Assembly: GCA_904063045.1 (NCBI GenBank)
Contig: CAJFCJ010000017.1
Span: 1 to 64,000, forward strand
Source: Dimorphilus gyrociliatus
Lineage: Eukaryota > Animalia > Annelida
Direction: 5' to 3'
DNA length: 64,000 bases
Positions 1 to 64,000 of this stretch are shown here, piece by piece (positions within the stretch are counted from its first letter, which is position 1; each line of letters opens with the position of its first letter). The position numbers were made by a program, and so were the translations under genes. The notes beneath the pieces were generated by a model. That model searched no databases and was not told the DNA's origin. It saw only the letters and a program-made list of their open reading frames with translations.

Positions 1-861
1 CAATCGAGTTTATCCTATTGAATGACAGATCCAATAGTATTAAATTTGTTAAATTGGCAAAAGTATTGCGGAGAAGGTGAGAGATATTATTGGCTCGAAG
101 GCAAAGATGCTGAAGTGATAGGAATGCGTTGAAATAGCCTGTTTCAATTCGATTGATAAGGCTATATGTAAGATTGAAAATTCGTAGACGCTGCTTAAAT
201 TCAAAAGACGGTAACTGATAAAGATTGCTATAGGAAATATCCAGATAGATAAGGGAAGATGAAAATTGAATGTTGGAAGGATATGATAGATTCAATTTCG
301 TCAGAATGATAATTTTAAAACCATCAAAATTTTGAATGGAATTTAATCCGTTACATTCAATAATTTCTGGATTATTGCATTTACATTTCCGCTCATAGAA
401 ACAGGAATTATTCGATTTTTCGCATAATTTCTCATCATCTCCTTCGAGACAGTCGATAATTCCGTCACAAATTTTTTCTTTCCTCAAAAATACCTTTTCT
501 TTTCGGCACATGAAAAAACCGGAAGGATAGAAATAATCTATTTATTCGTTAGTTAGTTGGTTTGTTGTTTGTTTGTTTCGTTGCCAATAGTTACAACATA
601 CCGCAACCTCTTTCGTCATCTCCATAAGGGCAATGGCCAACTTTATCGCATACTTCTTTAATATCAATACAAAAGTGAACTCGTGCGCATTTCATTTGAC
701 CATGTTGGCACTGTACGCTTCCGTCACAATTATAACTGTACTCGTAGACACTAGCAAGTCTAAACAATTCATCGTAATATAATATACATGGTTTTATTCC
801 TTTCTTCAGAAATACTTCGAATTTATCTGCAATGTTGGTGAATGTGAGAAGGAAGGAGAGA

Positions 862-910
<49 letters not shown>

Positions 911-3900
911 CAGAGAGAGACATCCAAACCTTGTACAGTTGGAAATGTATTTACAATAGGATTTAAGTCATTTTCAAACTCCCATATATTATAGATAGAT
1001 ATTGCCTTTATAAAGTAAAAATAGAAAGAATCAACGTGTTCATTTAACGTAGGAAAATTGTATTATCTTCATCAGACCATTGCTACTTTATTCTCCTCAT
1101 CCAACGCATTGAAACAGTCTACTCTATGATTATTTTCCATGAATCGAGGAAGACAATCCTCGCATATTTGATCTTCTCTGCAGCCTATTGACAGAAAATT
1201 CAAGAGTTATTTTAAGAGGTGAAGATAAAGAATGAATGGGAGAAGAAACCATTTAAACATTCTTCGTCGTTTAGGTCAATACACTGTCGTTTATTATCAC
1301 ATAAATCAGCGGAAACCCGTCTAGTTCCTATCAAACAACTGGCTTGTAAATTTGAATTTTCTATTGGAAAACCACAAAACTTTATCTAATTAAATAAACG
1401 AATAAACAAACAAAACTCGACCTTCTTGGAGGCAGAATATCTCATCGGAATTGTCATTATCTAAACAATCTTGAACCTGATTACAAATCATGGAGGGATG
1501 TAATATTTTTGAAGAATGAAGGCATCGTATTGGCGTTAATTGAGTACAATTAAATTCATCTCGATTGTCAAAACAATCAAATTCAATACTATTACAGACG
1601 TGAATTTTTGAAATGTAATAAACGCTTCGACGATAAATGCATTCAAAAGTAGAATTACGTAATGGTAAAAATTTGGTCAAGTTGTTTGAATAAGAGTTCA
1701 AATTCAGTTGATTTATCAATTTTTCAACAGAAATTGACGAATTTTTCTCTTCAAAAAAACAATCGAAAGTTGAGTGAAAAAGATAAAAAGAGATTGGTTT
1801 TTCAACCTAGAATTTCCTTTTCGCAAAATAGATATTCAATTTCCTGTTCATCTTGACAGTTTAAAGAAAAACCATAGAAATTAATTTGTCCGTGTCGTCT
1901 AAGCAGAAGACATTTCTTGGACGAAAAATCAATGGCAGTCATCTCGGTAATATTTACATTCCAAGGATTTGAGATATAAATTTTCTAGAAATGATGAACG
2001 GGTAGATAGATAGATAGATGAATGCATGAATTGATCATTTGAAAAATTCGTACTTCACTTATGTAAATGAACTCCATTGACAACACTTCAAAAGGAATAT
2101 TCCTATAGTTGTATGATAATTTCCGATCGCCTCTTCGAAATAGATTCCCTCTGTTTAGGCCTATTTTTATTTGTATCAATAAAGTTTACGATTGGCATTT
2201 GACAACTTGATCGAACCTATTGGTAACGTCCAATTCGGTTTGAAAAATGGTTCTGTACGACTCAACAGTGTTGGTTTGATAGAATAAAGGATATTTTCAA
2301 TAAACATTGCCTCGAATTGAGAGGAAACCGCAAGAGGTTTCAATTGATTCTTCCTGCAAAAATCAGCGTAATTTTTCAGTTTTACTTTCTCTTTTAAATC
2401 AAAGAAATAATAGCAAATATAGTTTTGGGAAAAAATCAAATAATCACTAATCCCTCTAACTCTTTGACAATCTGTTGAGAAGAAGAACAAGAAGAAGGGA
2501 AACTGTATTAACTAGTTGGAAAATAACAAAGAAACAAACCAGTTTTTTCAGATTTTGAACACTTGATCATAACATTTGGTTGGGCGAAATGAATCGACTC
2601 GCCCACTTTAGATAGCCGACACATTTTGAATTGAGAAGCCTTTGGCCCGCATTCTAATAGAACTAACGATGGATAAAGTTTATCTTGAGGGTAATTGTCG
2701 TCAAGGACAAGTCCATTAGAATATCCGTATTCCTCACACAAAATCTGTTTGTTTATTCATAGTTGAAGCTCAACGAAATTTGAAATTGTACGAATGAAGA
2801 AAGATACATTTGCCTCTCTTTTCCCAAAAAATCGACTGGATATACGATAACGTTGGCTGTTCTGTTGAGTTAGCACTTGTGGTTCAATGATTAACTCGAT
2901 GGAAGGCGAAACTGTCGTTGGTTGTATTAAATCTATTGGGAAGAGAAAAGTTCCTCAAACCACACGTATCGCAGAAAGCAGCTTCTACCCACAAAAATTC
3001 CTTACAATCTCCTTCTTAAATAGATCTTGTTCAACGCATTGAACAAGTATAGAGAGATGATGCTTGAAGGAAAATTGCATTAAGGGATACTGGCAAAGCG
3101 ATAAAGTTGAACTAGACGAATCGCACGAGATTACTGGAACCTCACTCCAAGCGAAAACCAACGTCCATACCCTCCAACTGAATTTCATTCTTTGCCAGTT
3201 ATGTATAGGGAAAGGTAAGAAATCTTTACCAAAATGCTTGCATACCGCTCTTGCGCTGATCGTATAGTCTCTTATTGAATTTAATTGAAAAATTAGAGGG
3301 ATACTTTCCGAGTAGCTGATATTAATCATTGGCCGTAGAATGTTAGTTTGGCTATTATTCACCTTTGTCAGGTAGACGTTTGTCAAATTAAGTGTAACAG
3401 CTTTGTTAATCTGTAAAGATAGTTAGTATAGAGAGAGAGAGAGAGAGAAATTCTTCTAATAGATTACAATTGGAAACTTTCCTTTCTTCTTTTGCAGTTC
3501 ACAGATATCTTCAGCTTTACATCGGTTATTAACTTCTTGAAAATCCATAACATCTTCGTAATGATTAACATGAATGATTCGGTGACAAATTGACTTTTTA
3601 ACGGTTTCATTCAAAGAGCATATTTGCGTCATTTCTCCTCCTTTTAGTTGATAGATTCCATTGAAACTATTACCGACAATGATATAATCTATATTTAGAG
3701 GAAGAGAAATGAACAAGAAACAGAATAGGAAGAGAGCAATGTATTTTTACGGGATTGATTCCTTCTTAAGCATTTTAAACAAATGGTAAAAGAGCGATCT
3801 TCGTCCTTAAAGATATCTCTATAATTTTGTTCATTCTTAGAAATGGTGCTAAACGCACACTTGGTAGGCGTTTCACAAATTAAAATGGCTGAATTATTAT

Positions 3901-4201
3901 CATGAGCATTTTCATTGAAACAGTAGGAAAGTTGAAAGAAAATGTTCAAATATCCCATATTTTTGCAAAGATAACTTCCTATATTCTTTGTTAATACAGA
4001 TCCATAATTTTTAATAAATATATCTCTATTATTGTCGTTCTTAAACACTATATAACCGGAAACTTGAAATTGATTTGAAGAGGAATCTTCCTCAATTCTA
4101 AACTTTCCATCGTAATTCTCAAAGTTAAAAAGTTCGATAGACCAACTTTTCCTCATTGTATAGGAAACCGTCAAAATGAGAAAAGTCCATCTATTCGCCA
4201 T
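1..4201 (-). CDS. GRL101-like mosaic receptor 1 (signal peptide, SRCR-like domains, C-type lectin, several LDLa, LRR); multi-exon, 3' end runs off the left edge
   Basis: ATG at 4201 (MANRWTFLILTVSY). Exons join in frame through SRCR-like RFFGKREAN|ILCEEYGY, CTL-like ICYYFF...FCRKNQLKPL...WTLPIGLN...FCEKE, and LDLa motifs CDKVGHCPYGDDERGC and CDGIIDCLEGDDEKLC. An exon from about 538 to <1, absent from the ORF track, reads LRRs (LQHLCLRANNISHL...LILLDLSFNRI). The 7TM part is not in the window and is inferred from the adjacent paralog. Confidence 0.88.
864..920. repeat. (GA)n microsatellite, intronic; representative of many (e.g. 7361-7389, 10755-10786, 12240-12272, 36726-36796, 57745-57763)
   Basis: Directly visible dinucleotide run. 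It generates spurious SLSLSL/ERERE ORFs. Confidence 0.95.
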
Positions 4202-4930
4202 TGGAGGAAAGAGAGAGAGAGAGAGAGTTCGACGAATAGATAGATGTTTGGAAGATTAATTGACTCTTGAGAAGAGAATGCTAACAAAAGAAGCAATTAA
4301 TTTTGAACGAGTTGTATTTCTTAATACGAAATATAGAAGAAATTGGATCGAATTGATTAAATAGTTTATTCAAGATCGATAAAATTGAATAGTAATTGAA
4401 TAATTTTGAAGAAATTTTCTAACAAAATTACCAAAGTGGAGAATATCATTCTTCTTAGCTGTTATCTTGTTATTGTAAATGAAATCTATGCATAGGAAAT
4501 ATTGAAATTTCCCTTTCGATTTCTGATTTGGAGAAGAGAGATAAAAGTAGAAGATTAGTTAGTTTGTTAATATTTGTTATACTTTAACAGAGATTTTATT
4601 TGAGTCGATCTTCTCTGCAAAGCATAAATGATGCGAATGAATAGAAGCGATAGCGTTCATAACATCTTTAAATACAAAACACCAATTTGCTATCAAATCC
4701 CTTTCTAATTCAATAGTGTATTTTTGCAGAAACTGCTCATCTTTTAACAAGTATTTTTTCCATTTAAAATTGAATTTCTCCTGATTTAAAATCATTTTCA
4801 AGGCTAAAAGGGAAGGGAATGGAAGGGAAGAGAGAAGAAGAGGAGGATAAGTAATCACTTTTAAAAGTTTCTCTTACCAGCATTAGTGTTGACAGTTTCG
4901 TTCAGCCTCTTTATTCTACGACGACATGGA

Positions 4931-7355
4931 CTAAATGAATGAGATGCGTAGGCGAATGTACAGAATGTACCTGGCTTTTTTAACGTACGCACGAAATAAT
5001 CTCTTACCATCAATTAGAAAGAATATAAACGGATTAGCATAGCTTTTGAACGGTAAAAAGAATAAGCATATCCATAGTTTCGCCTTATACGATAGATTGT
5101 TAGCTGATTTGAATGACGATTGCGAAAGAGTGCATAGGCTGAAAATTGAGATAATGAACAATGTTACGAAATTATTCAAGAACATAAGGAATGGCCATTG
5201 GAGTAAATGTTTCGCATTCAAACTGTTTTTCCTACTCAAATATCTAAAGAGTTGATATAGAAAATGCAATGCAATAACAATCATTGAAGAAAATGGTAAG
5301 AGACTATTCGCAAGCATTACGTAAACGTTGATAATTAATGAATCGCTCTCGTTTGAAAATATAAAGTTTGAAAAGGGAATTAGAGAAGAAGACGACGACG
5401 TTCGTTTCGGAAAAGAATCCTAAACAGAGTAGAGGAAATTAGAAGAAAGTAGAGAGAAGGAGATATTGTAAAACTTACATTGAAAACGAAAACTGGTAGA
5501 ATCGATAGCAAGATTGAACACATTAGCAGAAATAAAAGAATAAAAATTAATCTTCTTGTAAAATGCTGTTGAAATCTTGCAGAGGAAAATTGATAATTCC
5601 AGAATAGACAGTTGGTAGAGAAGATATTGTTGATATAGGCAGCTGGAAAGACTACTCTTAAGAGTTTGTAAAGTAGACTTCCCTTCCAATCTTCTTCGTA
5701 TGATATAAATTGATTCTCGTAGTAAAAGTTTACTATAAGAAAACTTTGAATAGAGATAACAATAAGGAAATCAGTTGAAAAGATAACGATTTCATCGTAA
5801 AACTTGTAACTTTCTCTCAACACAAGAGCCACGATTATAAAACTAATTAAAGCAATAGAGAATAGAATTATTAGAATAAAAGAGAGATTAATTAGAAATG
5901 TTGAATTAATGAGATAATCGCAAGTATTGATATCCTTTAATCTAAACGAACAGTATGATAAATCTGTTATAGTTTTCCACGCAAAACAGCAATGATGCTT
6001 GTTAGACGTCGATAAATTTTCCAGATTTTTCAAATAGTTCAATAGAATAAATTGATCTTTCCTTGAATTTTTCAACGTTGTTTGTAGAACAACGAGATTC
6101 TTAAGCGACGAAAGATTCCTAAACGAATTGTAACGTATAAAGATCAAAGGTATGTTTGTCATTTTCAACGTAATCAATTTGGTCATCGATCCGAATAGAT
6201 TATAGTTAAAGTATTGTAATTTCGTATACGAAATATCCAATTGGATTAGCTCTGTTAAACGGCTAAAAGCGTTACTTTTGATAAGCTCCAATAGATTCTC
6301 GCTAAGATTCAACTGTAATAGGCCTTTTTGAAAATGAAAATCGTATTCGTCAATCAATTTTAGAGCATTTCTACTAAGATCAATAAATCGTAGATTTATG
6401 AATAATTTAAAATTTGGTACTCTTTTCAAAAATCCATTTGATAAATCGACAAAAACAATTTGATTGAAAGAGTAGAAAATCAAATATGGAAATTGAACAA
6501 GTTTTTCGAATTTCACGTATTTTGAATAGATTCTAGAGTTTAAGAATTTCAAATTTTCTCTTCTTCCTTCTCCTTCTTCGAATACGCAATACAATCTCAA
6601 AGGCTGAGAACAAGAACACATTTCGGGACAACTGGTGATCTGTTTACAAGACAGTTCGTCGTCTCCTTTTGGACAGTTGATACGGCCGTCGCAAATTTTA
6701 TTAAAGCCAATGAACTTTCTCCAATTACGGCATTTATAATAGAATGGAATGGTAAAGTTGCTCGCTTGAAGGAAGAGAAAACAAAAGAGAACAAAGCCTA
6801 TATATTATATTCGGTTCTATAGTATTAGTATAATTACCGCATCCTATTTCGTCATCTCCGTAACGGCAGTCAATAAATCCATCGCAATAATTAATCGACT
6901 CTATACAATATGTAGAGTATTTACACTTGTACTTTCCATAGCCGCATTTATAGTTGTCTAGGAAATTCCAACAGTATGTATTCTCTTTGTAAATCCGATT
7001 AAAAGATTCTAATTGGATGCCAAAATCATTGTATTTCAATGTACACTCTTCATTCTTCAATCTTATACAATATTCATTCATATCTAATGAACAATTCACT
7101 TTCTCTTCCTCCTCCTCCGACGACGACTCTCTCTTCTTCTCTTCCGTTTTCTTTGAACAAATTTTAAACATCTAATATTAGAACAACAACAATAAAATTT
7201 TTAGTTGCTTTTGAAAGTATCTATACAGATTTTTCATCCGACAGATCAAAACAGTCTCTTCTTCCATTATTCAATTCATCAAAAGAGATACATTGTCCAT
7301 TTTCGCATTTTCTATCGTTATTCGACTTATTTGAAAGCAATTTTAAGCAATAAAG

Positions 7356-7392
<37 letters not shown>

Positions 7393-10300
7393 ACAGAGAC
7401 AGACAGGCACACAGACGAATAGGCATAGAAAGAGAAATATACTAAAAAGTCATAATTACACTTGATTCTTTTCGCAATTGTAATCTTACTTCGATGAATG
7501 AGAAGAACAACAAGAGTGAAAGTAGAACTGTTTGATCAATGGAGTAATAGAAAGCAAATAATTGACAAACCACATAAATTCTCATCCAATCCATTAGAAC
7601 AGTCTTTAATTGCATCGCAAACCAAAAGATAGCTAATTAAAGTATTATCGTCGCATTGAAATAGACGACTTTCTGAACAATTCAATTCGTCAGCTCCGTT
7701 CAAACAATCTTGAAAACCATCGCATTTATAATTAATGTGAATGCAGGATGGTTCATCTAGACAAGTGAACATAGTCAATTCGTCGCAAACTCTCTCTCTA
7801 CCATTCATCACCAAAGAGAAATTTGGACCAACTTTTTCCAATTTACCTAAAGAATTGAACAGAATAAAAAAAATATGTCTAATCAGCAAAATCAATTTCA
7901 ATCATCTACTTAGTGAAGTTTGACACATAAAACTGGTAAAGATTTTATGAGAGCAGAGAACGCGATGGAGAATTTGTAATTGATTGTTTACGAAAACTGT
8001 TAGAGTAGTATTTGTTTGTATTTGTTTATGAACAAATGAAAGGTAAGTGTACAACCTTTATCTAGAATTACTTTTCGGCAAACAAACATGTTTCCATCAA
8101 TTACCAGTTTATTCCTATTTTTGAAAAGAAAAGGAAACTATAAGAGAGAAGGGAAGAACCTTGATTAATGAAATGAGAAAAATGCTTACCTGAAATTCTT
8201 CCCAGTCATTGTACAAGGTAGACTTTTTGTCAGTTGGTCCAAATGCATATTATTGCTTGTGAGTTTACTTACAATTTCGTTCATTTTACTGACTTTTAAC
8301 TCTGGAAAAGGTGTTGAATTTATAATATTCAACGCATTCTTTACCGTTAGGTGTAGGGTATAAAACAAAATTTCTTATCTATTCACCTACTGCAATATCC
8401 AATAAACGTGGAAAAATACTGAATAGGAAGTGAATGTTGTGAAATCTGGCACCGACTCCGAGCAAATCTAATCCGAGAGAATCACATTCTTCTTTCACCT
8501 CTTTCCACGAGACTTTTTTAGCGGGATGAATATGATAGAAACATTCCTGAAAAACTCGATACAAGTGAACTTTTGTTCGATTATTGAAGATTGTAGGACA
8601 ATCTAAAGAGAAACAAAGAAGCATTGCACTCTAAAAAGTTATTGAAAAGAGTTTTCAACCTGTTTTCGTATTCTTTAAGCATTCCATAATGACATGAGAG
8701 GTTGGTATATTATATAAATGCATACCGGTATTATCCATTCGGCAATCCTTTAATGTTTGAGAAGATTTACAATCGAGACTTAGCAATACCTTTCTAGGAT
8801 GATATTCAACGTATGCAGGATCAAACAACTGGGAAAAGTTATAACCAAATTCCTTGCAAATAAGCTTGGATTGGATTTAAATGAAAAAAAAAAAAGGAAA
8901 ATTACAATTGTATTATAGAGATTGATGACGACCTACTCGAGATTCCGCTTGTCCAAATCGCCAGTTGGACACGTAGAACCAATCGTTTCGAAAAGAAACT
9001 TGTAAGCGTCCAAAGTAAGAACTATTGTTGGGAGTATACCGTATATATTGTTGATTGACCCACAAGTCGACATTCTCCAACCGAAATTGATAGTCTTTAA
9101 CAAGTGAAAAAAGATTAGGCGATGGAAAGAAGATTTGAATAAGAAACCTGGTAAAGGGGTTAACTTTTCTCCGCATTTATTAATGAGTACACGGACATCG
9201 TTTGAGAAAATAAGAAAGGCACGTTCAGTTTTAAAGTTGCAATCGGACAATTGTTGAGCGTTTGTCCGACAGTTGATAAGCAGAACTGTTGAACTGTGAT
9301 TGAAAGCGGAAGATACGAAATTCCTAAATATGTGTCGTAGTCCTTCATGAAATTGATTTCGGCTAATCGACGTTATAGTGCGATTGAAATACAAACAGAC
9401 TAAATGAGAATACGCTTCAAGCTGTTGAGGAGTTGCTTTGGTTGTGTAAACTGGAATAAAAGATTTCCCATCCTCATAGCTTTTTAATAATCCAAATACT
9501 TCTGTACCCGGATCGGCAATTGACCCACCGGAATGTAAACTCAGAGCGGTAAAATCGTCCTCTTTATTTTTACTGCAAAATACTGGATAGCAGGTTGTTT
9601 GGGATGAATTTTTGGAGAATATTCCCTTACGTATATTCTCCCAGTAGATGAATTTATTGGCAAATTTTCCAACGTACTCTCCCAATTTCATACGATAATA
9701 GTTTCTACAGTCGACGTACAATGTCCTCTCTCGGTGGCAGACGACGTAGGAAGTCTTATTAAATCGTAGATATAGACGATTATATTGATGAAGAGAATCC
9801 GTACTATCGGCAATATACTCATCTGCATTTTTTTGGAGAAACGATTAAAGATAACAAAACTGATGGGAAATGATAAAATGCTCATATACAGGATATATTG
9901 AACAGAGAGCAGCTTAAACACATTTGTTCAAATGTACCCAGGAAACCATCATTGTTATAGGTGAATTTACACGTTTTCCATTCAGCACAGGCTATTGTTG
10001 AAATATATTCATCTGAAATAAATTTCTTATTCTCATAGGTAATAAGGAAAAGCTATGATAAATCTTACTAATATAATCACCACCATTACAAGTAAGCATG
10101 ACGGCGTTGAATTCGTCAAAATCCTTATCTTGACCGCATAAGAAAGAAGAGGCGTAAATATTTTCAATTATATCCTTTGAATAATCCAACGTAATTATAA
10201 AACCCTTTTGCGACATGTCGTCAAGATTGTATACGTTATCTAGGAAGGCGTAGACCATAGGAGCAACACTGACAATATTCTCGTACACTTTAATTCGTTC

Positions 10301-10426
10301 TAAACCTATAGACGGATTAGTTAGTTCTCTAGTGGGATTATCATAACCGTATTCGTAGTAATTTCCATTGTTCCCTTTAGCCAAATAGTTAAGATAGAGA
10401 ACTAGATATGAGATCTTTCCCTCCAT
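4931..10426 (-). CDS. GRL101-like mosaic GPCR 2 (SRCR-like, C-type lectin, LDLa repeats, LRR, hinge, divergent 7TM); multi-exon
   Basis: Probable ATG at 10426 (MEGKISYLVLYLNYLAKG). SRCR start YFGRLQVSFRNDWFYVSNWRFGQAESR|LICKEFGY; CTL CFYHIHPAKKVSWKEVKEECDSLGLDL; LDLa motifs CDGFQDCLNGADELNC, CDAIKDCSNGLDENLC and CDGFIDCRYGDDEIGC; LRRs in 5900-6550; hinge HHCCF...INTCDYLI. An intron at 5478-5420 joins to the last exon, which carries TM5-7 (LWICLFFLPFKSYANPFIF). Stop at 4931. Confidence 0.9.
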
Positions 10427-10746
10427 CAAACGATCATTCCACAAATCGAACTGGTGATATGTCTAATTAGCTAAGTGAAAAGTAACACTGTAAAGAAGAG
10501 AGGGAAAGGGAACGAGACTCGAAACTTTAGGGATATTTTAATAATAAAAGAAGAATATAGGCTTAATTGATTGTAGATACTTTCGAAGATGAGAAGATGA
10601 AATATCAGAATGATTTACTGAAAAGATTAATTTTGAACTATCGAATGAATTAATTAAATTTTCAATTAAAAGCAATTGTAACAGAGCCTACGCACTTTTT
10701 TGGTCGATTATACAAAAGAGGGCGTTGTAGATAATCTAGAATAAAT

Positions 10747-10789
<43 letters not shown>

Positions 10790-12236
10790 TATATTGTAAT
10801 ATACAATTTATACTGTATATACAGCAGGTATACGCAAAGGTAATAGTTAGTTAATCGCTAGTTTTGTTAATGAATATTCAAGGAAGAAAGGAAGAGAAGA
10901 GAAATTTACTTAATAAAGACGATTAATGTTAGATTGAAAAAGTGGGGCAATTTAATTAATTAATAAGGTTGATTTAAGAAAACAACAAGAACTTTTAAAA
11001 GAACAACATTTAACCAAGAAATTATCTGTTCATAATAAGAAATTGTTCAAATAAATGACACGATTCTCAAGGTTAACTTTTAGTCGGTCGATTACTAAAA
11101 TATTCAAGCAAATTCTTTGTATATTCATAGGGAATTGTTAAAAAAAGAGACATGACAATGACCTCTGCTTTCCACAAGTCTAAAGGAACGGAGGAGGACG
11201 CCAGCTATTGTAGAAGCGTTAAAAAGTAGAGAAAAGTCTTCCATACGAGCCTATTTACTCTGTTTGATGGCCATCGGTTATGCATGATCATAACCGAATG
11301 AATAAGAGAATAGCAATCATAAACAGAAACAAAAAAATAATAAACAAATAATAGTCTAATAACATTAAAGATTAAGTGTTGATCATTAATTAGTTGAACG
11401 ACAATAGAGAGATGCTCGAAGAGACGCCTCAAAGTTACCCGTTAAAAAATTAATAATAGTCTAAATCGATAAAAGTTTTAACGTTGTTGATTTAACGCAT
11501 ATAAAAGTTATTGTATAGTTTTCGATCAATTTTTAGCCGTAACCTTTATATATTAAAATTGAATTTATTCTATAAAAGATTTCCACCCCTTTACTCCGCA
11601 AATGCATATTCAAAAAGGCCTCAGTTTATTAATTAATCGACTTTGAATTATTCGAATAATTTACCTGATTCTATTATCTGTTTACTTGTTTAATTGTGCA
11701 AACACAGCAATGACGGAGAAGAGAAGGGGAAAATAAAAAGAAAACTAGTGCCTGGATCATTGCTTTTTATATCGTTCTTTTTAGGTTGTTGACGAAGAAT
11801 TAGATGGATAGATGGATAGGTAAAGAAGAGAAGGTTAGTTACCTAGAATTTTCCTATTGTTCACGTCCATCTAAACTAATAATTGGCACGTGAATTTTTT
11901 AAAACGTTTCAATAATTTTCAATGCTTAGTTTATTAATAAATTCTTTTCTTTTTATTTCATTTCGCCTGTTTATCCCTGAAACTATTGCAATTCCTACTT
12001 TTTCACCCTTCTCTCTTATCTATTATTACTCAAACTTTATTGGAAAATACCTCAAGTTAAGGTAAACGCCCTATAGAAACTAACGTTAGACTATTGGTGG
12101 TTTTCTTCTTTAAACACTTTTTAAAAAACATGTGGTTGGTTGTAATAACAATAAATAAATGCTTAACAGCCAATTTGTTTAAATTAATTCCTATAATTCA
12201 ATATTTTAATCGGCCTTATTCCTGCCTGTTTTACCT

Positions 12237-12275
<39 letters not shown>

Positions 12276-13281
12276 TTAGGTATTTCAAAGGGTTCTGTGG
12301 CCAGTGAATTCATTAAATAGTTAGAGGACAAATGAAGCCGATAGTCTGTACGGGTCGTATTTATCGGTTTTTTAATTGTATACTGTATAGCCTGTAGATA
12401 GTTACAGTATTCATTATGTCAATTAGTTGATAGTAACCTATTGGTTCCCGATATCAGTCTTTGTTGTCAATTTCAATGTGTAGTTATGTAGTATATATTT
12501 ATCTCCTCAATTTCTTTACCCTAACCCTAACGTCTTTGCCCTCCAGCATCGATCATCATTCAACTTTAATAGTTTTGAATTAATCTATTATTTCTGAGAT
12601 AATGATGAATCTATAATATCTTAAAAACTTTTCATTCAAAGCAAATTCTTTCTATTCTTTAAAGTAGACAAAACAAAGTTTCTTTTGTGCAATTTTCATA
12701 AATTTTCAATTATAAACGCCTCGCTGCTGCTATTTACCTTTAAAAAGACATGACTCTGTTGCATGTCTATTTGTGCGGGATTGTAATGGTAGGGGTGGTG
12801 GTGGTGATGATGAAATTGAAGATCAGGCTTTGAAGTGTGTCCCCTCTTCTTTCCCAATCATTAAAGTAAATGTAACAAGATTGTTTGTTTGTTTGTTTGT
12901 TTGTTTGTTTAATAGACTAAATTAGAATTATATTGATTTATTGAAGAAAGACTTTGACATAGAGTTATCATATCTTATCACATAAATTTCGTAAGACAAT
13001 AAGTATTTTCGGTCTTTTTGCAAATCTTCTAAAGAAAAAACAATCACATAAAAAAGGTAGAAAAATGTTAAAAATAAACAATATAATAGATTGATCATTC
13101 ATCTACAGTTCCCTCTTCCAGGTGAGAAAGAAGGGTTGAGAATGATAATGTGTTCTTGGAGAAGAATTTGAAATTTTCTAAAGGAAGAAAGTTACAATAG
13201 ATAATACGAAAATGCAAGAATAAATATAAAAGGTGTGCAGTTTCTTTATGTTCTTCTGTCGTCAATAATTCGGTTTAAATC

Positions 13282-16200
13282 TTATAAACATATCAATGAT
13301 ATAAATATAGATAGTAAACCTACGACTATACTGAATTTCATAGTCGGCGCTTTTGAACCTAAACCTTCGTTTGGATCTGGCTTTTCGATTTCATCCAAAA
13401 CTGCATCGCAACAATTCTTTGCCTCCGTTTCGATTTCCGACTTTGCCTCCTTTATTGCATCTTCTAGTACGTTTTGAGGCAGGAAATCATCTAGGCTTCT
13501 CTTCTTCCTTTTTGATGTGGATCCCTTAGAACACAGGTCGTTCTGGAAGTTTGGTCTAGCGTAGAGAAGGGCTCTAATAACGCCAGTCCTCCCTTCGACT
13601 TCTTCGGGATAGCCGTCGGCTACTTCAAGTTGATTAGATGTTAGATATTGTAGTGCAGCCAATCTGAAAAATTCAGCAAGGATTAGAGATATTTTATAAT
13701 CATATAGTATTCGTTTTAATTGCTTATATGCATATTTTTGTTTCCTTTCCCGTTGTAAGTAGTAAATAGGTGCAAATTTTTCACAAAGACAAAAAGAAAA
13801 GACAGTAGATTAGTATAATAAAAATATAAATATACTTTAGTTGGTTAAGCTTGTTCAATCAATGGTAAACAATTGTTCAAAAAGAATGTTTGAACGCGAT
13901 CAAACAACGTAATGTGCGATACTGCAAGCGTTCTTTAGCAATCAATCAACGTTTAACGGGAAAGATATATTGAAACATATTTTCACCTTTCTATTGTTTT
14001 AATCGGAATACTTCGCCAAATAAAGGGAAAGAGAGAGAGAGAGAGAGAGAGACGAGGAAGAAGAAGATAGAGGGAGAAACATTATCAAAGAGCAATAAAA
14101 GTAAGCTCTAATTAGAACTTATAATGATAACAATAGCGACTATTAGTCGGAACTCGTTCGTCACTCTTTTATTTGATTATTAAAGCGTTTAAGCGGAGGG
14201 AGAGTTGAACTGGAGTGTTTTACAGACTTATTCCAGACGTTGAGAGGTTGTTGAAAAAGACTTTTAGAAAGTTTATTTCAACGTTTTTCCTAAATTTCTT
14301 CCTATTTCTCTAGAAAAAAATCAGCGGCAATTAATCGATGATAATTAAGAAAAAGAGAGAATATTCGACCAAATCGACCATTTCTACTCTTCCGCTGCTG
14401 AACGATTCAAGTAGAGAGAATGTTTTTTAAGAGAAAGCTTTTTGTTTTTTAACCGATCGAAATGGTTTCGTGACGTAAATGTTCTTTATTGGAAAAAACC
14501 TTTACTCTAGTCCCAGTTTCAGGGGTAATCGACACACGGAATGGAACGCTACAAAATAATCATTCAGCGGTAGGTAGAATCAATAAGTACGAACAATATT
14601 GATAAAAATTACTCTCCAAAATATGGGACAATAAAAAATAATACCTCCTCTTTATGAAGAGGCAGGAAAGCATGAAAGCGTAAAAACAGGCAGGAAAGCA
14701 GCAAGGCAGGAAAATAGTTTGCAGAGCATTAAGAGTTACCAATTTGTCTTTTCAATATTATATAATATTTGTTTAACGACTGTTTCCATCTTTTGTTTAC
14801 ACTATACGCCTAAACAATAGATTATATATACTTACTCTGATTCTCCTTTCGGCTTTTTTCCTTTGCAGCAGTGGGAAAAGTATTTTGTCTTTCTGCAAAG
14901 TCTACTAATAGCTGCAGCGACTTTCGGCTTAATGGCAGTCCAAATTTGATCCCACTAAAAACAGATACAGTTTTAATTAGCCGTTAATAAATCAGAATAT
15001 AAGATAAAACCTTTGATAATGAAGTTCTCATGTATAAGCGAATTCCAACTTTTAACTTTTCTCTACTCTTTGCGCAAGTTTTTCCGTAGTAATTTGCTGT
15101 GCATTTGCATATACATTTATTGCCACTAGCAGCCGCTTTTCCTCCATTCTTACAAGAGTGAGATGAACAATCTATACCTCCACCGCCACCGCCACCGCCA
15201 CCGCCACCGCCATTCTCCTTTGGAGGTTCTTTAGGGCAGTTTTTCGTGTCGGTCTTTCCAGTTTCTAAAGAGATACACAGTTGGTTAGTTATTTAGTTAG
15301 ATAGATAGATAGATAGATATTAATTGATTGGCCGACTGGCAGACTGATTGATCGTCGAAGGACGTACAGTGTAATAGTATTTTTCTTTATTTCATTCCTT
15401 TTATCATATAAATAATTAGACTACCATTTTGATTAATTATAAAGTATAGTGAAATGGAAAACTGATTTTCCTTATTTAGCGCCTTGTAATTTGATTAAAA
15501 CATATTGACATAAAGAAACAGTAGGTAGCATAAGTAGTGTTCAGCTTTACCTTTTCTGTCTGTCTATCTGTTTGTCTAACTCTCTCTCTCTCTCTCTCTC
15601 TTTCTATCTATCTATCTCTATTTCTCTTTAATCACTATTAAAAATAACAATTGCAACTAGTACTTGAACTGAATATCTTCTCTATAGTAGGATATAGAAA
15701 TGGTAAAAGGATTAAAGACGCATACAGTAAATAAAGAACTCAATTCCCTTTAGACAGTTTGTTATTATAAACGCTAGTTTTGTTTAATTATTGCTATAGT
15801 GATTTGGTTGGAGATGCATGTAACAGTACTTACGGCAAATTCCGCACAATGCTGGACATCTTCCCTGTACTAAATTCTTAAACTGCGCATGATTACAGCT
15901 GCCTTTCGGATATCCAGGACTTTTACCGCATTTACTATCGTAGTCTTTACATTCTTTCGCGCAATCATCGCCAGTAAATCCGGGTTTGCAGGTGCAACCG
16001 CAAGATGATTTCTTTTCGCCACAATTTGCGCAGAAAATCTTACACGTACAATCCGAGCCAGATTTACAGGTACTGCATAGCTTTTTTCGGCACATGGGCG
16101 CTTCAGAAGGACAACCAGTGCATTGGACACCCTTTTCGTAGATTTTTGTATTCGCATAGTTGCCACTAAAAGCAGTGGATTGGACATGTAGATATTTAAT

Positions 16201-18291
16201 TGACGATTATGAAAATGTTTACTTACGGTGGTCCGTAATTGCATACAATATATTCGCCCTTGCCTATTTGTCTATTCTCTGAACTATCCCTCAAATTGGT
16301 ACATTTATGTAGTGCACATCCAAGATTCGTTGATTCTGCCCATACAACTTGAGTATAATGTCCGCATGGACTTTTGTTGCATCTAATTTTCTCGTAATCG
16401 TAATTCTTTTTCTCGTTATGCCATGCTCTAATTGCAGAAGTGAAGCTGGCTGTTCCAGTCCTGTATTGGTTGAAAGATATTGTTTATGACCTATAACCGA
16501 ACAGAAAAATAAAATCATTGCGTGTATATGACTACGTACGTATGTGAGGGTGTGTTTGTTATCGAGTAAATTGCGATGTTCTACCTGCGCTATTTGAAAA
16601 GAATGATTGACTGAACAAGTGAATGGATGAATGAATTTGGCGTAAATATATATTTTTTTGGATAAAAAGTAGTTGCTATATGAATAAAGAAGTATGTAAC
16701 AATTGAAGTATTAGTTTTTATCATTGGATTCCTTACTTTTAAAAAAAGGGTTTTCAACGAGGAAAAGTATAGAAAAGTAAGAATTGCATTCTAAGCGAAT
16801 CAATCGTCTAAAGAGTGTTCCTCTGTTAGAATCATTAACAACAACTTATCATCATCGCCATCGCAATTATTCCCATTACAATTTGTTGAGTATTATTTCT
16901 ATTGCGAAGGAAGATATTTACTTTTTGATTCAACTAAAAACTAACACTAACTAACGTTGTTCAAGAGCTCCAAAGCCTAAAAGAATGTCAAAAGTTTCAC
17001 AATCAGTTTACACGCTTGAACAGTTGGTAAACGAGTAGGTATTTTAGTGAAATGTTAGAGGGCGGCAGGAGAGAGATTGATTGAACAATGGCTCGTAAAA
17101 ACAAAAACAAAAAACATTCTATTTTTCAGAATAATCCTAGTCTACGTTTTAAGGGAATTGAATGAAAGAGGAAACGAATTTTACGTATCGTTTCGATTTA
17201 TTGTTTGTTTTTGATTTGAATGTTGAAATTTGGAATTGTTCAACCTAAATAAAGGACAAAAGCGTCTACTAAAAAGTAGTAAAAGTCGTAAAAATTGAAA
17301 ATATAATAAACATTATAATGGTTTAATAGAAGTAAACTAAGATAGAATAGATAAGAGCTTAGGTTTGACTAGAAGTATATAAGTATTCCGTAGTAGTAGT
17401 CTTAACTATTCAGAAATGATATTTTGTAGAAAAGAGAGAAACTACTAACTTCATTTCATTAGTTTAATTGTTCAATAAATCATAGGCGTATAAATACTCT
17501 TAGGCCTTATTTAGTACCTTTTTGTTTCAACGAGAAAGTGAAATTTATATATACTGTACTGTATATACGAGTTTACTAGCGACAATAAATGGATGTACTT
17601 ATGGATATTTCTATATTATTCATCCCCTTTTACGTGTATTAAGTGTTTCTTCTTCTTCTTCTGCTATACAGCAGTATAATACATCTATACATTTATCTAC
17701 ACTGTATATAATGTTATTTATAACAATATAGGTTTTGTAATATTATTGGCATAACGACAATTTTATCTTATTAAGTAAAGTATTGGCTTATTGTCCAGAT
17801 AAATATATCGAAAAACTATTGTTTAACTAAATCTCTTGTCTAATTTGAAATAAAAAAAACTTACGTGATGAAAAGATTTTGTCCTAAACTTGAAAAACCT
17901 GTAGTAAAACCTTTTGGTTGACCGTGAATGAAATCGCATCCTTCAGCCCATTTTTGAGCCATAGTGGCCAACGTCGTATCCCATACCTGGATAGGGTTGG
18001 AATAAGAAGGTTTTAAGAGAAAATTAAAATTGGGGCAAAATAGTCAATGTTCACCATTTCTCTCATATTCTTTGCTGGTTCGCCAGCTCTTAATTCGTTG
18101 TGAAAATTCAACGCTTCGCTCTTCTGCGCCGACGTTAATTTTGCGTCTCGACGTACTCGTAGTTTACTTAATGATACATCGCTATCGTCCACGTATGTTA
18201 TATCATGAGATATTTTCGTTATCTCTCCTACTATACCCGATAATAGAGGGGCACAGAGAAGAAGAGATAGAACGAGAGAAGGTGTCTTCAT
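13282..18291 (-). CDS. CAP/SCP (CRISP-like) protein with Cys-rich/EGF, ShK, poly-Gly, EGF, a possible SEA-like domain and a GPI-type hydrophobic tail
   Basis: Seven exons join in frame: 18291-18055, 17986-17865, 16460-16227, 16165-15834, about 15264-15010, about 14954-14836, about 13663-13282. CAP motifs HNELR, WDTTLATMAQKWAEGC, GQNL, CGHYTQVVWAES..LGC and IVCNYGPPGN. ShK-like CKDYDSKC...C...VQGRCPALCGIC. EGF CSSHSCKNGG...CICKCTANYYGKTC. The protein ends FSIVVGLLSIFISLICL*. Confidence 0.93.
15178..15212 (-). repeat. Coding (GGCGGT)n repeat encoding a poly-Gly linker in the CAP gene
   Basis: Plus strand (CCACCG)n; the minus strand translates as about 12 consecutive Gly between KEN and IDC. 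Confidence 0.9.
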
Positions 18292-20166
18292 TCCAACTTT
18301 CCACAACTAAACTGCAGGTGCCGAGAAAATATGAGCGCATGCGCCTTAATAGTCGATTAACAGAGTTTTAATAGTGTTGAAAAGAGAGAGAGAGAGAGAG
18401 AGAGAAGGGAGGGGAAGAGAGAAAGAGAGAAAAGAGACAAAAGATGTGTAAAATTTTTAATAAGATACTTTTTGAAAATGAAAATACAATAAAGAAAATA
18501 AACGATCTATTGTAATTTCTTGTACGTCCGCTTTTAAGAAGAAAATAAACATGTATTTCAATTACCACTTTTCTTCTTGATCGCCTGTCTCTCACCTCAT
18601 TTCTTTTCATTATTAAATTCCTTTAAAAAACTTACACGACAGGCAAATAAGCAGAGATTTTAAGGGAATAATCGTATTTTTTCAGAGCCTGAATCTTAGT
18701 GCTTGAATGTTTAACTATAAAACTATGTGAAATCCAACTTTACTTTTATATACAACAACATTAACAGCATTAAAAAACGTATGAAATGCTATATATATAC
18801 AATATATATACTGTTTATATACAATAGAAAAAACATAATTCTCTAACCTATTAAGGAAAAAATAGCATAAATTTTTCTCTCCCTCTCTTTCTCTTGTTCT
18901 TGTTTTATACTTTTCTCTCTCTCTCTCTCTCTTGCTCGCTCGCTGGCTCAATTGTTACTGCCATCTATATTTCATTTTTTTAATTAAAAATTTCTTTTTA
19001 TTTTAATAAGATTTAATGTAATTTGATAGGAAAAGTTGCTTTCGAAACTGAAAAATTGATTTTTGGCTATTTTTAACTTTCTTTCTTTCTTTCTTTCAAT
19101 AAAAAAAAGTATTTTTCTTATATATTTATTTTATTATAATGACGCTGTTAATCGTCTTGTAAATTCACTCTTCTCCTTACTCTCTCTCTCTCTCTCTCAC
19201 AGTCTTTATCCTTTCTTACGTAAAATCGCCGCAAAACCAACTATCTTGAATATGAATTTGAGATTTAGCATAAAAACATTTTTGTTGATTTCTTTCTCTC
19301 CTACTCTGTTTTTCTTCCAGTAAAAACTTTTGTCAATATTTAATAAGGAAGATAAAGATTTTTTTTACTTTTATCCGTTTAGTAAATTTTATCATCACAC
19401 CGTTTATGGATGTTGCCTTCTCTCTTCACTTTTATCTTTATCATTTTCGTAACATTAGATATTCTTCCCCAACTGCCACCCTTAATTACTTTTTCGGGTT
19501 TCATTATTAGACCTTTAAGTGAACACAAGAGATTCGTCTTTACATTGTTATTTTTTGCTTTTTAAGCGACTAGAAAAATGGTATAGGATACTTTAAAACT
19601 AGGTAAAAATTGGGAATTACTACAACTGGGTAAAATAATGAAGAGGTTTGGAACGTGAGAATAATTAGTGAATTGTCTAGAAAACATCAATATCTAGTCA
19701 AAGTTACAGGACTAATACTTTTTGATATCAAATTTATTATTATTAAGTTTTTAGCGATAGATAAGTCAATTGAAAAGTTAGATGAAGAACGGAGAAAAGA
19801 GCATTATTAACAGTTCTCTCTAACTTCGTAAGAGAAGGAAGTATTATTTATTACGCATAGAGAGATAAATAACAATTCTACAATGGTTTAAACATATACA
19901 ATTAGTTTTGTTATAAGAGACGTTTAAAAACCAACTGCAAAATAGATAGAAAGCAGAATGGGTCTTTTAATATTCTTGATTGGTTATACAACAATGCGTA
20001 ATCTTTAGCAATGTCTATCTCATCGCTAGGCCAGCTAGTTCGTTTCCCCCTCGACGTCATTTAGGAGACGACAAGTATGTGGTCAACTCATGGCTAGCTG
20101 AACACTTGTTGAAGATGGTCGTCTTAACGTTTCCATATGGTAGAAGATAAAGATTTGGAATAATAA

Positions 20167-20935
20167 ATGATGCTGTCTAATAAACTACTTTTCATAAGTT
20201 TATCCATAGCCGTCTCGGGTAAAGTATTGCTACTGTTAAAATTCAAACAAGAGAAAATACCTAACGCTAATCTTAACCCTAACAGATTCTTTCATATCCT
20301 TTAAAAAGATGAAAAACGGAACTTGTGGGAATATACCTCAAATTATTGGAAATTGTTTACAAATGAATAATACGTGGATGATGATGACAACGAAAACAAC
20401 GACGACGAGAACGACAATGAAGCTTATAATGGTAACTGATATAGAGAATGTTTGTAGGTGATTACTTTTAACATAGAACGTTAAATTTTTACAATGCAAC
20501 AAACCGATGGCTGTAAACCTACTTTCTACACATTTCAATATTTGCAGTTTGTTATACAACATAAAGGAGAATGAAAGAATAGAAAATTGCTTAAAGGAAA
20601 CAATAGAATCTTGTTCAAAAGCGAGTGCGAATGTAACTAGAATTTTCCTTGAATCTTGTAAAACTTTTAGCACGTATGAAATGATTGGAAAAGTTGAGAA
20701 AATGTTGAAAAAATACCGACAGCTTGCTAGAGGAAATAAACGATCTATTTTTAAATATTCGAGCATCTTGTTGGATTGTTTAAGAGATAATTCTCGGACG
20801 AATTGTCCGCAAATGTTTTCCAGCTATAGAAAGTATCCTTTTATCGTCGTTAAAATCATTACTTCCTTAACGAAGTATGGAAAATATAGAAATCTACATA
20901 AAAAGAGACTTTTCAAAAGTATGCATGTAATTCTT

Positions 20936-20976
<41 letters not shown>

Positions 20977-22814
20977 CATTCTTTCTCTTAATGAATACTT
21001 TTCGCAGGCTGTCTTCTTCCCTTTCAAGATGATAACCTCTTCCGAGAGCTCAAGTTTGACAATGAAGAAGAGATTTGTCCGCAATTGAATAGTCTCGTAT
21101 CGTCAACAATAAATGATATAAGACAATGTCCACCTACGAGACATAACCACGAATTCTTCATATACGAATTGCAATCACTTTTGGGTATTTTCTGTAAATT
21201 TTCAATTTCCGAATGCAGCCCTAAAAGATTTCAAGACTGTTTAGGGAACAATGAACTGGACGGTAGCAGACTAACTTACAAAGGACTTTGCTAGTAAGAG
21301 TTATTCACTGCAAGGTGAATATAAACAATTGTATTTTTACCTAATTTTTAGCGAAACAATAGAGGAAAGAAACTATATAAATAGATGCGTTAAATCTCGT
21401 TTAGACGAATGTAGGATTAACTCTATTAAATCTTCTTGGATAAACTTGTTCAACGATCGTAGAGAAGCGTGTTCTATTTTGGAAGGTGAAATATTACCAT
21501 CGTATTTCGTTCAATGACATTCTGCTCAATTTTCTTTTGATCTAGATTGCAAGATTGACGATAGTCGAACTAAACGCTTCGATTGTAATAATAAGGCGTT
21601 CAATTTCCTCTTGAAGAGGGATAGTTATACGTTTTGCAAGTATTTATCTACAACAAAACTTTTCGTTAAACGAACAATTGTAGTTGAAAACACTATTACT
21701 AGAACTTTAGACGACTATTCGCCGAAGGAGTATACTTACGATGTCAACTATTCAAAGGCTACCGACGAAACAGCTCTAGTACTAAGGAAGATCAGCAAGT
21801 TTCTGTGCCCTTATCCACCTACCAATTGGTTTAGACAAGGTATGTATGCATCGAGAAATAGAGTAATGTCTAATACATTATTACAAGTATCTAATATTTA
21901 ATAAACGACTATTTGTGAATTTTGATAGCGTGTAACGCAGAAGAAGCTGACAAGGTGTCGAAAAGTTTGACAATTTGCTTTATCAAAGCGATTAAAGATA
22001 TAGCTCTATCCGAGAGTAATGTGGAGGATAAAGTATATTCGTGCAGGTAACCCAAAGAAAGAAAGAGAAAGAGAGAGAGAGAGAGAGAAAAACGATTATC
22101 TATCCTCATTTAAATAATTGCAATTTGTTGTTTAACATACTAAGTCTTTCCGAAGGTTTGCCGTGAAGAAACGTGAATGTTTTAAAAAATTTGTCACCGC
22201 TCCTTGCAAGCAATCGTTTGGCGAATATAATGAAAAAGATCAACATATCAATGATTGTTTATCGAAAAGTTCTCCTCATAAGAAAGATTTATGCAACAGA
22301 AAGCTATATAGATTTCTAACAAAGACAAAAGATTTAATGGACAAAGGAGAAGATATTTTCAATATTTACAACAAGTTTTGCAAGTAAAAATATGATTAAA
22401 ATTCATAAATTTCAATCAATCAATCAATCAATCAACCGACCAACAAACATTAACATTGCCATAGTTTTGTTGCATTGTTTTATTCTCCCAACAGAACGTA
22501 TCGTCATTTGAAGAGTAGGCAGAGAGATAAGGAACAGAGTTGCTTCAATAAAATACAATCAATCACTACAAGAACTTTTGCAGTTCAGCACTTTCGAAAC
22601 TTTTCTTATCAATTAGAAGATTTTTGTTCGTTCTACAGTTCAGGTAAATAACGAAAAGCGAAAGAGAAAGAATAACCCTTTTCTTCCATCTCTCTTTAAT
22701 GATTGCATTCGCTTATTCTATTTTTATCTTTCTACGAAAGGATCATCAACCCTGATAAGTGATTTGACTGACGTTGCAATTCTACTCTTGGCCAGTATTG
22801 CGGCGACGAATTAA
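20167..22814 (+). CDS. Secreted, probably GPI-anchored, Cys-rich helical-repeat protein (DUF19-like)
   Basis: Signal peptide MMLSNKLLFISLSIAVSD; about 10 exons join in frame across short GT-AG introns. Repeated C-x(7-8)-CL/CV-x(6-7)-C spacing (NCLKETIESC, RCVKSRLDEC, ECFKKFVTAPC). Hydrophobic terminus DVAILLLASIAATN*. The gene is well supported; the domain name is tentative. Confidence 0.8.
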
Positions 22815-23230
22815 ACGATTAATTGATTGATTAACTTACTGATAGAAATGCACGATGGTAGATTAATAAATAAAAGGTATACTTTAATCTAATAAAGCAA
22901 TTTTTCCTCCTCTGGGAAGAAGTAGGATAAACAGATAACATTTTTTTTGATCTAGGAGCATTGATTAGAGCAGATATAGAGCAAATAAGTAGAAGTTTTT
23001 GAATATATCTATTACTGTTCAAGCGTTCAAGCTTTCAGTTGATTTTTATTTATGACTTTATTAGTTTCGAGTAATAAAACTAAGCAAAACATAACAGTAG
23101 GTCAAAAGAGAGTGGATGATTGATTACGTCATAAATAAAATAGATAGGTTACAAAGATGTACAACGTATAAAAAGAGAAAGAAAAACGAGTTTATTGCAG
23201 TTGAACTTGTGTCGTTTCAGTTTCTATGTT

Positions 23231-24451
23231 TTAATAGACTTTTACTAAAATTCCGTGTAGGATAATTGACTCTTTTCTCGAGATTAACCATTCAATACTA
23301 TCGTTGCTAAATCTAATGGAAGAGAGAAAATGAGATAAATACACAAGTTAATGAATAGATAATAGACATGAATAGATTACCCTGGATCAAAATCGTCTTG
23401 TAGATTATTTGCAGTACCGGATCGTATTTCGTATGAGTTTGGTTCCACTAATACTTGAAAAATTATCTTTGCGCTTCTTTCCTCTTCTCCGAACGATCCG
23501 ATTTTTATCCTTAAGAAAAACATATTGATAATAATTTGAATTGAATTGGAAGAGGAGGAGGAGGAGGGGCGGGGGTGGGAGAGAAAAAAATTCACGCTTC
23601 AATAGTTAATATACTTAATACGAAGCTTAGCTTTATAAATTTCTCGTAGATATTTCTTTTATTTTGTTACTATTATCATTTTACGGTTGCATAACCCGGT
23701 TAAAAAGGGTCACGAACCAGAGGATAATATCTATATTTACATATTAACAACACGACTATATTAACTACTGACGCACTTGGATCGTTTAACGATTATTTTA
23801 GCGTTCTATATGAATATTTAACGTAATGAAAAGGTTGAAATTACTTAAACTCTTGGGAAAAGTCGTCCAATTCGGCGTACTTTATACTCGGAGTTACGCA
23901 GACTCTGTCTGAATTGTCGATTTGAAGAGAAGCACCAAATGATACAGTCCAATTAAAAAGGCTTTTCGTTGAGTCAGTATTACAAATGAATAAATTCTCT
24001 GCTGATAAGATATCGCTAGTCTTACATAAGGATGTACCGTGATACGCCCTATGCCAGTTAGTATAGGCTCTTAAAAATCCAGGTCCAGGCTTTAGAGCGA
24101 AAAAACGCCAACCAATGGGCACGGCAAACTGAGCTTTGGGCATACCTCTTGATTGGTAGAGAACGCCTTTTCTCTTATTATGGCAATAGAGGCAGTAGCA
24201 CATATCTTGTGAGGGATTAAAGTATCCATCTTGAAAAAATTAAAAGAAAAGCAAGCATTAGTAAGGGGAAAAGAAAGGAAGATAAACACATACAGTATAT
24301 ACAGTATAGTGTTTAAACAAACCTTTAAGCTTTAATAGTTTTGTCATATGTCTACACCTGAGAAACTGGCAATTGGTTTTAGGTCCATATTCCTCTGTAA
24401 GATGATATTTGTAAATAGAAAGAGAAAGAGAGAGAGAGAGAGAGAGTCGTG

Positions 24452-24483
<32 letters not shown>

Positions 24484-24655
24484 AAGGGGAATATCAAGTA
24501 AGATAATAGATACTATAATAAAATTACCTTGAATAATTCGTCTCTGCTTTTCTTTTTCATTAATTACGATAGATTTTTGATGAGTATCCGTTGCTTCTAA
24601 TAGACAAGTAAAAAAAATTCAAACGATAGAAAAGACAGCGAGATAGAAGAAGGAG

Positions 24656-24689
<34 letters not shown>

Positions 24690-24733
24690 AGAGGCAAACT
24701 TTTAAATATCTTTTTAAAAGGATTTTTAGCCAT
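23231..24733 (-). CDS. Stand-alone NEURL4-type ADP-ribosyltransferase (ARTD-like) domain protein
   Basis: Exons about 24390-24329, about 24229-23841, about 23532-23381 and 23312-23231 give DGYFNPSQDMCYCLYCH...AVPIGWRFFAL...WHRAYHGT...VCVTPSIKYA...AKIIFQVLVEPNSY...FSNDSIEW...ILHGILVKVY*. This is collinear with the C-terminal ART domain of NEURL4 as I recall it. The two 5' exons (ATG 24733, MAKNPFKKIFK) are less certain. Confidence 0.85.
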
Positions 24734-25857
24734 TATTGCTCATGTATAATGAAAGAGAAGGTGGATAAGGATGATTAGATTGTTTGATGAACAAGCTTGT
24801 AGCGTTGTTGTAATGTTGTTCCCTTCTTACTCAGATAGGAATAGAGAAAAGAATTAACGTTTCTGACTTGTTATATCGAATAGTTTTATCGTCAATAAAA
24901 AGACAATTATTTAAGGTCCGAAAGTCAGTGATAAGTCGAACAATCGTATTAGTCACATTATCTGTAATAAATAAACCGATAACGTCTTTGTATATTTTTA
25001 AATATTCTCAATCGGTATTGTTAATTTTTCTAGTTTAATACACAATTAATAGGATTCAAGTCGCTTTTGAATAAGCTCAATTGAGAACAGGAAATGGAAT
25101 ATTTCTCGAATTTCATACTTCAACACACGTCTTTTCTTTTTAAACGCTTTTTTTTTCCTCTCAAGTTTGTTTTTCACAGTAATTCCAATATTTACATATT
25201 TTACTTTATAGAAACAGTTTAATTCCTTAATTCGGGGTTCTTCTCTCTTAAATACTCTTACCCCCCGCCATCTATTCCCGCTCTTACCTACTCTCAATTC
25301 CCCTCGTCTTTCGTTCATTCATCCTGTAACTCTTTTAAGGAGAATAGAACTATTGAAAGACTAAGGAAATCTGTTGTTGGCGTGTAATTTTATTAGGAAT
25401 TTCCCCCGCATTTTAATTTTCTATATCTATGAGAAAAATCGAAATGAATAGAAAGTCTCTTAATGTTTGATTAATCATTTTTAATTCGTCAATTCTTCAC
25501 TACATTTAAAAAGGAAAAAATTGAACAAACAAACAAACAAACAAACAAACAAGACACAATTACGAACAACTTTGTATTTATTGAACATTTCATTTTTCTT
25601 TTAAAAAACAAAAATTGAATTAGTTTATAAATTATCTTCGTATTTATTATAGACTGGCTAATGGAATAATGGAATTTTCTACATATTTTATATATACAGT
25701 ATTAGTAAGAAAACGTGGAGGAAAAATAGGATACGAACCCTGATTTAGCAATGATAACCCTGTTTCCTACAGTCTTACCTATATACACATGTAAACTCTA
25801 TTCAGTATACAGTATATACGCAACCGGTTCTCCCTGTCTTTTGCCAAATTAACGGCG

Positions 25858-27980
25858 TTAACCTTTCTGCAATTGTCTGTGTAGGTAGGCGATATCGTCC
25901 TGACGGACAACTCCCTTATAACGAGCTTGTAACAGATCCAATTTAATTGAAAAGCATTTTTGCATTCCCACCTTCTTTACCAAGCATCCATTTTTGTCTT
26001 CTGCATATGTTCTTGAAGGGAAAAAGTATTAGTCAGAATGGGGTTTCCTATATTGCGTATTCGTTACCTGAGAGCTCTGGATAACTTCTCATAGGTCATT
26101 GATTTATTATTCTTTTTCTCTCCCCATCTCCTGGCCAGTTCACTCGACAAGACTATCTTAAAGGTAAGAGGTTGCTCGCTCTTCTCAACCCATTCTATAC
26201 ATTGAGCCCTTTGGACTTCTTCCATAATAAAGTCGAATAATCTCGGTTGTTTTGACATAACTATAGAAAAAAGAATAGGAAAAGAATAATTTCAATATAA
26301 ACTATTGTCAATTGACAAAAGTAACGTTCACTTAAAAAGGGGCCATTTGTCCTCCAACAAAGTCAACAGCTAGTATTACCAACTGTATTGCTTTCCCTTT
26401 TGGGGAAGAATCTCAAATCCCCAGTAATTTACGTGGTTATAGAGATACTTATAAATGTTAATGATATTCTATGTTTATTTGTTAAAGAGCTTCCAGATTA
26501 CATCTCAGAAGTTATGCATATTCGTCTCTATTATAATTAATTAATTGCACATCGAATTCCCTTTAAAGCGTTTCCTGTCAATCTCCACTTTCATAAGAAT
26601 CGCATACAAACATTATAATTGTTCTTACTAAAAGAAACCTATTCGTAAAAACTGAAAGTTTAAGCTTGCCGTTCATAGGCTAATTACATCGTCGTTTTGT
26701 TTGTATGTTTGTTTGTTTGTTCCGTGTTCTTATCCCACCCCCGTTTCCTTTACATTTTCTTAAATTTACAGCCAACTTTAATCTAATACTAATTGACGGA
26801 CTTACCTCTTCTTCTAACGTCTTTATTGACAACATGGGGTGATCTAAATTCACAATCCCTTTGAATATCTTGAGAAGTATGGTTCGAACTTTTTTGACAT
26901 TGTGTCGAAGACTTTGCCTTCCATGAGCCTAGTTTTTGTCAAATTAATTGGTGTTATCAACAAGAAATTAGCGTAATACTGATATTAGCCAACTCACTTT
27001 TATCATTATTCTCATAATTCATTGGCTTTGAATAATAGATACTTGAATCGCAAAATTTAGAAGTAGAGTGTTGAATAGTTCCAGGAAACGTCGTTTTTCT
27101 TTTCTTTTTAATATCGGAGGGCGAATGATTGCCTTCATAGTAGATTTTATTTTGGTTATTTTGAAAGGAGAGTCCGTTATCCCTACCTATAAGAGTGAAG
27201 ATAGTAAGGAAGAGAGAAGATTATTAAGCGAAAGAGCTTATTATTAATATAATTGAGTTTATTTAACTTACCTGTTCCGCTGAATGAATCGAATTGATTA
27301 AGATGTTTATATCTTTGTTCATTTTCTATTGGTAGACGATTTCTTGGTCTTTGCTGATCGAAATTATTCCAATTTTCAGCATAGCTGTTAGTTGTCGAAT
27401 CGGAAAAGACCGTTGAAAATTCACTTGAAAAATTCAAGTAATTCGTGTCGTTGTAGTGAAAATGATAATCTGGTTTGTTCCAATTGAATAGTTTTTCTTT
27501 CGGCAAATAAGCCAATTGATTAGAAGAAGGGGGAGAGGAAGATGAAGATGACGATGATGAGGAAGATGAAGAAGTAGAAAATGAAGAAGGGGAAGGAGAT
27601 AGAGGAGAAGTCTTATGATAATATTGAAAGGAATTTCCTTCAAAAGCATTATTGTTACTGTTGTTGTTATTATTAAGATTATTGTTGGGTGCCGGAGAAA
27701 AAGGTATAACAAATTCTTGCGTTTCTAATGTTGAATTTTGAAATTCCTCGTTCATTTCGTACTTTTCTTGAAAACTACTATTAACTGGAAAATTCATCAT
27801 ATCGCTATTATCGGTAGTAATAGAATTGTTGTTATCGAGAGAACCATAAGTGAAGTTTAGTAGGTTATTACAACTGTTAGGAAGTTGTTGTACTCCTCCT
27901 CCTTCTTCTATTCTTTTGTCATCGTTGTAAAAATCATTGGCCAAATATTCATAAAAATTCATTGGAATATTCGAGTTCAT
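25858..27980 (-). CDS. Divergent ETS-domain transcription factor A (long Asn/Ser-rich N-terminus, no PNT domain seen)
   Basis: ETS exon 26260-26068 reads PRLFDFIMEEV...CIEW...FKIV.SSELARRWGEKKNNKSMTYEKLSRALR. A phase-2 intron leads to the last exon TYAEDKNGCLVKKVGMQKCFSIK...*. Upstream exons 27980-27272 and two at 26800-27190 join in frame. The true start may lie further 5'. Confidence 0.9.
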
Positions 27981-29610
27981 GCTAACTGCTCGGAGTCTTG
28001 CTAGTAAATACGGAAGAAATATTCGTAGTCGCTTATGTCTTATGAGGATAACAATAGGCGAACAAAAGTAACGGATGTAAAGCAAAATCAGTTGTTTTCT
28101 TATCACTACGCAAGGAAAGAAAGAAGAAGAAAACAGAACTTTTTTTCTTTCATTCTCTCCCTCTCTCCCTCCCTCTCTCTCTTTCTCATTCCTTATTCTT
28201 TTATATAATCTTCATTTATGTATATTAATCAACAAATTAGGTATTTATAAATCAATTAATCCATTTAATGTTTATACGTTGAAAAGAATGAATGAATCCC
28301 TTAAGGGCTACTTTATTTACACCTCCAAAATAGAAAGGCCTATAATCTATGTGCAGTTTTAAACGATTTAATCTCTCAAAGTAGAAATTCCATTTATTGT
28401 TTTATTACATCTGTTACCGTACAAAAAAATATTGTCAACAAATAGAAGAAATTTTATCCGATAGATGGCGTCATTATCAAGAGAGAGAAAACGATAGATA
28501 AAGGGAGAAGGAAAAGGAGTAATGACAAGAATAGTTATAAACAATAAACACGTATCGAATGTTATTAATACGGAGAGAAGCCTCTTCTACTCCTTTCATT
28601 TACTTTTATTTTTAAAATTTAATAACTATCTGTAAGATGCTTATGAGATGAAAGGAAAAGGGTTAGGGAGAAGTAGGAGGAGGAGAAGGAGGAGGAGGAA
28701 GAGCAGGAAGTATAGGGAAGATGAAAGGTAGGAGAGGGAGAGAAGAAGATATGGAACAGAATAACGATAGAAAAAACAGTCATTAAGATGAAAATAGCAT
28801 ACAGGAAATATTGTCTACTTTCGCTTTCATCTCAAAATGAAATAAATATAAAAATGTAGACTTAGCAATTAAATATCATTTACTTTAAGGATTTATCTAT
28901 CAAGCAGATAATTAAAAGAATCATCGCTGTACTTTTATCCTTCCAATTAATGTTATCAGTGGAAAGTATCGCAGTAGAAAAACGGGGGATTGTTTCTACA
29001 AAAAGCCAAAACACCAAGCGACGATAGCCGCTTAGGTGCGAAATTGTCTTCTATCAGTACTACTGTGTATAATTATTAATAAACTATATTTTATTCTTGC
29101 GCGAAAATGTATTTAATATCTAAAATGGATTGATAGTGGTTGATGAGGGAAAATGTGTGGCGGAATAGAGAGAGAGAGAGAGAGAGAGATTATGAATATT
29201 ACACTGAATTTTACAGTTAAAAGAATATAAGAGAAAGAAATTGAGAACATAAGAAGATAACCAGCAAATTAATAGGCTTTTACCTTCAATTATTAAGAAC
29301 AATAAACGAAAAGAAACGGAATGAAAGAACTGCAAAAAAAAAAAAACTGCAGTAAAACCGTAAACGTATACATATTTATATTAAAATTGAAATGGTAACA
29401 CCCGCTGCTGTTAATAGTTGTGCATACAATTGTCAATTTATATATTTCAAATATACCTTACTCTTAAAAAATGCAAGGAAAACTACACAGTAGCGTTTTC
29501 TTATCAATTTCATTAATTAACAAGGGAACAACGATAAAAAGATAAATAATAATAATATTAACAATAATATAACAAAGTGGTAAACTTTTATGGCACAGTG
29601 TGTGGTTCAT

Positions 29611-29806
29611 TTAACAGATGATACATTTTTCAAACATACTCTCCAAATATTCAATGTCATTTTGTCTGATAACTTTTCTGAATCTTTCCATTAAGAGATC
29701 TATTCTTATGTTAAAGCACAACTTTTTGCCGTTGGGCCTTTGCAAGCATCCACTGTCTTTATTTGTGTATATTCTGAAAATTATGGTATAAATTTTAATC
29801 AGTATC

Positions 29807-29840
<34 letters not shown>

Positions 29841-30216
29841 TTGAAAATGTTAGCGTACCTCATAGATCTGGCAAATTTTTCATAAGTCATATTTGGATTC
29901 TTTTTTACAATACCCCATCTGCACGCCAATTCAGCTGAGTTCATTATTTTAAAAGTTAATGGAAACTGCGAGTTTCTTATCCATTTTATGCACGTGTTGT
30001 TTGGTTTCTTTAATTCGTCCAGAAGAAAGTGCAATAGTCTCGGTTGATTTAGCATAACTGTAGTAGTAATATTAATAACAAACAATAACAACAATAGAAT
30101 AAAAACCAACAGGACAAATTAAAATATTAATAATTTTCTTCCCTGTTTTAACTAGCCTTATCTATGAGTATTTATTGAAAAGTGCTTTGTGTTGTATATC
30201 TTAGAATAGGGAGAAA

Positions 30217-30251
<35 letters not shown>

Positions 30252-30801
30252 ACGCATAGTGTGTTGAAGTAATGCTGTAAAGAGGAGAGTAAGGGAAGCA
30301 AAGAGAAGAAAGGATATTGTAAAGTAATAGTTGTTAAGAAGTGTAAAGGGAGGATTAGTTTCTCGTGGGAAATTTACAATAACAGTTGAATATGAAAGTA
30401 AACACTTTTGTAAACAGTTAATGTTGAATTACGAAATATTAAAAGTTAATTGGCAGACATACTGTATTGAGGAGTATGATTAAGAAGGATGTAAGAAATA
30501 TCATACCTCGTCTTCTGAAAGATTCCTGCTTTCTTTTCATTTTATCTAACTTTTGAACGTTTTGAACAGTTGATTCTTTAGTCTGCTTAAAGCAGATCCC
30601 ATATTGATTGTTTGGAGATATTAGTTCTTCGAAAAAATCGATATTACTATCAATTAAAGTTGACCAAAATTCTTGATCGATGCTTGCATCACTTCTATTA
30701 GGAAGATTGGAGATTATCAGATCAGGGTTAATCTCTTGTTGGAAATCTTTGTCAAAGGCCAAGCTGGATTCTAGAATCCCTTGAATTTCTTGAAGAGACA
30801 T
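29611..30801 (-). CDS. Divergent ETS-domain transcription factor B (short acidic N-terminus)
   Basis: Exons 30801-30507, 30057-29859 and 29773-29611. ETS reads PRLLHFLLDEL...CIKW...FKIMNSAELACRWGIVKKNPNMTYEKFARSMR|IYTNKDSGCL. Intron positions and phases match ETS A. Confidence 0.9.
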
Positions 30802-33040
30802 TTCCTGTTAAATTTACTCGAATGAAGAGACGTGTTAAAAATCGGTTGTTATATACGCACAATTCACCCGATAAGTGTTTACAATACAATTCGTTCGAGA
30901 GCTTTAAATTGTTGCTATCGCTTACAGAATATCCTTAATAACTGAAACGGAAGGGAAATGTCTTGTCTGCCTTTTACTACTCGAAAGTTAAATAATACAA
31001 ATGTACGTATACAGCAGTAGACTTTTTCTACCAACCTCTTTCCAATGTCTATCCCTTTAACAAGTTTCCTTCGTCCCTTCTTCCTCCTCTTCCTGTCTTA
31101 TCATATCACTTGTAATAGTCTCGATGAATATATTTATTTCGATTGAATAGTCAACAGTCAACTAAAAACAGTAGGAAAATTTACTCCCGTTTTGTCAATT
31201 TGCATTATAGAAAGCTAAATGAAATATTTTTTTTACGGCAAACTGTTAAAATTCAAATCCTTTCTTATCTTTCTCATCTTGTTTTACAGTCAAATTGATA
31301 GTCTTTTGTGGAAACACCTGTATTATATTAATGATAGTAATAATCGTAATAAAATGGCTTAATAATCAATTTCTCGCTTTTGATGAAATGGCTTTTATCC
31401 AGGTTAAAAAAAATTGAAAAAACAAAAGAACGAAAAGGGAGGAAGAGGAAAGGGAGTAAACTAGTTGATGGAATGAGAAAAGAGGATGAAGTGAGCTATT
31501 AACTTTTTGTCGATTGTCTATAAAATAAAGAAAAGATAAACGTATTAATAATCCTAATTATCTCTTTTTCCCTTCTCTTCCTAGAATTGAAACGAAATAG
31601 CGTCTATTTATAGGACAAGGAATTTCCGAGTTGAAGTAAGCTTACATATACTTTTATCGAGAAGAAAAAAATGGCCGTATTCCTACTCGTATTGAGGACT
31701 GATAACGAAATGCTCTTTATCAGTAATAGTTAACATTGTCAATAGAAGAAGTCTGTGAAATTTCTCTTTTTATTGTCTTAGTAACGTACTGACAAGTGTG
31801 TTAGCCTATAGACATTTAACCAGACGCACGGAAATTCATAGCCACATTCAGCTATTACTTTTAGTAATTTCTGTTCTATTTCGCAATATTGCTGTTGACC
31901 ATCGTCGTGTTTTATCGAAGATAAAATTCAGTATAGTAGTTAGGTTAGGAAAAATTATTCCCTTTTATTTTGTTTTTAAGGGTTAGATTAAATAGACCCG
32001 ACTTTTAAAATTCTTGAATATTTGTCCCTTTATTTTCAATCTGTTCATTCATCCATCCATCCATCCATCAATCTATTCATCTATCAATCTAATCGAACGT
32101 TTGTTCATTAATTCATTTATTCTCACACTTTTACGTTCATTCATTCGTACAATTACTCGTTCAGTCATAGTTGTGTATCGTGGCACGTCGCTTAATTATT
32201 ATTAATGTCATTCAGTTGTTTAGTAATATTAGACGAATAAAAGAATCGATTGTCAACGTCTAGTTTTCCCATCAGTAATAAGAAAGAAGGGGAAGATATC
32301 TAGAAAAGATGACGCGAGATAAAAGCCCATCAAAAGAAATAATATAGTATATAATGATAATAAAAACGACTAATATATACAGTAACGTATACCGTATGTA
32401 ATAAATTTTATATATTTATCAAATATCATGCATGAAATCATACGTTATTAATAATAATAATAGTAGTAATAATAATAACAATAATAGTAATAATAGTATA
32501 AATGGGAAAGAAAAAAAAAAAAACGTTTGGAAAAGTACACTGTAGTAAGTAATTAATTATATATCTATAGTTTGTAGGTTGCGTTGTGTGTTCGTATGTT
32601 TAAGTATGTAAGTATGTAAATATGTAAATATGTCTATTTTTCTATATTCTTTTAATAGAGAAAAGAGTTTTATTTATTTAAGTGTTTTTTTTTTTTTTAA
32701 GCGGAAAAAAAAATATTCATATTATGTTCAATTCTTTGGAAATTTCAACACAAGGAAAATCGCTTCAAACCCCAGTTTTTTTTTTGTTTTTTTTTTGTTT
32801 TTTTAGAGCTTTACAGTTTAAACGTTTAGAGAAAAAATGGAAAATAATTAAGATTATAAAGACTTTTGTTTTTTTTTTCCCCCAAAAAAAGAAGAAAGGA
32901 AAAGAAAAGAAGAAATACTTTTTGATTGAAACAATTTGTTTTGTTTTTTTTTTATCTCTTCTTCTTCTTCTTCTTGTTCTTCTTCTTTGTAAAATTTTAT
33001 TGATATTTGTAGTCTTTTAGTTTTACTATTATCTCTCCGT

Positions 33041-34352
33041 TTAGTATGTTGTCTTAGGAGCTTCCGGATTTGATCCAGCTGGTTCGGCAGGCTTATTTAT
33101 AGTAACCATTGGCTGCCCCGTCCTCCATGTTTGAAATTTGAAAAATGTATCAACTGCAAATGTTCCTAGCGTGAAGAAGCTGAACGCCTATAGGTTGTTA
33201 AAATAAAAAAACCGACAATCAATATCATTCGATATTAAAATGAAACTATCTTACAGCAGCAGCTTTTCCGGCGTCTATTTTATATTTAGTACCCTGGGCA
33301 GCGGCAACTACGAAGGCGATAAAATAAAATAAGGTGTAGACGCCGTAGTAGACGAATTCCTGGTGAGAGAAATATTAGCAATTACAAATTGAATGCAGCA
33401 GATTTACTTTTCCTATTAATTAGACAACTCCGCTAACGCGTCTTTAATTCTTTCTAATTAATTTTCGTCTTCTATAGGCGTTTCCCCTTACTAACTAACT
33501 GGCTCGTTCACTCGCTCACGCCTCCCACTCTCTCCCTGCCTTCCTTTCTCTCTTTATCATTTTTACATTCTCTTCATTTGTCAAGGCCTAGTTCTATCAA
33601 TTATCTACACAGTATTAGAGAAATAGTATTGTTTATCGTATTTAATCTGAGCTTGCGCTGAGAATAAACAAAAGCTGTACAAGATCTATTCTCCTTTCTT
33701 ATATCGTAGGGAGGACGAATTAGAACGGAAGAGGAATAGGGGTAAAAAAAAAAAAAGAAAAAGAGCTTGGCAATGTGATAGATAGATAGATATAGAAGAA
33801 ATTGTTGAGGAAATTATGAGGGGAATTGATGCGGGAGAATAGCTAATGACTTTTTCAAGTAATAAATCATGTTGTACAGATGGTAATATTTTATATACAC
33901 GGCTTTTTAGGCTTTACGCATACAGGCAAAACGTAAGTTTTCCTCTTTTTATATAATATATCATCTATACGTATTGTATTGTAGAGTCGAGTATACTCAC
34001 TATCAACGGCCAAGGTCCAGGTAATTTGTTAATTAGCGACGTAACGTAAAAGATGAGTAGAACAGTGCAAATGATAAGAGCAGTCATTGACACAAATTGA
34101 ACCCATCCGCCTCCTTCCTTGACGAATGATGATTTAACACTAGCACATATGAATGTTATAAGACTGAGAACCTAGAAAAGAAAGGTTAAAAGGTTGATAA
34201 TTAATCGTTAAACAATAAATGAGATAAATACTTACTATTTGAGCGATTTTAAGCAAACCAGGTATACTCTTGATATAGTTTACATCAAACATAGAGCTAC
34301 TAGTGGCCGAAGCACCGGTATTGTACTGAGTTGGCATATTTCCTTCTGACAT
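33041..34352 (-). CDS. MARVEL-domain four-TM protein, plasmolipin/CMTM family
   Basis: Four exons: MSEGNMPTQY...FDVNYIKSIPGLLKIAQI|VLSLITFICAS...GGGWVQFVSMTA...LPGPWPLI|EFVYYGVYTLFYFIAFVVAAA...AAA|AFSFFTLGTFAVDTFFKFQTWR...KTTY*. The ORF-track start at 34370 is a GTG at a splice acceptor; the first ATG is at 34352. Confidence 0.93.
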
Positions 34353-34602
34353 TTTGGATGGGAATGACACCTACCAAAAAGAGAGAATAAAATTGTGGGA
34401 GTTAACTGTAATAATTCGTTAAACTTCTCCAATTTCGTTAATCAATTAATCCGACAAAAAACTAAACCAAAACAACAAATATTTTTCAACTGAAGAGAAG
34501 AAATAATAAAAAGTGGTCTACCTAATAAATCTCAGTAATAAGACAATAAATAAAGTATGTTGGTGGTCTAAATATACAGTATAAGCGTTGTGTATATTAA
34601 GG

Positions 34603-34608
<6 letters not shown>

Positions 34609-34636
<28 letters not shown>
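34609..34636. repeat. (TA)n microsatellite (another at about 53610-53640)
   Basis: Directly visible. Confidence 0.95.
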
Positions 34637-34639
<3 letters not shown>

Positions 34640-36735
34640 GCACCAGTCGTATCAAAGACTTATTGATTTCGTACTAAAAGCTAAAACCTTATCGTTTTGA
34701 TAATAAAAAAAAAACGCATGATTATGAGGTTGAATATTTAATATAAGAGAATATCTATAAGGAATATAAAACCGTATATAAAACTAAATGTCTAAATGAC
34801 ACGATTTATTCCTCTTACTATTATTAATTTCCATTATTTCTTTGATGAAAGCGGCTACTTGGCGTGTTTGTTTGTTTGTGTGTAAAATACTTGTTGAAGA
34901 GTGTGACAGAATGAATGAAAGGATATAACAAGGAAGGAAAAGATATGGATAGAGAGAAGGATGTATATATATATATATATACCTTCAAACTACCGTTATT
35001 GCTCTATTAGAATGATTAGCTTTTTTCTGTATTTTAGAAATGGTCGTCATCAATATGAACGATTTCAATACTATAATTTTGTTAGTAATGGCGACGACCA
35101 TTTTCTAAAATAGTCGATTAATCGACAAGAAAAATAAATCAATGGTGTTTTTTCAACATTATATAATCAAAACACTTCTTTTTACGGTAGAGCGTCGTTC
35201 TATTGAAATCATTGCAATAAATATTAGAATGATACGTTAATCTAGTATTGAAAATATGAATAAATTGGAGGAACTAAGATGTCTTTTTATAAGAGCATAT
35301 TTATAGATTTAGTAGTATAATAACGAATCTATTTATACAGGTCTGTAAAACGCACAGCTCGTACGATTCTATTTACAATATTAGAATATTTAACGTATTT
35401 CGTTAGAGGAAAAATGTATCAGTTCTATTCAATACATGTCTAGAGAATGTTCTATTTCGTGCAACATACCTAGTCTACTGTTTTGCGCATACCAGTTTGT
35501 ATTTCGTTCGCTAATTTCTACTCTCTCCCTCTCTCGCTCTCACTCTTCGCATATAATCATTTATAATAAAATACTCTCCGTAAGCGTCTCCCAATCGTTC
35601 GTTAATTAATTATATCGTCTATTTAGATGTGAATCTTACCTGATCTATCGAATATTATTAAGAATTCTTCGAACAAAACTCTCCACCTAGCGCTCGTTAA
35701 GGCGGACAACGGCAAATGTTTTATGCGACTCAGTCTAGCTCAATTTTTACCACTTGACATGCGCAGAAATAACGTTGTATAGGCCTTCGCAAACGCCTCT
35801 TAAAACTATAGATGATACCTGGCAGCTTATCAATCCGTGTAATATCGATTTTAGCCGAATGATTCACCTGTTTTCTATAGACATGTGACTTGGAATCACC
35901 TATTCTTTACCGATAAAGACCTTACAGATTACGAAATGAATTCATAGACATTTTTTTTCTTATTCATTATCATTAAGATTCAATGATTCATGCTCACAGA
36001 GCTGTTTTACAAGTGAATGACTAAGTCTAGCCGAGATCCTAGGCTTGGTATTATATGAATATATGGATTTAATATATACTGGATAGCGAGAGAAAAAGGG
36101 GGACTATTAATCTCTAAATATTAGACATAATGCATAAGAGAGAAAGACAGAAAGAGAGGAAGAGAGAGAGAGAGAGAGAGAGAGTGAGTCTCATTTAAAG
36201 AATATTCTAAAATGGTAACAATATTAAGTTTCTATACACAAAATCTACAAATGTTAAGAGTATAGCTCAACGTTGTAAAGCGTTCTTTCTTTCTTTCAAA
36301 TCGTTTATTTTCACTCGAAGTGGGACAGGTCAGAAAATAATACATTAAATCAGTAGCCAACTAACTGTTCAATAATACTTATATACACGAATAGGAAGAG
36401 GGAATTGGACAGGGGAAATGAATCTTACATACAGACACGTCGATTGCAGAGTAACATGTAGAAAATGGGAGATATAAACGAATAAAATACATGTGTGAGT
36501 GTGCGAGTGCGTGTGTGTGTATACAGTATTTATTGTATGTATGCATATATGCCTGTGCGTACAGGCAGTTCTATATGTATTGTATCAGTTTGGTACATTC
36601 TACTCTACAGTCTGTGCCTTTTGTATGGCCAAAAATTTTTACAACTAATGGATTGTCTTTGCTGCAGTGCTGAGGAAATTTCTTAACTTTCATAATTAAA
36701 ATTAATTAAAACCTTAGTACGAATCGTACAATTCT

Positions 36736-36776
<41 letters not shown>

Positions 36777-37548
36777 CCTCTCTCCCTCTCTCTCTCTCGC
36801 TTCTTTCTCCCCACCATATAAAATTTACCCGAGTATATTGCATATTAGACTCTACATTATATCCATCTTTATAAATATATAGATACGAATAAAGCCAATT
36901 TCCTAGAAATGGGACCAATTTTTTATACTGGCAGAATAGAAGAATAACAAATGTAATGATATAGCAGCATACATGTTGGTTGCATACTATAAATTGTTTA
37001 TATTGTATATATTTATATTATAAGAATAGACTATACATGCAGTATAGTTGAACTATAGCAATGAACCAATGTATAGAGTAATGTTAAAGTTGCTGCCGGT
37101 GCCTTTCGTTTAAACGGGTTAAAGATCTTTTAGAAACTATAACAAGTCTCTTATCTAACAGTTTCAAATATCTTTTCACATCTTCCCCATTCCCATGGTC
37201 ATTATATTATACTTTTGATAAGGAAAGTTTGTCATTTTCTATAGAAATTAAGTGGAAAAGCTAGAAATAGTAAAGTGTATCGGTAATATAACAAAAACTA
37301 TATCGTTGTTACACTTGCTGCTCTACTTTCTATTGCTAATTGATCATCTCCAATGCTGGTGAAAAGAAACTAGAAATTGTAGGCCAAGCGGACAGAGAGA
37401 AGGGAATTCTTAGCTGAAAGTGACTAATAGATCAAAAGCATTTTGAAAAGCGATATTGATGACTAATTATGAAATGGTGATGAGTGAATTAAATTTAAAA
37501 AAGAACAAAAACAAAAGATTAAGACAAGAAGAAGAAAACTAGAGAATA

Positions 37549-39393
37549 ATGCTGATAAGGGGGAAGAGAAGGAGGGAAAACGTCGAGGTTATAAGATATA
37601 TAGTATACGTATATTCACATATAATAGAATTTTCATTTCTCAATTAGAACATCAAGGTTGGAGCAATCGATTTAAAGTCTGAAGTGAAGAAAGGTTTAAG
37701 GAAAGACTATACTATTGGTTTAGAGCAATACGACGGAAAAGGCGGTACTATCTATGTTGTTATTAGGAAAAAAAAGAAAATACTCTTCAAAGAAGATTTA
37801 TATCAAATTCAAATAATCGATTTAGAGAATTTAACAACTATTATTGCTAATAAGGTTAGGATTTAATTAATCGATTCATTGATTTATTGATCTCTATTAC
37901 TGATAAATCGATTTGACGTTAAATATCGTTGAAATAATTAATCGATGTATCTATTTTGACTATTTATTTCAATTTATAAATTTAGACTTCGGCGTTTGTC
38001 GTAAAATTTCCAGACTCGAATTGGGCATCTTCATTTTCATTTTGTAAGTTCTTTCTTGTCAATTTAAGTAGTATTGAATAATTCCAACTGCCAGAAGTAG
38101 TCAGAATCTAAAGTTTAGACCTATATCTATATATAAGGATTTAGGCCTATTCCTATATTTACACCAATGTAAATATCATTACGTAAAGCATAAGAAAGTG
38201 AAGGAAATCACGCAGAAAATATTCTCTTTAATAAAAAAATGCACATCTTTCTAGTCTACAAAGAAAAAGATGCCGACAAAGAGGAAGATATTGTTATACT
38301 TCCTTTCAAGTATGCTCCAGCTAGACCAAAAGCTCCCCAGCCACCTGTAGAAGTTGATCGTCAAAATTTACGTAAGCCTCAACTTCCACTTCCCTCTACT
38401 TCTTCTTCTCTCCCACCCCCTCCTCCTCCTCTTCTACAACAACAACAACAACAACAAAAACAAAAAAAACCACCACCACCACCACCACCACCGCCGCCGC
38501 CACCTCAGTCAAAGGTAAAGCCGATTCCTTTGGCTCCTCCAATTGGTTTAGAAAAACCGAAGACAATAAAAAAGGTAGAACGTAAAACTTCTGGCAAAAC
38601 GCAACAAGCAAAAAGAGGAGGAGAAGAGAAGTTGGAAGAGAAGGAAAGAAAGTGGAAATTCGATTTGAACGAGATAAGAAGTTTTAATAAAGAAAAGTTG
38701 AAAAAAGTTAAAGATGACGAAAAGAATAAAATGAAAAAATACGAAAATTATGCAGAGAGAGTCTTCGTAAATAATTTTAATAGTTTAATTCTTATATATA
38801 TCATAACAAAAACCAAATCAATAAAAAATTTAGCCAGGGATAAGTAGAGTTCTTGATAAAAGGCGAAGAGATGTGGCTGGTATGTTAGGTTCTTCTATTA
38901 CCATTCCTATATATATGATACTCTACTCTAATATTTCTTTTTAACTTACGAAAGGCGATACTCCGTCGCTCTCGGAAAAGGGGGAAGACGATTCGTGTAC
39001 GATTACCTATTACATTCAGTTATTTTTTATATTCGATAGCCAAAATGAAATGCATGTTTTACTTGTATTTTCAATTTAAAGGGTCGATAGATCAAGTTGG
39101 AAAGCGTAGGGTAAGCAGGTTAGAATAGGATACCTTTTAGGTTAAACAAAGGAAGAGAAGAAGAGACTGGTCAAATAATTGAATGATTGACGGCGATGCA
39201 CTTACTACTTTTTCCTTTGCAGAGCGGTAAAAGAGGCAGACGATTCCTTTCTAAAGGTAAAAAGGGATTAGTAAAACTTACAAACATGGGAAGATCGCTT
39301 AATCCATTCGCTTTAATCGACAATAAAAAGTACTCCTTTTCCAAGAGAGAATCAATAAGTAGGTCATCCATTCAAAATATCCAAAAAGAATAA
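37549..39393 (+). CDS. Highly divergent WASP-family-like protein (WH1/EVH1-like, poly-Pro, WH2, C-helix, acidic-Trp, basic tail)
   Basis: Exons 37549-37587, 37648-37854, 37986-38043, 38255-38766, 38834-38879, 38955-38996, 39082-39110 and 39223-39393 join in frame. WH1-like ILFKEDLY and VKFPDSNWASSFSFFYKEK; PPPPPPPPPP; WH2 DLNEIRSFNKEKLKKV; C-like GISRVLDKRRRDVA; A-like EKGEDDSW. The start exon is tentative. Confidence 0.75.
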
Positions 39394-39660
39394 AAATCCA
39401 AAAATTCCATAATTCAAAATTATTTTCAATTTATAATAAAATAATATATAGAATTTATTAATAAACTTCTTGTTAACGTTGTTTAACGTTGATTTACATT
39501 TAGGCCTATATCTTTCCTTTTTCCTCCTTTCTATTTGCGTTACGATAAAACGTGTTAGGCGGGAAAAAGGCTAGAAATTCTTTCTCTCGTTTAATATTAT
39601 TACTTATGTGCTGTGAAAAAATATGTTTAAGTATACAGTATTAAGTGTATAGGTGTGGGC

Positions 39661-39663
<3 letters not shown>

Positions 39664-39701
<38 letters not shown>

Positions 39702-39724
39702 AGAGAGAGAGAGAGAGAGAGAGA
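39664..39724. repeat. Compound (TG)n(GA)n microsatellite
   Basis: Directly visible, between the convergent WASP-like and LamG-1 genes. Confidence 0.95.
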
Positions 39725-39811
39725 AAGGCGAATGATTTATATGAATTAACATATGAACGATTAAATGCACCTACTGTTTTGTAAATCGATTAATGTACAC
39801 ATTTCTTAAAT

Positions 39812-40603
39812 TCAACTAGAAATCTTTCGTTTACCTTGAATTTGGCTTCGAATAAAAACTTGATGAATTTCATTTTCAATAAGAATTTCATCCCAGAACA
39901 TAAATTCGTCCAAAAATGAATTTGCGTACATTTTATCGTCCGATGAAGTTTGATTTAATCCACCAACGAAAAATTCATTAAAATTCGTCTCAACAACTAG
40001 ACGGCTATAGACATAAGAGTGGACTGGGGCAGTTAAACTACCATTTACGTATACTGTTATAGTATCGTTAGCCTTCCAAGTCCAACAGTAATGTCTCCAT
40101 TCGTTTTCTACCACATCCATAATAAATGTATTATAAACGTTGATCTTGTCGGCAATGTATATAATTAAATATTGTTTATCGTGATAAACGGCAATTCCGT
40201 AAGAAAGACCATTTAAAGCTCCATTACCGAAATAGTAATGCGTTCCATTCGATTTCTTATTAAGCCAAAAGCAAAATGTATGACCGTTTAAGCACAAGTT
40301 TGGAGAGAGGAAGCATTCATCTCTTCTCCTCGTTACTATCACGTAGTACGGGTTAGTCAGGTCAAGAGATTTATCTACAATGCTATTGGATGACGAAAAG
40401 AATATATCTTCGGATGTATTATGATTAGTATTAGTGTTATTATCATCGTTAGAATGAATACTAGAAACATTGATAAATCTACCAAATTTTAAATCATCGA
40501 AATCCCAATAATGCTGCCTGTTGAATGGATAAAGGCTGCCTAATCCCAGTGTTAAGGGGATTAGATGAAAGAATAAATGAGAAATTAATATCAGTTTCTT
40601 CAT
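39812..40603 (-). CDS. Secreted LamG-like (concanavalin A-like fold) protein 1; 3' exon uncertain
   Basis: ATG at 40603 with a signal peptide. Motifs HYWDFDD, RRDECFLSPNLCLNGHTFCFWL, WRHYCWTW, VYVNG and LDEFMFWD. A splice donor at 39834 implies at least one more short 3' exon. Confidence 0.88.
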   Translation of the reverse strand: MKKLILISHLFFHLIPLTLGLGSLYPFNRQHYWDFDDLKFGRFINVSSIHSNDDNNTNTNHNTSEDIFFSSSNSIVDKSLDLTNPYYVIVTRRRDECFLSPNLCLNGHTFCFWLNKKSNGTHYYFGNGALNGLSYGIAVYHDKQYLIIYIADKINVYNTFIMDVVENEWRHYCWTWKANDTITVYVNGSLTAPVHSYVYSRLVVETNFNEFFVGGLNQTSSDDKMYANSFLDEFMFWDEILIENEIHQVFIRSQIQGKRKISS

Positions 40604-41112
40604 CCTTTTATCTTTTGATTCTCAACGAGGAGAGAAATGATTTTCATTCGAAATATAATAAAAGAGAGATAAGAGGCCGTTTGTTCTCTCCTCCGTTGAT
40701 TCATCAATAAGAAAGCATCATTGTATAGTTTTCTTCTCCCTTAAATATCTTTGTATAACATGTTCTTTTTTATGTTTTTCCACTTTTATTGTGTTTGTTT
40801 TCCCCCCATTTTTTTATTACGATTTGTTTAGTTAATTTAAGCCTAAACAAACGTAAAGTGTAGCCAGCTTTTTTTGTATATAAATACTATAGAATTTCGG
40901 TATTTTTTCCCATTTCCTTTGATTTTACGTCTATATATATAACTTTTTTTCGTCCTATTCAATTTGTTCCCTTAACTAATTCGTTTCAAAATCATTACCT
41001 TCTAACTAGTTACAGTTCTTTCTTCGATTTAACTAACTGGGACATAACAGAGGTCGTTACCAGTCGTTAATCGATGAAATCATCCAGTTATGAAATTATT
41101 ACAAAGCTTTCT

Positions 41113-42359
41113 TTATTGACCTAAAATTGAGCTTGATCTATTTACGCAATATTTTTTTGCCTTAATTAAAGATTTGCCTATAAATGAGACTTGGGTAAGG
41201 AAATATGAGTCATTTTTCTATAATTCTAAAGAAATTGTCTTACTTGGATCTGGACTAGGGGGTCCAGGGGGACTAGGGGGGCCAGGAGGTCCTGGAGGAC
41301 CTGGAAGGCCAGGAGGACCAGATGCACCAGGAGGTCCGGGAAGTCCGGGAGGTCCTGGAGGACCTGGAAGGCCAGGAGGACCAGATGCGCCAGGAGGTCC
41401 GGGAGGTCCGGGAGGACCAGGAAGACCAGGAGGACCAGGTTCGCCGCTGCCAGCCAGTGAAACTGTATCAGAATATACTTATATTGCGTGTTATTGAAGC
41501 GTAAAAAGGGATATATTAGCTAATAACGACTATACTACATGGGTAAAATAGTATATAATAGATTCAACGTACTAGTCTCTTTGTTCGTACAATCTTCTTT
41601 AACAGCCAATTGCGTATTATTGAAAATTTTATTGATAAATTCAATGCTTTTCGATTCCTCCCAGAACATAAGATGATCCATATACGCAGATGCAAAGAAC
41701 GGCTCTTGGTCAATGTCCGACGAGTGGAGGTTATTAACACCAATAGTAAAATCATTATATTCCGTATAGGCTAGATGCTTTGGTTCTCTGTCAAACTGCT
41801 TGAACGGTTGACCATTTACGTAAATAATTAGACGGTTATCGTTGCGTTTATTCCAAGTCCAACAGTAGTGAACCCATTCGTTAAACTTGTTGTCGGCAAT
41901 TGAGTTTATATAGGTAAAATACTTATCTGACACGTAAACATAAATGTAATTAGTTGAGAATTTGAAAGTTATTCCATAAGATTGGTCGCTATCTCCCCCA
42001 TTGGAAAGGAAATAGGCAACACCTTCGGCTGGAACATTCTTATATAACCAAAAACAGTACGTATGACCATTTTCGCATAAATCTGGTGAGGAGAAACATT
42101 CGTTTCTCTTGTCTGATATTTTCAAGTAGTATTTTCCGTTTAAATTTAATGCTTTTCCAGTCACTTTGAACTCTTCCGATAGGATTATTCCCTTTGAATT
42201 TTCATCTCCAACCAATGTTATATTTTCAGGTAAGTTACCGGTTAAACAGTCGGCTGTCCAGAAATACTTACTATCGTACGGATATTTATTACACTTGACC
42301 GATGAGATGAACGATAGAATAAATAATAAACTCTGACAAAAGAGCTTCTTTTTCTTCAT
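41113..42359 (-). CDS. Secreted LamG-like protein 2 with a C-terminal collagen (Gly-X-Y) segment
   Basis: ATG at 42359 ([23 protein letters not shown]). LamG motifs [30 protein letters not shown] and MDHLMFWE. The donor GTACGT near 41570 joins exon 41477-41244, which encodes 19 uninterrupted Gly-X-Y triplets. The last exon (to 41113) is tentative. Confidence 0.85.
41285..41410. repeat. 63-nt near-perfect tandem duplication inside the collagen exon
   Basis: GGAGGTCCTGGAGGACCTGGAAGGCCAGGAGGACCAGATGC(A/G)CCAGGAGGTCCGGGA(A/G)GTCCG occurs at 41285 and at 41348, with two mismatches. Confidence 0.9.
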
Positions 42360-43905
42360 ATCTTTTGTCTTTCTCGTCCTTCCTTGAAGAGCAATGGCCG
42401 GATGTAGGACAGTATTGAATTTAGGTATAAACTTGAGATCCTTCCCCACTCAGAGTTGAACGTTTAATAACAAATAACCAATAATATTTCCTTTATGTGA
42501 TCTTGAACAAGGTAAATGGGTCAGCAGGTCAGCAGGTGGGCAAAAAACTAGGAGGTAGAGTAAGTAGCAAAAATTGATATATGGATATGGATGAATTGAC
42601 GGACGGAATAGAGTAAGAGAGAATGAAGTGTGAGATTTTGATACGAATCAATGGAATGGAATATATTGAGTTTATATGATCGTTTAGTTCAGTTTTAAAG
42701 ATTCTCCTAAAGGATATTGAAAATCAAACTAGCAGATCTTTTACGTTTTGTACATTGAAGAGAATTGATTCAAGTTTTCCATCTCTTTTCAGCAATTTAA
42801 AAATATCAATAAAATAAATATATTGGATATGTTCTTTTAACAAAATCTAAGGCATTCAATAAATACTTGATACACTTAATAAAAACATTTGTGTCCATAA
42901 CTAGTTTCTCTTTCATTCAACCATCTTTTTCCTCCATTACTCTTCATGTGTTTTAGTGAAAAAGTCCTCTCTAACCCCAACCTTAACCGTCAATTGTATT
43001 ACGAAAACAAAGAGAGTCCACTCAATAGATGTCGTCATCATTTCTATTTAAAAAAATCCAAGTTTGCCTTCACCTATATTAACCTTGATGTTGTTATACA
43101 TAGATTTATAACAAAGAGAACATGCACGTTCACTCAGTTACCATCTATAGTAGCTTTATTAAATGTTAGTAATTAATCCTTTCAATTTCTGTTACACATA
43201 TAATTAGTTGAAAGACGAGCATCATGAAAGAGAGAGTGAGAGAGAGAGAGCAAGTGATTGATAAAGAAGCAGAATAAACTATTTAAAACGTCCCAGTTTC
43301 AATTTCCAAGAGGTAGTAATTAATTAAAAAACCGTTGAAAGTTACCTGACCAAAGGAATATATGCAAGAATTTCTTATAAAGATAACTAACAACTTAATG
43401 TAGCTTGTCACCTGAAAACGGTAATTTTTGAAGGATAGGAGGAAATGGGATGCTCTTCTACGTCAGAAATTATATCAATCCAACAATGATAAGACTTTTC
43501 CATTACTTTTAATCATTGAGGAGAGAAGATAAAACAGTTTCAATTAACAACAAGTTGGTTGTCTGCTACAACATTTGTCCTTATACTTATTGAGAAAATT
43601 TGCTTACTAATCGCCTATAGATGGAGTTAACGCCTTCTTTCTCTGAACACGACGCTCTCATTAAAGTTGAAGAGGGAGAAAGAGAGTGGGAGAGAAAAGA
43701 AGATGAAGGAGAGATAATATTACCTCATACCTGTTTGTTTACTTTACTTATATTTTCCCAATAGAAAAGTAATGACTAAGAAAGATAATAATAAGTATTG
43801 TCTTCTCTCTCTATCTTCTGTTTTCACTCTTTAGTATACAAGTATGTTTAATTGAATTTTATACAGTACTAGTAAAAGTGCTTTTAATGATTGTACGCTA
43901 CGATG

Positions 43906-44730
43906 TTATTGTTTGTGCGGAGGGTTATTAATGATGAATAGCATGACAGAAGATTGTATAAGCATACCTTGGTTGATGAATTCTAATGTTAGTTGAAAAG
44001 CATTTAGAACGAATTCTTTGCTCTTCTGCACTTCCCAGAACCAAAATTCGTCAAATAAGCTACTTGCGTAGTAATGATTGTAAATAGATGGATGTGAATA
44101 TTCGCAGTTTGCTCCAAAACGTAAGGGAAACGTTTTAGAGGTTGATACATTTTTCGACTGTTTAGAGGTGGATTTCGTTGCAGAAGTTCCATTTATGAAC
44201 AATTCTATAGGACTAGAAGTATTCCATGTCCAACAGTAGTGATTCCAAAATTTATTAAAATCAATAGAATGATAGAGAAAATAGTAAAATGAACCATCGG
44301 AAAGTTTTATTACTAAATCACCGTTGAAATGATAAAAACTAACACCTTTACTGTCTTCAATATTCCCTCCATTGGTGAAATAATAATGCCAACCACTCGT
44401 ATTTTGAAGGGTTTTCACCCACAAACAATAAGTATGACCATTAACGCATAAATCTGGTGATAGTAGGCATTCGTCTCGTCTGGTGGTCAAATCTATATAG
44501 TAATTTGTTGAAAAGTTGAGAGATTTTCCCGAAACAATATCCGAACTAGACAATTGAATTTCGTTGGAGGCGTCCTCTCCAGAAATTGCAGGAGTTTCAC
44601 CAATTCCATTAAATTCTCCTTCATCAAAACTCCAATAATAATATCTTGCATTGTCTCCTTTGGTAAATGCAGTCATAAAACAATAGAAAAGGAGCAATCT
44701 AGTGTAAAATTTCCACAATTTCCTCTTCAT
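43906..44730 (-). CDS. Secreted LamG-like protein 3; 3' exons uncertain
   Basis: ATG at 44730 with a signal peptide. Motifs YYWSFDE, RRDECLLSPDLCVNGHTYCLWV, WNHYCWTW, LFING and FDEFWFWE. Donor at 43967; candidate downstream exons lie at about 43645-43150. Confidence 0.88.
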   Translation of the reverse strand: MKRKLWKFYTRLLLFYCFMTAFTKGDNARYYYWSFDEGEFNGIGETPAISGEDASNEIQLSSSDIVSGKSLNFSTNYYIDLTTRRDECLLSPDLCVNGHTYCLWVKTLQNTSGWHYYFTNGGNIEDSKGVSFYHFNGDLVIKLSDGSFYYFLYHSIDFNKFWNHYCWTWNTSSPIELFINGTSATKSTSKQSKNVSTSKTFPLRFGANCEYSHPSIYNHYYASSLFDEFWFWEVQKSKEFVLNAFQLTLEFINQGMLIQSSVMLFIINNPPHKQ

Positions 44731-46030
44731 TTTAGGTAATTATTATGAAGAGGATAAGAGGCTGATGAGGAGGGAGAGATATTAAGAGTGAGAAGAGAGA
44801 GAGAGAAGAAAAATTAAATATCTACTATAGTAATATACTATATATATTCTTGCTTTCAAATAATAGTTAATTATTAACTTTGCAGTAGAAGGTATGAAAG
44901 GTAAGAGAGACTTTGCAGATGGAGAAACAAGATACTCACAAGTACATGTAAAGTAGGAAAATAATTATATTATATATATATATACTTAATAAATAATAAA
45001 TACTTTTGCTGAATTTCCTCGACCTAATCAATTATCCAATAAAGATCGCTTCTTTAAGCGCTTTAACACTTTTTACAAACTTTCAACTATTCAATTCACT
45101 TGATTTTCATAAGTTAGCTATAGACTAACTTTTATTTAAATACTAGTTAAAGGTATATAATTACGTGTATTTAGGTCATTAAAAACATAAAAAATATGAA
45201 TAGAATAACATTCAACTGATTACTTGAATGATTAGATTTAATAGATTTTTATACTCTTCTATTTGCTTTATCAAACTTACTACAATGTATCTAGTGTACG
45301 GTGTAATGAGTTTCTACTATCCCTTGGAAGAGAAAGAGTTCTCTTTCTCTCTTCCTCTCTCTCTCTCTCTCTCTCTCGTTGCTTTGCTCGATAACCCTAC
45401 CTATCCCCTACAGCCTATATCTCCCAATTTTCTTTCGCAATAACATCCATGTCTTAAGCTGCGGACATGCAAATAATACATCTACAGCTGACGATAATAT
45501 GTAAGCCTACATTGACGATAATAAATCCCACGTCCGTATGGGCGAAATCTTGTTATGCCGTTTCCCTCCGCCCCGCTTCCCCCCTCCTCCTAGTTAGTAC
45601 ATAAACTGGTATGAAAGAATGAAAGGAAAATCTCCTAAAACTTAATGAACTATCCTTCAAAAAGTCGCCATTTTGATAGATGAATTGTAATAATTGTACA
45701 TAGATAAAATATTATATATAGCACGTAAATACAAGTATAAATTCGATATTTACCCTCTTTTCATTTCTATTTTCCCTCTTTATTCCTCTCTTCTATTTAT
45801 CGCTTTTCTTTTATTATTGTTTATCTATTATTTCCAACTATTATTTTGCTTGTTTGCTCATTTTTATACATGTACAAAAGCAAATCATATAAAAGTAAGA
45901 TTCGACTTGATTAAATAGAATGTATATTAATTTATTGCATGCCTTGTTTTCTATTTAAAGGTTTAGGGTAATCAAAAATCTAGTCATATAAAAACCTAAA
46001 GTATTTTAATCTTTCTTATGTTTCTTTATT

Positions 46031-46069
46031 CCTCCTCCTCCTCCTCCTCCTCCTCCTCCTCCTCCTCCT
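46031..46069. repeat. (CCT)n microsatellite
   Basis: Directly visible, intergenic. Confidence 0.95.
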
Positions 46070-47075
46070 TCTCGTTTTTAACATTAAGGGCTAATTAATC
46101 AAGCCTTTCTCTAAAATCTCCTAAGCTAAATTATCTTGAATTGAACAAATTCAACTGTATAGTTATAATCTATGATGCTTTGGAAACAGATGTTGCACCT
46201 GCATTTAACGGCTAATTCCGGGCCAAAAGGGTTTTTTGTGATGGAGTTAATAGCATAATGTATGGAAAGGGCAATTATAGAAGAGATTTTTATTCTACCT
46301 TTAACCATATTTATTAGTTATTGAGCTTGAAAGAATTGAGCTTGAAAGTGGGGCCATCTATAATTGTTTTTCTTTAATATTTTCATAACGAACACTTGAT
46401 GAACGAGAGAGAGAGAGAGAGACAATGATATAATGAGATGGTTAATCATGATAAATTACATTCCTTTAATTATCTTTCAATTTTATGACGAAAACAATAA
46501 CAATATTTCCATTCATACATCCTCCCAACGTAAATGAAAATCTAAATATAGACTCTATCCTAGTAATAATTGATTAAAATTTTAAAGATAAAAAGTGATG
46601 ACGTAAGTAAATTAGGTGTATATGTGGATACAATTTGCAGCTGATAAACCAAGATTAAAATTTACAACTGACATTCAGTCAGCCTATATTGATATTCATT
46701 CAATAAATAAATTACGAATCGTAGGTTAGACGTCGAGTGAGCAGAGTGTATAGACCTTTTTGACATTCAATTGGACGAGATACTCTGATAGATTGTGAAT
46801 GAAATTTTAGATTAAAAGTGATTTTCAGCAAAGAACCTAAAGCTAGTAATATAAAAATGAATATTGATTAGCAACCCCTATGTGATTCATTACGCCGTAT
46901 ACATCATTCAAATAATACAGATGTTCATAACGCTATTTTTTTTAATAGTATTTTCATCATTTTTTATTTCGTGGCAAAAGAGAGAAAGTGAATTGACGGA
47001 TTTTTCTTCTTTTTTCCTCCAACAAACACAACAAATTCCAGAAGAAAAGGAGAACAAAGAAACAAAAATTCAACA

Positions 47076-49096
47076 ATGTCAACAAAGGATCAAGATCATA
47101 GCACAAAGCTTATAAAAGTTTGAATTTGTCGATTGACGTAATCAATTATTTTCTTTTTTCAATTGTGTTCTCTCTAAATAGTTTAAAGAAGCTCTTGGAG
47201 AAAGTTTAATAAAGGATCACGACGACGCTTATCTAATTAAATGGCTATACGGTAAGGAAACAACAATAAGGACGAAGAAGAGACAAATTGAACATCTTAT
47301 TAAGAGTTTACTTTTTCCATTAGCGAGGAAGTTTGTTATTGAAGATGCGGCAGAGATGTACAAGAAGGTAATGAATTCCAATAGCCTACATTTACAAGGG
47401 ATTTAGTAAAAAACCAAAGTACCTTGAATTGAATTTTTCATTCAAACAACAGACGGATAGATATCGATAAAAAAAAACAATACTAAATTGAATAAGTTTA
47501 ACGCTTAATGTGTTTTTTGTTTTATTATTGTTGCTCTTCATTAGAGTATGATTTGGCGGCGAACTACCGGAGCTGATACTCTAATTAAAACATACCAAAA
47601 ACCGGAAATACTAGAGAAATACTTTCCAGTTTCCTTTGTTGGCATAGATAAGCAGGGTAATCCGATTCTTTTTAACCATAGCGGTATAACGGATTTTAGG
47701 GGTAAACAAATGAACATGTTTAATTGATTGGTTGATTGATTTGCTTAAAAACTGTTGCAGGACTGTTCGATTCAGTTACAAAAGTTGAATTTATAAAATA
47801 TATGACTTATCTAGCCGAACTCGGTAGAAAGTTATGCAATGAACAAAGTAAACAAATGGAAAAGTTTATTGGACAAATTTCTGTTGTAATTAACGGAGAA
47901 GGTTTCTCCAGACACAACATGACAAAGAAACGTAAAGATAACTAAAAACAGTATATTAATTATGTATTTTCAATTGTATTTCTATTCCATTAGTAATTGA
48001 TTATATGACTGAATTCTTGAAAGTTTTTGAAGCTAACTATCCAGAATATCTATATAAGTTTTATATATTAAACCGTAAGTAAACAATTGATGAAATTCAC
48101 TCCTCAATCAATCAATTATCGTTAACAGCTCCAAAAATATTCAAATTACTATATAATATAGTAAAACCATTTTTAAAGAAAGCTACAAGAGATAAAGTAA
48201 TCTTTTTAGGAAGTAAGTAAGGGAGAGAGAGAGAGAGAGAGAAAGCTTCCTTAACATAAGGACATCCAGTATATAATGTCTTTCAACAGATGATTACAAG
48301 GCTAAGCTCGCTATTGATTTTCATATAGAAAATGCTCTTGATACGTTTTGTATCGGAGAAGGATCTTCCTCTAATAAAAAGGTAAAGTTATCTTTGCTAA
48401 AACACCTCCTTACTACTCTATTTTATACTGTTGATTGAATTAATAAAAAGAGAATTGAATACAGAGCAAATCCGATTACATCGTTCCCGATGAATATAAA
48501 ATGAATAATGAGAATATTTCCGATGTAAACTCTGAAATTAAAATAGGAAGATTCGGCGAAGTGGAAGTTGATTTTCTTGTTGAAAAATCTAATTCGATTG
48601 TCAGGTAATATCTAAATACAGTAAAACGATTAGCTGACAAAAGATCTTGACGAATTCTTAACATCTATACAAACTCTCTCTCTCTCTCTTCTAGATATTC
48701 ATTTCAAACTAATGATAAAATCAAGTTCGGAGTTTATAAAAAGACCGATAATAGTCAAGTTAAATATGATAAAATGAAAAAGATCGAAGCTTTACACAGC
48801 GTGGAAAGTCACAAATATCCCGAAGACGGGTGTTTTGAATGCGAAGAGGAAGGAATATGTATGATACTAATTGTCCAATAATTGCATTGTTCTATAGACT
48901 ATAAATAATATCTATGTTATCTACAGATACCATCGTTTGGAGTAATAAAACGTGTTTAATAGGAAAGAATCGCATAAATTATACATTGGACGTTTTGCTT
49001 CCTAATTGCGACACTGATAGTGGACAGAATATCATTAGCAAGCCAGCTAAGTGTATAGCCATTAGAGGCGCTCATTCTGCTAAACTTAAACAATGA
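47076..49096 (+). CDS. SEC14L: SEC14-like CRAL-TRIO + GOLD lipid-transfer protein (SEC14L2/3/4-like)
   Basis: Eleven exons join in frame: MSTKDQ...|FKEALG...DDAYLIKWLY|ARKF...|SMIWRR...PEILEKYFP...GIDKQGNPI...|...|FEANYPEYLYKFYILN|PPKIF..LYNIVKPFLKKATRDKVIFLG|...GOLD RYSFQT.DKIKFGV...EDG.FEC.EEGI|YTIVWSN...*. Confidence 0.93.
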
Positions 49097-50115
49097 TATA
49101 CATATGTATACAGTTATAAATGGGCCTATGCTAAAATGTTCGTATTTTCTATCTTTATCAATAAGGAATAAAGAAAACAAATTAGTTCTAAGAAAATAGG
49201 CAAAAAGGAATATTTGCGCTCTCTCTATACATATAGGCTTAAACACAGATATAAAAATATGTTGATACATATCAATATCGTAACAACATAAAGTCAAGTT
49301 TAATCGGCAAGTAATTAATACCAAAGAGTTTTCTTTGTCAATACTTTAAACTAACAATTTTGCTAATGAACCGAAAAAATTCGTCCGATTTTACCTACTA
49401 TAATACAGTATAGTATTCAATAATAAAATATACTTGTACGTATATTTTTGTCTACCTATGCATTATTCAGAATTCTTATGATTTCTTTTCTTCTCAGCCG
49501 ATTCATTTATCAATTCAATTGTTGATTTATTTCATCTACACTGTCTTTCTTCTTATATATTTTCATTTATGCTTTTTAACAAGCCGCCTTGAGGTTTTCA
49601 TTTTCTTAGTCGACTTATAACGGGTGTTTGTCATATTGTATTTAAAGAGATTAGAAATAGAAACAAAGGTAGATAGAAGAGTAAAGAATAAGATCAATAA
49701 ACAGTTTTTATTCTGTATACAGAATGATATTCTACGGATAGAATAACGATTCCAGATTGATAATTTCCGTATACAATTTCAACTTTCTTTGTTTCTTTTC
49801 GTGTAATGTTGAAGACAAACTTTTTTTCAAACATCCCCTTCCGAGAAGAGTAGTAATTGTTAATTCAAAGCTTTTAATAATAGCCAATCGTTCATTCAAC
49901 ACAATAATAAGGAAAAGTTTGCATAAAGTAGTAGTAGTAGTAGTAGTAGTAAGTAGTAATTCAAGTGATATTTTTGTTTTATCCGCCGTATTCAATTCCG
50001 TCTTAAGTCTGATGGATTCGTTTGTTGGGTGAAAAAGTGGCAATAACAAAGTGGATAAGCTCATTATATATATATATATATATATGTATATATTTATATA
50101 TTCTTTATATAAACA

Positions 50116-53100
50116 TCAACAGTTTGTCAACGTAGAAATATCTTCATCAGGTATTGGTAAATTTTCACTCTTGTATAGTTGAAACACCGACGCTTTATCG
50201 TATTCAATCGTTAATAGTTTATTGGACGTTAAACACTCGCCGACAATCAAATCCACTGAGTAATACAAGCATCCTTGATTTATGCAAAAGTTTGTACAAT
50301 TTTCAATTAAGCCTATCGTTGAATTAGAGGCAAACAAATGGAATGACGTGACGTTCGTTAGTAATAATTTCATATTTTTCGCTTTAAGTATAAAATATTC
50401 TGTTCAAGTGAGAGAATAGGAGAGTTAAATGTATAAATCTAGTAAGAAGAGAACAAACAGAAATGAACCTGATCTTGGAGCTACAAAACCAGGGAGTTTT
50501 GATCCAAGAAATCCAAAGCAAATGTTTATATTTGGTGATGATTGAAAATGTATAGAAAATCCTTTTATTAGTTTAAACTCTTTGCAGGGAAATTCAATTA
50601 GAGAGCCATTTCTTAACGGACCAACTTTATTCGGGTCATAGTTGGTGCAGGGGGCTTCATTTCCACCTATGGAAGAGTTTGAAATGTTTATTTCGAATGG
50701 TATTTGGAATTCTCCATGGAATTGCATAGATATTCCGTAAGAGAAGAACGATAGATCGTCTTCTGTTATATCGATAAATAATTGAGTATCGATAACTTGT
50801 AAACAACCATTCAGCGTATTTTTAGAGATATTCGAACTATCTCTAAACTTTTTAGCAGGTAGCGAATAAGAATTATCTGCAAAAGAAGGGACAATGAGAC
50901 AAGAGAACCGAATAAATTAAATGGATGAATAAAAGAATGAGCATTTTAACAAACTATAGTAGTCTTTCGTTAAGTTAGTGACAGTTGCGTTTGATCCAAA
51001 AATTAATACTTCGCACAGAACGAAACTCTCTCTATTCATATTTGTAATAATAAGATAATTGTTATGATGAACTTTTTGTAGGCAGTCTATTTCGTATGTA
51101 ACGCAACTTTGAAAGCCTATCTTTAAATAGCCGCAGATAGTTTTCTTTTCATATGGCCAATCGGCATCGTTAGGTAAAGTTCTTGTTAACGATATTTCGT
51201 ATTCGTACGATGCACCTATGAAACGCAAAATACAAGTTAAAAGAGTAAGATTCCCACTCTTTCATCTTCTCATCTACTTGAATAGGCTTTGGTTTACCTG
51301 ATAAACTTTTTGAATCTCCAGGAACGAGTACTATCGATTGGATTGTTGACCAGTCCACTCTAACTGCCAGCCAAGGATGATTCGTACCGGAAATGTAGCT
51401 ACACGAATGGCTCTGAGTTGTTGGAGGATTTTCGTAAATATTAACTGAATTTCCATCAAACGCTTTGGCGGGAGATCCTCGCCCTACCATCGCCTCGGGA
51501 GTCGACGAATAAGAGGCGATAGTTAAAAGTTGATGTAGATGCGTAGAATAAACTTGATTGATAAGAAGAGACGAAGAAGAAGAAGAAGAAGAATAAAAGA
51601 GAATTATGAATAAAAATAGTAAAAAGAGAAAGAAGTAAAAGTCATTTGAAACCTTCATTTATTAATTGTCCATAAACTTCCATTTCAGCTATTTGTAATT
51701 GTTTGTTGTAGACGGGTTGTATCAGAGTGAAATAACGTCCAGTAACGTTAGGTTGGCATGCAAGGAATTTTGCTTCTCCCTTTTCGAATCCTTGAGGATT
51801 TTCGTAAATATGACACAAGACATATGGAAAATATAGGGCTTCGCTTGCGTTCATATTTCTGGGAGGCGGTGTATCTCCAACAAACAGAATGTTCTTCTGA
51901 TGGAAATCTTTTGAATAAATGTCTTAAAGAAGGAAAAATTTTCTATAAATAGATTGTTTGTCCCATTATATAATGTTAGTAAAAATTCAATTACTATCGA
52001 ATCTGGTTATAATGATAGCTCCATAGATTAAATACCTATTCACTAGATCTATAGTAAGGTAAGGAAATCTTTTGCCCCATGTACTCGGTATTGCTAAAGT
52101 AGTTCTTTCGTTAAGATAGGAACCGTCGACCATATAGCTAGAATGGCCGTAGATTCCGCTTGTCGTAGATAATGCCGGTCCATAGGAGAAGGTGGGCTTA
52201 AATTTTGCCAAATTTTCTAAATCTACAAAATGAATAGATTACGATTCGTAGAGACGGTTTTTGTAAAAATTAAATAATTAGAATTACCTCTCTTCCTTAC
52301 AAACTCGCCAAATATTTTCATTTCGCAAACGCTTACGGTTTGTACATGATTATAGACAATTACATATTGTGTAGCATCCTTAATAGAATCGCATTTAACC
52401 CTATTCCAACTTCCGAGTACAACGTTAACTACCTGACACAGTGTTGTATTATCGAACTTCCATTCTCCTATAGGACTAGTTTTGATAAATCCAATGTCTA
52501 AGAATATACGATAAAAAATTTATATAGAATTATTATCGACTTGACTGATGATATAAAACTAGAAAGAAGAAAAAAGTTAACTTAGGGTCGTTGAAGTTGA
52601 GTACAAATCTATAGTATAGACTTGGTAATAGGCTAACAATCCTACGATTATCCAGGACATATTTTTTGTAGGATGTATATCGGAAATAAGACACGATGCT
52701 ATGTTATTGTCAATAGCCGATGGCGTTGGAGAGTCAACATTTGACGAGTAGATTGGCGCCGAATAAGCCAAATTATCTGAATGAAATTCAAAAAAAAAGA
52801 GATTTCAATAGGGAAAAGAAGACAAGCTAAAATATTGATAATTGAAACCTGTGTAAACTTCAATTTCGCAGATTATAGTCTCAGAAAGTGTTGTTTGTAG
52901 GTTAATAATCTCAATCAATTTAGCTAATCTATTAATCTGTTGCGAACACGTAACGTATTCGATAGCGGTCGTTAGATTTTTCGTATCGTATGTAGTGTCT
53001 TTGCACAGTAGTTTAGAGGAATCGTTAAAAGTTCTTAACAAATTTATTCTATAGGAGACATTTCCGTCTTGAAGAGAATTCAATATAGCAATTGAATGAA

Positions 53101-53487
53101 TTGGCATTTCAAAGTCGAGATCAATTACAATTTGAAAGTTTAATCCGTTAAATTTTGAACAGGATCCGGACTCTGAGAAAAGAGATAAACTCCCATCAGT
53201 TAAGTGATTTTCATTGAAATATTTATCATTTATCGAAGAATTCGATGTGACTTTCTTATAAAGAGCAACATTTAATAAACTTCTCGACGTTGTTATAGAA
53301 CAAATTGTCGAATTAGCCAAGTCATCGTTGCAAAACGTTGTGTCATCAGACGAAACGCTCTTTATCCAATTCGCAACTAGGACAATCAAATAGTATAAAT
53401 ATCATACATTCGAATAGAAAGAAGATAGAGTCAATAACTACCAATAAAGAGGAATAAAGTTGAAAACACTTGAAAACTCTTCAGCAT
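50116..53487 (-). CDS. Secreted multi-domain F-type-lectin-like (FTP/F5-8C fold, 5 domains) + C-terminal PAN/Apple protein, paralog C
   Basis: ATG at 53487 (MLKSFQVFSTLFLFI|VANW). Five repeats, the first four starting with NVA/NLA-type segments and containing xDG/xDN and CE(I/M/V)x(V/I)(Y/F)G motifs, the fifth more degenerate. PAN-like NCTNFCINQGCLYYSVD...GECL. Stop at 50116. Confidence 0.87.
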
Positions 53488-53604
53488 TTCTTGTTGAATT
53501 TCCTTTAATAGAGAGTTTTGTTTCAAAGTAAAGAAAAAGGTTAAACTCTATTATTCCCTATCGGTAGATCTAAGCAGACGAACAAACAGTACTATGCCAA
53601 ATTT

Positions 53605-53645
<41 letters not shown>

Positions 53646-53863
53646 TATACTTGTATGTATATACTATAGAGTTTGATTTGTTCGTTAACGGTTGGTACTA
53701 GAAATGAGAATGCGAGCAACTACTAATACTGTTGAATAATTTATCTGTAGGAGTGGAAAAAAATTTATAGAGTTTATAATCATCGATCTGATTGGCGTTT
53801 TATTGTCGTTAAATAGACATCAACTTTTACTTTAACACTGTTTAATCGTTCATATTCATTGGT

Positions 53864-56230
53864 TCAACTTTTGTTAACACATTTTAAATGATATTTAAAA
53901 GAGCGTATAGAATATAATTTGAAAGAGCTGCAGACTTTGCTATAGAAAGTTTCACTCGAAGATGACATTCTACATACTTTAGTTAGAGTATTAACAGAGA
54001 AATAAAGGCACGAATCGTTATTATAGCAGGCTCGAGAGCATTGTTTGATAAGAGTCAACGTAGATCCTTCAAGTTTAATATCATTTCCATGACTAAGATA
54101 TTGTTTCTGATGCAGCATTTTAGTATGAGCTAAGTAATTTTAAATAAGTGAATTTATTAATTATATATACTATTCTTCTTAATAGAATCTTTTACCATTT
54201 TGTCCTTGAAATGTAACTTGACAAGAGTCAATAGTAACATTTCTCTTCAATTTCACAATTACCGTATTTGCGAAAGTAAGCTTGCGGCAAAAGAATCTAT
54301 GTTTCTCTCCACCTTTAATCGTTCCTTGCTTATCAATGTCGTGTGCTGAGCATAACTTTAGCTTATTCTCTTTGAGGTGATTATCGTTCAAAGCAGTATA
54401 TACTTCGAAATTCTCTTGAATATCTTCATTAGCACTAAACGCAATACTCAAAATGTAGAATAAGTCAAAATATTGTTTTGATATTCTAAAAACGAAAGTA
54501 TCGGCTGTTAAGTTAGTACACGAACTTTTAAACCCTATAGGTATATCTTTTATCGGTTGTAAAGTTGAACCAGTCAGCACACCTGAAAGAGCAAAGACAA
54601 TTTGTCTATAAAATACTAATGAAAAGAAATACACTAGACAATATATATATATAAGATACGCTTACCTATTTGATGATACGAATTAAAAGTGCTATCGGAG
54701 GTTGCTACAACGATAATTTCGCACAGAACAATATCTACATGATTCAAGTTGTAAATTGTCATTCTGTAAGATGGTATGTGCCTTTGACAGTTTATCTCGT
54801 AAAACATTGATTCTGTTATAGTTAAGTTGCCAATACTACAAACTGATATAGTCGTGGATGATGTTCCCAAATGTTCGGGGTAGTAGACGATGGTCGAAAC
54901 AAGACGATACTCGTAGATTAGTGGCTCTAAAATGATAGAATAAAAGTAATAGAACAAAAAAATGGCTTGTTTGTTTGTACCTTTATTGTCTTTATTCGAC
55001 CCAGGAACGAGAACAACTTTCGAAATATTTCTATAAGCGACGTACATTGATATATATGAACCGATACTCGGATTAACTTCAGCAATAAGACAACACGAAG
55101 GCCTAGTAACGTTTTGGTAGTTTGTTACTAGGCTACCATCCGATAGAGTTTTTGACCTGCCCGTAGAAAGTAAATTTGAAGTTTTCGCTGATATAAGAAA
55201 GGATGCGATGTGAGGGTGTGTGTGATAGAGACTGTGATCTATAAAGAATAAAGAGAAAACTGAATAGAACATTGAAATCAGTATTAAATATTAATAACAA
55301 TATGAATTGGATTTTGTTCCGTATACTTCTACTTCGGCTAATTGTAAATATTTTCCATATTCCATTTGCATAATAAGGAAATATCTTCCTTTGTAAACTT
55401 TATCGCATTTGAAATATTTCGATTCTCCGCCAATAAAACCAGTTTCCTTTTCGTAATGGAAGCATAAGGCGTTTTCGTCGCTGACTAGAACATCTTCAGT
55501 ACTTATTGTTGTATTCGGAAACGTTTTTCTACTGAAAAGCGTTAAGTTTGTATTGAACTTGGCGGAGGCAGAATCTTTTGTTCAATTCATAATTGGTATT
55601 CTTAGAAAATATATAAGAAACTGTATGATTGTTTAATTGATTCTATACTCACTATCCATGTTTGCAATGATTAATGCAGCTTGTATAGCATATAACTTTG
55701 TCAAGTAAACCCCCCAATATGGATTTTTAACCGTATTAGGTATAGCCAGATATGATAGACCCGTTTTATAATTTAGGTCGTTGGCCAAACTGGCAGCGGA
55801 AACATGAGTGGAGAGTTCAACAGCTCCTTCGTATTGCCAAGCTGGTCTCTCTTGCGCTAAATTCGGAAAAGCTGTTTGTTTTGTTTGTCAAAAAAAAAAA
55901 CAAAAAAGCCTCAATTAAATATCCTATACATCAATGAGAAAGTAAAATGAATAATGTTTGCTAATTACAATAATCTTTCAAGTAAACTCCTAAGATATTC
56001 AATTCGCAGATTTTCAAAGTATTTGCAGATCTAAAAGTAACATAATTAACTTCAATTTGTTTCCATTCATTGCAAATACTTCTGTGCCAAACGTTGTTTA
56101 TTGGCATAATAGCTTTAGCACAAAAGTTTGGTAAACTTTTATCCCAATAGTCTACCGGATGTCCTGTACCAGTTATAATGTCTAAAATAATAATTTTTCG
56201 TTGTATCAGCAATAAAAGAGACTTATTTAG

Positions 56231-56269
<39 letters not shown>

Positions 56270-57163
56270 AAACCTATAGTATTGGACGAGTAGAGTCCGT
56301 CAACCGAGTGGACGTTGTAAATGTGTCCAATAGTTAAGCTTATCCATGCGTAGCCGTTGTAGGGTAGTGAACTAGTACAAGTAAAAATTAATCCGTCATT
56401 TATGTTTGTTGGCTCATTTTCGGTTTGTCTCGAATAGACTGAAGCGTTATACGCTAGATTATCTGTTTATTAAAAGAGGAATTATGTAATAGTGAAAAGC
56501 AGAGCTAGCAATCTCTAGAACATTAATAACATTAGATTACCTATGAAAACTTGAATTACACAAATAGTTGTTTTAACTTGGGAAATCTTAGACTGAATTT
56601 CAACATATCTAGTGAGTCTATCAACTTTTTGATCACACTGCACCGATAATTTCCATTTTCTCAAATTGATAGAAGGATATCCAACCTCGCCGCATAATAT
56701 ATAATCAGCGTTTAATTTGACAAGAGATACTTGAAATTTTATCGACTTATATGACGTATATTTGTTGGATAACATTATTCTCACAGTATTAACATAGTAT
56801 TCACTATAGAGGTCAATTTTTATCCAGTAATTCGCTTTTAAAAAATGGGCACAACTACGAGAATTCCACATAAAAGACAATGAACGGTCAACTAAAAACA
56901 ATCCACTATATGTTGTAGTTTCCAATGAGATGTTAGTCTCAACTCCTTTAAACATGGCGATATCTTTCCAGTTGGTACCAATTTTATCAGCTATGCAGGG
57001 TGATTTTAAAGGACTGTCATTTGAGCAGAATGAAGTTATTGATAGATGATATTTCAAATTGAGAATAAAGTAAACTGAAATAGTTTAACAGAAAATATAA
57101 ACATTGAAATATACTATAAAGTTGAATTAAACCGTGTAGACATTTCTTGAATTGTAATGTCAT
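53864..57163 (-). CDS. Secreted multi-domain F-type-lectin-like (5 domains) + PAN/Apple protein, paralog B
   Basis: Probable ATG at 57163. The exon series parallels paralog C (DNLAYNASVYS...NDG..TC; PNLAQERPAWQ...LAEVEVYG; LSDG...SCC...LCEIIVVA). PAN QCSRACYNNDSCLYFSVN...VC. Stop at 53864. The start and one weak donor (about 55295) are less certain. Confidence 0.83.
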
Positions 57164-57441
57164 TCTATATACATTTAAATAGAGGAGATGATAGAAATCA
57201 GTCTAAAGGTGAGAAGTTAGCCATTTTCTGCTACTTGACAACACGGTAGCACACAAAAAATAGTTGTGTAGTTCAAAACAATTACATATTGAAACAAAAT
57301 GAACATACGAAAGGATCTTTAAATACTTTATGAATGATAGTATTTATTTTTTATAGTTAAATAATTCAAATATAAATGTCAAGTGTTTCTGTTTACACAA
57401 ATAAATTATAATAGAATAGTTATAAGACAAAAAGAAATTCA

Positions 57442-60400
57442 TTAACAATTAGCTTTTAAACTATGAATTAAGTTCTCGTACATAACACGAAATATAGACG
57501 CCGAATTATCTAACGATTCAGCCAATATTTTACTTTTTATACAAATGTAAGAAGAGTGTTGTACTAGACTGTGAACTGAGAAATATGAACATCTTTCTTC
57601 GTCTCTCAAGCATTCTATACCGCAAGTCCTTACTGATTCAATTAAACTTTTATCATGAATGGTAATGCTTCCCGATTTTAGCCTCATATTTCTACTGTGA
57701 ACGGCTATATAATCTGTAGAACAAATGAGAGGAGTAAAAGAGAGAGAGAGAGAGAGAGAGAGACGTTAGATTGAACAACTTACTAGACAAGCCGTAAACC
57801 TTAAAATCGCATATTTTCATTCCAGTTTTTGAATTTGACTTTAACAAAAGAAAATTTCCACAATTCATTTCACATCTATAAAACATATGTCTTCCATTTT
57901 CAATAAAGTTAATGTATGATGAATTATGTTGATTGCATATTTGATCATTTGTTGAATTATGAAGATTGTCAAGAGATTTTCGAACAACAACAGAAAAAGA
58001 ATCTTTAAATGAATCGTTCATTTGAAAGTGAACTTTTAAGAATTGCGCAGGAAAGTTTGCTTTAAAGACAAACGTTTTTCTAATATTTACGCTCACTGAA
58101 CATTTGTCAGGAGAGTCTAGTAGACGATTTTTAACATGTTTAAATATTTTCTCTTCTCCTCTAATTCTTCCTGTGTGTTATATAGTTGAACGATTGATTG
58201 AATAAAATAGTATATACTAACAAATCTATATAGTTATACTCTTACTTGTATAGGAACTGTATCCATTGTCTATGCCAATATAGAAATATACCTCGCATAG
58301 AGTTAATCGAGTTGAATTCAAATTTCTGATTGTATGATAATATCCGCCCATATTATTGCTACACGGAAGATTCAACACTTTATAATTGCTGGCTGCTCCT
58401 TTATAAATGGCGCAAAGATGTTGTTCATCTTCCTCTGTCCAGTCTAAACCCAATTTGGAGAATTTCTTATATGAACTCGTCACTTCAAAGTACGATAGTA
58501 AATCTGTTGCGTGAGGATGAGGAGAAAGAAGAATAAGAAGAAGAAGAAGAGAATCGTAAGAATGAAAAAGAGCCGTTAATTAATAATTCTGTATAGGGAA
58601 GGGCGAGTGTTCTTACCATCTGTATTTTGACTTTCCGCTTGAACGATTGTTATCGATTTTAAGCTGATGCTCTTCTCAGTGGTAATCATCCACCATGGAT
58701 ATTTGGAATTTGTTCCCAATAGAGACCTACTACACGAATGAGATTTCCCTTCAAGCTCGTAGAATACATTTCTGGAAGCGTCCCCATCGACGGCTTTTGC
58801 CGGTCCGCTAGCTTGTTTCGAATTGAAGAAGGACGACTGAACGGTAGTTAATTCATTTATCCTTTGATATAAATCATTATCTATTAAAAAAATATAAAGG
58901 GATTGAGAAGAAAACGATTAGAAGAGGAGAATATTCAAATTAGTAAGTTTAAATAAAAACCATCAATTAGCGAGCCGAAAACTTCAATTTCTGCCAATTC
59001 AAATATAGTGTTATGGTTTAATATTTCAACAATAACGTACATTCCTTTAGTATTGAACGAACAGGGAAAGTATCTTGTTTCTCCGTATAATAACAGATTC
59101 GTCGGTTTTAGAGTTTGGCATGTCTGATAATCTGTTGAATTAGAATCTAATCGAATTGTATCCAAATTAGTCATATTTGTAACTTTTAACGCCAAATTAT
59201 TGATAAAATACTGAAACGATCCGGCCTTGTTGACTAAAACTATAGCGTCTATTTGAAAGATTTGAAGAAGGGAGACGGCCCAATAGAAATATGTACAGGT
59301 AGGTTGTTTAATAAGTGAAAAATAAGTAGAATAGAAACCGTCTACGGCGAAAGATGGAGATTTTGTTTGATTAGTTGTTTGATCACTACAAGAGAAGTAT
59401 GTTGGTTTCTTAATGGCTAAATTTGGAGATTTGGATATGGAATACAAATTTCCAACAACTGCCAATTCGCAAAGTTTAAAATAAGTAACTGATATGACTG
59501 TAACAAACTGAGAGTTGCTTAATTGCGAACAAATTCCAAAGTGTTTCATTAAATTCCCATAGAAACATGTACTCTTGTCAGTTTCTTGTATAACACTACC
59601 GGGGTGACTGTTTGACGAATATACATCTGAAATTGGTCATAAACGGATACAATATTCAATAGAAATTCTATATTAATAAACAAAGATTTAAACCTATTTC
59701 TCGAGTTTGTTTTAGCTGTATTCCGACCGCAAACACTTTATAAATTGCTCCAAGATTTACAGATGCCCAATATTTTCCATTCGAACCCTTGAATATTATT
59801 ATACAACTATTCAATAGGCCATCGGTTATTGGCTCAGGATCGGATTGTAATTGGCCAGAGTAAACTGGAGCTTTTGCTGCTAGGTTAACTGCAGATAGCG
59901 AAGGAAGGTAATAATTCGTATCTGTTTTAATTGTTATACCGTTGAAATCTACCTGAAAAAGCTTGAACGTCGCACAATCTAATTGAAGACAATGCCAAAT
60001 TAGAAATTTTCAAGTAATTTCCCCTTACGTTGTTTTTACAAGGAACAACTGCAAGTGGTTTAGAGAGTTTAAACAGCAATAAAGAGGCGCATTCTTCTTC
60101 TACCGCAAATAGTTGAGCAGAGATACGGAGAGATATTGTAGTCTTGTTAAAATTGTCTCCAAAGAGCAGATTGATTGTATGAAGATAATAAATCAGATCT
60201 AATTGAATGACGATTGAACCTCTTAAATTCGTACAACTTCCGGACGAAGGATGAATAAAAAATGTTCCATCAGTTATATGAGAAAAGTGGAACTTGTACG
60301 AAACTGATTCGGTAAAGTTGACAATAGTCGAATCCCTTAATATGTTGTATTGAGATTGTGAAAAATTTGATGCCAAGGAAAAATATTCGGCGGATGTTAC

Positions 60401-60513
60401 GAAAGAAAAATGAAGATAAACAGTAAAGAGTATAACTCCGGCTAGATAAAATATCAATTAAAGAATATAAAGGAAAATAAGAGTAATATACCTGAAAAAT
60501 TTGACAGCTTCAT
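57442..60513 (-). CDS. Secreted multi-domain F-type-lectin-like (5 domains) + PAN/Apple protein, paralog A
   Basis: ATG at 60513 (MKLSNFS|AGVILFTVYLHFSFVTSA). Domains include VNLAAKAPVYS..ITDG, PNLAIKKPTY..FAVDG..YWAVSL..LAEIEVFG and GPAKAVDG..SHSC..PWW..LCEVY. PAN TCGIECLRDEERCSYFSV...IC. Stop at 57442. Confidence 0.87.
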
Positions 60514-60931
60514 ATCATGATTTTGATACAAGGAATACAAGAAGAAAACCTACGCTAAATGAATAATGTTTAATTATTTATGACCTATAAAGGAAGAATA
60601 GATAAAAGGACATTCTATATATTTTACATATGTATATATAAATATATATATATTTATATATATACAGTAGATATAAGGTTTTTGTTTATTTTCTAGTAAA
60701 ATATTACAATTTCAGACAAAACATCACATTCAAAAGTTGACTTTTTTTATAATTTATTATATTTATACTTTTTGCATAGAAGAATAGAAAGAAAATGGAA
60801 AGATTATTGATAAAGTATATACTTTTCTTTCTATTATTTAGTGAAATGTAAAGAAAAGTATATATGTGCAACTTTACCATTTCCCCCATTCAAAAATATC
60901 ACTCGAAAATCACTATCATTCACTTTTCTTT

Positions 60932-60947
60932 TAGCGCCATCTAGCGG
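60932..60947 (-). promoter_or_regulatory. CTCF-consensus-like motif
   Basis: The plus strand TAGCGCCATCTAGCGG reads CCGCTAGATGGCGCTA on the minus strand, a close fit to the CTCF core CC(A/G)C(C/T)AG(A/G)(G/T)GGCGCTA. It is a GC-rich island just upstream of the probable first (UTR) exon of F-lectin paralog A. Confidence 0.6.
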
Positions 60948-61647
60948 GTATTCGTAGACTGTATAGAAGTTGGAGTTGGTATGGATGGAAGGTATATATA
61001 TGCTGTATATATAGAGAATATTGTTATATAGACTATTGTAAAACGTTATATGAAGAAGCTGTATTAAAACTGACTCTTGTGTAATAGCTGTTAATTTTAT
61101 AAGACAAAAACTTTGGTTAATTTACTACATATTGACATTATGAATAAAACAGTAAGAAAAATCGGACGATTTTCGTTCTACAGTTGATAAGTTTCTGTCT
61201 ATATTTTACCTTTTAATTTCTATTCTATATATTCTATCAATTGATTATTTATCTAGAAGGGAAAAGGAAAACAACAACAAGTTTTAATTGTTTTTAATAA
61301 ACCAACAGCGTTTACTTTGTTCCAATTAAACAACTAATTATTTTCCAAAAGAAATCATTGAAAAACTATAATACAAAAAGGAAAGAATACTTGTTTAATA
61401 GACGCCTACGCTGAAAGTCATATTGCTCAAAGAAAGATAGATAGATAGATAGATTAGAGGGTAGAAAGAGAGAGAAGTATAAAATGGGAGAGAAAAGGAA
61501 ATAAAGAGATAGATAGATAGATAAAAATATGATTTGTCTATATTTTTATATTTCGAAAACTATCGACAAAGTTTATATAATCTGCTTGTCTGTTTACCTG
61601 CCTGTCTCTTTTAATTTATTTCTCTTTTTCTATCCTACTATCCCCCT

Positions 61648-61679
<32 letters not shown>

Positions 61680-62243
61680 GCTATCTTCTATATACTCTCT
61701 TCCTCTTCCTAATAATCATTTTTTTAAGATATGCTATTAAAAATTTCCCATTAATTGAAAACAAACAAAACATTATTTCCTACATTTTCTACATAACAAC
61801 GTAAACAATCAGGTTATTTACTAACCAATTAATATTTCTTTATTTTATTATTAAATTTCTGACTTGTTGAAAGAAAAACAATAGATAAACTGTTGTTCTA
61901 ATTCTATGACAATCATTTCTAAAGTCATTTTATATGTTTATTTTTCCATTCTAATATCCATCAAACGAGAGAGAGAGAGAGGGTGGGAGGGAAAGGGAGA
62001 GGGAGAGAGAGAGGGAGAGAAAGAAAAACTATAGATTACAACTGTAAGCAATTTTATAAATGAACTTCTTAAAAAGAATTAAACTAATATTTTAACTTTG
62101 TTAAATAAACTCTGTTGAAAGGAAAGCCATTAAATAGATCAATTTATTATGGAAACGTATTTAAGAGAAAGGGAATACGAAAAGTAGCCAACTTCTTGCT
62201 TAGAAGAGGAGGAGAACTAAAAACGAACAAGAAGGAATATAGA

Positions 62244-64000
62244 ATGAAAGTCTATTCAAGTAATATATACGTTAACTAAAGATATTTTATAACCTCTTTT
62301 CGTCGTCTAACCCCTCGTGTTTCGTATTTCGTATTGTTCAATTTAGGTTTACTTTATGTTTTGGTCACGATACTACCGCCTATTCCATGTTCAATTTGCC
62401 CGCCCTGCGGTCCAAACGGATACTGCAGTATTGTTATAAAGAAATGCGTCTGCTACAACGGTTTCGATGAGCCATTTTGCCAAAAAAGTAGAAATTCAAT
62501 ACTTGTTTATTCAATTAAAGTTTTAATTAACAAGAACAAAAAAACGCTTTTAAAGGTAAAATACTGGAATTTGTCAAAGACGGGATTTTTGGTGGGGAAA
62601 ACCCTATTAAAGGTTCGGACGAACTTGGTTCGTGTTTAGAAGACTTTACTCAAGATAGTTCCTATATATATATGCTATACGATAAAAGTAGTAATTCTCC
62701 TTCTCCTTGTACATTTTATAAAAAGATAAGCCTGTGGAACTTTGACACAAACGTTACGTATAATTCTTACTACAAGCACGGTAATTGCAATAGTTTCCTT
62801 ATCGACTCTATTTATGTAATAAACTTATCTCTGTTCTCTTTCTTTTCCATATAACAACAACCTTTAAACAAAGGGTTGAAAACGAGAATTTCTTGTCCGA
62901 AGAATTCTCCCAACTTGAATAGATTTTGCCTTTTGGAATATTGGATTACCGAATGCGATAGAGATGGCCTTCTTAATCCGTTAGCAGATGCTTTCGCTAT
63001 TGTTACCGAAGCGACAATATTCACTTACATCTCTCTTCATAAGTTTATGAAAAATCTAACGAGCTCGGAAAACATGGCATATCATTCGGCGGAGAATTTA
63101 TATTGTTACGGAAAAGGTTCAAAAGGTCATAAGAATTTGGCATTGAACTACAAAGTTATTAAAAGCGAAATGAATATAACCGATAGAGAGATTCAAGCTA
63201 GAAATTTAGTAGACGGATGTACAACCAGTAAATTAAGTAGTAGTTGTTGTACCATTTTAAAAGGTCCTATAAACAAATGGATAGACATTATTCTATTAAA
63301 AGTTGATTATCAAATAGGATATTTTCGATTAAGGTACAACACAGTTCATAGAACTACTACGTCGGCTGGTTTGGCTATTCTTTCGTCGGCTGACCAGTCG
63401 GTTTGGACAGTGTTGTACGAATACGATAGCGATAAGATTATCGATATCGATTTGAATATAACTAAACGCATGCCGTTCAATCATAATTCAATACGATTGA
63501 GAATGAATGAAAAGTCGAATCAAGATTTTTCCTTTATCTTTATATGCGAATTGGAAATATTCTCTGAGAATATAGCCCTAAACATGCCCGTCTATCATTC
63601 GCACGCCTATAAGACTTTCGGAGCGAACGACGGTGATTATACAACGTACGACGAAATTGTTGAAATAACAACGGCAACCGGCCAATTGGTTCGACCTAAA
63701 ATATGCGTAAATCTCGAGAGAGTCTACCATATTTTTACAGTTACGGCTTATATTTTTAATGAAAGTTTGTTAACTTTTAGTAGAAATAAATATCAAATGC
63801 AGTAATGATAATTAATCCAAAAAAAAATCTCTTTTTCCCTCCCATATTCCACTATTGTTTTAGACGATTCGATGGAAATTTTAACGTCGATAGGCCATCC
63901 ATTCGATAAGAATTTAACGTATTACAATCACGGTTCAACGAAATCTGGAAAGAGGCACTACTGCAATAAAGAATTGGCTCAATTCGTTTGTTTAACGTCT
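62244..64000 (+). CDS. Secreted EGF + F-type-lectin-like domain protein; partial, runs off the right edge
   Basis: MKVYS|SLLYVLVTILPPIPCS, then EGF CPPCGPNGYC...CVCYNGFDEPFC. FTP-like KNLALNYKV...NLVDG...CCT...KWIDI...ICELEIFSENIALNMPVY. The frame stays open into the last exon (about 63863-64000). Confidence 0.82.

Follow-up and report, generated by a model that had tools for sequence, protein, structure and literature searches.

Metazoan WASPs are described as switch proteins kept shut by the GBD, and a basic-CRIB/GBD module defines metazoan WASP/N-WASP. WH1-containing relatives, such as the yeast Las17-type WASPs and fish S-WASP, may lose the GBD (CRIB/WAID) or shorten, and species-specific WASP duplicates are common, according to the available portion of PMC3298513; within that portion, no metazoan WASP is named that is without a GBD yet has central and acidic domains. 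WHIMP, a WASP-family member limited to some mammals, was recognized only recently (PMC7112243).

A locus of the annelid Dimorphilus gyrociliatus probably belongs among these relatives: on balance, its sequence argues for a compact, apparently fast-evolving, GBD-less and lineage-restricted WASP derivative, which would have kept a WH1-type domain, poly-Pro, a thymosin-type WH2, a C helix and an acidic-Trp patch. As in WASP/N-WASP, WH1-like, proline-rich, WH2, C helix and acidic-Trp elements occur in this order, the WH1 fragments lie at the human spacing, and one intron coincides exactly, and one nearly, with introns of human WAS. Unlike WASP/N-WASP, the locus has no basic-CRIB/GBD, reaches about 60–70% of the usual length, has a weak acidic patch and a beta-thymosin-type WH2 with a 6-residue linker, and in two of three gene models continues for 14 or 65 residues beyond the Trp; nor is its WH1-like domain recognized by Pfam on the largest N-terminal exon. 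As a putative shortened, GBD-less WASP relative, it resembles the Las17-type proteins and S-WASP. However, the Las17-type GBD-less forms named in PMC3298513 are fungal whereas the locus is metazoan, and S-WASP, as described there, is without basic, central and acidic domains, whereas the locus retains the central and acidic ones. WHIMP offers a precedent for a species-restricted WASP-family protein (PMC7112243), but it is named for WAVE homology rather than WH1, and its sequence is unrelated to the locus as far as tested.

Gene model and public annotation

The window comprises positions 1 to 64,000 (64,000 nt) of contig CAJFCJ010000017.1 in assembly GCA_904063045.1. In the splice-joined model, eight GT-AG exons at 37549-39393 (+), all joined in frame and without a stop, give one 367-aa open frame (slashes mark exon-intron borders).

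37549-37587, + strand: exon 1 (E1), aa 1-13, basic, with the start codon; followed by a 60-nt phase-0 intron; donor gag/GTTATAAG
37648-37854, + strand: exon 2 (E2), aa 14-82, the beta-rich main part of the N-terminal domain, containing ILFKEDLY
37986-38043, + strand: exon 3 (E3), aa 83-102, in which the N-terminal domain has its final strand and its C-terminal helix begins; VKF-D-A-F motif
38255-38766, + strand: exon 4 (E4), aa 102-272, acidic linker, poly-Pro/poly-Gln, charged region, thymosin-type WH2 and C motif residues 1-2
38834-38879, + strand: exon 5 (E5), aa 273-288; donor ctg/GTATGTTA; an alternative donor tag/GTTCTTCT 9 nt downstream (38889) adds three residues
38955-38996, + strand: exon 6 (E6), acidic patch; Trp codon split T/GG across intron 6; weak donor GTACGA
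39082-39110, + strand: exon 7 (E7), aa 302-311; followed by donor agg/GTAAGCAG
39223-39393, + strand: exon 8 (E8), aa 312-367; open for 57 codons in the frame that upstream splicing dictates

In the public annotation of the assembly, 37549-39128 (+) is a gene whose product of 319 aa has no Pfam hit, bearing out the expectation of the original prediction that standard annotation would call the protein hypothetical. The public call and the present model share their start at 37549. The annotated length is reproduced exactly when the E5 donor 9 nt downstream is used and intron 7 is left unspliced, in which case the frame of exon 7 stops at 39126-39128, the annotated end; 319 aa is obtained only with the +9 donor. 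A second exon 6 donor, GTGTAC, lying 2 nt upstream, would shift the frame to end in ...SSWKA-stop, with a different Trp two residues before the stop. Depending on 3′ splice choice, the product is therefore 367 aa, or 319 or 309 aa in the alternative models (three possible 3′ ends), rather than the originally proposed length of about 380 aa. Every sequence feature that the prediction had listed was recovered in place. The exon 8 acceptor, TTTTTCCTTTGCAG/, is the best in the gene, and the stop codon (39391-39393) overlaps an AATAAA at 39389-39394. Introns measure 60–211 nt, in line with a published median of 66 nt for the species, and most have a much higher AT content than the exons.

The proline-rich, WH2, C and acidic motifs

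Four features follow the N-terminal domain:

38413..38505, + strand: proline-rich core, aa 155-185, with P6, Q7 and P12 runs (regular expression and direct reading)
38656..38748, + strand: beta-thymosin-type WH2, aa 236-266; core LNEIRSFNKEKLKKV at aa 239-253, then an EKN-containing extension
38761..38875, + strand: C (central/connector)-like motif, aa 271-286, split by the 67-nt intron 4
38955..39083, + strand: acidic patch and Trp, aa 288-302, ending GEDDSW, formed by exon 6 and the split Trp codon

The predicted poly-Pro is present as P6 and P12 runs upstream of the VCA, as in the WASP family, with 32 Pro residues in aa 107-235; the core is a candidate profilin/SH3 binding region. The CRIB consensus is absent from the entire 367-aa model, exon 4 gives no PBD/GBD Pfam hit, and only about 50 residues separate the N-terminal domain from the first proline run.

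The thymosin-like WH2 of the original prediction (aa 239-253) is supported by a phmmer search of the PDB, in which this piece matches beta-thymosins only (best, thymosin beta-9, E = 0.0014), the alignment spanning the helix, the linker with its Phe, the LKK[TV] motif and the EKN extension, a typical beta-thymosin trait. Pfam Thymosin (PF01290) aligns at E = 0.0017 over profile positions 4-25 of 39, its 18.5 bits falling short of the gathering cut-off of 24.8 bits. Of the WASP-family pattern, the segment has LKKV, the Ile-Arg and the second hydrophobic; where the pattern has its first hydrophobic it carries Asp, and at the third position Asn, both of which also occur in beta-thymosins. The helix starts D-L-N-E-I instead of with the two hydrophobics of the WASP family, and the linker has 6 residues versus 4–5 in the pattern given in PMC3298513. 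The segment resembles the beta-thymosin/Ciboulot family in aligning solely to beta-thymosins in the PDB; unlike that family, the locus has one copy within a multidomain protein, with a C helix and then an acidic-Trp patch downstream of it, and it stays below the Pfam cut-off. Exon 4 searched against the ESM Atlas has a rotifer WH2 family as its best named cluster (0.75), which is a lead only.

In the general C-domain pattern of PMC3298513, large hydrophobics occupy positions i, i+4 and i+8, and two or three R/K residues and a last hydrophobic come after them; aa 271-286 agree throughout with this published WASP-family pattern (V271, I275 and L279; RRR282-284; V286). The WASP C fragment has its best match in the whole protein at the same motif (P = 0.008, a shuffle value that is optimistic because the WASP fragments had been hand-picked). 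A Pro-Gly pair lies inside the motif at aa 273-274. A reading of the C motif as a second WH2 was rejected, the WH2 pattern failing at positions 4-5.

The protein matches [DE][DE]x(0,1)W only at DDSW (aa 299-302), 13 residues past the C motif. The residues ahead of the Trp form a weak acidic patch, 5 of the 13 being acidic and 1 basic. The original description of a weakly acidic patch ending in Trp thus fits the local sequence, but the Trp is not where the protein ends: it is non-terminal in two of three gene models, lying 65 aa from the C-terminus in the spliced model, the best supported, and 14 aa in the annotated one. The 65-aa tail after it (aa 303-311 and exon 8) is strongly basic (pI 11.6), and exon 8 has no Pfam hit. 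From LKKV (aa 250-253) to the first C hydrophobic, V271, there are 18 residues, and from the last C hydrophobic to the Trp 15, spacings that we take to resemble the VCA layout of the WASP family. With V/C/A patterns that were selected post hoc, shuffling the tail gave the C-then-A order in 0.02% of cases, and shuffling the whole protein gave V-C-A in a fraction of 5e-6. The exons make a coherent gene model, and chance does not account for the motifs or for their order. The claim of a WASP-like WH1-PRD-VCA protein is partly supported: the order stands, and the claim is weakened by the absent GBD, the negative profile and fold searches for WH1, the beta-thymosin type of the WH2 and, in the best-supported model, the distance of the Trp from the C-terminus.

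These features bear on an alternative that we consider possible but rather unlikely, namely that the protein serves as an adaptor for actin monomers and does not activate Arp2/3. G-actin would then be delivered or sequestered by a PH-like targeting domain together with poly-Pro and a full beta-thymosin domain, in a function like that of Ciboulot, WIP or Ena/VASP, feeding barbed ends with profilin, and the stretch resembling CA would have degenerated or arisen by chance. Such an adaptor would suit a protein whose sole statistically supported domain is thymosin-type, EKN extension included, whose weak acidic patch precedes a long basic tail, whose Trp is internal in the best-supported model and which has no GBD; but the complete agreement with the published C pattern, the presumed VCA-like spacing (18 and 15 residues), the rarity of the C-then-A order in shuffles and the finding by Pfam of neither a VASP tetramerisation region nor a second WH2 argue against it. 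Like Ena/VASP, the locus combines an N-terminal EVH1/WH1-class domain with poly-Pro and then a thymosin-like G-actin-binding motif; in contrast to Ena/VASP, its best fragments are WASP-specific (LLWEQELY type), and a C pattern and acidic-Trp patch follow the WH2. VASP_tetra was not hit by Pfam in exon 4 or exon 8. Outright Ena/VASP identity was rejected on the missing tetramerisation region and the WASP-specific fragments, and WIP/verprolin identity on its wrong domain order.

N-terminal domain and intron positions

The N-terminal ~100 aa are predicted to form a beta-rich domain of WH1 type. The best ungapped BLOSUM62 match of WASP LLWEQELY is ILFKEDLY (exon 2, aa 58; P = 0.008), and that of the WASP fragment LNFADEDEAQAFRALVQEK is at aa 88 (exon 3; P = 0.005), values subject to the same optimism as that of the C fragment. 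All three fragments that had been aligned by eye therefore match best exactly where they were placed. Between the two WH1 fragments the distance is 30 residues here and 31 in human WASP; allowing +/-2 in spacing, their joint P is 1e-5 (z = 7.5), likewise an optimistic value. Exon 2, the largest N-terminal exon, has no Pfam hit, PF00568 (WH1) included, no match in the PDB by phmmer and nothing relevant in the ESM Atlas. AlphaFold2 of exon 2 alone gives a five-strand meander (mean pLDDT 63.5), and fold comparison with this exon-2-only model returned no match. The proposal of a WASP WH1 is favored by the paired fragments at human spacing but not by the profile, structure and Atlas searches with the largest exon.

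Intron positions provide a further comparison. On human WASP residue numbers that we partly take as given, cross-checked against T111, F117, F137, K446 and P460 in the table of PMC9304939, the phase-0 intron after K82 matches human WAS intron 3 (after D120, phase 0) exactly in position and phase, and the phase-1 intron in codon 288 is 2 codons off human WAS intron 11 (codon 485, phase 1). The human WAS exon borders, including c.360/361, were taken from PMC9304939. Together, the fragment-match significance and the intron coincidences point to WASP ancestry.

The WASP-specific WH1 fragments and WAS-like intron positions would also fit a locus that is no extra paralog but the WASP ortholog of the species itself, strongly degenerate and without its GBD. 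We think this improbable: the D. gyrociliatus genome is described as conservative and slow-evolving and as retaining many ancestral introns (PMC7854359), so that a lone WASP beyond Pfam recognition would be odd.

Coding signal, relatives and proposed mechanism

By codon usage, the proposed frame outscores the other two in every one of exons 2–8, with +0.10 to +0.47 bits per codon, compared with training ORF means of +0.19 in frame and −0.44 off frame; three introns checked were negative in all frames. Exon 2 scores +0.26 in frame versus −0.69 and −0.38 off frame, exon 4 +0.25 and +0.20 outside its low-complexity part, exon 6 +0.47, exon 7 +0.16 in the Trp frame versus −0.62 in the alternative-donor frame (a short exon, with little power), and exon 8 +0.18 versus −0.36 and −0.91 in the other frames. 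Exon 1, with 13 codons, is too short for this test.

Pfam on exons 2, 4 and 8 found Thymosin only, below cut-off. Exon 4 sits inside a 202-codon open frame; a homologous-protein search with this 202-aa frame found no relatives, and an exhaustive search of exon 4 against 1.84 billion representative proteins gave none at E<=0.001. A self-match would score 1e-97 by a local control, and the annotated product is therefore apparently absent from the searched protein libraries. A neighbouring protein of the locus is present in the collection underlying those searches. A tblastn search with the spliced protein returned no paralog from the window, only the protein's own locus. In a search of sequencing runs, no RNA run was found to hold the whole locus, and exon 4 alone retrieved only runs of the species guessed to be DNA and metatranscriptomes with 4–6% of its words, the latter taken as low-complexity noise. 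Three runs with contig sets of 26–42 Mb, below genome size, contain the full exon 4 and may be RNA.

These data are relevant to a further explanation, no more probable than a degenerate ortholog, in which the locus is non-functional or mis-modelled, either as a decaying duplicate or as a predictor artefact around a low-complexity open frame. Weak donors at introns 1, 2 and 6, the missing RNA run, the two protein searches without relatives and the annotated product's own failure to match in either, despite its neighbour being in the underlying collection, are all compatible with it; against it stand seven of eight exons, three of only 29–46 nt among them, that score best in the splice-required frame beside three negative introns, eight in-frame joins without a stop, the AATAAA overlapping the stop codon and the three runs that fully hold exon 4 and may be RNA.

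We favor, as stated above, a GBD-less WASP derivative, for which actin binding, Arp2/3 activation and their regulation may be proposed from the motif order. The locus would descend from a WASP-type gene, having retained most of the WASP layout and lost the basic-CRIB/GBD autoinhibition module. Its poly-Pro tract may gather profilin-actin or SH3 partners, the thymosin-type WH2 would hold an actin monomer, and the C helix and DDSW patch would touch the Arp2/3 complex, promoting branched nucleation. As there is no GBD, control would not operate via Cdc42/Rac release of a GBD-C clamp; it might instead act through partners of the N-terminal domain, or through the very basic C-terminal tail beyond the Trp. 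A doubtful extension of this proposal is that Dimorphilus has a small lineage-specific "mini-WASP" family with rearranged logic: without an N-terminal basic-GBD clamp, a thymosin-type WH2 would feed CA, the polybasic tail, lying directly after the acidic-Trp patch, would inhibit that patch from within the protein or sense membranes/phosphoinositides, and 3′ splice choice would toggle between a tail-less form ending near a Trp and a tailed, masked form.

The practical importance of the locus is modest at present. It is a real annotated gene left blank by profile libraries that can still be placed by motif order and intron positions. If the proposed identity is true, a GBD-less animal WASP derivative asks how branched-actin nucleation is controlled without a Rho-GTPase clamp, and whether an Arp2/3 activator can work with a thymosin WH2 of the sequestering type.

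Gene Model and 3′ Splicing

The window is AT-rich eukaryotic DNA (GC ~32%), in which all three forward frames were read to rebuild the candidate WASP-like gene from eight exons, with a spliced product of 367 aa (the numbering used here). The sequence observation of the original prediction, a compact protein with WH1-like, poly-Pro, WH2, C-helix, and acidic-Trp elements, holds: the exons join in one frame and the motifs are present.

Exons of the candidate WASP-like gene
37549–37587, +, E1
37648–37854, +, E2
37986–38043, +, E3
38255–38766, +, E4
38834–38879, +, E5
38955–38996, +, E6
39082–39110, +, E7
39223–39393, +, E8

Introns 1–7 (60, 131, 211, 67, 75, 85, and 112 nt) are GT-AG in seven of seven cases, and GC is 0.29–0.57 in the exons versus 0.13–0.38 in the introns. 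Their shortness fits the published description of the species, which reports a median intron of 66 bp and an annotation by Augustus, Exonerate, PASA, and EvidenceModeler (PMC7854359). Codon usage was scored after training on 30 long open frames elsewhere in the window (training mean +0.19 in frame, −0.44 off frame). The proposed frame gives +0.10 to +0.47 bits per codon for E2–E8, with both other frames lower, and all three introns scored are negative in every frame; E1, at 13 codons, is too short for the score to be informative. A search of sequencing runs returned no RNA run on record carrying the locus.

By an exact match to a neighboring 274-aa protein, the window maps to contig CAJFCJ010000017.1 of assembly GCA_904063045.1 without any shift in coordinates. 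The public annotation places the gene at 37549–39128 (+), where its product is 319 aa long and lacks any Pfam hit. This length is reproduced exactly by an E5 donor 9 nt downstream combined with read-through of intron 7 to a stop at 39126–39128, and so agrees with the weaker of two E5 donors (GTATGT and GTTCTT, 38880–38889), which lie 9 nt apart and differ by three added residues. The E6 donors GTGTAC and GTACGA (38995–38998) are 2 nt apart and yield different reading frames and C termini; the donor 2 nt upstream shifts the frame, giving a 309-aa product with an SSWKA-stop end. The spliced 367-aa model is the best supported, because the frame fixed by upstream splicing gives E8 a score of +0.18, no other acceptor in the gene is as good as that of E8 (TTTTTCCTTTGCAG), the E7 donor GTAAGC is near consensus, and an AATAAA overlaps the E8 stop codon.

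The ~3 kb 5′ of the start codon contain no long open frame, a large gap for such a compact genome, and on either side of the gene lie compound dinucleotide microsatellites made up of (GT)n(GA)n and GA/CT runs (~36160–36190, 36720–36800, and 39657–39725). The convergent neighbor (39812–42359, −) is annotated with a product of 577 aa, for which no Pfam hit is recorded; its last exon (39815–40603) matches Laminin_G_3 (E = 2e-13) and Pentaxin (E = 3.5e-5).

Other annotated genes around the locus
33906–34352, −, MARVEL-domain gene, clipped at the end of the examined locus
43906–44730, −, single-exon Laminin_G_3 gene, 274 aa, sole member and representative of its 90% cluster
47076–49096, +, CRAL_TRIO gene, 404 aa
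50425–51490, −, 301-aa product, no Pfam hit
51642–54730, −, 2064-aa product, faint F5/8 type C matches

N-Terminal Domain and Intron Positions

Searches of exon 2 in Pfam, PDB (phmmer), and the ESM Atlas returned nothing relevant. An AlphaFold2 model of exon 2 alone has five strands (mean pLDDT 63.5) and found no Foldseek or VIA-align match, a null result that is expected for a query covering two thirds of the domain. The short human WASP fragments cited in the original prediction, two from WH1 and one from C, were slid along all 367 residues (ungapped BLOSUM62), and each scored best exactly where it had been placed (P = 0.008 and 0.005 for WH1, 0.008 for C). Taken together at the human spacing ±2, the two WH1 fragments score 51 versus 14.8 ± 4.8 in 100,000 shuffles (P = 1e-5). 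Since the fragments were chosen by the predictor, these P values should be discounted for selection, perhaps by two orders of magnitude.

Intron positions were compared with those of WAS, the human WASP gene. The WASP residue numbering used is consistent with T111, F117, F137, K446, and P460 of a published mutation table, the source of the WAS exon borders c.132|133, c.273|274, c.360|361, c.1338|1339, and c.1453|1454 (PMC9304939). By ungapped fragment alignment, the intron that follows K82 (phase 0) and WAS intron 3 (after D120, phase 0) occupy exactly the same position, a coincidence with an estimated chance probability of ~1–2%. The phase-1 intron in codon 288, just past the C helix, is offset by two codons from WAS intron 11 (codon 485, phase 1). 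Intron 1 (phase 0) lies 44 residues ahead of ILFKEDLY, and WAS intron 1 lies 50 ahead of the matched LLWEQELY; these positions appear compatible, depending on loop length. The fragment matches and intron positions point to a putative WASP-type WH1.

WH2, C, and Acidic-Trp Motifs

Pfam Thymosin matches the WH2 at E = 0.0017 (18.5 bits, under the 24.8-bit cut-off), and a PDB search matched only thymosin β9 (E = 0.0014), thymosin β4 constructs, and a Ciboulot chimera, in an alignment spanning the helix, the Phe-containing linker, the LKK motif, and the EKN extension. On this statistical support, the predicted WH2 is of the β-thymosin type. Compared with the published WASP-family WH2 pattern (PMC3298513), LKKV and Ile-Arg agree, whereas the linker, at six residues, exceeds the pattern's four or five, and the helix start, Asp-Leu-Asn-Glu-Ile, departs from the pattern and is shared with thymosins. 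The C domain, defined in the same paper by three large hydrophobic residues with three residues between neighbors, an Arg/Lys doublet or triplet, and a closing hydrophobic residue, is matched by V271, I275, L279, RRR282–284, and V286. The motif is interrupted by intron 4 and contains a Pro-Gly.

GEDDSW, 13 residues beyond the C motif, is the sole acidic-Trp match in the protein; the tail after the Trp is 65 aa in the best model (pI 11.6). When the post-WH2 tail is shuffled, the C-then-acidic order turns up in 0.02% of cases, and when the whole protein is shuffled, the full WH2-C-acidic (V-C-A) order turns up in 5e-6 of cases, figures that are upper bounds on significance because the patterns were written after viewing the sequence.

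Relatives and Class Assignment

None of 1.84 billion representatives matched exon 4, half of which is low-complexity, at E ≤ 0.001, nor did any entry of a word-indexed protein library. The annotated 319-aa product was returned by neither protein search and seems to be absent from the searched libraries; a self-match would score 1e-97 (local control), and the collection does contain a neighboring protein from this contig. Because the annotated product itself went unreturned, the argument from these libraries that the protein has no relatives is weakened.

No CRIB consensus is present in the 367-aa protein, nor is there room for a GBD, since the stretch between the N-terminal domain and the first proline run is only ~50 residues long. 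The CRIB/GBD autoinhibitory module is a defining feature of metazoan WASP/N-WASP; therefore the protein is better termed “WASP-derived” or “WASP-like” than a standard member. The WASP reading of the original prediction is partly supported, by the WH1 fragments, the V-C-A order, and the WAS-like introns, and falls short in the absent CRIB/GBD, the WH1 unrecognized by profile or fold searches (exon 2), and the thymosin-type WH2. The main rival, an actin-monomer adaptor with a degenerate CA, appears less likely. WASP relatives with losses have been described, namely yeast WASPs without CRIB and WAID and the fish S-WASP, as have numerous species-specific WASP duplications (PMC3298513). We somewhat favor the view that the gene is a derivative of WASP that is compact, restricted to its lineage, and devoid of a GBD; its product may be a nucleation-promoting factor or a near functional variant of one.
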